Part shown: in pieces, positions 1-64,000 of the stretch | How the letters are laid out: every line of letters begins with the position of its first letter | How positions within the stretch are numbered: the stretch's first letter is position 1 | Source: Octopus vulgaris | Taxonomy: Eukaryota | Direction: 5' to 3' | Assembly (NCBI GenBank): GCA_951406725.2 | Contig: OX597818.1 | Coordinates: 100,316,001-100,380,000, forward strand | Length of the DNA stretch: 64,000 nucleotides | Notes under the pieces: model-generated | What the model saw: the letters and a program-made list of their open reading frames with translations, nothing else | Told to the model about the DNA's origin: nothing | Databases searched by the model: none | Translations under genes and position numbers: made by a program

Positions 1-1067
1 TTTTGCATGCTGATAGTATAAAGCTTGAAACTTTCCAGCATTGAACTGCATGCTATTCTTTTCAGCCCACTTGTATATTTCGTCCAGCTCACATTGCAGG
101 TGTTTAGTGTTTTGTATCATCTGCATAACTTGTGATCGTGGCTCTCTGCATGGCTGAGGGCATGTCTGAGAGGGCCATTATGAACAGTAGTGGTCCCAGA
201 ACAGTGCCCTGCGGAACACCGCTCACTATTTGTGTGTTAATGGAGGTGGCCCCATTGGCTACTACCACCTGACTTCTATCCTTCAGAAAGTCATGAAGCC
301 ATTCTCCCAGTTTTCCAACTATGTTGAGATCACGCAGTTTGTGACATATCATTCCATGATCGAGTTTATCAAAGGCCTTTGCAAAGTCGAGATATATCAC
401 TTCCACATTTGAGTGGTTGAGCAGCCGTTTCAGCACCCAGTCATAGTGTTGTAGGAGCTGAGTTAAACAGCTTCTCCCTGGTCGGAAACCATGTTGGGTG
501 TCGGGCAGCAAGTCATTCTCTTCAAGGAAGGTGATCAGCTTCCTTCTGACTATTCGTTCCATGACCTTGCTGATGTGTGAGGTCAGAGAGATAGGTCTAT
601 AGTTCTTGGCTTCCGCTCTGCTACCTCCTTTATGAATGGGGCATATTTTACCTTCCTTCAGTTTTCCTGGAAGTTTGCCAGCTGCAAGGAAGCTCTGAAA
701 GAGGAACTGCAGTGGTCTTGCTAGGACTCTCTTACATGCTTTTAGGAGGATTGCCGGGAATCCATCGGGGCCAGTAGCTGAGGCTGTTTTCATTTCATCT
801 ATAGCCTTGGTTACATCGTCTTCCTTTATATCGATGTAATCTATCGTCGCCGCCTCTGATTTTATATCTGCAGTGGTAAAAAAGTCAGTTGGATTGGTGA
901 TTTGGAGATGCCCAAGGGGTGGAGTGAAAACACTCTTGAATTGCTCATTCAGTATTTCACTTACCCTCATTGGTTTTCCTGTAAGTGTGCCATCCTTTTC
1001 GAGGAGTGGCCCTATTCTACAGTGCACTGTAGCTGTTTCTTTGGCATACCTGTAGAAAGCTCTGGGG
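1..1067 (-). pseudogene. LINE ORF2 reverse transcriptase domain, disrupted after YADD
   Basis: ORF 104-1027 ends YADDTKH*; another frame resumes HLQCELDEIYKWAEKNSMQFNAGKFQ, indicating a deletion/frameshift at ~105. Confidence 0.9.
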
Positions 1068-2318
1068 TTAGATTTTGTTTTCTATAGCCCAGGCTTCTTT
1101 GTCTGCTCTTTCTTTTTCATGGGAGAGTTGCAGACATTTTTCGATTTCCAACAGTTTTATTTTTAGGCGGGACTTTTCACTGCTTTCAATCTGTTTGTTT
1201 AGGCGATTTGAAAATTTCGTACGCCGTCTCATTAAAATTTTCCTCTCTCTGGGGATTTTGTTCTTGTGTACAGTGGCCTTTCTCTCTGGGACACATTTGT
1301 AGCATATGGCTTGCATTACAGACATGAATTGTTGAAGTTTCACGTCGATGTCTGGCGAGGAGAGACATTTAGGCCAGTTTTGTTTGAGGATCTCTTGCTC
1401 AATTTGTTTCCAGTTTGCCTTATGGTAGTTCAAGCTGGAAAGATTTTGAGGGTTTCTTGTAGGCTGCATGTCCGTGCTCTCCTTTGGCCCGTACATGGTC
1501 AGCTCTATCATGTTGTGATCCGAGAGTAGTGTCGGTGTCACTTTCACATTATGGATGAGATCCATGTCATTTGTGAAGCAGAGATCCAGTGTGTTACCTG
1601 CCCTGGTTGGTTGGAGTATTACCTGCTCCATGTACAGGGTGTTGATGAGGTTCAGGAGGGACCTCGCCTGTCCTCGTTCACATCTTGTCATTCCTGGGAG
1701 AGAAAGGCCCTCGGGCCATCTGACATTGGGCAGATTGAAGTCTCCCATAAGAAGCACACCTATGTGTTGTTCTAATGTGGTTAGAATTTCTTCTATTTTT
1801 ATAAGGCAGTCTTCAAACTTGCCCACATGGCTTGGGGCATCTGGAGGGCGATATGTAGCACACACAACTACATCAAGTTGCCTAATATGTACAATTAGTG
1901 TGTCACACACCGAGTTTGAGTATGACAAGAGGACCTGGGGTGTGAGGTCCTCACGGATGTACATAGCAACACCTCCATGACTCCTTTCTTTCCTGTCGGT
2001 CCGTAGTACAGCATACTGTGGTATGTGTAACTCTGCATCTGCTATGTCCGGTTTCAGGTGCGTTTCTGTAAGTGCTATGCATAAGGCTTGATTGCATGCA
2101 ACAAAGTCTCTCAGGAACGGGATCTTTGTCCTGTTACTGAGTGTTTGCAGTCCTCTGATGTTCAGTAGGAGTATCGAGGTGAGGTGTACGTTGTTGCCGG
2201 CGGTGTCCATCCTGTGTCTGTTTGCTGTGGTGGTCTGGTATATAGTGGGTAGTCCCACCTGCGGGCTTGGGTTTGATGAAGCCAGGTCAGCTGCTGTACA
2301 ATCTTTTGTACCATGCAC
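1068..2318 (-). pseudogene. LINE ORF2 N-terminal part: AP endonuclease plus linker, ended by a frameshift
   Basis: ORF ends AIENKI*; a shifted frame continues KSNPRAFYRYAK, typical of CR1 ORF2, implying a small indel near 1075. Confidence 0.9.
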
Positions 2319-2740
2319 AAAAAAGATTGTTGCTCAGCAGCTGCTCTTTCGACAACATCATGTTGGCTGTTTGTGGCGCGCACAACATCTGCGTACCTCC
2401 GCTTTGGGGCAGGTGGTGCGTGGTCCATCCCTTTTCTTTGTGTTGAAGGTTTGTCCATCTGCCTCGTGTCTCTGTGGCAGGGTCCCCGATGTGCAAAGCG
2501 GCAGCCTGCACCTTCCTTTCCATGCCAGCAGGAACCTCTCAGGTAGAACATACACACCCGTGTGCGCTGTTTGGTTCCATCCTTTGCGGTTCCACTTCTA
2601 TTCCTGGTTGTTTCACTCTTTGGTCCTGCTTGAGCTTTTTCTTTTCCTTTAGCTCTTCCAGTCCTTCTTTTAGTTCTTCTTCCTCCCTCTACCTCTTCAA
2701 CGGGTTCTCCGTCTCCATGGCCGTTGCTGCCGGTTGGAGA
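2162..2740 (-). CDS. LINE ORF1 (partial) with basic region and CCCH-type zinc finger
   Basis: The frame is open upstream of the annotated ORF (GRRTKRRTGRAKGKEK...) into CMFYLRGSCWHGKEGAGCRFAH (C-x7-C-x8-C-x3-H) and YADVV. Confidence 0.65.
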   Translation of the reverse strand, partial: SPTGSNGHGDGEPVEEVEGGRRTKRRTGRAKGKEKAQAGPKSETTRNRSGTAKDGTKQRTRVCMFYLRGSCWHGKEGAGCRFAHRGPCHRDTRQMDKPSTQRKGMDHAPPAPKRRYADVVRATNSQHDVVERAAAEQQSFLCMVQKIVQQLTWLHQTQARRWDYPLYTRPPQQTDTGWTPPATTYTSPRYSY

Positions 2741-3466
2741 ACTTATTTATATATGTATATATATATATATACTGATACAGTATATGAGATTGTATTAATA
2801 TCTATGAGTATATGCGGATGTGCGTGTGAGTGAGGGTGTTAGTACATAGACACTGCGGCCTGTACTGATTTCTCTATAAACCATGCGATGACAGACATAC
2901 ACTCTGCAATCTAGTGAATGTGTAGCGATGTGTCGGGGTTTATTCATGTGTGTGTGGGTTTTTATATGGTTGTGTGGGTTTAGGGTTGGATGAGGATGTG
3001 TATGTTTTTCTTGTGCGGTGTGGGGGCGGCTCTCAACGGACCAACCATGAGGAAGACAATGATAATTTAAATTCAAATCCAATAGTGTATTTATGTCATA
3101 TGGAAAATTACTAAATGGAACCCGGACATACATATGTGCGAGTTTGGATCCTAATGTAAGCGATATTAATAATATTATGAATGATAATGATGGTAGCATT
3201 AATGGTATTGACAATGATAACGATGTTAACTTTAATGACACTTTAGAAATTAGTAGGAAGTAATATAATTTACTATTGACTATGTTTATTTGCATCTAGG
3301 TACTAATATGTGTATGTTTATTATCACAATATTAAGTTGAAAAACTGAAACGTTGGATGTGGAACATATATATGTTTGCTAATTTATATTATATATTTAC
3401 ATTATTATGTATATGTATATTTTCATATGTATAGGTGTGTGAGTATATGCACTCATATGTATATGT

Positions 3467-3597
3467 ATATCTCCGAAGAGGCCTTATGATACTTTTGTAA
3501 ATGTCTCATTTATATCCATATATTGACCTACCATACAAGGCTAATATTTGTAAAATGAGACATACTTATCTACATGGCCGAAACAGCTGTAAGATGT
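3467..3597 (+). ncRNA. Type I hammerhead ribozyme-like motif with long stem II insertion
   Basis: ATATCT-CCGAAGA-GGCC...(~92 nt with internal ATGTCTCATTT/AAATGAGACAT repeat)...GGCC-GAAAC-AGCT-GTA-AGATGT; stem I pairs; palindromic stem III ACAGCTGT. Confidence 0.65.
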
Positions 3598-3844
3598 AAT
3601 CTATACTTATATTTATATTAACTTATATTTATATTCTTTTTTTTATATATATCGTACTTATTATACCACATTACTCTTTTATGTACACTTTTTTATGTAC
3701 ATCCCTTCATGTACACTGATTTGTTCTGCTTTTTTTATGTTTAACCCTACAGTGTCTTATGTGGTGGTTTAATAAAGAATGTGATTGAGTATTATCTGAT
3801 AATTGATATTTGATTTAGATGTATTTCTCCATTTTCTTATGTTG

Positions 3845-3847
3845 TAC

Positions 3848-3878
<31 letters not shown>

Positions 3879-4031
3879 TATGTACATATATATATACATA
3901 TACATATATATATACATATATATATATATACATATATGTACATGTATACATATATATATACATATATATACATATACATATATATACATATACATATATA
4001 TAAATATATATATATACATATATATATATAC

Positions 4032-4096
<65 letters not shown>

Positions 4097-4098
4097 TA
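3845..4098. repeat. (TA)n/(TACA)n microsatellite
   Basis: Seen directly. Confidence 0.97.
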
Positions 4099-4514
4099 CG
4101 TGAATGTTCATATTGCCTGAATTGTTTTGACTTAAATATTTAAAACGTTTCCAGGCGCTCAAACACAGCCGTTTGTATAAAATATACAGAATATAGCACT
4201 GATTTTGAGGTAGGAAAAAAAAGAAAAAATATGAAAGCAACTGTTCTGTTATTATCCCTTGTAAGAGAATGCACTGATAGACCTCTTATATCACAGCGTA
4301 TATCATATATGAATTAAAAAGAGATTTTTAAGTACAAATTATTTAAGAAAACTATTAGTGCAGCGAAATACAGGAAGGAACATACATCTGTTGTCTTCTT
4401 TCCTGGGTGCTGTACTTAGAAGAAATATGTTGCTATGTATGTACATAACATATACAAACAACTGTATATATGTATGTATGTATGTAACCGTGTATGTGTG
4501 TATGTATGTATGTA

Positions 4515-4558
<44 letters not shown>

Positions 4559-4798
4559 TAAATATCATGTACATATATATATATGTGATGTAGTGATAAC
4601 ACAGAGCTCTTGGCTTAAATACCTGATGTTCCGCGATAATTACATGATAATGAATAAATATACGTGGAACAACTCACCCCAGTACAGAGACACTCAAAAG
4701 TGTGGTTACACAAATGCACACACTCACGTACAAATACTCTAATAGATAAGCACAGGAACATTCCAAACCATGCCTATGCAACCACGCTGAGACGCAAA

Positions 4799-5340
4799 TA
4801 CGTGGTCTGATCAATAAGTATACAGCCTGTTGCCATAATGACGAAGCTAAAGCATGCAGAGTTAAGCTCCTTGGCACAAACTGACCTTGCTCTCTGTTGT
4901 GCATGCGCACTAAGTTTTACCATTCTAGCTTGCTTCCGCAGTTTACAGCAGTTCTTGGAAGGAAGAGGCATAGCGTGAGAACGTCGCATTGAATATGACA
5001 GAGAAAATTGAGCAGAGGATCTGCATCAAGTTTTGACACAAGCTTGGCAAAAGCTGCTCAGAGGCATACGCAAAGTTTTCAAAAGGTTTTCATCTTTCAC
5101 GACACAATCAACGAGATCTTCTGCAACTGAAACTCGAATGATTTTTTTGCCAGCTGAAAGCAGTTTTGACACAAAACTTCGCAGACATGCGTCTCATACC
5201 CAAACCTTCAATGATAATGAACTGAAGCGAGCCGTAACTAATCTGCACATCATCTGATAACTCATGGATGATGATTCGACGATTTCACCTCCCAATGGCA
5301 CGTACATATGCGATGTTTTCTCAGTTCCGGTAGTTGTAGA
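4799..5340 (+). mobile_element. Degenerate mariner transposon remnant
   Basis: TIR-like TACGTGGTCTGATCAATAAGTA at 4799; MTEKIEQRICIKF..KLG from ~4995 resembles a mariner transposase N-terminus. Confidence 0.6.
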
Positions 5341-5489
5341 TCTAACCAACTAACTATTGTTTCGCATGTTTAATGTGTTAGCTAAACACTCAGTTTTTTG
5401 TTTGCTTGGCAGAGTCGTTTCGTAGCTATTCGTGACCAGCTCAATGACATGAGATGGATGCATTACTGTCCATTATATATCCTGTCGAA

Positions 5490-5777
5490 CATTATGTAGT
5501 GCATCCTTGGAATATATGTAGAATTCAAGATGTAACTGGTTTAACTACATCCCGAGAGTTCGTTCCTTATTCAGTTCAACCGAGGGCATTTGTCCACACT
5601 CGCCTGGATCACTGCTTCGAACTGTGATCGCCGCAGAGCGACAAACTAGTGGCGGAACGCAAAGAAATCCAGCGCCACTACACAAAGAAGATTGACTCGG
5701 TAAAACAGATGAGTTACAAGAGAGGCTACAAGAACTGAAGCTCTACTCTGTGGAGAGAAGGCGGGAAAAGAATGCAA

Positions 5778-5828
<51 letters not shown>

Positions 5829-6200
5829 CATATACATAATCCTTGAAAGTCTAGCTCCCAACTTTGTAATTAAAAATTATACGAACCATCGAAATGGACG
5901 GCCTTGCCAAATGTACCGTCTTCTTCATCTGAGATAGGGATCTAGTATTGCAAACATATCTTGGGGTTCAGGGAACCACAACTATTTAAGATCCTGCCAA
6001 GGAAACTAAGAGATCTGCAAGGGGTAGATGTGGAAACGTTCAAAAAGTGCCTAGGTAAATTTCTATCTGAAATCCCAGATGAGCCCACATTAAGGCAGGA
6101 GGCAGAAAGAAGAGCAGCTTCGTTTCGTCCAACTTCCTTCTTCACCAAAATCACCAACGTAGACAGACGCCAAATTGCTGAAAGGCAGTACTCCTTCATG
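5490..6200 (+). mobile_element. CR1-group LINE 3' ORF2 fragment, degenerate
   Basis: ERLQELKLYSVERRRE (~5720-5770) and GFREPQLFKILPRKLRDLQGVDVETFKKCLGKFLSEIPDEP; interrupted by (TA)n at ~5780-5835. Confidence 0.8.
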
Positions 6201-6249
6201 GCACCAACTTCTGGCTAAATCCAGGAAAAGTATAAAGGAATAAAAGAAT

Positions 6250-6347
<98 letters not shown>

Positions 6348-6365
6348 TGTGTGTGTGTGTCTGTA
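6250..6365. repeat. (TA)n(TG)n compound microsatellite
   Basis: Seen directly. Confidence 0.97.
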
Positions 6366-7013
6366 TTTACGTGTGTACGGAAATTTTTATCTGGGGCCTT
6401 GAGTATCATTCTACTTCGTTCATCAGATAAAAGCTCGCCACTCTTTTCATTTAAAACACTTTTACAGCTAGGCATTTACCACAACAGAAATTTAGATGAG
6501 TGACATTGCAAATTAGAAGAGGTATTATCTGTAAGGGTTTAGAAAATAGTACTTTCTATTCAGTATTCAGATCAAGCACGCTTGAGATAACACACTTGTA
6601 TGGAATTTATTCACAGAAAACTGATTCCATTGAAGTCCCTAACACATCCATAAATCACCTTTGATGCACATGATAATTATTCAAAGACCTTTGATGCAAT
6701 TGTAGAAATTCATTGTAGGTAATACTTTAAGGTTCTTCCAAGCCTGCCATAGTTCTAGGTTATGCACTTTGAATATCAGTGAATACAATTTGCAGTAAAA
6801 GTGTTCTAGGTATACATAAGCAATTCACTTGCTAATCATTAATGCCATTACAGACCTTGTGGGCAACCAGGTATTAAATATTCATTCTTTACATGACGCT
6901 AAAGATATCTCTAATCCTAATCCGCACAAAGGCAAACTACAGAGGCCTATAACCAGATGATCAAGAAAGGGAGAGAGAAAGAGACAGACAGACAGACAGA
7001 TAGACAGCTAGAC

Positions 7014-7065
<52 letters not shown>

Positions 7066-7067
7066 AT

Positions 7068-7330
7068 CAGGTGTGGGTGTGTGGTAAGCAGCATGCTTCC
7101 GAACCACATGGTTCCGGGTTCAGTCCCACTACGTGGCATCTTCGGCAAGTGTCTTCTATTATGTCCTCGGGCTCACGAAAGCCTTGTGAGTGGATTTGGT
7201 TGACGAAAACTGAAAGAGCGTGTGGTATATATATATATATAAATATTTATTTAAATTTATATGTGTGTGTGAGTGTGTGTATGTGTGAGTTTGATTGTCT
7301 TGACGAACCGGTGCTGGTTTGTTTATGTTC
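7068..7330 (+). mobile_element. SINE family B (tRNA-derived, internal TA/TG microsatellite), partial and diverged
   Basis: Similar to copies at 30532, 38371, 49698 (GTGTGGTAAG...GGTTCCGGGTTCAGTCCCACT...GGCAAGTGTCTTCTA). Confidence 0.8.
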
Positions 7331-7449
7331 CCATTCATGTGCCTATGGGCCATTAAATTGCCCTAGAACACCAGGTAATTAACAACAACAACAGCAATAA
7401 TAATAATAATAATAATGATAATAATCATAATATTTATTATTTTCTTTAC

Positions 7450-7640
7450 GATTTGTAGTTGCGCTAACACCCATAACAATGTGTTATGGATGTGGGAAGA
7501 AAGGTCCGTCATTGAACCACCTTCTGTTTATGGATGATCTGAAATTGTTTGGAAAATTTGAAAAACTGATAGATTCTTGAAGCCAAAACGGTCCAGACGT
7601 GTGGCATGGACATCGGCATGGAATTTGGGATTAAAAAAAA
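7450..7640 (+). mobile_element. R4/Dong-type LINE RT fragment
   Basis: GPSLNHLLFMDDLKLFG...IGMEFGIKK matches HLLYMDDLKLY of the 55-57 kb element; preceded by (AAT)n. Confidence 0.75.
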
Positions 7641-7680
7641 ATACAAATAAGTATATGAGGGGAAATTTTATAATTATCAG

Positions 7681-7964
7681 CATAATTATAATTAGGGTTC
7701 AGCCAAAATTACATCACCACATACCGAAATACTATACTGAAGACAGAAATAAGTGAGTAAAAATGATATTTTACATTTCTTTAATCCAGAAACGCGTATA
7801 TAGTTGATCAAAGCCAGGTGGATTCGTTATTTTCTATTTGCCTGCGCGAGTTGGGAGTATTGCTGTCTGGGATATATCTTACGGTAGTGGGATAGTATTT
7901 AATTGCTATTTCTAAATTTCGGTATGTGGTGAGGCAACTTTGCTGAACCCTAATTATAATTATG
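7681..7964 (+). mobile_element. Non-autonomous element with ~50-bp terminal inverted repeats and internal hammerhead motif (7731-7804)
   Basis: CATAATTATAATTAGGGTTCAGC...CACCACATACCGAAAT (7681-7730) is the reverse complement of 7916-7964; HHR ACTATA-CTGAAGA...GAAAC-GC-GTA-TATAGT. Confidence 0.75.
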
Positions 7965-8126
7965 CTTATAATTATAAAACTTATATATATATATATATAT
8001 TTGTTCTTTGTAGTCCAACGATCTCCGATAAAGACGTAGGTTGTGGTCTCAGTAGACAGTGGTGGGAACACATGTAGCTCCGCAGTTGAAACCTGGAAGC
8101 ATGCACGCACACACACACATACACAC

Positions 8127-8161
<35 letters not shown>

Positions 8162-8677
8162 TGTATATACATGCATGTTAAGTGCATGCAAAAGAAAGGT
8201 AACAAAAATCTGAAACGTCAGATCAGCTTTGTATCTTTTACCGCAATTGGAAGCACTAACACACCGCGTATAATATAACCTATGCTTAAATCCTTTCAAA
8301 GATCTTCAGCGTCCACAACATCAAACACAGGCACTTACACAAACCCCTTCATATTCACACACACATAAACACATGTGCGCACGTAGGGATCGTTCCCTAC
8401 GTGCGCCCATGTGAGGGTTCTTAAAGTAAATTTCATTAGAATTGTGGTAATTGGCAGCCTGCCAATATGGCGTAGATCTAAAAGGAACTTAGACCTGTTG
8501 TCCCCTTTCCGAGATTGCACATACAGGCAGTTATATACGCTTGTATGAATGCATACATACACACATGGGCAAACACCTCCATACGCCTTCATACTTTGAC
8601 ACATACACACGTACGCACACATATTAGACCATTTTGGATTGCCTTGATAACGTTATGTTACGATATCTTTTAGGATA

Positions 8678-8780
8678 TATTGAGTTGTCCGGAAAGTTCG
8701 TGCCGATTTATAGCAGCTTACATTTCGACTTTTTTTAGAACATGGTTGAGTGCATAAAATAGGATTTGACTACATCTCTC
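8678..8780 (+). mobile_element. Mariner-like terminal fragment
   Basis: TATTGAGTTGTCCGGAAAGTTCGTGCCGATTT resembles a mariner TIR. Confidence 0.45.
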
Positions 8781-8793
8781 AAATTTAAAATTT

Positions 8794-9040
8794 GAAATAC
8801 TGTACTGATTAAGGGAATGAGTGAGTAGAAATATGATTTTACATCTCTCTAAACCCGAAACGCGTATACAGTTAATCAGAGCCGGGTGGATTCGTTATTT
8901 TTTCTCTTTTTAGCTGCGTGAGTTGTTGAGTATTGCTGTCTGGTAGATATCTTATGGTAGTTGAATAGTATTTTAACTGCTATTTCTAAATTTCGGTATG
9001 TGGTGAAGCAAATTTTGCTGAACCCTAATTATAATTATGC
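8794..9040 (+). mobile_element. Second copy of the TIR/hammerhead element, left TIR missing; HHR at 8799-8872
   Basis: Colinear similarity with 7726-7964; ACTGTA-CTGATTA-AGGG...CCC-GAAAC-GC-GTA-TACAGT. Confidence 0.75.
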
Positions 9041-9974
9041 TCATAATCTAGAATTTTTGCATAAGTTTACCGATACTAGGTCTTTTAACATACCGAAGTA
9101 CTTGGTAAATATTATTAATTGATTAATTAATTTGACCCTTTATTATTATTGATAATATATACATGTAAACATATATATATATATATAAACAAACAAGCAT
9201 TAAAAATGGCCGAAAAAGCTCTGGTGTTCCTCTCGCCGCAGCAGTGATAAATTTGCGTCTCTGGCATTTATTGTGTTTTGAATACAGTAAGTCTAGAGAG
9301 ATATTATCTCAGGACAAATACTGCAGTAAATGACCGCACAACAACTATTCTTCATGTACAATATAGTGATAGCCATGCATTTATATACTAGTGTGTTTTT
9401 AGAGAGGTGCATTGCGTATATATATTAATATTAACGTACGAACACGTATGCATATATACACATACGTGTATACATGTATACAGACTCACATGCACGCACA
9501 CAAATAAATAAATATGTGTATGTGTATTATGCTTGATCAGTTATGTAATGGCAGAGATGAATAACGTGTGCATTGCCTATGATCACCTATGATACTTTTG
9601 CTGTAAATTGTATTCACTGATATTCAAAGTTCATAATCTAGGACTACGATAAGCTGTGAAGAACCCTTAAGTATTACATTGAAGGATTTCTGGAATTACA
9701 ATAAAATACGTTACATCATTATCATGAATATCAGAGGTGAATTATGAATTTACTTAATGTACTTTAAGGGCATCCATTAGCAATGAAGGAATTCCATTTG
9801 CCGGTATAATCTGAAGTTTAATTTGAAACTGAAAGGGAAGCATTTTGGAAGTCCTTAAATATTAATGCCTTTTCTAAATTGCAATATGTGGATTGTGGTA
9901 TATTGCTAGGTTCATGTGATTTGTTCAGCGTGTCAATAAAAAAGGGTAGGTTTGTTGATATTGTTAATTATTGA

Positions 9975-11290
9975 GGAAAATGGAGAAAACGCCAGCGAGC
10001 GGCCCGGCCACAGTTATGCGGCAGCAACTGGAAAAGGAGTTGAAGATAAAACGTTGGAGACATTCGAAATCAAGGTCGAACCTAGAAAAATGAAGGCATG
10101 CGAAAAGTTGCTGGAGAAAGGAGGGCGAGACGTTAAAGCTGACACCACCTGCAGAGCTGACAAACAGCATAACGAAGCGAAAAGTCACGTATAAAACTAT
10201 GAGAATTGCAACAAGAAAGATAGAGATTGCGACAGTGGAAGAGATAGAAGTATTGAAAAATATTAAAAAGTTAACAACTTTTATAACAAGAGGAAGGAAG
10301 TATGTCACCGTGGATGTGCGCTTCACGTCAGAAGAAGAGGCAATCAAACACGCAACAGAGGCAATAAGATCGGAAGAGTGGATACTTTTGCCGTCGTACT
10401 GCGGCAAACGTGTAACCAGAGTACAAGTTGGCCAAGTGCCCCCAGAACTAGAAGAGGCGTGACTCATGACAGCCATAATGTTCAATATGAAAGATGGGGG
10501 CGAAATATTAAAGGCCACAAGAACCAATAAGCTACAAGTAAAAATACCAGTTGCTCCGGTAGAAAAGGATTCGGAAATTCAGCGAAACTGTTTACAGTAG
10601 AGGAGGAAAAGAGAGAACAGTAAAGCCAAAATAAAGTAACGAAAATAAAAGGAAATGGTGTATGGTATTACGTAACCTACCCGAAAATATTGAAAGAGAG
10701 AAGAAAATACTCAAGTTGAACCAAATAGTAAGAGTAAAGATACCAGCATACATATATGGAGAGGATATGGAGGCTATAGTGATTGAAGAGAAAAGTTATA
10801 AGAGACTGAAAGAAATGTGTGGAGATAATACTGACCCACCAGGAGTAAAGGTGGAATTCAAAGAATTGCCACCAGTAGTAGATTTAGTAGAAATCGAACC
10901 GCTAATGAAATATTACTAAAAAATAAATATGTCAAATCGACAGGAAACAAAAAAGAAAACGGCGGAAAAAAAGGAAAAAGTAAGAGTAAGTGTTTTATGT
11001 TATGACTAAAAAATATTGAAAAAGAGAAGAACAATTTTAGAGAACGTATAACGGTTCAAATAATTGTAATGGTAGACGATAATTAATTGTTATGTAAATA
11101 CATGATAAAAATGGACAGTTTAAAAATATTAATGGTAATGCATGAGATGAGGGGCGCATACAGCCATTCATAACCCCATTATTGTATAATTATCTCATCA
11201 TATTCGTTTTATGTATTGTCCCCTCTGTGGTGTCCTGTCTGTCCTTGTTTGTCCTCCTCTACGTTTGGGCTCTTGTGGCTAATAAAGAAA
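9975..11290 (+). mobile_element. Degenerate Tx1/L1-like LINE remnant (ORF1 pieces and 3' tail)
   Basis: SYAAA motif and RRM-like ORF1 segment (VDVRFTSEEEA...YCGKRVTRVQVGQVPPEL); ends with GTCTGTCCTTGTTTGTCC...TGTGGCTAATAAAGAAA. Clade assignment is tentative. Confidence 0.5.
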
Positions 11291-11309
11291 CCGAGCGTGA
11301 CTGTAAACT

Positions 11310-12730
11310 TTATTCTGCTCCAAAAGTAGAGTGAGTCAGGTTTCGAAGAACCGAATTCAAAACTTTTTGTGATAGAAGTTCACTATTCAGCACCCGAATG
11401 GAATGTTGGGACTTAACAAAAATGAGGAGGATGATTTTACCACATACGCTGGAGTAGTCAAGCGTAAGTGCGAAAATTTCAAAGTCCAGAATGTCACTCA
11501 AAATATGTAATTTATCGCCCGTTGCAGCATGTGCTATTTTCGCTACTTTACGAAACCCCGGTTTCCCATAATTTCCCCCAAGTATCCGCATTTATAATGC
11601 ACCTGAAGATAAAGACATTCGTGCAAGGATTTTCTCGAAAATGGAGCTAGCACACCAGGATTTAGTTCTACAGATAATCGTAGAAGAGTGACAGACTATG
11701 ATAAATCTTAAACATAATGTGAACAAAATACAAGATAAAGACTCTGCAAAATTTCAAATGTGTGATCCCAGGAAACACAAAAAAAAATGTGTGAGGGTCC
11801 AATCCGTGTTATTGTTGTGGGGTCCTACATTACAAAATGATTGTCCGTTTAAAAACAAAGAGTGCTATAGTCATCAGAAGTTGGGACACAGAAGTTCTCA
11901 TTGTAGAACAAGACTACGATGCTCAAACACAAAGTTCTAATGTGTTTTCAGCGGAGAGTGATTGCGACGAAAAATCAAGAAAATTCCTGCACATAAAAAT
12001 AAATGATGTGAATACCAAATTACAGTTAGACACAAGTAGTGATATCTCCATTATAAATGCGGATACTTGGGGAAAAAAAAAAGAAACCGGCATTTCGTAA
12101 AGCAGCGAAAATAGCACGTGGTGTAACGGGCGATAAATTGCATTTCATTAGCAAAACCTGTATCGACATCACATTTCGATGAGAGACACGCGAAGAAAAA
12201 TTATTCGTTGTGGATAATACAATCAATCTTTTTGGCACAGATTAGTTAGAAGTATTCGATTTATGGCACCTCCCAGTAAATACTTACAGCAATAACATAA
12301 ATAATTGTCCCGTTAAAAACAAGGCGTCGGAAGAATTGAACGAAAGAATTGTTCCGGAATTGCTATAAAAGGATTTAAGGTCTATGTAGAAAGACAGAAG
12401 CATATTTCCAAGTTAGTGAACAGAAATTACCGTTCGCAGCGATTGAAACTAACTGAAGTGTTGGACAGACTCGAAAAGAGTTGAAACATCAAGAAGGTGG
12501 ATTACTCGAAGTGGGCGGCATCCACGGTATGTATTTAAAAAGATAATAATATTAGACTGTGCGCTAATTTCAGTACAGGCTTGAACTACTCCTTAAGAGC
12601 ATACCACCATCCACTGCCGACTGTAGAATACATCTTTTCAAAATAAAATGTTGGAAAATTGTTTTTCAAAATTAGATCCGTCTCAAACCTATTTACTGAT
12701 AATCGTAAATATAAAATGTTCAAACTATAT
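11310..12730 (+). mobile_element. Ty3/gypsy LTR retrotransposon internal remnant (gag zinc knuckles, protease, start of RT)
   Basis: Gag-like EDDFTTYAGVVKRKCENFK; CPFKNKEC...LGHRSSHC; protease LQLDTSSDISII; RT-like SKWAAST, IRLCANFSTGLN, HHPLPTVE, KLD; many frameshifts. Confidence 0.8.
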
Positions 12731-13361
12731 TATGGAAATAAAAAATGCTTAAAAAAAAAAAATGAAATTCAGAAGCCAGTAGTTTTGCAATTTGCGAGGA
12801 TATTCTGAAGTATGCCCAAACAGTGGGGCTTCATGCACGCTCAGAAGAATTGTATATTATGATCATTAAGTTCTGGATACGATCTGTTATTTTGCTCTTA
12901 CAGGAACTGGGATTGCATAGTTTTAAATTGTCAACAATATGAAACTGCACTTTTACCTTAGCTCGGAGGCTACTTGCGTTTTAATTAAGATCAAAGTAGG
13001 TGGTTAACGATGTGAAAAAATCTATCGTCACATTACACACATACATGCACATCCTTATATACGCATGTATATATGATGTAAATACTGCTTATTACACACA
13101 CATACATATGTATACATGAATGTGTATGTATAAATATTCGTTTCTATCAATAACTCCGACACTAACACTGACAGTAATATATTATATGAAGAGAAAAGAA
13201 AATCCATTTCTTATAAAAGTATATAAAGTGATTTCCTAGAGCCTATTAAAAGTTGAATAAAATATCTTTCATTGTTGATCTATGATGATTGACATTAGAC
13301 TAAAACGCCCCAAGAATACTGTAGGAAATATATGACCACCACGCCTACCATTAATACACGC

Positions 13362-13770
13362 GGATCTTTTCGGTTTGAATGGCGGTTTTTTTCTAGCGGT
13401 GTCATATGAAATTGTCACCCATAATTATGACCCTAGTATCGATCTATTACATTTCAATCTGTTTTAGGGTTAGGGTAGGGGTAGGGTATCTTTCTTTCTT
13501 CACAAATGTAAATAAACCCAATCTGTTTCTTAAACGAAGGACATATTCATACGGCAGAGAATGTTTTTTTTTACCTCAATGGACGTCATTGATTAGTTGA
13601 AATTGCAGAAATTGAAGAAAAAACAGCAAATATCTTACAAACTATAGAATTTTCGCAATAAAACCAAGAGAAAAAGATGCTTTATAAACACATTCTACCA
13701 GTATACGAAGTTTAAAATTTTTTAGTTACCTAGAACTTGTTAAAAACTGCTGTTCAAACCGAAAAGATCC
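13362..13770. mobile_element. MITE with ~29-bp TIRs and 8-bp TSD
   Basis: GGATCTTTTCGGTTTGAATGGCGGTTTTT ... AAAAACTGCTGTTCAAACCGAAAAGATCC; ATACACGC duplicated at 13354-13361 and 13771-13778. Confidence 0.9.
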
Positions 13771-14149
13771 ATACACGCCTACTATCAATAACTCCTACCA
13801 CAATGCAACTCACATCATCTCCACTATCAATCTACCAACATTTGAACTGGTTACAACTGGCTACAACAGATATCAGTATGTATGACAACATGTGTGTGTG
13901 TATATGAGTGTTTGTGTATGTTTGTGTGTGTGTGTGTGTGGTTCATGTCTCAAGTAAGAAATGCCTATAAAATCTGATGATCCTTCTGCCAACAGTAATT
14001 ATATTGTACTTTCTCCTCGAACCCTCACGCTTTCCTCTCACTTTCATTATTACATCCTTAGGAATACAACTATTTTCCGCTCTCACGAAACAGAATCTCA
14101 GCAAGGCCATTTTTCTTTTCACTACATAGTTGTTGGGATTAATTAATCA

Positions 14150-14530
14150 TTGTCTGGAAACACATCAAGAAGCACTGAAGGCGCTAGTGCGAAAAGGGTT
14201 CGTAAATGGATTACACCGGATGTTAAACTTGATGTTTTAAAATTTTTTCATGCGGGAGGAAAACTAATTTATATTGGCAATATATTAAATCTTGTAAAGT
14301 GTACCGAGGGAGAAATACGTGATAACAGAGTGAAAATGATATCATGTGTACAAGGATCTACCCCATTAACTTTCCGGGGCTTATTTTGCCATAGATCTGA
14401 TCTAATGCTTAAAACAGAACGACCCTTGAGAGTATGGATCAATAATCAGTAGCAGCGTAAAGTGTAGGTAGACATGATAATTATTAAAAAGAAACTAAAC
14501 GTTTCAATGAGAATTTACAGAAAAAAGAAG
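14150..14530 (+). pseudogene. pogo/Tigger transposase N-terminal fragment (CENP-B-like HTH)
   Basis: KRVRKWITPDVKLDVLK...GGKL...IRDNR...MLKTERPLRVWINNQ. Confidence 0.65.
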
Positions 14531-14569
14531 GGGGAACATTTAGCATAATCCTATGAACCCGGAAAATTT

Positions 14570-14890
14570 AAAACAGAGGGTTAACCACTTGCAAGCAAAT
14601 GTGATAACATGTAACAATATTGACCGAGGTTACCGTGGTCTTTTCCGTAGGCTTTTCTTCCCAAGGATAAACCTTATCTGCTTCCCCCCTTTACACTTTA
14701 CATCACGACACTGTGATACACGATCCCTATTGATCGTTTTTTTTCTTTTCCCTTTTTTCTTCGTTCCCTTTTACGATCCCTTTTGATCGAAAACCTACCT
14801 CACCCTTTTTTTTCTCTCCCCCCAAAAGAAAAGCTCTACTTTGTAATCTGTCCCGTCTGTGTGCAGGCCTGTGTGGCTAGTAAAGAAACA
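14570..14890 (+). mobile_element. LINE 3'-end remnant (Tx1-like tail)
   Basis: Pyrimidine-rich UTR ending TGTCCCGTCTGTGTGCAGGCCTGTGTGGCTAGTAAAGAAA, similar to the tail at ~11290 and to SINE A tails. Confidence 0.45.
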
Positions 14891-15664
14891 TATCTAGTGC
14901 TGCCAAGGTAGTGAATGTATAGAATATACTTATTTTTCTATGAGTTAACGTTTAGCCAGTTGTATTCGGCAGTGCTTATTGTACTTTTCTCAATGTAGCT
15001 GTATATATTCTTATAGTAACGTAAACGTAACTCTATTATCCGGTTTTACCCAGTTTTCTAAAATGTGCAAATTATCGATAAACTATATTTATTGATAGTT
15101 CTAATTTTGTGTTTTAAGGAAATACAATTAGTACATTTTTATAACAATTATTTTATCGTAATTATTCTATTACAAATATTTTATCAGTTTTCATCATAAT
15201 TATTTCTATCAAATATGTTTTATTCGACAATTTCTTTTACTTTTTACTGAGGTACACCATTTATATATTTGTTCTAATTTAAGGTGTTCTGATGAAAAAA
15301 ACCTGCTTACCTCAACTAATGAGCATGAAGCATAAAACTAATCTCAAGAGGAACATGAATGTGTCGCTTCACGTTCAGCGATCGAGACGAACTCTCTCTG
15401 GGATTACTGATCCTTTTGGGAAAAGAGTGTAACTGTGGAAACTGAAGGCGTTTGATCGGAAATTGTGTATCTAATGAGTTTTGTGGAAAGCGTGGATTGA
15501 GATCGTCTCACTTAGTGCAACTAGTTATAATAGTGGCGTTGAATACACGAAGAATAAAGGTTCTGACAGCTAATTTCCTAACATAACAGTCTCTTTGCTT
15601 TCAAATTGCGTATGCATGGTAATCAGCGCGCCTACATTCAGCTATAAATTGTAAGGAAGGACAA

Positions 15665-15896
15665 GGCGGCGAGCTGGCAGAAACATTAGTGCAGCAGGCG
15701 AAATGCTTAGCGGTATTTCGTCTGCCGCTACGTTCTGAGTTCAAATTCCGCCGAGGTCGACTTTGCCTTTCATCCTTTCGGGGTCGATTGAATAAGCACC
15801 AGTTACGCACTGGGATCGATATAATCAACTTAATCCGTTTGTCTGTCTTTGTTTGTCCTCTCTTGTGTTTAACCCCTTTGTGGGTAGTAAAGAAAT
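15665..15896 (+). mobile_element. SINE family A (tRNA-derived head, Nin/Deu-like central block)
   Basis: GGCGGCGAGCTGGCAGAA...GAGTTCAAATTCC (B box)...GTCGACTTTGCCTTTCATCCTTTCGGGGTCGAT...GTAAAGAAATA. Confidence 0.9.
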
Positions 15897-16226
15897 ATGT
15901 AAGGAAGGACAGCTTTGTCAGGAAGAGAGCTGAGAAGAAAATCTATTGCGTAGTTGACATTATTGACAATGCCAGATACAGCGTGAACAGCCTTGTACCA
16001 TTAGGATGGGCTGGTACTTCATGAATGACTCTCTCCTTAATACCTTGCAAAATGATATTTTGATGATCCAGGCATTTCACCCTTCAGAAAGCCACTCATG
16101 CGTTCTATAATTCTAAGAGAATAAAAAATATTTTCATAATAATTTTTAGTTATGAATTGATGATTGGGTTACCATTTTTTTCTGTTTTGTGAGTTTATGT
16201 CTCCAATTGTGAGTTTATGTCTCCAA

Positions 16227-16347
16227 CCTCGTGGAGCTTTAGGTGCTTTCGCTCAATAAACACACACAACGCCCGGTCTGGGAATCGAAACCGTGATCCT
16301 CCGACCGCGAGTCCGCTGCCCTAACAATTGGGCCATTGCGCCTCCAC
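16227..16347 (-). mobile_element. SINE family E 5' part (tRNA-like head)
   Basis: Reverse complement GGAGGCGCAATGGCCCAATTGTTAGGGCAGCGGACTCGCGGTCG...GGTTTCGATTCCC matches the head at 58172. Confidence 0.8.
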
Positions 16348-17493
16348 TGTTGCTGCTATTCGCCAACTTCGTCGCTGTAAAAAAAAGCACAAACAAAACA
16401 AACAAACGAAAACACAGTCGGGTTGATAGAGTTCATATTTAAAGCACACGAAGCTAAAATAGTAACGAAAATTATTTTCCAAACACTCAGAGACAGAAAC
16501 CCAAGATAAACGACCACAGGCATAGAAAAGGCACTTATGTACACATTATCAGGAAGTGTTATAGACATAAAAAAGATTGAAATAAGGCTATTAGAGATTC
16601 TTTGAAAGAAACATTCAGTCTCTCAATTATCTGATCTACCCTTCTCAGACAAATTTAGATAATCTCTACTTCTGTTAATTCCAGTAAACTTATAGCAGGA
16701 GATGCAAAAATACCTAACCAGAAATCAGTTTGTAAGCAATGTTAATTGTTTAAAGTTCCTATTCGCAGATATAGTGTCAGCGATACAGGAATTTCTGAAA
16801 TTTTCTCAAGCGCATCTGCATTTTATTTCGTTGATGACGTGTACACATTTTGTGTAGCAGAAGTTTAAATTATACAGAACTTCCTAGATTTTATCTTCCC
16901 ATTGTACACTCATGTTTTCACATGCTATATTGACGCCTACGTACCCTTCATTCAATTTCCTGCTAGTTCTACTGTTTTTCGTTTATATTCTTTCTTTTCA
17001 AATTCTTTTTCTTTTCTCTTCCTATCGTCCTATTTAATGAATTATGATCAGGTTGGCTCCTATGTTTTTACCCTGAATCCCATGCTGTCATTAATTTACT
17101 GTTCAATCGAGTTTTGTAATACGTTTGCATAAGACGCATATTTTCTATTAATGGTAACCAATATGTTGCTTGTTGTGGCTGTTGTTAGTCTATTTGCTTT
17201 TCTTGGTGATGGTGTGTTTCTCGTTATTTTATTCTTTTCCTTTATTTTATGTGTGTTGTTGCTTTTTATTTTGAAGCATAGATTTTAGGTGTGATTTTGA
17301 GTTATTAGCATCGGTCTCTCTCTTCACATTCACTGCAAGAAACAGTTTTGGATTTATTGTTGTCGAAGATAAATCTAGGCCGTGATAAGGGGCAACAGGA
17401 TCTGTTTAAAAATGAACGAATAGAAATATAGCCTCTTTTTACTCACTGCTTCATCAACATCGAACGGGTCATTAAAATATACATATACGTACG

Positions 17494-17550
<57 letters not shown>

Positions 17551-17554
<4 letters not shown>

Positions 17555-17780
17555 CTTTATTACCCACAAGGGGTTAAACACAGAGGGGACAAATAAGGAC
17601 AGACAAACAGATTAAGTCGATTATATCGACCCTAGTGTGTAACTGGTACTTATTTAATCGACCCCGAAAGGATGAAAGGCAAAGTCGACCTCGGCGGAAT
17701 TTGAACTCAGAGCGTAACGGCAGACGAAATACGGCTACGAATTTCGCCCGGCGTGCTAACGATTCTGCCAGCTCGCCGCC
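17551..17780 (-). mobile_element. SINE family A
   Basis: Reverse complement of the family A sequence, flanked by (TA)n. Confidence 0.9.
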
Positions 17781-17883
17781 ATATATATATCAATAATACT
17801 ATATTTGTTCCACGTCCTCGCGTTGTTGTGTTTTTTTTGTGTTTTCTTGTTTGGATTAACTTTATATATATATATATATATAT

Positions 17884-18285
17884 AATGGGACCAGAACGCA
17901 AAACATCCGGACGACTAGGTGATAAAAACAGGGACAACAAAACATCCGGGTAGACGATACAAAAAACAAGTACGGGTCATTCGATGCCTTTTATCCTTAG
18001 CCAAGAACCGGATCATTCTCGCAATTTCGGTTTATTAATCTTGAGACTGCTCCAATCTGACCAGCCCCAAGGAAAAACTAAGCTAAGAGCATTAGATTCC
18101 TTGGAAAAAAGCATCGAAAACAAGGACGGAAAAACAGACGATGCTACACGAATAAAAATACAATAAAAGCAATAATAATCATAATAACCAGCTATCTCAA
18201 GATTTTGTGTATCGTCTATATGGATGTTTTGTTGTCATTTTTTGTATCACCTAGTTGTCCGGATGTTTTGCGTTCTGGTCCCATT
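17884..18285. mobile_element. Non-autonomous element with ~80-bp terminal inverted repeats
   Basis: AATGGGACCAGAACGCAAAACATCCGGACGACTAGGTGATA...GATACAAAA (17884-17964) vs reverse complement at 18203-18285. Confidence 0.8.
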
Positions 18286-19331
18286 TTGTATTTTATATAC
18301 ACATATATACCGGCCTAAGTACACTTTATTCTCTATTATATATATATAATATTACCAACAAGCATAATACATAGCTCTATGTATAAAACAACATGATGAC
18401 TTATTCGGCGGTCACCCCAGGAAAAATAAAAGCAAAAGTTTTAGTCGACTTAAGCTAGAAAAATAAACATAATTTTCATAACTCATACTAGCCTAAGACC
18501 AGCGAGGATTTCTAGAGTGCTGACATTATTTTTAAAAACGAAATTAATTAGTTTTTGCTGCTGACAATAAACAACTAGAAATTCAAGTACAGACAGCACC
18601 TGGATTTACATCAGCAATTGTTGCGAGAATCGGATTAGAAAATACGCCAAGACAACCCTGTAAAAAATAATTAATTATAAAGAAAACAAATTGATAAAAC
18701 GTTACGGACAGAATGTTTTAAGAGAATTACATTTCAGATGGTGTTTCTCCGTCGGTATCGACGAAGAGCCTACTGTTGTTCAGATAACCGAATTATTGTA
18801 AGTTAAATTAACGTGCAGGTGGTTGACTATTACTCAGATATTTGTACATTTAACGCAAATCATTGGTCGAATTATTGCGATACAATATGATAGATATAGG
18901 ACGTTTGAATGAGATATGTAGGAGACAAAGCGATGGAAAGAGAGTGAGAGAGAGAGAGAGGGAGAGAGAGAGGGAGAGAGGGAGAGAGAGAGGGAGAGAG
19001 AGAGAAGGAGACAGACGAAGAATTGATAAAAAGAAAATGGCCCATGATTTAAAGTCCATCAAAGTACGAATGGTAGAACTGACTTCCGTTGGATTTGGAC
19101 ACTCAGCTTTCATTTTGGGAGAGCAGGATAGTCGATTATATCGAACCAAGTACTCGACTGTTACTCGGCATTTCGTCCGTCATTACGTTTTGATTTTCAA
19201 TTCCTCCGAGGTTGAACTTGCCTTTTATCGTTTCAGGATTGATAAATTAAGCACCAGTCAAGTAGTGGGGTTCGATGTGATCGACGTATTGCTCACCGCA
19301 CATTTCAGGCTTTGTGCCTATTGTAGAAAGG

Positions 19332-19387
<56 letters not shown>

Positions 19388-19401
19388 CATTTTTATTATT
19401 A

Positions 19402-19442
<41 letters not shown>

Positions 19443-19449
19443 TTCTCCT

Positions 19450-20630
19450 CATCACAAGTTTTCTTGGAGCTCCTGGAGTCTTGCATGCATAGCAGGCTTA
19501 CTACCTGCAGCCAACGGTACCATGCTATTCATTCTTTCCTGATTATTCTGGCCGTGCCAAGGAGGCAACACTTTTGTAACAGTTCCACTGGGCACTCTAT
19601 TCCAATTTCCTGTATATTCCTCTTGATGCATTCTGATACCGTTGTTCCTAAGGACCCAACATAAGTTGGCGTGCCAGTCTCTGAAATTTGTACTCATACC
19701 ACGTCTTGCCTCTCTCTAGCTCTCACTTTTCGCACCGTTTCCACTGTAGTACATTCGCTACCTGGTAGTGTCACCACAACTTGTAGTGTGGCTGTGTGGT
19801 AAGTAGCTTGCTTACGAACCACATAGTTCTGGGTTCAGTCCCACTGCGTGGGCAAGTGTCTTCTACTATAGCCTCGGGCCAAACAAAGCCTTGTGAGTGG
19901 ATTTAGTTGGCGGAAACTGAAAGAAACCCATCGTATATATGTATGTGTGCGTGTGTGTGCGTGTGTGTATGTTTGTGTGTCTGTGTTTGCACCACCCCCC
20001 AGCATCGCTTGACAACTGATGCTGGTTTGTTTACGTCCCTGTAACTTAGCGGTTCGGCAAAAGAGACAGATATAATAAGCACTAGGCTTACAACGAATAA
20101 GATTTGTTCGAATAAAGGCGGTGCTACTGCATAGCCACAGTCAAATGACTGAAATAAATAAAAGAGTAAAAGTGGAAAAAGAATAAGTCTAGGATAGTCG
20201 TTCGGGATAGGAGCAATGGTTTCATCTACTCTATTGCAGATGCAGTACAACGGATACACTTGCACATTCCTAAGGTTTGATTATCCAGTTCATGGTCCTG
20301 CGCTGCTAATAAATTCGCCCAGTCTCTTTTTATAGTGTTCCTTTCATCAGCAATTCCCACCTTTTTTTTCCAGCAACTACTGTTGTGGCTGCGTGGAATT
20401 GATTGTGTAGTCCCTTTTTGTGTAATTCTTCTTCATGTCTGTTTTGTACTAATTCCTTTTTTTCCCCTACTTTCAATACTCCCTCGAGTTCGACACGCAC
20501 GTAGTCTTCCACAGTTATCAGTCCTCTACTTCCATTTGCTCTCTCCATGTTTATACAATTTGAAGAGGATTTTTTTTACATGCATCATTAATAATTTGGC
20601 GCTTGTGATTTTGGGAGTCTGTAGAAGTAG
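19450..20630 (-). mobile_element. Degenerate R4/Dong-type LINE 3' region, interrupted by a SINE B; (AAT)n tail at 19332-19440
   Basis: GSRGLITVEDYV, KGLHNQF, LAAQDH, CICNRVDETI, then ELLQKCCLLGTARIIRK (RLE end). Confidence 0.75.
19785..20170 (+). mobile_element. SINE family B nested in the R4/Dong remnant
   Basis: Head, internal microsatellite and CAGTCAAATGACTGAAA tail present. Confidence 0.9.
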
Positions 20631-20674
20631 CTAGTTTTGTGTTCAAAAGAGTTAGATGGTTACATTCTTTTTTA

Positions 20675-20849
20675 CCAACATATCATGGCAGTCCTGGTTT
20701 AGGATTAATGTTGCTGTAATTTAGTCCCAGGAGACATCGTCTCCAGCTGGCTATACGTCACGATCTGTGTCATTACATTTTCGATGATGTCTCCTGGGGA
20801 TAAATTACAGCAACATTAGTCCTAAACCAGGACTGCCATGTTATGTTGG
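20675..20849. repeat. Foldback/MITE-like inverted repeat (~67-bp arms, ~40-bp spacer)
   Basis: CCAACATATCATGGCAGTCCTGGTTTAGGATTAATGTTGCTGTAATTTAGTCCCAGGAGACATCGTC vs GATGATGTCTCCTGGGGATAAATTACAGCAACATTAGTCCTAAACCAGGACTGCCATGTTATGTTGG. Confidence 0.9.
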
Positions 20850-20879
20850 CAAACAATCTTTACTAGAAAGTACTGTTGC

Positions 20880-21815
20880 TGAATATCTTACGTTGTGAGA
20901 TTTAAAAATAGTAATTTTATAAGATCACATTCTTTGTCAAGCTTGTTAGATGTTGATGAATGAGTGTGTTCAGTTTTGTCGTCGTTTTTAATTTTTGGTG
21001 TGTTCTACGTCCATAATTATTACAACACTTCCCTTATTTGCTTCCTTAATTATTATGTTATTGATTTTGAGGTTATGCATAATTTCTCAGCCTTTTTGAC
21101 TGGTAGTGGGTTTGCTTTTAGGATTTGGTAGTCCTTTATATAGGAAGGTGGATATAAAATCACAAAATTTATCTAATTCTTCACTCTAACCTTTCGTAGA
21201 CCTGTAATTGCTTTTGTTTCTTACAATTGATTCTTCCTTGTTATCAAAATTGAGTGATTCCTCTGTTAGACGCAGTTCTTTTACAGAACTGTAAAATATT
21301 GTCATGGAAATTCGCGTATTGTTGTGTTGGTGTAAATTTTAGGTGTTTTGAGAGAATAATGATTTCTTGTACTAAAAAGGATATTTTGGATAGGTTATAT
21401 ATCTTTGGTTTCTGACCGGATGTCAAGAATTCTGTAGGCTGGGTAATAAAAATAAATGATCTTCCAAATTCGTTCTTGAATTGGTATTTATGTATCCTTT
21501 GATGTTTTCTCTGTTATCATGTCCTCCTTTGTATTGGATTTGTTCATTCCTTCGTCTAGATTGTGGTTGCTTCTGTCTACAATTGTTTTTCAACTTGTTA
21601 TATATTATTTCTTGAGTAGGTTGTAGACTTCGATTCAATCGAAGCGGAGTGAAAACTCTAAACCTTTTTGTTGGAGTATTTTGTAATCGGAAAATTCTCG
21701 AATAGTCCTTACAGATTTGATGAATAAACTGAATAAAGTTTCCAATCTTAGGTACCTTAGCAGTCGAGTGAGAATGGAAATTGTGAATTTTAACTTTCTT
21801 TAGGAATGGGTTAAC
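20880..21815 (-). mobile_element. Penelope-like element (PLE) ORF N-terminal remnant
   Basis: IYNLSK...EIIILSKHLKFTPT...ILQFCK resembles the PLE NLS...LSKGLKFxPT motif; a degenerate I..ADK motif lies near 20940. Confidence 0.6.
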
Positions 21816-21859
21816 CCTGTGTGTGTATATATTTGTGTGTATGGGTGTGTGTGTATGAA

Positions 21860-21903
<44 letters not shown>

Positions 21904-21944
21904 CATATATATATCTATATCTATACATACATATATCTATATCT

Positions 21945-21992
<48 letters not shown>

Positions 21993-22597
21993 TTATGTAT
22001 GTATGTATGTATGTATATTTAGGTAAATTGCATATACATAGAAACAATACTGATAATTTTGCATAATTTTACATTTATGTAAATTTGAGTACTTTTAAAA
22101 TTAAATTATATTAATTTTCATGATTATTCAGTAGCGATATTCGTATCTCCTAAAAGATTTTAGACGTATATGTTTACAAAAACTTATTAGAAATTTGTGG
22201 AATAGCTTTTACAACCTTTCAGCCGTGGTAGTGAAGACAAGTATGTGAATATTGGATAATGCCAATTCTTCTATCGCGTACGTTTTTAATAGATCACTTG
22301 TATCAGGAACTTAAACAACACTCTTTCCATTTCTCTTACAAAATATAAAATATCATTCTTATCTAAGAAATCAATATTGGTTCCTGTCCAATATGAAGCA
22401 AAAGGAAACTTTGTTGCAGATTATAGTGTTGACAAAACAAACTCATAATACGTTTCTAACAATTTATCGATGCCAGATTCATTGACGTTGTAAAGAAATG
22501 AAAGCGCTGTAACCTGACGTGATAGTAATTGCAAGATCCCCCCAAGATCAAAAACTTATATCTTATGTGAGGATGAAAACATTCAGCTCAACACAAA

Positions 22598-22637
<40 letters not shown>

Positions 22638-22811
22638 CGGGTAAGTTTACGAAAATAAACAAAAGACGAAGGCAAGTGGAGTACAATCAAACAAATGTAT
22701 TAGTATAGCGCTCAGGAATAGAAATACGCTCGTCGACAGAAAGATACACAGAAAAAAACAAGGAGATAAACAAGGAGAGAAAAAAATTCGTGTAGGAGCT
22801 AACGATCTATC

Positions 22812-23140
22812 ATGGCGGTTTAGTGGTTAGAGCATCGAGTTTGCGATCGTGAGATTGCGAGTTCAATTCCCGGACCGGGCTGCGTGTTGTGTTTTTGAGC
22901 AAGATACTTTATTTTACGTTGCTCCAGTTCACTCAGCTGTAGAAATGAGTTGCGACATCACTAGTACCAAGCTGTATCGGCCTTTGCTTTTCCCTTGCAT
23001 AACATAAGTGGTGGGGAGAGGTGAGGCTGGTATGCACGGGCGACTGCTGGCCTTCCACAAACAAATTTTCCCGGACATGTGCCTCGGAGGGTAACTTTCT
23101 AGCTGGAATCCCATGGTCATTCATGACTGAAGGGGGTCTC
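22812..23140 (+). mobile_element. SINE family C (tRNA-derived)
   Basis: TAGTGGTTAGAGC...GAGTTCAATTCCC head; colinear with the 43408 and 51931 copies. Confidence 0.9.
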
Positions 23141-23154
23141 CTCCACACAAACAC

Positions 23155-23391
23155 AAAGGGAGAATTTAGAAAAAAACCCAGAAAAACAAAAGACGAAGAT
23201 GGGTGTGTAAACAGCAAAATATCGAAGAGATGTATTGGTTGAACGCTCGGAAAGTGAGAAATTCTTTTATGTTTCGAGCCTACGCTCTTCGACAGAAAGG
23301 AACACGAGAATAAACAAGGAGAGAAAATTGAAAAAAAAAATGGAAAACAGAAAATAGAAAAAGGTTTAGTGGCTAACGATCTAACATGGCG
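23155..23391 (-). mobile_element. Short PLE-like element with minimal hammerhead motif (23264-23299); related partial copy at 22637-22817
   Basis: Reverse complement CTTT-CTGTCGA-A-GAGC-GTAG-GCTC-GAAAC-AT-A-AAAG; same family at 26110-26275 and 26480-26630. Confidence 0.6.
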
Positions 23392-24443
23392 ATGTGCACA
23401 TTGTTGTTTATCTACGTGGTATGATACTATCATCGAGTGGAAATGAAGACACGTTGCCATATATGTTTCCGCACTAGCTGCGCCGTTCACGGTATTAATC
23501 AAACACATACATATCAAAGCAGAAGACGAGCACTGCAAAAACCAACTGATATCGAAATTTAACAGCACCAAGGGAAAGGGAATTGTAAATCAGTGAAAAG
23601 ATTTATATAATATATGATGTTTTATTTTTCTTCTTTTTTCAAAACATGTTACTCAACAACGCAAAAATGTGTTCTGTGGCATAATTAGCATTCAGTTTCG
23701 TTGTACTATGTTATAAAATTGAATCAACAAATTCATCGATTTGGTGCCTTCCTCGATGATTACCATTAACTAAAGGTCATAATAATATCTCCGATATAAA
23801 GAGAGAAAAGAATGATTCGATAACTTTGTACCTGTATATGAAATCGATATTAAGAGTCATGAAAAACGTATATTAAAATTGACATCTCTTACGGTTTTCA
23901 TCTCTATGTATGTATCAGTCAGTCAACTTCTATGCTTGAACATGTTGCTTGGTGTGTATGTGGTTTTGAATCTTTTCACAAAACGCAAGCGCATATACTA
24001 ACAGATCTGCTCACAAATATACGCACAACCATACATTACGCATCCATCCATATCCATACATCCATCCATACATACATACTTACTTATATACATAAGTACA
24101 TAAGTACGTATGTCAGTACGTATGTATGTACGTACGTCTGCACGTAAGAATGTATGAATGTATGTATGTATGTATGTAATTATGTATGTATGTATGTATA
24201 TATGTATGTATGAATGTATAGAGTTGTGTCTGCCAATATATCCTATACATAGATACAAATATATGGCTAATAGAGTAAGATAAATGGCTAAAACAATTTT
24301 ACACACTCACACACTTAGGTATATATGTATGCAAGTATGTATGTATGTGGACATTTGTATGCGTAGATCTATATTTAAGAGATGTGGAATTATGTACATT
24401 ATTTACATTCGAAGGATATTTGTCCTTATCTTGTTTGTTGTTA

Positions 24444-24487
24444 ACACAACGTTTCAGCTGATATATCCTCCAGCCTTCATCAGGTGT
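24444..24487 (-). ncRNA. Minimal type I hammerhead ribozyme motif
   Basis: Reverse complement ACAC-CTGATGA-A-GGCTG-GAGGATATAT-CAGCT-GAAAC-GT-T-GTGT; canonical core, stem III reduced to palindromic ACGT. Confidence 0.7.
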
Positions 24488-24539
24488 CTTGGGGAAATTT
24501 CAAAACTGGGTACTTTCGCGTTCAAATGCACGTTCCCAC

Positions 24540-24718
24540 GGCTTTATCAATCGCATTCTCAACTGGAATCGATTTTTGTAATTTTTTCAAGTCTTATACA
24601 CGCCCTGATACCGTCGGTATCTACATATCAAATTTGAGCGCAATCGGATGGAGGATGCCCGAGATCTTAGAAGACACATACACAGACAGACAGAACGGAT
24701 TTTATATAATAGAAGATA
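24540..24718 (-). mobile_element. Helitron-like 5' terminal fragment
   Basis: Reverse complement starts ATCTTCTATTATATAAAATCCGTTCTGTCTGTCTGTG, a TC-start Helitron-type terminus. Confidence 0.5.
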
Positions 24719-25736
24719 ACAAAACAGAGTTTGTATGTGCGTGCGTGCGCACGCGTATTTATTTTATGGATTCGAAAACTGAGTTGCCGAATCTGACGTA
24801 TGAGGTATCAAAAGACTTAATAATCTATCGACTACGAAATATAGTATGTGTTTTTTGCACAGCACCACTTTTTCACTACAAAAATAACCTCAGAAACGAG
24901 ATCGGGTCGCACTATTGTGAGGTCTTTAGATAAGGGATGCGACTTTGTTTGAACAATATTTGTCTTACATAGAGAACAATGATAAAGTGTTTAAAATACA
25001 TGGAGTTTTACCAAGAAGTGAAACTTCGAAGATATACCGTCAAATCTATTATAATAATTTAGTAGATAATCTTTTAACGTGAAGAATATTTGTTTGTGTT
25101 TGGTTTAGCCCAGAGTTACCTCTCATGTAGCAAACCCATTGTATACATTTTCTTGCTTCTTGAAATTCTGTAAATCTGTGTTTATCTTTTTATGAAAGAT
25201 TATGTTTTAAGAGAGATTTGTCTGCTATCTGTGCCTCAAGTTACCACAGAAAATCATAATGTGTGGATATGTGTGCCTGTGTGTTTTGCTGTGGTGAAAA
25301 GAACACAATTTCTCAGATTTTACATAAAAATTTTTTAAGAGGCCTGGATATCTTTCTTAATGCTAACCATTCAACTGCAAATTACAATCGTCAATTGTTG
25401 CAAGTTAGATAGACTTATATGTACATATAGTGTTATCGTATAGAGCGGAAGTTCAATGCGATTATTTGAACTCATTAACTTGTGGTTAGTGATCAATTTC
25501 CGTAAATTTGAAGCCATTGTGATTTTTAACATTATTTTACTGGCTTTAGTCATTCGGCTGTCACCACGATGGAGTATTTCCTTTAAAAATTTAATTGATC
25601 ATACTGACTTCAGTACGAATTTCAATCTGGTATTTATTTTATAGAATTCTGTTTGACGAACTGCTAATTCCGAGACATAGAAGGGCACTATATTCGATTT
25701 AACAACAATTGTAAACGCACACACACACACATATAT

Positions 25737-25890
25737 TAGGTACGAGAATAACTTTGTGATTGGTGCGTTTACCTCCCAACCACATGGTTCCGTGTTCAGT
25801 CCCTTTGCGTTGGTACCTTGGGCAAGTGTTTTCTACTATAGCGCTACGCCAACCACAGGATTGTGACTGAGTTTGGTAAACGGAAACTGC
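25737..25890 (+). mobile_element. SINE family B, 5' part, diverged
   Basis: AACCACATGGTTCCGTGTTCAGTCCC...CTTGGGCAAGTGT. Confidence 0.75.
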
Positions 25891-26045
25891 AGTGTTGTTC
25901 ATCAGAAAATGTCCGAAAAACATGTTTATAGAGAAAGTCGTTTCCTTCAACCTCCTCGTGTGCTGATTCTGCCCATAACAAGGGAGCAAATAATGCAATG
26001 TGGCTGCTGGTTGCAACACCCAGGAAACAACAGGATATATTGCTA

Positions 26046-26087
<42 letters not shown>

Positions 26088-26148
26088 CGCTAAACACTAT
26101 GCCTTTTTTAATTTTCTCTGCCTTTATTTTTTTATTTTTTCTGTGTTC

Positions 26149-26184
26149 CTTTCTGTGGAAGGGCGTAGGCTCGAAACGTAAAAG
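26149..26184 (+). ncRNA. Minimal hammerhead-like motif (CUGUGGA core variant)
   Basis: CTTT-CTGTGGA-A-GGGC-GTAG-GCTC-GAAAC-GT-A-AAAG. Confidence 0.55.
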
Positions 26185-26442
26185 ACTTTCTCACTTCCCG
26201 AGCGTCAAACTAATACATCAGTTTGTTGGTTACACACCCGTCTTCGTCTTTTGTTTCTTTGTAAATTCTCACCATATGTATATATATATATATTACATTA
26301 AGAAAATGAAGAAACACATTAGTTGGTTTATCAGCCTTAGGATATTAGAATGTTGCCTTATTTAATTATCAAAACCACAACCATAATAACATACATATAT
26401 GCAGTATAAAATTCAATACATTTAAGATAAGAATACAAGTAG

Positions 26443-26483
<41 letters not shown>

Positions 26484-26569
26484 GCGAGAATTCACTACTA
26501 AAAAAAAAAAGACAGGTGGTGTAGACAAGAAACAGATGTAGTAGTTTAACAGTCGAGAAGTGAAGAAGA

Positions 26570-26605
26570 CTTTAACGTTTCAAGCCTACGCTCTTCCACA
26601 GAAAG
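26570..26605 (-). ncRNA. Minimal hammerhead-like motif (CUGUGGA core variant)
   Basis: Reverse complement CTTT-CTGTGGA-A-GAGC-GTAG-GCTT-GAAAC-GT-T-AAAG. Confidence 0.55.
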
Positions 26606-27467
26606 AAACAAGGAGAGAAAATGAGGAATATATATATATATATATGCCCTGGACATGGATGTGTTTATGATTGTGAAACTGATATGAAAATATGTGCACG
26701 CCTGCTACCTCATCAGCAACAAATCAGATTACTAGTAGATAATATCTTTCTCTATCTATTCACTCGTATTTGAATTTTGAAATATGCGACAAGGGAGCAA
26801 TGCTGAAGAACACTAATAAGCTAAATTTTAAGAAATAAATTTCAAAAAGAATACTCAAATCAACGGATTTACTACTTAAACAAGAGACAAAATTAGGTTA
26901 CCAAAAAGCAACATATTTAGATTTCTTTTGAGCGAAATTTATAAGAGAGAGTTGCCTGAAAATGAAAGAAAGCAGGCTTATTGCAATTATATATAATATA
27001 TATGAATAGTAAACGGAGGAAAAATATAAAACAACAGAAAAAGAAAATCAAGCTACACATTGTCGCAGTGAATATTTATTCTTTATCATTTCCGGGTATG
27101 AACGGCTTTTTTGCTATTCAAGCATTTATAAACATCTACACGTGTCAGCATGTTAACAAAATAGCGAAGATCGTCGTAACAGAAATTTACAGTCTTTATA
27201 TGAAACCAATGATACGATATGTTCATATCTGTAATATATTTTATTAATTTCTAGAGCAAATCTCTTTTGCGAGTTCATTTTAAATCCTATTTTATTTTTA
27301 GGTTCGGTGAAACAAAGTGCACATTTTAAAGTACGTTAAACCTGAAATGAAGTTTAATCGTGTTGTTGATATTTCTACTCTTTCCGTATATTTCCGCTTC
27401 TAACAACAGGATGTATATTAACTGTTCATTTCTTTTGCGATTCCCATCGTTCTCTTTTGATGGCATG

Positions 27468-27539
27468 TCATGCTTCTCGTGCATCAATAGCTTCATGAAT
27501 ACTTGGCTCAGAGAAACGCCTAAGTTCCTGGAAAGGATG
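27468..27539 (-). CDS. Tentative terminal coding exon of an unidentified host gene ([23 protein letters not shown])
   Basis: TTCAG acceptor at 27540-27544, 24 codons to TGA, AATAAA about 170 nt downstream (~27291-27296); non-repetitive sequence. Confidence 0.35.
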
Positions 27540-27545
27540 CTGAAT

Positions 27546-27790
<245 letters not shown>

Positions 27791-27944
27791 GTCATTTCCA
27801 CATATACAACTTGGATGCGTTTTAAAAACATCTTCCTTTAAATTTTACTTACATATAACATTATTGCTTGAAGAATCTTGTTTCGTTGCATATATATATA
27901 TATGCGCGCGTGTGTGTATGTATGTATGATTAAGCACAGACATA

Positions 27945-28400
<456 letters not shown>

Positions 28401-28409
28401 ATTGCTGGA

Positions 28410-28575
28410 GATTTTCTTTCCTCCGCCTTTTTTTTCTGTTAGACTTTCCTCTGTTTCTGAAGAAGAACTTTGCTTGAAACGTTAAACCATCTTTCTTTCC
28501 TTCCTTGAGCGTCTGCTATTACATTACATGTACCACGTCCTCGCGTTGTTGTTTTTGTGTTTGTTCTTTGTTTTC
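28410..28575 (+). mobile_element. PLE-like terminal repeat with minimal hammerhead motif (28453-28487)
   Basis: GTTT-CTGAAGA-A-GAAC-TTT-GCTT-GAAAC-GT-T-AAAC, followed by the CCACGTCCTCGCGTTGTT terminus shared with 17810, 33790, 46160 and 46470. Confidence 0.6.
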
Positions 28576-28588
28576 TATATATATATAT

Positions 28589-28669
<81 letters not shown>

Positions 28670-29247
28670 TGTGTGTGTGTGTGTGTATAAAAGCTTATAT
28701 GGATATAGGACGTCACCAACAATAAACAACATAGAATACGAAAACAAATAAGTTCAATACGCAAATAACGAGAGAAATAAATGGCAAACAGGACAAGTAA
28801 CACAAAGAACGACCCTTCACCAGTTGTCGGCTGTCTTTCCACTCCTTATTTCGAGCATTGAAGGACAATATGTACCAAAATAAAATTTGGGATTTATGGC
28901 AGGACATTGAAAGCATAAATGGAAACCGAGCCAAAACAAACATGCAAGGTCGTTAGACCGGAACGAGGATAAAATAGTGAACGCTGGAGAAATATTTTCT
29001 TTGAGAAGAGAAAAGACAGAAGAGAGAGATAGGAAAGTCCAGTTCTTAGGACAGTCCTGAAAGAAAAGAAAGATGATAACGCGAGGAAAAGAAAGATGGA
29101 CGATGATCACGTGTGAGCAACGAAAAAGGGTGAGAGAGAGAGAGAGAGAGAGAGAGAAAAATGGTGAATGGGAGAAAAAGGGAACTAGACAAAAAGATGA
29201 GTGGGAGAAAAAAGAATGAGAAAACGATGAGGGAGAAAACAGAATAA

Positions 29248-29294
<47 letters not shown>

Positions 29295-29361
29295 CAACGG
29301 AAGCAGTATTAGTACCATAGTATCAAAAGGTAATCGAACGAAACATGGATACTTCATTAGA

Positions 29362-29411
<50 letters not shown>

Positions 29412-30531
29412 TAAGAGAGAGAGATAAATAGATATAGATATTTATACAATATATGTGCGTACATACAAGCATCATGTTATATGTGCATGCATATGAATCT
29501 CCAGTATGTGTACATGTATACATAAATGAAGAAATATTCAATGCTAGTTGCAGATGGTAGCATTGTCAGTAATATATTAATTTCAAGATAAACAAGGAGA
29601 CTGCAATTAAAAGCCGTATTACGTAAATAACATCAGGGAAATTCGCAAGACACCCTAAAGCACTCACACACACAGACACACACACACACAGAAACACACA
29701 CACACACACACATGTGCAGGTACACACACATTCACACCCCAAAAGTAAAACAGTACCTATAGTGGATATTAATACACTCACAGTTGTGAGCTACGAATTA
29801 TTAATCAATTTAAATTACACGCTTTGGAGGGCAAACATATGATTATCAGAATGATTAACTGAAAGAAAAGAAATTTTGGAGGAATATCCTCGGAAATATA
29901 AGTGTTATTAATTGAATCGCAAGGACAGTAAATATGCAGAGATTGCGGAGCTAGCTGATTATAAAGGCCCTCGTTCTTGACTGAAACATTATCTTAAGGA
30001 TTTCAATAGCATAGAAATTTGAAGTTTACCTCGAAGCCATTTGAACGCAGAATGCATATATCCGGTTCAATTGCATCAAGGTATGAATTTCTGTTGATCT
30101 AAAATTTCTGACAATCTACCGCCCTACATTTCTTATTATTTATTCGCAACTCAAAGCTACTGATCTGGCAGAATCATTATGGTGTCGGATAAAAATATTT
30201 AATTTGCTTTCCGATTTTACATTCTGAGTTCAAATATTGCTGGGGTTGACTTTACATTTTATAATTTCGAATCCGATAAAATAAATAGCAGTTAAACACT
30301 TCGGTCAATATAATATTCTAGCCCATCCAACACAATTTCAAGCTTTCTCTGTATACTAAAAAAAAAAAATACTAATTAAATAACTTGTGAAAAAGTAGTA
30401 ATTTTCAATGTTTACATGGCTACAGAGATCTTAGCATTAGACAAATACTTCTCATCAAATAACCCCGAGGGATGAAAGGTGAAGCTGAACTGGAGGGAGA
30501 ATTGATTTCAGAATGTAAAGATCCTGCACAT

Positions 30532-30925
30532 ATAGGCGTGTTGTAAGTAGCTTACTTACCAACCACATGGTTCTGGATTCAGTCCCACTGCGTGGCACTT
30601 TGGGCAAGTGTATTCTACAATAGCCTCGGGCCGACCAAAGCCTTGTGAGTGGATTTGGTAGACGGAAACTGAAAGAAGCCCGTCGTATATATGTATGCAT
30701 ATATATACATGTATGTATATGTTTGTGTGTCTGTGTTTGTCCCCCCAACATCGCTTGACAACCGATGCTGGTGTGTTTACGTCCCCGTCAGTTAGCGGTT
30801 CGGTAAGAGAGGCCGATAGAATAAGTAGGAGGCTTACAAAGAATAAGTCCTGGGGTCGATTTTCTCGACTAAAGGCGGTGCTCTAGCATGGCCGCAGTCA
30901 AATGACTGAAACACATAAAAGAATA
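30532..30925 (+). mobile_element. SINE family B
   Basis: Near full-length match to other copies. Confidence 0.9.
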
Positions 30926-31139
30926 CAAGAAAGAAAATTTCATAAGAAAGTTTTTACTGACACTACAAATTTTCCCAACACACTCACTAAAAAGTACATA
31001 TTTGAAATTAAGTAAAATTTTGAATGTCGTTCTGATGTTTGAATTTCCTATGAATACTCTATGAGTGTTTCCATGTAATTAGTGGTAATTAGCAAAAAGC
31101 AATTTGACTGCTATAGGCGATGATGACAAAGTAGACAAA

Positions 31140-31860
31140 GTAGACAGAAGTATGTCACTTCGTCTCTTGTATATGCAGGTCACAGTGCATTTGTGAGCAG
31201 ACAGCTCACTGCTTCAAATTTTCTATTCTTATACTGCAAGTTGTTTTTACGTCCCCGTCAGTTAGCGGTTCAACCAACTTTTATATTGTACTTAGATCCC
31301 GCTGCAACGTTGAGACATCGCCAGAGTTCCTTATTGCTTGTGATAATTTTTGATTCATCCGTGTATCTGGTGACAGTGGCTGTCTGAGTGACTGTATAAG
31401 AGAGCCTAAATAAACAGTAATGTCACCAAAATATTTCCTAGCGGGTGCTAATGAGAATTTGTATTTTCCAAGACAAACCACAATTGGTTGCAACTGCCTT
31501 ATGTTATCTTCTAAGAAGTCATGTAGCCACTCACCCAGTTTATATTTTATGCCCAGCGCTTGCAGGCGGTCATTTATCATGCCACGATCCTTCACGTAGC
31601 ACCTTCTTCAAAACTCAAACATAATACCTTAAGAGCTACGTGAGGTAGCTTCTTCCTGGACGAAAACCATCGTGTGTATCACTCGGCAAGTAAACGTCAT
31701 GAATTTCCTTCTGACGATTCGTTTTATGTTCCTTATGATATAGACTTGTAGCTTTTAGCCTATACTTTGCTTCCGCCCATGGATTGGGCATACGATTCAG
31801 TTTAGCTTTATGGGAAGTTTACAACTAGCAGGGACACTTCCGAAAATTATTGGAAGTGCT
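31140..31860 (-). mobile_element. Degenerate CR1-group RT fragment
   Basis: GMINDRLQALGIKYKLGEWLHDFLED is similar to GMICHKLRDLNIVGKLGEWLHDFLKD of the 1-2742 element. Confidence 0.75.
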
Positions 31861-31914
31861 TTCGCTCACCCTCTCCTCCTAAACACACACACGCACGCAC
31901 GCACACATGTATGC

Positions 31915-32007
<93 letters not shown>

Positions 32008-32694
32008 TGTGTCTGCGCACACGCGTCAGTGAGTGCTGAAACGAATGAATATATGAATATAGCTCGAATCTCGGGAAACTGATTAGCAAATTATGCATTT
32101 TTTAAAAGAAAGTAAAAATTCTGAATATCGGCTATAATAATGTAGTTTTCTAGTCTTATTCCGTGAAAGTATGATTAAATGGGCTCATTTTGCGAATGAA
32201 ACTAACTAAATCCAATGGATCTCGACATATTTGGTTGAATTTATTTGTATTTAATAACAATTTGTTTGAGCTACACGTTACTTAAAGATATGCGAGTGGA
32301 GCCCATGTCGATCTCATTACCTGATTGGTAAGAGAATTTATTTCAGAAAATCTGAGGGTGTAGAAGGGTTCAATGCTCCACATTCACGTAAATAGATGAG
32401 TTAATTTTTTTACACTGTATATATGACCTCATGCATACACTGTAGCTGTCAACTGTTAAACGTGTATAACAATCTCCTATAAATTATTAATTCTTGATGT
32501 TAAAGATAATGGCTATAAGCAACTTTCACATCAATAACAGCTTCCACAACACTGCTAAGCTTCTGGCCTACACAGCCAAGTAGTTCACAAAAAAGCAAGG
32601 ACAAGATCTCCTGCTAGCTATGAGGTGGGTGTTAATTCAAAACTTCCTTCTAGAGAGATATCCAAACAAAGATTACACACTATATCACTCTCAC

Positions 32695-32820
32695 CAGTTG
32701 GATGTCCGCTGAGTTCATTGACCGTTTCACACGCTTTGATTTCGCCCTGCAGGGGGGTTCATACGAAAACCACAAACCCTTACGAAGCAGAGTTGGTAGA
32801 GCTGCCACTATAGTCGCCGA
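32695..32820 (-). CDS. Tentative internal coding exon (SATIVAALPTLLRKGLWFSYEPPCRAKSKRVKRSMNSADIQL)
   Basis: TTTTGTCGATCAG acceptor, 126 nt open in phase 0, GTGAGA donor; joins in frame to 27468-27539. Confidence 0.35.
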
Positions 32821-33199
32821 CTGATCGACAAAATAGCAGCTTGTGCTGGTCACATAATACTACAAGCAATAAGAGTGACGTGATGTATTGTCTACATATG
32901 CGTATATAGGTGTATGAGGGCGTGAATGAGTAACTGTATGAATTTATCGGTGCATGTGCATTGCTTGTATGTGTGCGTATGGGCTCCCATTACTTTATCG
33001 ATGATGACTGATGAAGTACAATTGAATACGAAAGAGAGTACTCAGCACTCAACATAGAGAAAATTTGCGAAAGGGAATTGGTCGTTCAAAGCTTTAGAAA
33101 TCGAATTAACTTTCTTCTGTTTCCAATCACTTTACGAATATGTATGTATGTATGTGTGTGTATGTATGCGTGTATATATATATATATATATATATATAT

Positions 33200-33430
33200 G
33201 TTTCTTTACTACCCACAAGGGGCTAAACACAGAGGGGACAAACAAGGACAGACAAACGGATTAAGTCGATTACATCGACCCGAGTGCGTAACTGGTACTT
33301 AATTTATCGACCCCGAAAGGATGAAAAGCACAGTCGACCTCGACGGAATTTGAACTCAGAACGTAATGGCAGAGGATATACAGCTACGCGTTTCGCCCGG
33401 CATGCTAACGTTTCTGCTAGCTCGCCGCCT
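33200..33430 (-). mobile_element. SINE family A
   Basis: Reverse complement of the family A sequence. Confidence 0.9.
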
Positions 33431-33687
33431 TATACTCTTCATATAATATATTACTGTTAGTGTTAGTGGTTGTGTTGGAGTTATTGATAGAAACGCATAT
33501 TTATACATGCACATTCATGTATACATATATGTGTGTGTATACATATGTGTGTGTGCGTATATATATATATATAAAACAGTGCTCCGGTATGTAAAGTGAC
33601 TGAAACAAGTAAAAGAGTAAATGAGTAAAAGAATATATATATGTGTGTGTACATACATTATATATATACACATATATGTGTATACAT

Positions 33688-33749
<62 letters not shown>

Positions 33750-33750
<1 letters not shown>

Positions 33751-33900
33751 AGTTATTCCAAACATGAAAACACAAAGAGGAAACACAACAACGCGAGGAC
33801 GTGGAATAAGTATAGTGTTATTGGACGTTCAGGAAAGGAAAGGAAGAAGAAGGATTTAACGTTATGAGCGGAGCTCTTCGTCAGAAACATAGGAAAAGGA
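33750..33900 (-). mobile_element. PLE-like terminal repeat with degenerate hammerhead (33855-33887)
   Basis: Reverse complement TTT-CTGACGA-A-GAGC-TCC-GCTC-ATAAC(mutated GAAAC)-GT-T-AAA. Confidence 0.55.
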
Positions 33901-33970
33901 ATAAAATTTAATGGACATATAGCGGTACGTAAGCCGACTCGAGAAATCCCTAGTCAGACATTTTATTCAC

Positions 33971-34012
33971 GTACCTGAAGAGGCCCAGAACGGCTCGAAA
34001 CATCTGCTGTAC
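33971..34012 (+). ncRNA. Degenerate hammerhead-like motif
   Basis: GTAC-CTGAAGA-GGCC-CAGAAC-GGCT-C-GAAAC-ATCT-GC-T-GTAC; U16.1 position altered. Confidence 0.45.
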
Positions 34013-34369
34013 ACAATAAAGTCTATTACACATTCCATCTCATATTTTATTAATACTGTTACCCCAAACGCTACTACGAAGTTCCTGCAGTAAATCTACA
34101 GATAACAAAATGCAATCGAAACTGTGCTGGTGCTTTACTCATCATCTATTTATGCATTTTGTAGAATTTCTCCATTATATATATATACACATATACATAT
34201 ATATATATATAACTGTGTGTGTTTCCTCCTAAGCTACTGGTTGACAGCAAGCAGTTCGGCAAACGGGACCGGCGGAATAAATATAAATATAAAAATTTAA
34301 CAATATACTGTGGGTCGATTTGTTTGCTTAAACCGTACAAGGAGGTGCTGCAACACGAACAAAGTGCAA

Positions 34370-34912
34370 TTATTCTTTTCTACTGTAGGCACAAGACCCA
34401 GAATTTTTGGGGAGTATCCAGTCAATTAGATCGACCACAGTACGCATCTGGTATTTAAATGATCGATTCGAATGGATTGAGGCCAAAGTCGACCTCAGCG
34501 GAATTTGAACTCGGAACGGAAAGACAGACGAAATACCTTGACGCATTTCGCCTGGCGTGCTAAAGTTTCTTATTTCATTATTGCTCACAAGGGTTCTAAA
34601 AATAGAGGGGACAAACAAGGACAGACAAAGGGATTAAGTTGATTACATCGACCCCAGTGCATAACTGGTACTTAATTTATCGACCTCAAAAGGAAGAAAG
34701 GCAAAGTCGACCTCGGCGGAATTTGAACCCAGAATGTAACGACAGACAAAATAACCTGTTTCTTTACTACCCACAAGAGGCTTATTTAATCGACCCTGAA
34801 AGGATGAAAGGCAAAGTCGATCTAGGCGGAATTTGAACTCTGAACGTAGCAGCAGACAAAATACCGCTGAGCATTTCGCCCTGCGTTCTACTGTTTCTGC
34901 CAGCTCCCCGTC
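34370..34912 (-). mobile_element. SINE family A multimer (3 partial units)
   Basis: Repeated AAAGGCAAAGTCGACCTCGGCGGAATTTGAAC blocks at ~34485, 34700 and 34810. Confidence 0.8.
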
Positions 34913-34946
34913 TTCCAAAGTGCAGTTATTGAAAAAATAATAAAAA

Positions 34947-34974
<28 letters not shown>

Positions 34975-34980
<6 letters not shown>

Positions 34981-35482
34981 AAACTGTAGTTGTGTGAGTG
35001 TCTGTCTCCTACGATTTAGATTCCTAACTCCTCCCACATTTTGCGGTGCAGTTTAACCAAATTCGGGTATCTTATAGTCGTGATTAATATCGAGCCCGTC
35101 TGGTTATTAGCGCGCGTCTACGATGAGTCTACGATTTTAAAAATAATTTAACATCATTTTTTATTCCATTTTAATGCATAATTTTTCGTGTGTCGATGGC
35201 GGCGGAGTTGGCGTCCACGCTCAAACACCTGCACCTGTGTTTGCTTCTCCCCCTTCTTCCCTCCCTCGTGAAGCTGTGGGGAAGGGAGTTTAAGGAAATC
35301 AACGTCGTAATGCGTTGTCAAGGAGACCAGCGTTCTTTTAGAACAACGACTTCATGGCTTGAAGACACCAAAACAGAAATGGCTAAGAAAGCCCGAATTG
35401 GCATCTATAAAGGAAGTAACTCTCTAAAAATGCTTATATAGTTATTTCCCTTACAAACCCGAGCAACGCCGGGTGATACTGC

Positions 35483-35487
<5 letters not shown>
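34975..35487 (+). mobile_element. Non-autonomous Helitron-like element
   Basis: Starts at (TA)n AAAACTGTAGTTGTGTGAGTGTCTGTC; ends in hairpin CCCGAGCAACGCCGGG plus TGATACTGCTAC (degenerate CTAG). Confidence 0.6.
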
Positions 35488-35520
<33 letters not shown>

Positions 35521-35521
<1 letters not shown>

Positions 35522-35748
35522 GGAGTAAACACATAAATGTGAAACAAGGTGGAAAAAGAGTACTCAAATACCAGTGGTAGAGTAATATGCTTTATTTAAA
35601 GCAGCAGAAAATTCAACAAAACCTGTGTTACTCTGAGTTTCCCGTTGCCGTTCATCGGACAGCTTTTGCTAGCAAAAACTGTCCGATGAACGGCAGCGGG
35701 AAACTCAGAGTAACAGGTTTTGTTGAATTTTCTGCTGCTTTAAATAAA

Positions 35749-35749
<1 letters not shown>
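35521..35749. mobile_element. Palindromic element (35590-35749) with two divergent hammerhead motifs
   Basis: ~80-bp arms with no spacer, centre 35670/35671; plus arm CTGT-CCGATGA-ACG-GCAG-CGG-GAAAC-TCAGA-GTA-ACAG (35679-35716), mirror copy at 35622-35662. Confidence 0.7.
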
Positions 35750-35784
<35 letters not shown>

Positions 35785-35889
35785 TATGTTTATCGTCAGC
35801 ATGGAAAATTCGTTGAACCGAACCTGGGTAGCAAATTCACGTCAGAAACACGTGTTTCAACCGTGTCTCTGGCGTTAATTATTTATATA

Positions 35890-35939
<50 letters not shown>

Positions 35940-36575
35940 CTGGTGGTGCCACAGCCTTAGAGCTGAAACATATAAAAAAATAAAACATATGTATACATAT
36001 ACACATATACATATAGATACTTGCTGATATATATTTATATATATATATACTCACACACTCAAACATGTGTGTAGAGCGAGTTAGAGAGAGAGATAGTGTG
36101 TTGTGCTGTGTGCGTTATATATATCTGACATGCATTTTTATATCTGCATGCTTGATGTCGTAGTGTGTGCGTTTCTTGTATATTGAGAATGCTGTGCAAA
36201 CCGCAATCAGACACATATCTGGATCGACCGATCGTTGACTGGATTGATGCATGCACTTATACACGTCCTCACATACACACAACACACATACTGGCATGCA
36301 CACATACACACACACGAGCACACATACACGCAAAACAAACACATAGACATGCACGCATTTTATGAATATTTTCATGTGTATGTGAGTTTAATAAATAATT
36401 AGATATAGAATGAGACTGAGAGAGGAAGAAATAGCGGTTGAGTTTGAGAGTGTGTGTGTGAGAGAGAGAGAGAGAGTGAGTGACAAAAGGGAGAGAGAGA
36501 GAGAGAGAGAGAATGATGGAAGAGAAAGTGCGAATGAGTGACAGAGAGAGAGAAGGAGAGAGAGAAAAGTAAGTT

Positions 36576-36616
<41 letters not shown>

Positions 36617-37286
36617 GTGTAAGGGAGGGGGTACAGATTGGTACATTGTTAAAAATACAGATAGATAGCTTGATGGATAAATTATACTAGACAGAAAGAT
36701 CGATTGATAGATCAATAAGCAAATGGAGAAGAGGGAAAGATGGATCAATACCTAGGCTAATGGTAAAAAAAAATATAACAACCGAAACAAAAAAAAAAGG
36801 AAAAAAAAAGAAAAATAATAATAAAAAACAAGACTGCTTAAACGTTGTCAGGTAATACCGCTTCTTCGAATGTACTGGGTGTAAAACAGAATTCTTTCTT
36901 TAGCATCCCTCGACTCTCACACCTGATTGCTCATATCCTACGTGTTGCCTTAACACTGGTTTTTCGGTCTCGCTCAACGCAACGTGTAGAAACCATTTAT
37001 ATTAAAGCCTTACATTTCAGTATCGAGTGACATCAGGGATGAGACCTGAACCAAATATCTCGTATGGTTTTGCTTGAAATGTTTAGTCGTCTATTTTCAT
37101 TCTTCTATTTCTATTTCATCCCGAGTATCTGAGTATCTGTCACTTCTTTCATTCATTCATTTATTCTCTCTCTCTCTTTCTCTCTCTCTGTCTTCTCTCT
37201 TCCTCTCATCTCTGTGTCTTTGTCTCTCACTCACTCGCTATCTCTCTCTTCCGCTCTGTCTCTCTTCATAAAGGTATACATATTTA

Positions 37287-37745
<459 letters not shown>

Positions 37746-38370
37746 GCACAACAAGCATATTTTCTCTTACTTTCTGCTCAGCTTCCCTCTAATTTCCCTA
37801 AACGTTTTCTTATTCCTTTCGCTAATTTTTTTTCCCAATCTGCTTTTACTGCTCTCTACATCTCTCTACATCTCTCTACATCTCTCACCTTCCCTCCTTC
37901 TTTTTATCACTCTCTTACTTTCCCCCTCTTAACTAAGGCTCCTTATTTCCCCCCTCCCCATTCTCCGTCTGTTGACTTCCTTTCACTATCTCATTTCTTC
38001 CTCTCAGCACATAGGATTGACGTATTATTCTATCACTAACCTCTTATTCCCCGCCTCTTCATTTCCTTAAAGTCACCTTCTCCCTTCCACGATCTCTCTC
38101 TCTCTCTCTCTCTCTCCGCGCCCGCTCCACCTATCACTATTTATTGCATACGAAAAATATATTTTTTAATATATATACATTACAAATACACATGTACAAA
38201 CATACACACACATACATATGAAAATATTTCGTAGTTGAATGCGTAAGCACACAGACACACATACACATAGATACATACATATACACACATGCATGTATAT
38301 ATGTATATATATAAATATAATTATATATATATAAATATATATTTATCTATGTGTATATATATAAATATAT

Positions 38371-38565
38371 AAGGCGCAGGAGTGGCTGTGTGGTAAGTAG
38401 CTTGCTAACCAACCACATGGTTCCGGGTTCAGTCCCACTGCGTGGCATCTTGGGTAAGTGTCTTCTGCTATAGCCCCGGGCCAACCAATGCCTTGTGAGT
38501 GGATTTGGCAGACAGAAACTGAAAGAAGCCTGTCGTATATATGTATATATATGTATATGAGTGTA

Positions 38566-38598
<33 letters not shown>

Positions 38599-38792
38599 GT
38601 TTCCTAGCATTGCTTGACAACCGATGCTGGTGTGTTTACGTCCCCGTCACTTAGCGGTTCGGCGAAAGAGACCGATAGAATAAGTACTGGGCTTACAAAG
38701 AATAAGTCCCGGGGTCGATTTGCTCGACTAAAGGCGGTGCTCCAGCATGGCCGCAGTCAAATGACTGAAACAAGTAAAAGAGTAAAAGAGTA
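38371..38792 (+). mobile_element. SINE family B, full length
   Basis: AGGCGCAGGAGTGGCTGTGTGGTAAG ... CAGTCAAATGACTGAAACAAGTAAAAGAGTAAAAGAG. Confidence 0.92.
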
Positions 38793-38805
38793 AAGGATGC
38801 ATATG

Positions 38806-38856
<51 letters not shown>

Positions 38857-38936
38857 TACATATATAAGTGTATATATAAATATATATATGTAAGTATATA
38901 GTTGTATGTATATATACGTATATATACGTATATATG

Positions 38937-38998
<62 letters not shown>

Positions 38999-39877
38999 CA
39001 CACATATACACGTGTCTGTGTGAGTGTTTACAGCTGACTGCGTTTATCTACGCCATTTTAGAGTGACACGTTTGTAGACACATGTATTTATATAACATGC
39101 ATATTACGGCTGCATATACACTTGTATATGTCAATCTGTATGCACAAACATACACGTTTTCACGCATATCTATATATATGCAAATATATATACCTGTATT
39201 TAGGTGTTCCTGACAATGCATCTATTCATGCATGCGTGCATATAAATGTGTGCATATGTATGTATGCATTTGTGCATGAGACATGTGTTCAATATATACA
39301 GGTGTGCATTTAAAGATGTACACACACACACACATACACACAGACAAACACACATACAGGTGCATATATATGTGTATATAATTATGTATATGTATGTGTG
39401 TATATATAGATGCGTGTATACATAAATATATACATATATACTAACACGTATATAGCTACACGTAGACGTGATTACATTTGTGTGTGTATTTAAATAAATA
39501 TGCATCTATATATGCATTTGTGTATATACATATACATAGATTCATATATACGCACACACACACTGTATATATATATGTCTATCGGCAGTTAAGGCTATAT
39601 ACGCCAAATATACGCACACACTTTACGCATGACAACGAATATATACATTCTCTCACTATCTCTTTTTTTTCACATGCTCTATACATCTATATATACACAA
39701 GTAGCCAAACATATATATTGGTGTATAATAGGGTGCCACGCAGATACATACACACAGGCAAATATACAATTCACATGTACACACGTTACAAGACATGCGC
39801 TAACGAACACACGAAATACGAACGTATATAATTCTCCTACAGTCACGTACACTCACATTCAAAAAACACAAATCATT

Positions 39878-39915
<38 letters not shown>

Positions 39916-40333
39916 ACACACACATACACATGCTAATGCACACGCACACATCTGTACAACGCATGCTTCTCTGCAAACGAACACTCGCCTTCGCATCGAT
40001 TAAAACAGACACTTACTCAAGATCAGACTCCTTCTGTTTTTCTCTCTGTCATTCTGTCTTCCTTTTCCATTCACACACACACACACACACACAGACGCTA
40101 GTTGTATACCATGTAATATACACACTCACCGAGGTACTGTTTAAAATTCATAAACCTACTGCTATATACACACTTATACACAAGCATACAGCCGCAAAAA
40201 TAGCAAATGCCAAATATATACAGGTGTAGTAATCCTATACAAAGTCGATAAGACGTGTGCCAATTATTCTACACCTGCCGAGTGACGTGCAATATAAGCT
40301 AGCATTGATCCTTTAGATATGCGAGCCATCTAT

Positions 40334-40365
<32 letters not shown>

Positions 40366-40491
40366 CTCTCTCTCTCTTTCACCCTGACATCGTTTTTCAG
40401 TTTTGTTGGGTTCTGCATATATGTATGTATTTTTACCTGCGTGTAGGTGTGTATGATTATATATATGTACAGTTCTGTCATTATGCATGCA

Positions 40492-40604
40492 TAGGCGCAG
40501 GAGTGGCTGTGTGGTAAGTAGCTTGCTTGCAAACTGCGTGGCACCTTGGGCAAGTGTCTTCTACTATAGCCTCGGGCAGAACAGTGGATATATAAACTGA
40601 AAGG

Positions 40605-40638
<34 letters not shown>

Positions 40639-40872
40639 GTGTGTATGTGTGTGTGTGAGTGTGTGTTTGTGTGTCTGTATTTGTCCCCCCAGCATCGCTT
40701 GACAACCGATGCTGATATGTTTACGTCCCCGTAACTTAGCGCTTCGGCAAAAGAGCCCGATAGAATAAATACCCGGCTTACAACGAATAAGTCCAGGGGT
40801 CGATTTGCTCGACTGAAGGCGGTGCCCCAGCATGGCCGCAGTCAAATGACTGAAACAAGCAAAAGAATAAAA
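40492..40872 (+). mobile_element. SINE family B with internal deletions
   Basis: Head and tail match family B. Confidence 0.85.
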
Positions 40873-42044
40873 AGTATATGTGTGTATTGTGTAGAAATAT
40901 GTGTGACAAAATGTGACTAGTTTTATGTTTTACCTGTATATGTTTGTGTATAAATGTGTGATGACGTATGTATGTGTTGGCCTATGTGTTTGTATATGTG
41001 TATGTGTGTTTCTTCGGATGGAAAAATGTAAATATGGATAGCTATAGTTTAAGTGTAGTGTATACGAGTGCGTTGAGTATGAGTGTGTGTGCGGGTGTAT
41101 GCCTGTGTGTCTGTGTGTCGGTGTCTGTATATGTGTGTCTGTGTGCCTGCGTGTGTAAATGTATGCAATATTCGTGTGCGTGGGTCGGTCTGTCTACGTG
41201 TGACCGTGTGCGCTTATGTATGTATACGATTGTCTGTATAGGTGAGTGCATGTGCTTGTGTTGTTATGTGTCAACGTCTACGTGTGAGTTTGTGTGTACG
41301 TGTGTATGTGTGTGTATGTGTGTGCATACCTATGTCTCAGTGTGTGTGTGTGTGTGTGTGTGTTTGTACAGTAGTACGTTGCAGCTGGTTGGTGTATCAC
41401 GACTACTCCCGCCAACTCCCATTCCTTGCCCACCACCAGATAATATGCATAACGAGAAGTGACAGCTCGTTGTGTTATTGTAATGCTTCTGATGGTCGTC
41501 GCTTCACTTGGAGGTGGCGGTGACAGCAAAATCAATTATGGCGATGGTGGTGGTGGTCACGGTTGAAATGACTGTGCTAATGAGTGTGCTGATGATAGAG
41601 GAGGAGGCGAGTGGTGTGTTTAGTGATGATGATGTCACTGCCTCCATTATTATTGTTGAGGGTAGTGCTGTTGCTGGGGTTTGCAGTGTTGACGGTAGCT
41701 TCTGCTACGTGTGGTTCTGTCGTGGTAGTTTATGAAAATATAATGCCGAGCGTTACTGCGGTCACGGTTTATGCTGTTTCTTTTATATATATTTTGCTCC
41801 TAGATAATATGATAATGCTAGTGATAGTTTTGCGGATGCTGTAAGAAGAAATGATGGCTGCTTTATTTATTTATTTATTTATAATTATTGTTATTATTAT
41901 TATTGTTCGTTTTTCTTTCTCTTTCTCTTTCTCTGGTGGTTTTATCTCATTTGTGGTTTGATCTGCTGTAGCTGTTTGTGTTCGCAGGATATGGAGGGTG
42001 GCGTAAAGTTTAATGTCCATGTATGGCGTTTAGCTTGAGATGTG

Positions 42045-42180
<136 letters not shown>

Positions 42181-42181
42181 T

Positions 42182-42408
42182 AGGCGGCGAGCTGGCAGAA
42201 AAGTTAGCGCGCCGGGCGAAATGCTTAGAGGTATTTCGTCTGCCATAACGTTCTGAGTTCGAATTCCGCCAAGGTCGACTTTGCCTTTCATCCTTTCGGG
42301 GTCGATAAATAAAGTACCAGTTATGCACTGGGGTCGACGTAATCGACTTAATCTCTTTGTCTGTCCTTGTTCGTCCCCTCTATGTTTAGTCCCTTGTGGG
42401 CAATAAAG

Positions 42409-42412
<4 letters not shown>
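42182..42412 (+). mobile_element. SINE family A
   Basis: Full-length match, between (TA)n tracts. Confidence 0.9.
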
Positions 42413-42441
<29 letters not shown>

Positions 42442-42687
42442 TGTGTGTGTGTGTATTGAGTTGTGTATATGTATGTCTCTATGTGTACATGTATGTGTGT
42501 GCGTGCGTGCGGTTTATGTTCAGATAAATGGTGTAATGCCGTTAATGAAATTTCATGGTGAAAACCATTGGTTTTTATCGAGATAACTGTTATTGTTTTG
42601 CTAATGTATAACCCCAGGGCATCTCTTATTAAAATTTTCCAACGTTGCCCAACCCATCTCTTTTATTGCTTTGAAATACATAATAAT

Positions 42688-42937
42688 AAAATAAATGCGC
42701 CCTTTTAAAGCCTAGTCAGGTTCATGAGCCCGGTTTCCCGGATTATATGGCGTATGTGTTCCCCAGCTGAACGGGACGCCAGTCCATCGCAACGTTACTT
42801 ATTTTTGCCAGCTGAGTGGACTGGAGCAACGTGAAATGAAGTGTTTTGCTCAAGAAAACAATCCGTCGCCCGGTCCAGGAATTGAAACCACAATCTTACG
42901 ATCATGGTGCTGACACCCTAACCACTAAGCCTCCACT
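42688..42937 (-). mobile_element. SINE family D
   Basis: Reverse complement of 45113-45366; tRNA-like head TAGTGGTTAGG...GGTTTCAATTCC. Confidence 0.85.
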
Positions 42938-43407
42938 TTGAGATGTATAGTTTCTACTTTTTAGTGGGAAGACCCAACATATGGAAAGTTCTTTCATATG
43001 TTTCTATTGTGGGGTTATAGTTAAATTAATGGTATTTTTAATTGTTAAGTTAGGAGCAGAGCATTGCCTTGTGTAAATTGGTCCTGTTGATGAATCATCA
43101 TAGCCTTCGTTTTGCGGCACTCCTCGGCGATGTGACAGAATCATTAAAACCCTCGGCAGAATACTTACCTGTGTTTCGCCCGTATTTACGTTCTGAATTC
43201 AAATGCAACTCAGGTCGACTTTCATCCTCTCGGGGATCGATAAAATACGTACCAGCTGGTGCTAGGGTCTACGTAATCGGCTCATCTCTTCCCCGAAATC
43301 CATGCCATTGTGCCAAAATGAAAATTGAAACTACTATGAATGTAGATCAAATGTAGGAACAGTTTATGAGTTTATGCTTTAATGTATCTGCTATCCTAGC
43401 CACGTTG

Positions 43408-43738
43408 ATGGCGCATAGGTCAGTGGTTAGAGCGGAGAGCGTACGATCGTGAGGTTGTGAGTTTGATTCACAGACCGGGCTGTGTGTATTTTCTTGAGCA
43501 AGATACTTTATTTCACGTTGCTCCAGTTCACTCAGCTCTAGAAATGCCTAGCGACATCACTGGTGCCAAGCTGTATCGGCCTTTGCCTTCCCCTTGGATA
43601 ACATCAGTGATGTGGAAAGGAGAGGCTGGTATGCATGGGCGACTGCCAGTCTTCCACAAACAACCTTGCCCTGACGTTTGCCTCGGAGGGTAACTTTCTA
43701 AGTGCAATCCCATGGTCATTCATGACCGAAGGGGTCTC
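43408..43738 (+). mobile_element. SINE family C
   Basis: Colinear with 22812-23140. Confidence 0.9.
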
Positions 43739-43949
43739 CTCCTCCTATCCTAGCCATGTGTCGGACCAACTGAAATGTGGTAAGCGGAAACTATATAGAA
43801 ACCTTTCGAGGTGAGTGGTTCTATTGGATAAGAATTTAGTCTCTACAGGTGAATTGACAGATTGCTACATAGAACGATCGACTACTTGTCAGTATTTTGT
43901 TATTCCATTGCGTTCTGTTCTACTCTAGACACAATGCTCAAACTTTTTT

Positions 43950-44530
43950 TGGGGAGGGTGCTGGTCGATTAGATCAACCCCAGTACGCAACTGGTACTTA
44001 GTTTATCGACCCCGAAAGGATGAAAGGCAAATTCGACCTCGGCGGAATTTGAACTCAGAACGTAACGGCAGACGAAATACCACCAAACATTTCGCTCGGC
44101 GTGCTAGCGTTTCTTATTTCTTTACAGCCCACAAGGGACTAAACATAGAGGGGAAAAACAAGGACAGACAAAGAGATTAAGTCGATTATATCGACCCCAG
44201 TACGTAACTGGTACTTATTTAAACGAACCCGAAAGGATGAAATGCAAAGTCGACCTCGCCGGAATTTGAACTCAGAACGTAGCGGCAGACGAAACACCTA
44301 TTTCTTTACAACCCACAAGGGGTTAAACACAGAGGAGACAAACAAGAATAGACAGACGGATTAAGTTGATTATATCGACCCCAGTGCGTAACGGGTACTT
44401 AATTTATCGACTCTGAAAGGATGAAAGGCAAAGTCGACCTCGGCGGAATTTGAACTTAGAACGTAGCGGCAGACGAAATACTACTAAGCATTTCGTCCAG
44501 TGTGCTAACTTTTCTGCCAACTCGCCGCCT
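43950..44530 (-). mobile_element. SINE family A trimer
   Basis: Three head-to-tail units; the second and third are 5'-truncated. Confidence 0.88.
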
Positions 44531-45112
44531 TGCAGTCCTTTGCGTTTTGACAACGGACTGTAATGATACATAATTCGAATTATATCGATCCAATTCCGTA
44601 GCCATGACTTCGACGGAGAGGGCCAACTGAAATATAAGGAAAACTACCTGTCATCTGCATAAATTCTTGCTCCGGACCTGCATACTTGTGGGCAAGGAAA
44701 TGATCATAAGTTGTGTATGGGAAATGACTAGTATAACATAAGTAGAACTCAGTCACCAATTAATTAAATGCATGGTTTATTTTGATAGCGAGAGATCTCT
44801 CAGACACCTCAACCGCGTCACGAGTCCAGTTGCTTTGACAAATCCAGTTGCTTTGACACTGAATCCACGAAACGGATAAACACTCCGGGAGTTCTAATGA
44901 TTCTGCCACCTCACCGAGGAGTGCCGCAAATCGAAGGCTACGACGAGTCATCCACAAAACCAATACCACAATTTACACAAGGCAATGCTCAGCTCCTAAC
45001 TTAACAATTATAAATACCATTAATTTAACTATAAACTCACAATAGAAACATATGAAAGAACTTTCCATATGTTGGGTCTTCTCACTAAAAAGTAGAAACT
45101 ATACATCTCAAA

Positions 45113-45366
45113 GTGGAGGCGCGTGGCTTATTGGTTAGGGTCCCAGCACCATGATCGTAAGATTGTGGTTTCGATTCCTGGACCGGACGACGCATTGTGT
45201 TCTTGATCAAAACACTTCATTTCACGTTGCTCCAGTCCACTCAGCTGGCAAAAATGAGTAACGTTGCGATGGACTGGCGTCCCGTTCAGCTGGGAAACAC
45301 ATACGCCATATAATCCGGGAAACCGGGTCTATGAGCCTGGCTAGGCTTTAAAAGGGCGCATTTATT
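45113..45366 (+). mobile_element. SINE family D
   Basis: GGAGGCGCGTGGCTTATTGGTTAGG...GGTTTCGATTCCTGGACCGG...GATGGACTGGCGTCCCGT. Confidence 0.85.
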
Positions 45367-46059
45367 ATTTTTTTTACATAGAGATCATTCATTAATCGTG
45401 TGCAGCTAAGCGGTTGCCTGCCAGAAAGAAAGACCATTATTGCACTTAACAATTTACACAGTAACGGTGTATCAGTAAACATTCGTCAGATAATTTACAC
45501 AACTATATGCCTTCATCTCATATTGCAGCTCTTTGCAGCTATGCGGCAAAGATACGGTTCATGCTTATCAAGACTGAGATGGACATATTTGTTTATCTTT
45601 TCATTGTCATCTTCGATCATAATTGTAACAGCACACCTGTTTGTACACTTACAATCACAAATCTGCTGCTGATTTACTTGTAAACGCGCACAAGCTCAGA
45701 AATATTCGTACACACATAAAGCTTCATATATAACACATACACACACATGTTTATATATATACATATATATGTGTGTGTATGTGTGTGTGATATGTATGTA
45801 TATTCAGACACACGGGCACTACTATATGTATGTATGTGTTTATTTGAATTATTTCCCTCTATGACCTTCTGAATATGAAGCCATCACTGGATGATTTCAG
45901 TAACATACCAGCTTTGGCTATGTATATATAAGAAATTAAAAAGGGAAAATACGCACTCTTTACATAATTTTAATATTATTTTTAATACATCGACCGGTTT
46001 CGCTATCGCTATTCATGATATTATGTTTTACTTATTTGAATATGTATTTTCTTAAGAAG

Positions 46060-46106
<47 letters not shown>

Positions 46107-46109
46107 GTA

Positions 46110-46630
46110 TAGTTAATCCAAACATGGACAGGCAAGAAAAAACAACAAAAAACAACAACGCAAGGACGTGGAATAAATGCAGTATTATTGGTGGTGATAA
46201 AAGAGAAAAGTGAAAGTAGAAAGAAGAAATATTAAGGGAGGACGAGAAAAAGTGGAAGAGTCACGGACAAATTGTGATGATTTCCAATCAAGATTAGAGT
46301 GGCGTAATCCGAATGAATCGTAACAGTAATCGGCAGGTATAAGAATTCCAGGAATTCGTTGCTCCAAAGTCAGTCATAAGGCCGGTGTCCGTGTGAGCGT
46401 TGGGTATATATAGTTAATCCAAACATGAACCAGCAAGAAAAAACAACAACAAAAAATAACAACGACTACGCGAGGACGTGGAATAAGTACAGTGATATTG
46501 GACGCTCACGAGAGGAAAGAAAAGAAAGAGGGTTTCACGTTTCGAGCGGAGCTTTTCGTCAGAAATATAGAAAAAGTCCAAAGAAGGGAAGACGGTGAAA
46601 GTAACTCCACAACGATACACACGCGGTCAC
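46110..46630 (-). mobile_element. Two tandem PLE-like terminal fragments; hammerhead motif at 46533-46565
   Basis: Repeated GTTAATCCAAACATG...AACAACG(CG)AGGACGTGGAATAA at 46111 and 46413; reverse complement TTT-CTGACGA-A-AAGC-TCC-GCTC-GAAAC-GT-G-AAA. Confidence 0.6.
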
Positions 46631-46755
46631 ATATTGATATATATGTATATATATATAAAGAAAGTTTGTTTAATGAGGTTGAAGTTATTTCCCATAATGA
46701 AATCGCCCAATGATGGCTTCATATTTCAGAAGGTCATAGAAGGAAATAATCAGAA

Positions 46756-46830
<75 letters not shown>

Positions 46831-46835
<5 letters not shown>

Positions 46836-47575
46836 TAAATTTTAGGGTAGCAAAAAATTCTAGAAAAATTCTCCGCTACCAGCGGTCAAGTGAGAAAGAA
46901 AAGATAGTCAATAGACTATATAATATCTATATAATAAACATTCAAAGATATAAGGGACGGCCATAATAGGACATCCGACTCACTAGAAAGAGCAGCCAAA
47001 CTCCAAACCACTAATAGTTGTAATTCTGAAATGGATAGAGACATAAAAACGTTTACCCTCTCCTTTCTGGACTATGCATAGTTTCGGCAATCTTTTGTAA
47101 ATAAATTAATGTAATTAATTTATTTTCCACTGGCGTTGCCTCGTCAGCAGAAAAGCCAAGGACTAAGATATATACACGAAGCGATGATAAACATGCCTCG
47201 AGTCTATATGCTATAAATTTTCAAAATCCACCACGCTCGTGCGGTTTACTCAGCAGTAAATATAAACTGCCGATTTAATTTCAAAATTAGCCAAAAAATC
47301 ATTAATTGATAAATTTTAGGGTAGCAAAAAATTCTAGAAAAATTCTCCGCTACCAGCGGTCAAATGAGAAAGAAAAAATAGTCAATAGACTATATAATAT
47401 ACATTCAAACATATAAGAGACGGTCATAATAGGACACCCGACTCACTAGAAAGAGCAGCAAAACTCCAAACCATTAATAGTTGTAATTCTGAAATGGAAA
47501 GAGAAATAAAAACGTTTACCCTCTCCTTTCTGGAATATGCATATTTTGGGCAATCTTTTGTAAATAAATTAATTT
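46831..47575 (-). mobile_element. Partial tandem repeat (period ~472 bp) carrying a canonical hammerhead; PLE pLTR/retrozyme-like
   Basis: 46831-47110 is repeated at ~47303-47572; flanked by (TA)n on both sides. Confidence 0.8.
47063..47154 (-). ncRNA. Type I hammerhead ribozyme, canonical core, GUC cleavage site
   Basis: Reverse complement TTTCTG-CTGACGA-GGCAA...TTGCC-GAAA-CTATGCATAG-TC-CAGAAA; all three stems pair; predicted cut between 47070 and 47069. Confidence 0.85.
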
Positions 47576-47582
47576 GATTGTC

Positions 47583-47624
<42 letters not shown>

Positions 47625-47627
<3 letters not shown>

Positions 47628-47770
47628 GCGCAGGTGTAACTTTGTGGTAAGAAGCTTGCTTTCCAACTACATTGTTCCCGGTACCTTGGGCAAGTGTCTT
47701 CTACTATAGCCTCGGGCTGACCAAAGTCTTGTGAGTGGATTTGATAGACGGAATCTGAGAGAAGCCCGTC

Positions 47771-47772
<2 letters not shown>
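47625..47772 (+). mobile_element. SINE family B 5' part
   Basis: AGGCGCAGG...CCTTGGGCAAGTGTCTTCTACTATAGCCTCGGG. Confidence 0.8.
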
Positions 47773-47816
<44 letters not shown>

Positions 47817-47821
<5 letters not shown>

Positions 47822-48057
47822 TGAGCAAGGTACTTCATTTCAACTTGCTCCAGTCCACTCAGCTGGTAAAAATGAGTATTACCTGTATTTCAGACGGGCA
47901 GCCATATCATACGCCGTGTCACGTCGAATCTCTCTGAGAATTACAGTAAGGGCACACGTGTCTGTGCAGTGCTCGCATGCACGTTAATTTCACGAGCAGG
48001 CTCTTCCGTTGACTGGATCAACTGGAACCCTCGTCGTCGTAGGTGACGGAGTGCCAT
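47817..48057 (+). mobile_element. 5'-truncated SINE sharing central block with families C/D and tail with family E
   Basis: CCTTGAGCAAGG...GCTCCAGTCCACTCAGCTG; tail GGATCAACTGGAACCC...GACGGAG as at 58460-58500. Confidence 0.7.
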
Positions 48058-49031
48058 GTATATATATATTTATATATCTGTCAGGAAATATAGTATATAC
48101 CAAACAACTCTACCTGCGACTGAGATTGAATGCTTTTTCTATATTAACATTTCATAATACTTTTATCTTGCCAATCGCACTTGTCATAGAGCAACTACCC
48201 GACTATTAGCAAAATACATTACATACTTCGGACATTCTGTGTTTATTATTGAATATAATACTGTTCAGTTAATTCTGGCATTTATCCTTGGTTAAACAGG
48301 GTCTACGAGAGAAAGTTTAATTTATATGAATAACACCAGTATTGATGTAAACATCAATGGTTATTATTTTTATTAGGTTCTTACCGTTACCACGTTGTTG
48401 TGCTTAGTACGAATTCATGAAAAGCCAAGTACTTACTTGTCCAACAACTTAGTATATTTGAGGTAGTTTTCATATATTTTCTCATCATGTACTTTATGAC
48501 TTGCCATTATTTAACCTTCTCGTACTCTGTTTGTGCCAGCATCTTCAAGACTTGGAAACATAGTTGTAGGCTTCCAGAAATACTAGCACGCATGATAAAA
48601 TATCCACCAAGATGTAATTTCACCGTTTTCAACAAAAATTCTTGCCAGCATCGCTATTTCATGTTATCTATTATGTGTCGGTGAAATATATTAAAATGTT
48701 ACAATGCTTTAGATTGAATCGATTATAGCACTTTCTTCCAAATGTATGAAAATGTGCCAAAGTTAGAAATTATTTGTCTCTTGACAGCAAAGTGTGAGCA
48801 GAAAGTGTAACGTACTGGATTAATTGCCTCACCTTGATTAGTTTAATTTGGTAGTCGATTCTCATTTTATCTTACCGTATTCGGTAAATCAAATAACAGT
48901 CATATACATATTACGATATCTTCCATTCACAATACTGCAATGGCATTCCTCTAAGAATATAAACTCTTCCGTAATCAAATTTTTGAAAATATGCGGAAAA
49001 TCATCATAATAAAGTTAACGATGTTTATTAA

Positions 49032-49405
49032 AACTAACAGTATCGCGCGGCGTTGCTCGGGTTTGTTTCGACCCTTTAGAATTGGAATTTTTGAAAAGTA
49101 AAAATTTTGCGTCATGTAGCTTGTTATTCTCTTTAAGTGAACTTTTTTCTGGCTGAAATACACCGAAAAATGGTGACACAGCAGTCAATAAATCGTAAAA
49201 AATAAGGATTTTCATAGAAAAAAAGCACCTTTTGATGTAAATATTTTCAAAATAACATGGTCCGATTTGAAATTTTTCTTCTATGGAAGGAAGAGCTAGC
49301 CGTCTTCTAACATACTTTCAATTTTGGTCAACTTGCGCCGCAGGGTTTCGGAGGAGATAGTGTTAGTTGAAGGCTACCAAACCTCCCATACACAGACAAC
49401 TTCAG

Positions 49406-49415
<10 letters not shown>
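49032..49415 (-). mobile_element. Non-autonomous Helitron-like element
   Basis: Reverse complement starts (TA)nAAAGCTGAAGTTGTCTGTG and ends CAAACCCGAGCAACGCCGCGCGATACTGTTAG-T, the same 3' end as at 35455-35487. Confidence 0.6.
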
Positions 49416-49448
<33 letters not shown>

Positions 49449-49697
49449 TGAGACAATTACAGCTGATTTTGTTTTTGTTTTTCTGAAGAGCTTTGACGTA
49501 ATGCTAGTTGATGAAACGAATACGGGCACTGAGGATCCTGCTGTTATACTCTGCTTCCATCTAGCTGACGATTCTGCTGCAAGGGGCTTTTCAAATAGTT
49601 GGATGTAGCATTATGTGTGGTGTCACTAAACAATGCCAGTAATCTGCAGTGTAAGGCTGTATGCTTTCTTGTTTGTTTTTTAATGATAATTAGTAAA

Positions 49698-50085
49698 TAG
49701 GCGCAGCAGTGGCTGTGTGGCAAGTAGCTTGCTTACCAACCACATGGTTCCGGGTTCAGTCCCACTGCGTGGCACCTTGGCCAAGTGTCTTCTAATATAG
49801 CCTCGGGCCGACCAAAACCTTGTGAGTGGATTTGGTAGACGGAAACTGAAAGAACCCTGTCGTATATATGTATTTGTATATATATATGTGTGTCTCTTTG
49901 TGTGTCTGTGTTTGTCCCCCCAACGTCGCTTGACAACCGATGTTGGTGTGTTTACGCTCACGTAACTTAGCGGTTCGTCAAAAGAGACCGATTAAATAAG
50001 TGCTGGGATCGATTTGCTCGACTAAAGGCGGTGCTCAAGCATGGCCGCAGTCAAAAGAAGTAAAAGAAAGAAGTAAAAGAGTAAA
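49698..50085 (+). mobile_element. SINE family B
   Basis: Near full-length match. Confidence 0.9.
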
Positions 50086-51930
50086 TATAGGATCAAGGTA
50101 ATTCCTCCGTAGCATGATAAACGCTATCCCGACGCATCTATCTCGGTCTTGGGAGGACAGGAGAATAGTTTTCACGATAATCTAATTATCCTGTTGGAGC
50201 ATAAGAGATGTGTCCATGTTATGGAATGCTTGAGCTTGAGGTGGCAAGAATTAGGTTTGTCGGTGCCAAGCGGAAACAAACTGTGAAACTCTCATGGCAA
50301 AGGTTTAGAAATTTTCTGACTGTCTATTTATTTTTATATTTGGTCGAAAAGCCTGTCTTGTACTACTGTCAAAACGGCTATTCTTTCTCTATGCTTTTCG
50401 TTGGAAGTTGAGATACAGTTACAAAATGTCCGAATACAGGACTTCCAACGCATATTAGGGGTCAAAACATATTTTTACGCAGCTATTATTGTTCCCCTTC
50501 ATAGTTTATATATTTCATACGATCTTTGACCTTAGTTTTTACTATCGATTTTATTATGTATTTTATGTATGGTGTGAAGCATATAGACATAAAGAAGATT
50601 CCTGCTAATTTTGCCTTCGGTATCTATGTATGAGAGCGTCTGATATGCTTATCTTTGGTGTTAATGGTGGAGCATGCCAAGTTCATGAGAATAAGAGCTT
50701 TTCGTATACACGCATGCACGCATACATATACTTACATTTACTCACAAATATGTATATATATTTGTTTAGTTTTATTTTTAAGAATATATGAATGCGTTTT
50801 GTAAGTAGGAGCTAGCAAATTCACGCCGCCTCCCCACCTGTATCGTGCGTACTAAATTATCAGGTGTTAGATGCTTCGAGAAATTGTAAATAAATGTCAC
50901 TTTCTAAAATCTGATTATTGCTACTGCATATAGCAGATAACAACCAGTTTATATATTGATTTCTTACACTGAGAGATATAAGGGATGTCACGTGAAGGCC
51001 TCGGATTTATAGTGAGAATGAAACAAAACTGCATCAGTAATAAACATGTGTCAAGGACATTAGCAAGTTAAATGAAGATAAAGAACTCCAACCAAGGATC
51101 GAAATCTAGAAAGCGTGATCTTGAATGATCTACAATAGCAACGTAATATATAGATAATACATGGATTCCCTTTTTATTGTATCATCTAATTCCGTTCTTC
51201 ACTGGTTTCAGTTCAAGCTTAACTAGCGTGGACAGTTTCCTCTTTGGTTTCTTTGACATATAATCTAGCTGGCATCGATGAAAGGAATATTAATTCCCAT
51301 CACTCAAGTAACAATTTGCCACAACCGATAAAAATCTACAAATCTTATGATTGGCACTAATTAATTGAACCCAACCAACATATTATTCTTGTGTAAATAT
51401 AAGGATCGCAGATTTTTAGTTGGGGAAGAACAAGGGTATGTATGTATGTATTCCATTTCTTTTTGTTTTTAGTTGTATTAGAGTCGTTAGTGAACGGAAA
51501 TGTTTTTAACATGCAATTGAAACAAGCTACATTGAGGTAGTTTATCTCTATCTACCAATTGTAATATTCTCACGACATTATGATAAAAATCATTGCGGTT
51601 CTTGTAAATGTAAATCAGCGTTTCCCCCAAATATCCTAACCAGTGGGTCTTTAGTTATAAAATCGAACACGTTCTTCACAATAAACATTAACCATAACAT
51701 AGTTGATATAACGAGAATAGTAACTGAAACAAATCATGGCAGTTTTCGTATGGAGAAGCAAACGTTTGAAGAAAAATGTGAAAAGGAAAGAAATAATGAA
51801 AGGGTGGCAATACAAGATTAATAAACATTATACAAATGACTCCACTGGCCAAAAACTTTATATAATGACACAGATGTGCTGTCAAAGGATTAAATATAAA
51901 CAAAGTTTTCCTTTATGAATGCTTCCTTCT

Positions 51931-52262
51931 CTGAGACCCCCTTCGGTCACAACACAGATCATGGGATTGCACCTAGAAAGTAACTCTCCCAGGCACAATT
52001 CCGGGCAAGGTTGCTTATGGAAGACCAGCAGTCGCCCATGCATACCGGCTTCCCCTCTCCACCCACCAGTGTTATCCAAGGGAAAGGAAATGACCGATAC
52101 AGCTTGGCACCTGTAACATCGCAACTCATTTCTACAGCTGAGTGAACTGGAGCAACGTGAAATAAAGTGTCTTGCTCAAGAACACAACATGCAGCCCGGT
52201 CTGGGATTCGAGCTCACAACCTCACGATCGTAAGCTCGACGCTCTAACCACTGAGCAATGCT
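51931..52262 (-). mobile_element. SINE family C
   Basis: Reverse complement of the family C sequence. Confidence 0.9.
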
Positions 52263-53137
52263 TCCATAACGATAGTTAAATAATCTCAGCCGTATTTGTG
52301 ACAACACCTAACGTTTTGGTAATTATGATTCCGTGAAGAACCTGTAATGTCGTAAGAATAATGAACTAACCATGTGGAGTCTCTGTTGTTAACTTTTGGT
52401 AGATATCGACCGGCGTTGGCCTTTATTGGCCCATGTCACATCTAAGTTAACAACGCTACGTGGAATAGTATTTTAAATCATGTCTTAGAACATCATAGGT
52501 CACTTTAATACGGAGATTTTCTTAACCGAAATGCATCCAGCTGTCGTTTAGTTCAATATTACATGCATGAACTTGTTCAAGTACCGTTTGAATGTTTTGT
52601 AGTTCTTCTTTTATATCAGCCCGGATACTGCCGAATAAAGCAGGACCACTTGAGGTAAAGGAAAAAGCTGTGTCGCAATATTGTTATAATATAATATAAT
52701 ATAAGGTCGATATTGGATAGGAAATATAGCTCAAAGTCATACAGTTCTGTCACGAATTTCCCACCCTTTTGTGATGTCAATGCACATCAGAATCAACAGC
52801 CTGATGTAAAAGCGTTCAGGTTTCTCACAAGTTTTCACTATTTCAATAAATTACGATTTGGGAGACCATACACGGTCGGTTGGCACACAGGAATAATCAA
52901 TGAAATCTTCCTGATATCACACTTGTTATTCTTCATTATTACCGTGCCTTGTTATATTGCAAATCGCTCTGTTCCAATTGCAAATAAGTTTCTGTTACAG
53001 AATATTGCTCACCACTCTCCTAACCCTTCTAAATTTCTGGAAAAAATCGAAGTGAATGGATCTCCACGGGCCATGGTATTGCGTAGCCTATTTCAAAACG
53101 TAAAGAATGGGAGAGATAATTCTATATCAATATTTGA

Positions 53138-53552
53138 AGGGGGCGAGCTGGCAGAAACGTTAGCACGCCGGGCGAAATGCTTAGCGGTATTTTGTCTGCG
53201 TTACGTTGTGAGTTCAAATTCCGCCGCGGTCGACTTTGCCTTTCATCCTTTCGGGGTCGATAAATTAAGTACCAGTTACGCACTGGGGTCGATGTAATTG
53301 ACTTAATACCTATGTCTGTCCTTGTTTGTCCCCTCTGTGTTTAGCCCCTTGGGGTAATAAAGAAATACGTATTTAGACTGCCGCTACTTTCTGAGTTCAA
53401 ATTCCGCCGAGGTCGACTTTGCCTTTCATCCTTTCGGGGTCTTTTAAATAAGTACTAGTTACGCACAGGGGTCGATATAATCGACTTAATCCGTTTGTCT
53501 GTATTTGTTTGTCCCCTCTGTGATTAGCCCCTTGTGGGTAGTAAAGAAATAA
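53138..53552 (+). mobile_element. SINE family A dimer
   Basis: Full unit followed by a 5'-truncated unit. Confidence 0.88.
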
Positions 53553-54518
53553 ATATTTGAATGATACTCTACACTATCGACACCAGAACGTAAAAAAGGA
53601 AAATTATTGTTGCTAGGATTGGAACTCTGAGCTCAGAAACCGAAACGAATATCGTAAAATATTCTAACCATCAATTTAATGTTTGGCGGTGCGTCACCCC
53701 AATATCACACGCAAAGGTCTTTAAAATGGCCGGGTAATATACAATTGGTAATGTATTCTGAGATAGGCTAATAAAAGACAAAGAAACAGACAAACAAATC
53801 AGACGGTGTTTTCAGGGCTGGATTGCTTTTGATCTCAGTTACATTCGATCAGGTCTAATCAGGATTCTAAACAACGAAAAGGTTCATTATGACGACGCAT
53901 TTTGTTGATTGATAGCCACTTTGGGGAGAAGATATTCATTAAAGTCAAAAGCACCACAATAAATACAATTTGATGGCTAATTATACAATACCACGACCGG
54001 TCTTGTATGATGTTACTATTTAAGTTGGCAATGAACTGTTGCTATTTGTTGTTGCTATTCAGCCTTAGGTCACATCTGCAAAAGCAGAATTATGATCAAA
54101 GGCTTTGCAGCTATGACGATTCTGCTATTTTATAGTTGTGAGCAGGACTACGTTATTTAATACGTCCTTTGTTTAAGACAGCAAGGTGTGTGATTTAAGG
54201 AGAAATATAGCTGCTATTTTTAGCATGTCAATCGATCAGAGTGAGCTACACACGTTGGCTCGCTGTTGCCCAACAGATATCCTTTATTGTGCTTGGCAAA
54301 ACTACAGAAGAATCCGTTTGTAGAAATGGTTTATTAAAGATTTCTGGATTTTTTGTAAACACTCCTCCAGCGCACAGATCAAATCGAAGGAATAACTAAA
54401 AAGAAGATAGCCCTGCCAACTTTATTCTCCTCTATGCACTCCCTACATAACTGTAAAATAAAAAAAAAACTCACTGTTATTGAATCATTATTATTATTAT
54501 TATTATTATTACTCTTAA

Positions 54519-54560
<42 letters not shown>

Positions 54561-54639
54561 CATGTAAGACTCTCGGATAGTTCTTAATTACGGGTTTTTC
54601 TTTACTTGAAAGCAGGCAACAACAAGTTACCAAAGGTTT

Positions 54640-55120
54640 TAAGTATTGCCTCCTCCTCTGACCTAAAGAGACAATAATCTCTTTAGAATGCGAGATCTAC
54701 TTCTGGATCACCTCGAACCTGACAGCTGCTCCAATATTCCTTGGAAACGGGTCTTAATGCCCCGATTACTACCGGTATCACCATTGCTATCGTCATGGTC
54801 GATAAATTTTCTATCTCATCCCGCAATAGCTAGGTTTCTCAATCTTTTCTGTTTCCTTACATTTCACCCGCGAATCGCTTAGTACTGCAACAACTGTTAT
54901 CTTTATCATTTTTATGGGTGAGCACGATATCTGGTTATCTTGGTCGCAGTATATCTTAAAATCCCAGACAATTTTGCAATGTTCGTTTTCCATTACTCCC
55001 TCTGTCTTGTGTTCATAGCATTGTTCTCGAGGTTTGCATTACCGCACAACAGCCAGTGGACATATCTGGCCACATTGTCACGTCTCCTTTTATATTCGCG
55101 TTGTGTTATTGTCGTTGCGG
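54640..55120 (-). mobile_element. Old R4/Dong-type LINE RLE fragment; (AAT)n tail at ~54487-54560
   Basis: RRDNVARYVHWLLCG, ENEHCKIVWDFKIYCD, KEIIVSLG. Confidence 0.7.
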
Positions 55121-55146
55121 TTCTTCTTCTTCTTCTTCTTCTTCTT

Positions 55147-55177
<31 letters not shown>

Positions 55178-55201
55178 TTATTATTATTATTATTATTATT
55201 A

Positions 55202-55239
<38 letters not shown>

Positions 55240-57020
55240 TAGTTTTATTTTTATTTTTATAGCGTGCTTTCACTTCACTACCGAGCGCAGCTCTGTGTGC
55301 CTTGGGTATGTGCTGTGATTTGTTGTGATGCTCTGATGGTTATTGTATGGAAAGTGCTCTGCGTAGGATGTGTGCAGTGCCTAGTAGTGCAATTTTCTGT
55401 ATGTTATATGTGTTTGTAAGTCCTGGTGTTTTTGTTATGTATTTGTCTGAATATTTTTTTATCATGCCTAATGCACCTACTATGATAGGAATTGTTTCTG
55501 TTTTCAGATTCCACATTCTAGTTACCTCTATTTCCAGGTCTTTGTATTTTGAGAGTTTCTCCATTTCTTTTAGAGACACGTTGTCATCTGCCGGTACTGA
55601 TACATCAATTAGAAAGCATTTTTTTTCTTCATGGTCTCTGACAACTATATCTGGTCTGTTGGCCTTAATTTCTCTATCTGTGTGTATCGGCATATCCCAG
55701 AGTATGGTTGCTTTCTCGTTTTCTGTGACCTTTTCTGGTGTGTGCCTATACCATCTTTTTTCTGCTGTTATTCCATAATGTTGGCATAGCTTCCAATGTA
55801 TGTAAGTTCCAACTCTGTCATGTCTGTGAATATATTCCTTCTTAGCCAGGACTGGGCAGCTAGAGATAATATGATTTATTGTTTCTTGTCCATCTCCACA
55901 TATTCTGCAGTTACTTGTAATATTTCTTTTCATTACATGTTTTTGGTAATTTCTGGTGGGGAGGCATTGGTCTTGTGCTGCAATTAAAAATCCCTCTGTT
56001 TCTGCTTTGAGTCCTGAGCTTCTCAACCATTGCTGGGATTTTTCTTTGTCTATTTCTTTTGCGTTTAGTTTAGTCCAGTATTTACCATGAAGGGCTTTTC
56101 TTGCCATCGTTTTATCATGGTTCGTTGCTGTTCTATTTTTAGTTTGGATTTCATTTTTTTTATAGCTTTTGTTGTTTCTTCATCTTCTTCTTCTTCTTCT
56201 TCATGTTTATTAGGTGGTATGATTTCTTGTTTGTATTTGTCAGCTTCCTTAAATACTGAGAACAGTTTTTTGTTTTGCTCGTGTTTTGCCGCTATCTGGA
56301 TCAGTTTTCCTTCCTTCTGAAGTAGATATTTTTGCAGTCCTATGGTGGTTATTTTATAGTAGTTTTCCAGCTGTATAAGGCCTCTACCACCTTCTATACG
56401 TTGTATATATAGTCTTTCTATGTCAGATTTTGGGTGATGCATCCTAGATCCTGTCATTATTTTTCTTGTTTTCCTGTCTATTTTGGTCAGTTCATTTCGT
56501 GTCCAGTTAAGGATATTGTAGCTGTAACTTATAACTGGGACAGCTAAAGTGTTGATACCTATTATCTTGTTTTTAGCATTGAGCTCTGTGTTTAGTATTG
56601 ATCTAACTCGTCTATAATATTCTTTTTTTATTTTCTCTTTCATTTGTGTGTGTTGTGTCTTATCTAGTTCATGGATTCCTAAGTATTTGTAAATTTGGCT
56701 TTGGTCTAATTCTTTTATTTCATTTGCTTCATCTAGTGTGATGTTGTTACTCTTAACTAGTTTTCCTCTTTTCATGGTTACTTTGGCGCATTTTTCTAAT
56801 CCAAATTTCATATCTATTTCTTTGGTAAATCCATGAACTGTCTTTAATAGTGTTTCCAGCTGTTTGTCATTTGCAGCGTATAGTTTTAGGTCATCCATAT
56901 ATAAAAGGTGGCTGATCGTTTTGCCGTAACATTTATATCCGCATCCAGTTCTATTTAGCATATCAAATAGAGGTGACAGTGCCAAGCAGAAAAGGAGTGG
57001 AGAGAGCGTATCTCCCTGGA
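55240..57020 (-). mobile_element. 5'-truncated R4/Dong-type LINE (RT C-half, CCHC finger, restriction-like endonuclease)
   Basis: RGIFQGDTLSPLLF, HLLYMDDLKLY, GGRGL, ETEGFLIAAQDQ, CRICGDGQETINHIISSC, RHDRV, RPDIV, IDVSVP, KLSKY; one 1-bp frameshift at ~56093; (TTC)n(TTA)n tracts on both sides. Confidence 0.93.
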
Positions 57021-57074
57021 ATATTCCTCTTCTTCTTCTTCTTCTTCTTCTTATTATCATTATTATTATTATTA

Positions 57075-57122
<48 letters not shown>

Positions 57123-57438
57123 GCAGTAGTAGTATTAGGGGCAGCAGCAGCAGCAGTTGCTGTAGTAGTAGCTGCTGTTGCTGCTTAGCACTATATCAAG
57201 TCAGAGGTAGTAAAACGATTAACAAAGATTACTTTCTAGCTACTGACATCCTGTCTTTCCTCCATCCCTTTTCATTTCACATAAAGGCATTTCTTATAAA
57301 TGTCAAGGATTGTTGACTGCTATTTCAGACATTTCATTCTGCCGTGTTTATGTTCTTACTGTTGTTGTCGTTTTAGCTGCTATTGTTGTTGCTGTTGTCT
57401 CGTTAACAGCTCGTATCAGATAACGCCTACGATCAAAA

Positions 57439-57716
57439 CGTACATAGGACTATATTATAATGTGTCCTTCAGCAGAGATATGTGGTTTAATAATATCTCG
57501 GTTGTTATTTCTAGCAGATTGACCATCACAATATTTCTTCCTCGCTCAATAACAAAACGGTGAAAATTAATATGGCGTACATAGGACTATATTATAATGT
57601 GTCCTTCAGCAGAGATATGTGGTTTAATAATATCTCGGTTGTTATTTCTAGCAGATAGACCATCACAATATTTCTTCCTCGCTCAATAACAAAACGGTGA
57701 AAATTAATATGGCGTA
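57439..57716. repeat. 137-bp tandem duplication
   Basis: 57439-57575 repeated at 57576-57712 with one visible mismatch; CGTA at both junctions. Confidence 0.9.
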
Positions 57717-58171
57717 GCACATCTTATTATACTGCAGAATGGAAAACATTTAAGCGTAATTGTTGAAGGCTATGTTTGTGATTAATGAGTTAATATTCAT
57801 ATTTATTGATTAAGGTTATTGGTTTTCATATTATCGTGAAGCACCTGTGACTAAAGCATGACGTCATCGCATTCCTTATCGTGACATGCAATATAGTTAT
57901 CAGCTATATCTTTAAATATAAACATGCATCACCATCATAATACCACAGCCACCAGCATCTCACCTTCGATATCGTCACTTGTACATAGGTACATAAACAC
58001 ACACACACACACACACACACGCACGCACGCACACACACACACACGCACACACACGCACACACGCAGCACACACACAGAGGCACACATAGATACATACATA
58101 CATACATATATTTATACACACACACACACACACATACACATATATATATATATATATATAAACAAAGTGGA

Positions 58172-58508
58172 TGAGCAATGGCCTAGTGGTTAGGGCAGCG
58201 GACTCGCGGTCGTAGGATCGCAGTTTCGATTCTCAGGCCGGGCACTGTGAGTGTTTATTGAGCGAAAACACCTAAAGTTCCACGACCCCCCGGCATGGAG
58301 TGGTGGTGAACCCTGCTGTACTCTTTCACTACAACTTCTCTCGCTCTTTCTTCCCGTTTCTATTGTACCTGAATTTCAAAGTGCCAGCCTTGTCACAGTC
58401 TGTGTCACGCTGAATCTCACCGAGTACTACGTTAAGGGTACCTTAAGGGCTGTTCCGTTGATAGGATCAACTGGAACCCACGCTGTCATAACTGACGGAG
58501 TTCCACGA
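58172..58508 (+). mobile_element. SINE family E
   Basis: TGGCCTAGTGGTTAGGGCAGCGGACTCGCGGTCG...GTTTCGATTCTC tRNA-like head. Confidence 0.85.
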
Positions 58509-58739
58509 ATATATCCATATATATTTGTGTCTGTATGTATGTATACTTCTTGGGTTACGAATTCCTGAAACTACTTTTACGCAACTTAAAACTGATCGTC
58601 AAGGAACAGCATTACTGAGTATGCATAAAAATTCTTCAAATATAAGCATCCTGACAGAAAGACGGGTATACAGAAGGACAGAATGCCATAGAGGTGCATT
58701 CGTGTGTGGCGGTCGTTGCTGTAGGATACGGATATAGTA

Positions 58740-59084
58740 ATGGCGTTGATGATAATGTTGATGATAATGAGGAGGGGGAAGAGGTTAGGATGATGGTGAT
58801 GAGGAGGAGGTGATGATTATGTTGATGACGTTGATGATGAGGAAGAAGAATAAGTGATGATAATGATGACGATGATGATGATGGTGATGAGGAAGAGGTG
58901 ATGATTATGTTGATGACGTTGATGATGAGGAAGAAGAATAGGTGATGATTATGTTGATGACGATGATGGTGAGGAGGAGGAGGAGAAGGAAGAGGAAGGG
59001 TGGAAGCAGAAGATGTAATGATGATAATGATGTTGAGGACGATGACGATACAGATGATGGGGAAGAGGAAGAAGTGAGGATAAC

Positions 59085-59133
<49 letters not shown>

Positions 59134-59264
59134 TTGATGATTAGCAGGAGGAGATGATGATGAGGCTGTTGATGATCATGATGACGATAACAATGATGAA
59201 AATTATAATGGTAATAATGATGATAACGAAGATGATGGAAAGTATGGAGATGACGATGATAGTA

Positions 59265-59310
<46 letters not shown>

Positions 59311-59749
59311 CTAGGATGATGACAAGGACGATTTGGGTGAAAATATTGTCGGTAGTTGTGATGCCGTGTTGCAGTGGAGTGGAAATAACCAGTGATGGCC
59401 ATGAGGTGGAGATAATGTTGGTACAGCTTACAATGGTGGCACTGGCGGTTAATGGCGTCGATGGTGACGATAACGACATGGCTGTATGCGAAGAAGGAAA
59501 ACGGAAAGAAGGTGCTTAAGAAGAAGATGGAGCGGTTGTGATGCAGATGAATGCGATAAAGGCGACGACGATAATTGTGATAATTGACGATGATGATAAT
59601 GATGATGAAGATGATGATGATAATGATGACGATGACGACGACGACGACGATGATGATGATGATGAGGATAATGATGATGAAGATTATGATTATTATTATT
59701 ATTATTATTATGACTATGATGATGATTATGATAGTGATGATGATTATGG

Positions 59750-59788
<39 letters not shown>

Positions 59789-59960
59789 CGATGACAAAGG
59801 CGATGATAACGATAAATGTGACAGTGATTATGGTGATAACGATGACGATGTTGATGTGGACGATGTTGATGGTGATGGTGGTGGTGATGATGATGATGAT
59901 GATGATGATCATTATAATAATGATGGCGGTAACGACGACGATGATGATGATACAAACAAC
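58740..59960. repeat. Degenerate (GAT)n/(GAC)n/(GAG)n low-complexity tract
   Basis: Seen directly; source of spurious poly-I/H/D/M ORFs. Confidence 0.9.
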
Positions 59961-60818
59961 GATGCTCTTACTGCTGCTGATGCTGAGGGAAATCATAGTA
60001 GGTAATGGTGGACGAGATGGGGGCGTGTTTGGGATGAGTTTAATTGTGAAGAGGTGATGGTGTCGGTGTGGAAGAAAGTGAAGAGATGATTTGTCGGTTG
60101 ATGATTTCACTGATAAAGGATGGGAAATCGAGGAAAATGATCACAAAGTGTAAAATGGTCCCAGGGTGGTAGTGGGTGGTGTAAGGCAGAATATCGACCA
60201 GGGTATCACTCAACATATTCCAGCGCACGCATTACGAAAAAAAATGAGAAAAAAATACATGCTTACACACAAGCATACATACAGGAACATTAATAGGCTT
60301 ACCTTTATATACACATGCGCATACACACAATTATACTCGCAAGCAAGCATGCATGCATAAATTCGTATTGAGCAATTGGACATAAATATACGCACAGGCA
60401 TACATGCATGGCTGCTGACATATGTATATATATATATGTATATGTGTGTATGTGTGTGTGTGTGTGTGTGCGCGCGCGCGTGTGCGTGCGTGTGTGTGTG
60501 TGTATACGTATATCAATACATACACTTGCAAACATGCATTATACCAAAATCACTATCTACACACATATCTGGTTGTCACTTGTGTATCATTGAATCTATC
60601 AATCAATCCGCCTACGTAACTTTCTGTTTAACTGCCTATCAATCAGTCAACCAATCAATCACTCGCTCTATGTATATATGTATGTATCTATCTATCTATC
60701 CCTCTATGTATCTATCCATTTTTCTATCTATCTATCTATCTATCTATCTGTCTATCTATCAATCTATCCATCCATTCATCCTCCGTCCGTCCGTCCATCC
60801 ATCCATCCGTCTATCTGG

Positions 60819-60901
<83 letters not shown>

Positions 60902-61347
60902 CGATCGATCTACCATCAACACATTTACCGCTCCTTTGTCAGCATAGATATCTATCCTTGATTGCAACTAACTAACCGTCTGTCTATCTGATTGTTTAAT
61001 ATAACAATCTATTTACCTGACTATTTGTTTCCTGAAATTCATTCGACTCAATAAATGAATCTCTCAGTCAGTCCTTCTTAGTACTAATGTACTTACCTAT
61101 GGCTAAGAATTGTAATTCTTAGCAGTCAGATTCACTCTGCGTTCCAATAAGTAGTTATAGAATGGACTTTACTGCGCCTACTAGCATCCCGAGAAATACA
61201 CAATTTACAGTCAACGACTTACAAAAATGCTCAGAATGCGTATATACTCATCTTAGTTCAGGTAGAAAGGAAGGCCATTAATTTATCTTCGTATATCACG
61301 AGATTTCGATCACTTAAAATATCTGTCATCATGATCTGGGAGAACGC

Positions 61348-62110
61348 AATATTTACTCTGTATAAGGCGGCGAGTTGGCAGGATCGTTAGCACGCCGGGC
61401 GAAAAGCTCAGCGGTATTTCGTTTGCCGTTACGTTCTGAGTTCAAATTCTGCCGAGGTCGACTTTGCCTTTCATCCTTTCGGGATCGACTAAATAAACAC
61501 CATTTACGCGCTGCGGTTGATGTAATCAACTTAATTCCTTTGTCACTCCTTGTTTGTCTCCTCTATGTTTAGCTCCCTGTTGGCAATAACGAAATAAATA
61601 TTTACTTTGTATAAGTCTGCAAGCTGGCTAGAAGGCTAGCACGCCGGGCGAAATGTTTAGCAGTATTTCGTCTATCGCTACATTCTGAGTTCAAATCCCG
61701 CCGAGATCGACTTTGCTTTCATCCTTTTTGGGTAGATTCAATAAGTACCAGTTGCGCACTGGGGTCGATGTAATCAATATAATTCCTTTGTGTGTCCTTG
61801 TTTGTCCCCTCTATGTTTAGCTCTCTTTGAGCAATAAATAAATAAATATTTACTCTGAGTAAGGCGGCGAGCTGGCAAGAACGTTAGCACGCCGGGCAAA
61901 AATGCTTAGCGGCATTTCGTCTGTCGCTACGTTCTGAGTTCAAATTCCGCCGAGGTCGACTTTGCCATTCATCATTTCCGGGTAGATTCAATAAGTACCA
62001 GTTACGCACTGGTGTCAATCTAATCAACTTAATTCCTTTGTGTGTCCTTGTTTGTCCCTTCTATGTTTAGCCGCCTGTGGGCAATAACGAAATATATATT
62101 TACTCTGTAT
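61348..62110 (+). mobile_element. Three tandem full-length SINE A copies (~249-bp period)
   Basis: Each unit is preceded by an ATATTTACTCTGTAT-like spacer, which occurs 4 times. Confidence 0.9.
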
Positions 62111-62744
62111 GGGAATACTGAATATTATTTTTCCTCTGTTGGCAACTGTATAGACTACATTAATAAGTTGCTGGGCCTTAGTAACAATGGTATCAGTATC
62201 GTACAGTATGTAATTATGATATATTTGATGTTAGCATTGTTTCAAAGTTTCGCAGAGAATTTACTGAAATACTGCCGGAATTTCAAATGAAGACAGAGTT
62301 TCTCCGAACTGTTGAGTCACAGCTGGCTTCTGTGCAGCAGAAACTAAAATATATGAGTGCGTGTAGTTTTTTCTTCTACGCGTGAACTGAACGTAGAATA
62401 AAAAAGTAAATAAAAATAAAAGTTATATAGATAGGTAGATACGCATATGGACGAACATACAGAGATAAACAGAAAGACAGATAAACAGATAGCTATAGAT
62501 ATTGATACAGATATGGAAAAGAGAACACGATATCAATATTGTTAGCTGTTCCCCAGCACCTATTCAATTTCATAAGAGTACTGAAAATAATTGTCTATAT
62601 GTAATACGCATAAATCTTTACTCCAATATAATTGGATACCTCTGTCATAATTCTCGCTGTTGTGCAAAACACAGGTAAGGTACTGTTTGTGTAAGTTTCT
62701 TTCTTTATAAATATATATTTATATGTATGTGCATATATATATAC

Positions 62745-63037
62745 AAACAATTTTTACTTTACCACACACCGAACTTTTAGAAATAGCAGCCAAAGAATTT
62801 AGCTATTTCCTCTACTATAAGAAGAGTCTCCCAAACAATGTATACTCAAAAACAATTCTCGTAGGTATAGAGGGAAAAATAACGAAAGATCACACGTACA
62901 TCGATTACTTGAGAACGCCGTTTCTGGATTAGTTAGATATAGAGATGCTAGAAATACATACCTATATCAACATTCCTGTCAACAGCCCAAGATTTCGTTA
63001 GTGGTAAAGTAAATTTTTTTGCTGAACCCTAATTATA
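62745..63037 (-). mobile_element. Diverged third copy of the TIR/hammerhead element; HHR at 62908-62991
   Basis: GCTGAACCCTAATTATA terminus; reverse complement CTTGGG-CTGTTGA-CAGGA...TCCA-GAAAC-GGC-GTT-CTCAAG; internal similarity to 7820-7930. Confidence 0.65.
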
Positions 63038-63082
<45 letters not shown>

Positions 63083-63099
63083 TTTTCCTTTTATATTTT

Positions 63100-63438
63100 A
63101 TTTGTTACAGTCATTAAATAGGGCACGGTTTTGAAGAATTTTTGGTCAAATGAATGGTGACTAATACTTGATTTTTAAAGCGTGGTATTTATTCTATCTG
63201 TATTATTTGCCGAATTGCTAGGTTACGGAGGAGTGAACACACCAACACTCTTTGTCAAGCGGCGGTACATATATGAGACGGGATTCTCTCAGTTTCTGTC
63301 TATAAAATCTATTCACACAACTTTGGCCATCCCGAGGTTAAAGGAGAAGAAAATTGCCTAAGGTACCACACAGTGGGATTGAATCCAGTAAAATGTTTTT
63401 GGGAAGCAAGGTCCTTACCACCCAGCCGATTCTACGCT
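63100..63438 (-). mobile_element. SINE family B, old diverged copy
   Basis: TGCCTAAGGTACCACACAGTGGGATTGAATCC...CTTACCAC is the reverse complement of the family B head. Confidence 0.7.
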
Positions 63439-63570
63439 TATATATGCATGGATTTATATATATATGTGTGTGTATATGCATGGATTTATATATATATGTG
63501 TGTGTATATATGGATATGCATATATGTATATACATATATATACATACATATACATACATACACACATACA

Positions 63571-63617
<47 letters not shown>

Positions 63618-64000
63618 GGTTGTGTTCATTTCCGTATAAATGTGTAAGTATGCGAACAATTTATAAATATATCATTTTTTTTTGCATGTGTGTGTGTGTG
63701 TGTGTGTGTGTGTATACGTCGATATCTATGTATATATGTGTGCACACATGTAAAACCATATAATATAGATTTTAGTAGAAATACAGGTATATATGCATTT
63801 ATAGAATTTATCCATGTATACGCGTGAATATCCTTACATGCGTCTAAGTAGAGATATGAGATAATAGATACACACACAGACAAATCTAATTGCATATACG
63901 TGTGTTTGTGTGTATCAGTGTGTCCCTATGTTTATTTGTATGAAATATTTATGTGTATCTGTATGATTGTGTGAATGTGCAGACAATTGTTTGGGTCAAT

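Follow-up and report, generated by a model that had tools for sequence, protein, structure and literature searches.

The segment at 46831-47579 of the window (the whole 64-kb stretch of Octopus vulgaris DNA that was analysed) is best explained as a 5'-truncated, partial-tandem copy of a non-autonomous Penelope-like element derivative that carries a hammerhead ribozyme (a non-LTR retrozyme) and was likely inserted into a (TA)n microsatellite, a reading to which we assign a probability of roughly 0.68. As shown in Table 1, the hammerhead lies on the minus strand, where all core nucleotides of the type I motif are present (CUGANGA, GAAA and UH with A15.1-U16.1): CUGACGA occupies 47147-47141, GAA 47085-47083 and C17 position 47070. 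Stem I is formed by 47155-47148 and 47069-47062 (8 bp, one G-U) and continues past a GG/A internal loop into an outer helix of 5 bp, whereas stem II comprises 5 bp between 47140-47136 and 47090-47086. Stem III has 4 bp and a tetraloop as a monomer and 12 bp between two molecules, and the GUC triplet places the predicted cut site between 47070 and 47069. The hairpin of the stem II insert has 12 bp in this copy and 14 bp with the family-majority base at 47126.

Table 1. Coordinates of the hammerhead, the repeat unit and the flanking repeats in the window
Feature	Position	Strand	Basis
Full 474-bp ORF-free unit (5' segment 47304-47117, then 47116-46831)	46831..47304	-	self-comparison, family contigs
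5'-truncated upstream copy; starts at stem II hairpin; ribozyme 3' half only	47305..47579	-	90.6% to 46831-47116
Dead ribozyme half: changed palindrome 47545-47534, G12 to C at 47548	47525..47553	-	sequence
Type I hammerhead motif, inner (8 bp) and outer (5 bp) stem I	47056..47162	-	sequence and fold
Stem II insert, 45 nt: 8x6 internal loop and AU hairpin	47091..47135	-	fold, family contigs
Palindromic stem III, 12 nt	47071..47082 (read 47082-47071)	-	duplex energy
16-bp hairpin ending 15 nt before element 3' end; includes G-U pairs	46846..46880	-	fold; repeated at 47320-47354
(CA)n/(TA)n microsatellite at insertion 3' end, likely target	46755..46832	.	repeat scan; (CA)24+(TA)15
(TA)n microsatellite at insertion 5' end	47583..47626	.	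repeat scan; (TA)22

This hammerhead is the sole match to the canonical descriptor in the 64-kb window. Loose matches occur in 9 of 200 dinucleotide shuffles, and matches with stems of at least 6/5/5 bp occur in none of the 200, which bears out the claim of the sequence-only reading that a complete type I hammerhead with paired stems I and II and a GUC triplet is present. The minus-strand position given there also stands, whereas the end points quoted for it (47154-47063) exceed the 6-bp stem given with them by one base. The Rfam search that had been suggested as a check returns no hammerhead match in 6 kb at E<=1 or in 661 bases at E<=10, probably because of the 45-nt insert in stem II.

The intact ribozyme is contained in a unit with a GC content of 33.7%, and the locus has a layout of 1.6 units. 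The truncated copy is 90.6% identical to 46831-47116 over 286 columns, with 16 mismatches in 275 aligned columns and an 11-nt indel. The recurrence of the ribozyme half is therefore real, whereas the uniform spacing of 472 bp proposed for it gives way to two values separated by the indel, 474 and 463. The changes described earlier for this copy are all found: C15.2 and G16.2 are both altered with the palindrome kept, GAAA is mutated by the change of G12 to C, and the 5' half is missing. The insertion is likewise free of ORFs, its longest ATG-started frame being 42 aa, and lies between (TA)n runs on both sides, as had been noted. From the predicted cut site to the element 3' end there are 240 nt, and in the hairpin near that end 15 of the 16 pairs have probabilities of 0.95-1.0. 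Since only one intact ribozyme is present, the proposed release of a monomer does not hold for this locus in cis. Two consecutive complete hammerheads, by which an 'active' retrozyme is defined in the available part of a recent preprint (Li et al., bioRxiv 10.64898/2026.07.22.740005), are not found here; the second copy lacks the 5' half and G12, which makes the locus a derivative and not an active retrozyme.

The 474-bp unit is an abundant, diverged repeat family. Twenty public runs, which come from 10 studies and carry four organism labels, contain words of the insertion at shares of up to 0.48, and none of them is listed as RNA. For four of the 20 runs, contigs were aligned to one rotated unit, 47013-47475, which makes the ribozyme and the unit junction interior; joints reported as going back at the edges of this stretch only reflect where the unit was cut, and the depth given by the tool over the unit is no copy number. 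Of the three larger runs, which carry three organism labels, two are guessed to be DNA and one is of unknown kind; in them, 1,205, 1,174 and 438 contigs align to one unit and cover 29 of 29 bins, the largest contig class being 90-95% alike, and 1-3% of the contigs continue into unlike sequence. The run guessed to be RNA contributes 44 aligned contigs, also over 29 of 29 bins, which as contigs cannot show ends, strand or circles. One contig of that run has 475 nt, about the length of one unit, of which the last 207 nt align (47013-47228). Exact motif scans for the element give 0 loci in viral contigs, metagenome contigs and prokaryote genomes.

The junction at 47304/47305 is crossed by 10 of the 32 pieces listed, with no step in depth, which indicates that the end of the unit is regularly followed by its start. 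The earlier description of a pLTR- or retrozyme-like repeat unit is thus upheld by an ORF-free family in which the head-to-tail junction recurs in other copies. Tandem arrays of the 474-bp unit elsewhere in the family are suggested, and full arrays only suggested, because the whole unit is spanned by 0 of the contigs listed (32 pieces). Opposite strands are joined in six of 15 joints, two of them at 47303-47311; this is expected because Penelope yields inverted, 5'-truncated copies. Additionally, loose ends of other copies at 47268 and 47303 run into TA-rich flanks, like this copy. Features of Penelope-type insertions are present, namely a 5'-truncated partial tandem, inversions and a microsatellite target.

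The coding part of an autonomous Penelope-like element, an ORF with reverse transcriptase and GIY-YIG domains, is absent from the insertion, and no GIY-YIG domain is found among the 300 frames scanned in the window. The 24 loose ends listed (a further 352 fall outside the listing) reveal neither a link to an ORF nor an autonomous partner. It is nevertheless conceivable, if unlikely, that the unit is the pLTR region of an autonomous Penelope-like element whose truncated insertions outnumber the full copies, with no independent mini-family. Most Penelope insertions are 5'-truncated, pLTRs hold hammerheads, short contigs would hide rare ORF links, and 6.83% of the O. vulgaris genome (190 families) consists of Penelope-like elements according to the available text of PMC13282606, in which ribozymes are not mentioned. 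However, the listed contigs pass from the unit 3' end to the 5' segment and into the ribozyme with no ORF between, and none of the listed loose ends resembles a main exit to other sequence, which favours the non-autonomous derivative.

Depth over 47109-47188, the ribozyme 5' half, is about 5-15x lower than the flanking peaks in all four runs, so that many copies may lack this half or have replaced it. Copies may end at the hairpin or cut site, like the upstream copy, or else the alignment may miss divergent subfamilies there, whose existence is shown by loose ends at 47109 and 47195. This dip, the even depth across the junction and the predicted inactivity of the monomer fold would also suit a satellite-like repeat whose present spread is by tandem amplification of DNA, with the hammerhead kept as a relic. 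Such a history is very unlikely in view of the copy described here, which is a dispersed insertion of 1.6 units in (TA)n with a truncated 5' end, and of other copies, among which inversions occur and ends at 47268 and 47303 adjoin TA-rich sequence. The listed variation also avoids the core.

The variant list holds 39 variable positions in 40 of 118 rows, chosen by support. None of the 39 falls in the 49 nt of the core and stems I-III (hypergeometric P 0.010; P 0.007 when the test is confined to 47061-47191), a test that is soft because the rows were chosen by support and the threshold of 80% contig likeness favours conserved copies. The three variants listed within predicted helices all leave a base pair intact or re-create one: U-G becomes U-A at 47060, G-U becomes A-U at 47347, and at 47126 a base that lengthens the stem II hairpin from 12 to 14 bp accounts for near 100% of the depth in three of the runs and for about half in the remaining one. 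A loose-end consensus of 9 contigs (agreement 0.7) has, by eye, a different AU hairpin at the site of the stem II insert, and one contig is without the hairpin altogether (a 35-nt skip), which indicates that the insert varies while its base is kept.

The double change that keeps the palindrome of the truncated copy is weak evidence for selection, because this copy has lost G12, the change is absent from the 40 of 118 variant rows listed, and palindrome-templated repair is possible and may explain the change as well as selection does. At about 3% divergence, the intact core of the present copy needs no selection, and the locus shows no sign of stronger conservation than the family as a whole. 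This copy, which differs from the family majority by a few percent, is probably a passenger, with no monomer release in cis.

The mobile elements of the window bear on a further alternative, a non-autonomous element moved by a LINE (CR1, RTE or Dong/R4-like) or a Helitron and not by a Penelope-like element, which we consider less likely again. LINE remnants are indeed present (RVT_1 at 107-1081 and 56068-57195), and a 16-bp hairpin stands 15 nt before the 3' end. Helitron non-autonomous elements begin with 5' TC and end in a 3' hairpin followed by CTRR; the unit has the hairpin but neither the 5' TC nor the CTRR end. It also lacks a poly(A) tail and, the TA target aside, any simple-repeat tail, shows no similarity to the LINEs of the window, and its partial tandems, inversions and hammerhead fit Penelope-like elements. 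The least probable proposal, host co-option of the ribozyme within an intron of a gene on the minus strand, draws on the intact core and on the chance that a gene of short exons escapes a frame scan, but the sequence is one of many family copies and no convincing host-gene domain appears in the 300 frames scanned.

The Pfam scan covered 300 of 329 complexity-filtered frames, drawn from 680 stop-to-stop frames of at least 45 aa in the window. It yields LINE domains, a CCCH/Torus domain and two weak matches below the cut-off, and no convincing non-retroelement match in the 300 frames scanned; the candidate host gene with a sense-oriented intronic ribozyme, which had been raised before, thus finds no convincing domain in 300 of the 680 frames. 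On the minus strand, 104-2746 contains the 5' part of an endonuclease-RT LINE and an upstream CCCH/Torus zinc-finger frame (2165-2746); the best of three matches to the endonuclease frame 1071-2333 is an Octopus sinensis protein (57%). A second LINE remnant at 55340-57195 (minus) has RVT_1 and zf-RVT domains, is flanked by (TTA)n/(TTC)n repeats and resembles Dong/R4-type elements. Just to its right, 57439-57716 consists of two 137-bp tandem copies of 99% identity, possibly an effect of assembly or a recent duplication. The SINE-like repeats of the window resemble octopus SINEs.

Minimal hammerhead-like motifs of other families number three in the window, compared with a control mean of 0.44. 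An unrelated partial-tandem element at 46100-46635, between (TA)n runs and about 200 bp from the hammerhead unit, contains a degenerate minimal motif of this kind on the minus strand (core starting at 46562), with a 4-nt palindromic stem III and a GUG triplet. Relatives of this element are located at 17791-17872, 28434-28574 and 33750-33898. Minimal motifs are also present at 24483 (minus; stems I and II of 5 bp each) and 28457 (plus).

Folding predictions were obtained for both strands of the unit and for the hammerhead alone and in pairs. The full unit on the minus strand folds better than 100 of 100 shuffles (z -4.1, compared with z -1.5 for the plus strand), whereas the local 136-nt hammerhead fold does not surpass its shuffles (z -1.1). 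The monomer is predicted to misfold in the full unit, where the probability of stems I and II is 0.05 or less. Across 30 contexts, stems I and II reach 0.73-0.83 in two, both short transcripts ending at 47050, and stay at or below 0.05 in the other 28. The palindrome forms no hairpin alone, and its duplex with a second copy is predicted at -15.9 kcal/mol; two 108-nt copies fold into a double hammerhead at -66.3 kcal/mol, compared with 2 x -26.9 kcal/mol separately. The fold ready for activity costs 5.1 kcal/mol in the full unit, and two such costs are smaller than the duplex gain, which makes a hammerhead that is off as a monomer and on as a dimer plausible as far as equilibrium predictions go. 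The hammerhead is accordingly predicted to cut best as a dimer, and a stem III of 4 bp could also allow monomer cutting during transcription. A candidate pairing of 5 bp between loops I and II (47159-47155 with 47134-47130), which could arise by chance at this length and competes with the outer stem I, could replace the canonical loop-loop interaction; the loose-end subfamily reads GCUAA at this contact, and the pairing would remain.

These properties can be set against those of known systems, as described in the available parts of the papers cited. Metazoan non-LTR retrozymes (PMC7229834; bioRxiv 10.64898/2026.07.22.740005) are alike in being ORF-free, low-GC repeats with a type I hammerhead, arranged head to tail in many copies. 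The unit of 463-474 bp is longer than the 170-400 nt of PMC7229834 and falls within the 51-972 bp of the preprint, in which vertebrate retrozymes are reported as pLTR derivatives (Li et al.), invertebrates are named as untested for retrozyme origin, and one of nine predicted retrozymes cleaved in vitro while eight did not. The mussel retrozyme, of 350-390 bp, is a mollusc example, and retrozyme circles have been reported (Cervera and de la Pena 2020, PMC7229834). Unlike in the metazoan non-LTR retrozymes, stem II of the present hammerhead holds a structured insert of 45 nt, stem III is a palindrome of 12 nt, and the locus has a single intact ribozyme.

The hammerheads of Penelope-like pseudo-LTRs (PMC4209133; PMC8557442) resemble it in being of type I, with a palindromic stem III suited to dimers and a position near the 3' end, which is about 90-430 nt away in Penelope-like elements (PMC8557442); for those of pLTRs a palindromic stem III, dimers and low activity are described (Cervera and de la Pena 2014, PMC4209133). 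Long loops II are known from Selaginella PLE-X1 hammerheads (34 and 29 nt; PMC8557442). The 5' truncation, partial tandem, inversions and (TA)n target seen here are reported for Penelope-like elements as well (Craig et al. 2021, PMC8557442), among which most Chlamys are without hammerheads and one octopus Hydra hammerhead differs from ours. MRC1 of Chlamydomonas is also a short, ORF-less element that forms pLTRs and head-to-tail insertions; it shares 3' sequence with a known autonomous family, whereas no such partner is found here (PMC8557442). A search with 11 short motifs finds no matching element in the published Naiad/Chlamys/Hydra supplement (PMC8557442), in which the Hydra and protein lines were covered in shortened form. 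The proposal that the element is the 'HHR_half_core' of Naiad_Ovul was dropped, the motif searches being negative and the visible Naiad_Obim 3' end being different. Background on cephalopod repeats, hammerhead dimers, palindromic stems III and pseudoknots is given in PMC8967140, PMC6765202, PMC3088659 and PMC10085705. Apart from the octopus Hydra hammerhead of Craig et al., no report of a cephalopod retrozyme was found in the literature, with some supplements, Repbase and Dfam outside the scope of the search.

For the non-autonomous Penelope-like derivative, a life cycle can be proposed from known retrozymes and Penelope elements together with the predicted folds. A single unit would be mostly off, since in the full-unit fold the GAAAC core is covered by an upstream stretch (47165-47155) and CUGACG by the stem II loop (47135-47126). 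Two ribozymes would pair through the palindrome to form a double hammerhead, and read-through transcripts of tandem source copies would be cut at GUC, as in known retrozymes and Penelope elements, into monomers of about 465-475 nt that may be ligated to circles. With reverse transcriptase and endonuclease supplied in trans by a Penelope element, monomers or circles would be reverse-transcribed for more than one unit and inserted at TA, likely into a (TA)n microsatellite; at this locus, synthesis would have ended in the second round, at the stem II hairpin. In a bolder version, which is unlikely, several species of the octopus lineage share a family of ribozyme-made circular RNAs of about 470 nt that Rfam misses owing to the structured insert in stem II; two pairings against the core would keep the ribozyme inactive in the monomer, a palindromic dimer of 12 bp would activate it, and base pairing between the loops would replace the canonical contact.

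Hammerhead-bearing Penelope derivatives are a class already published, and a cephalopod member and the long stem II are modest additions to it; the family opens no new kind of system. The finding probably extends the hammerhead-bearing, non-autonomous Penelope derivatives to a cephalopod. Additionally, neither Rfam nor short-spacer descriptors detect an abundant hammerhead whose stem II is long, which indicates that the counts of hammerheads in animal genomes are underestimates.
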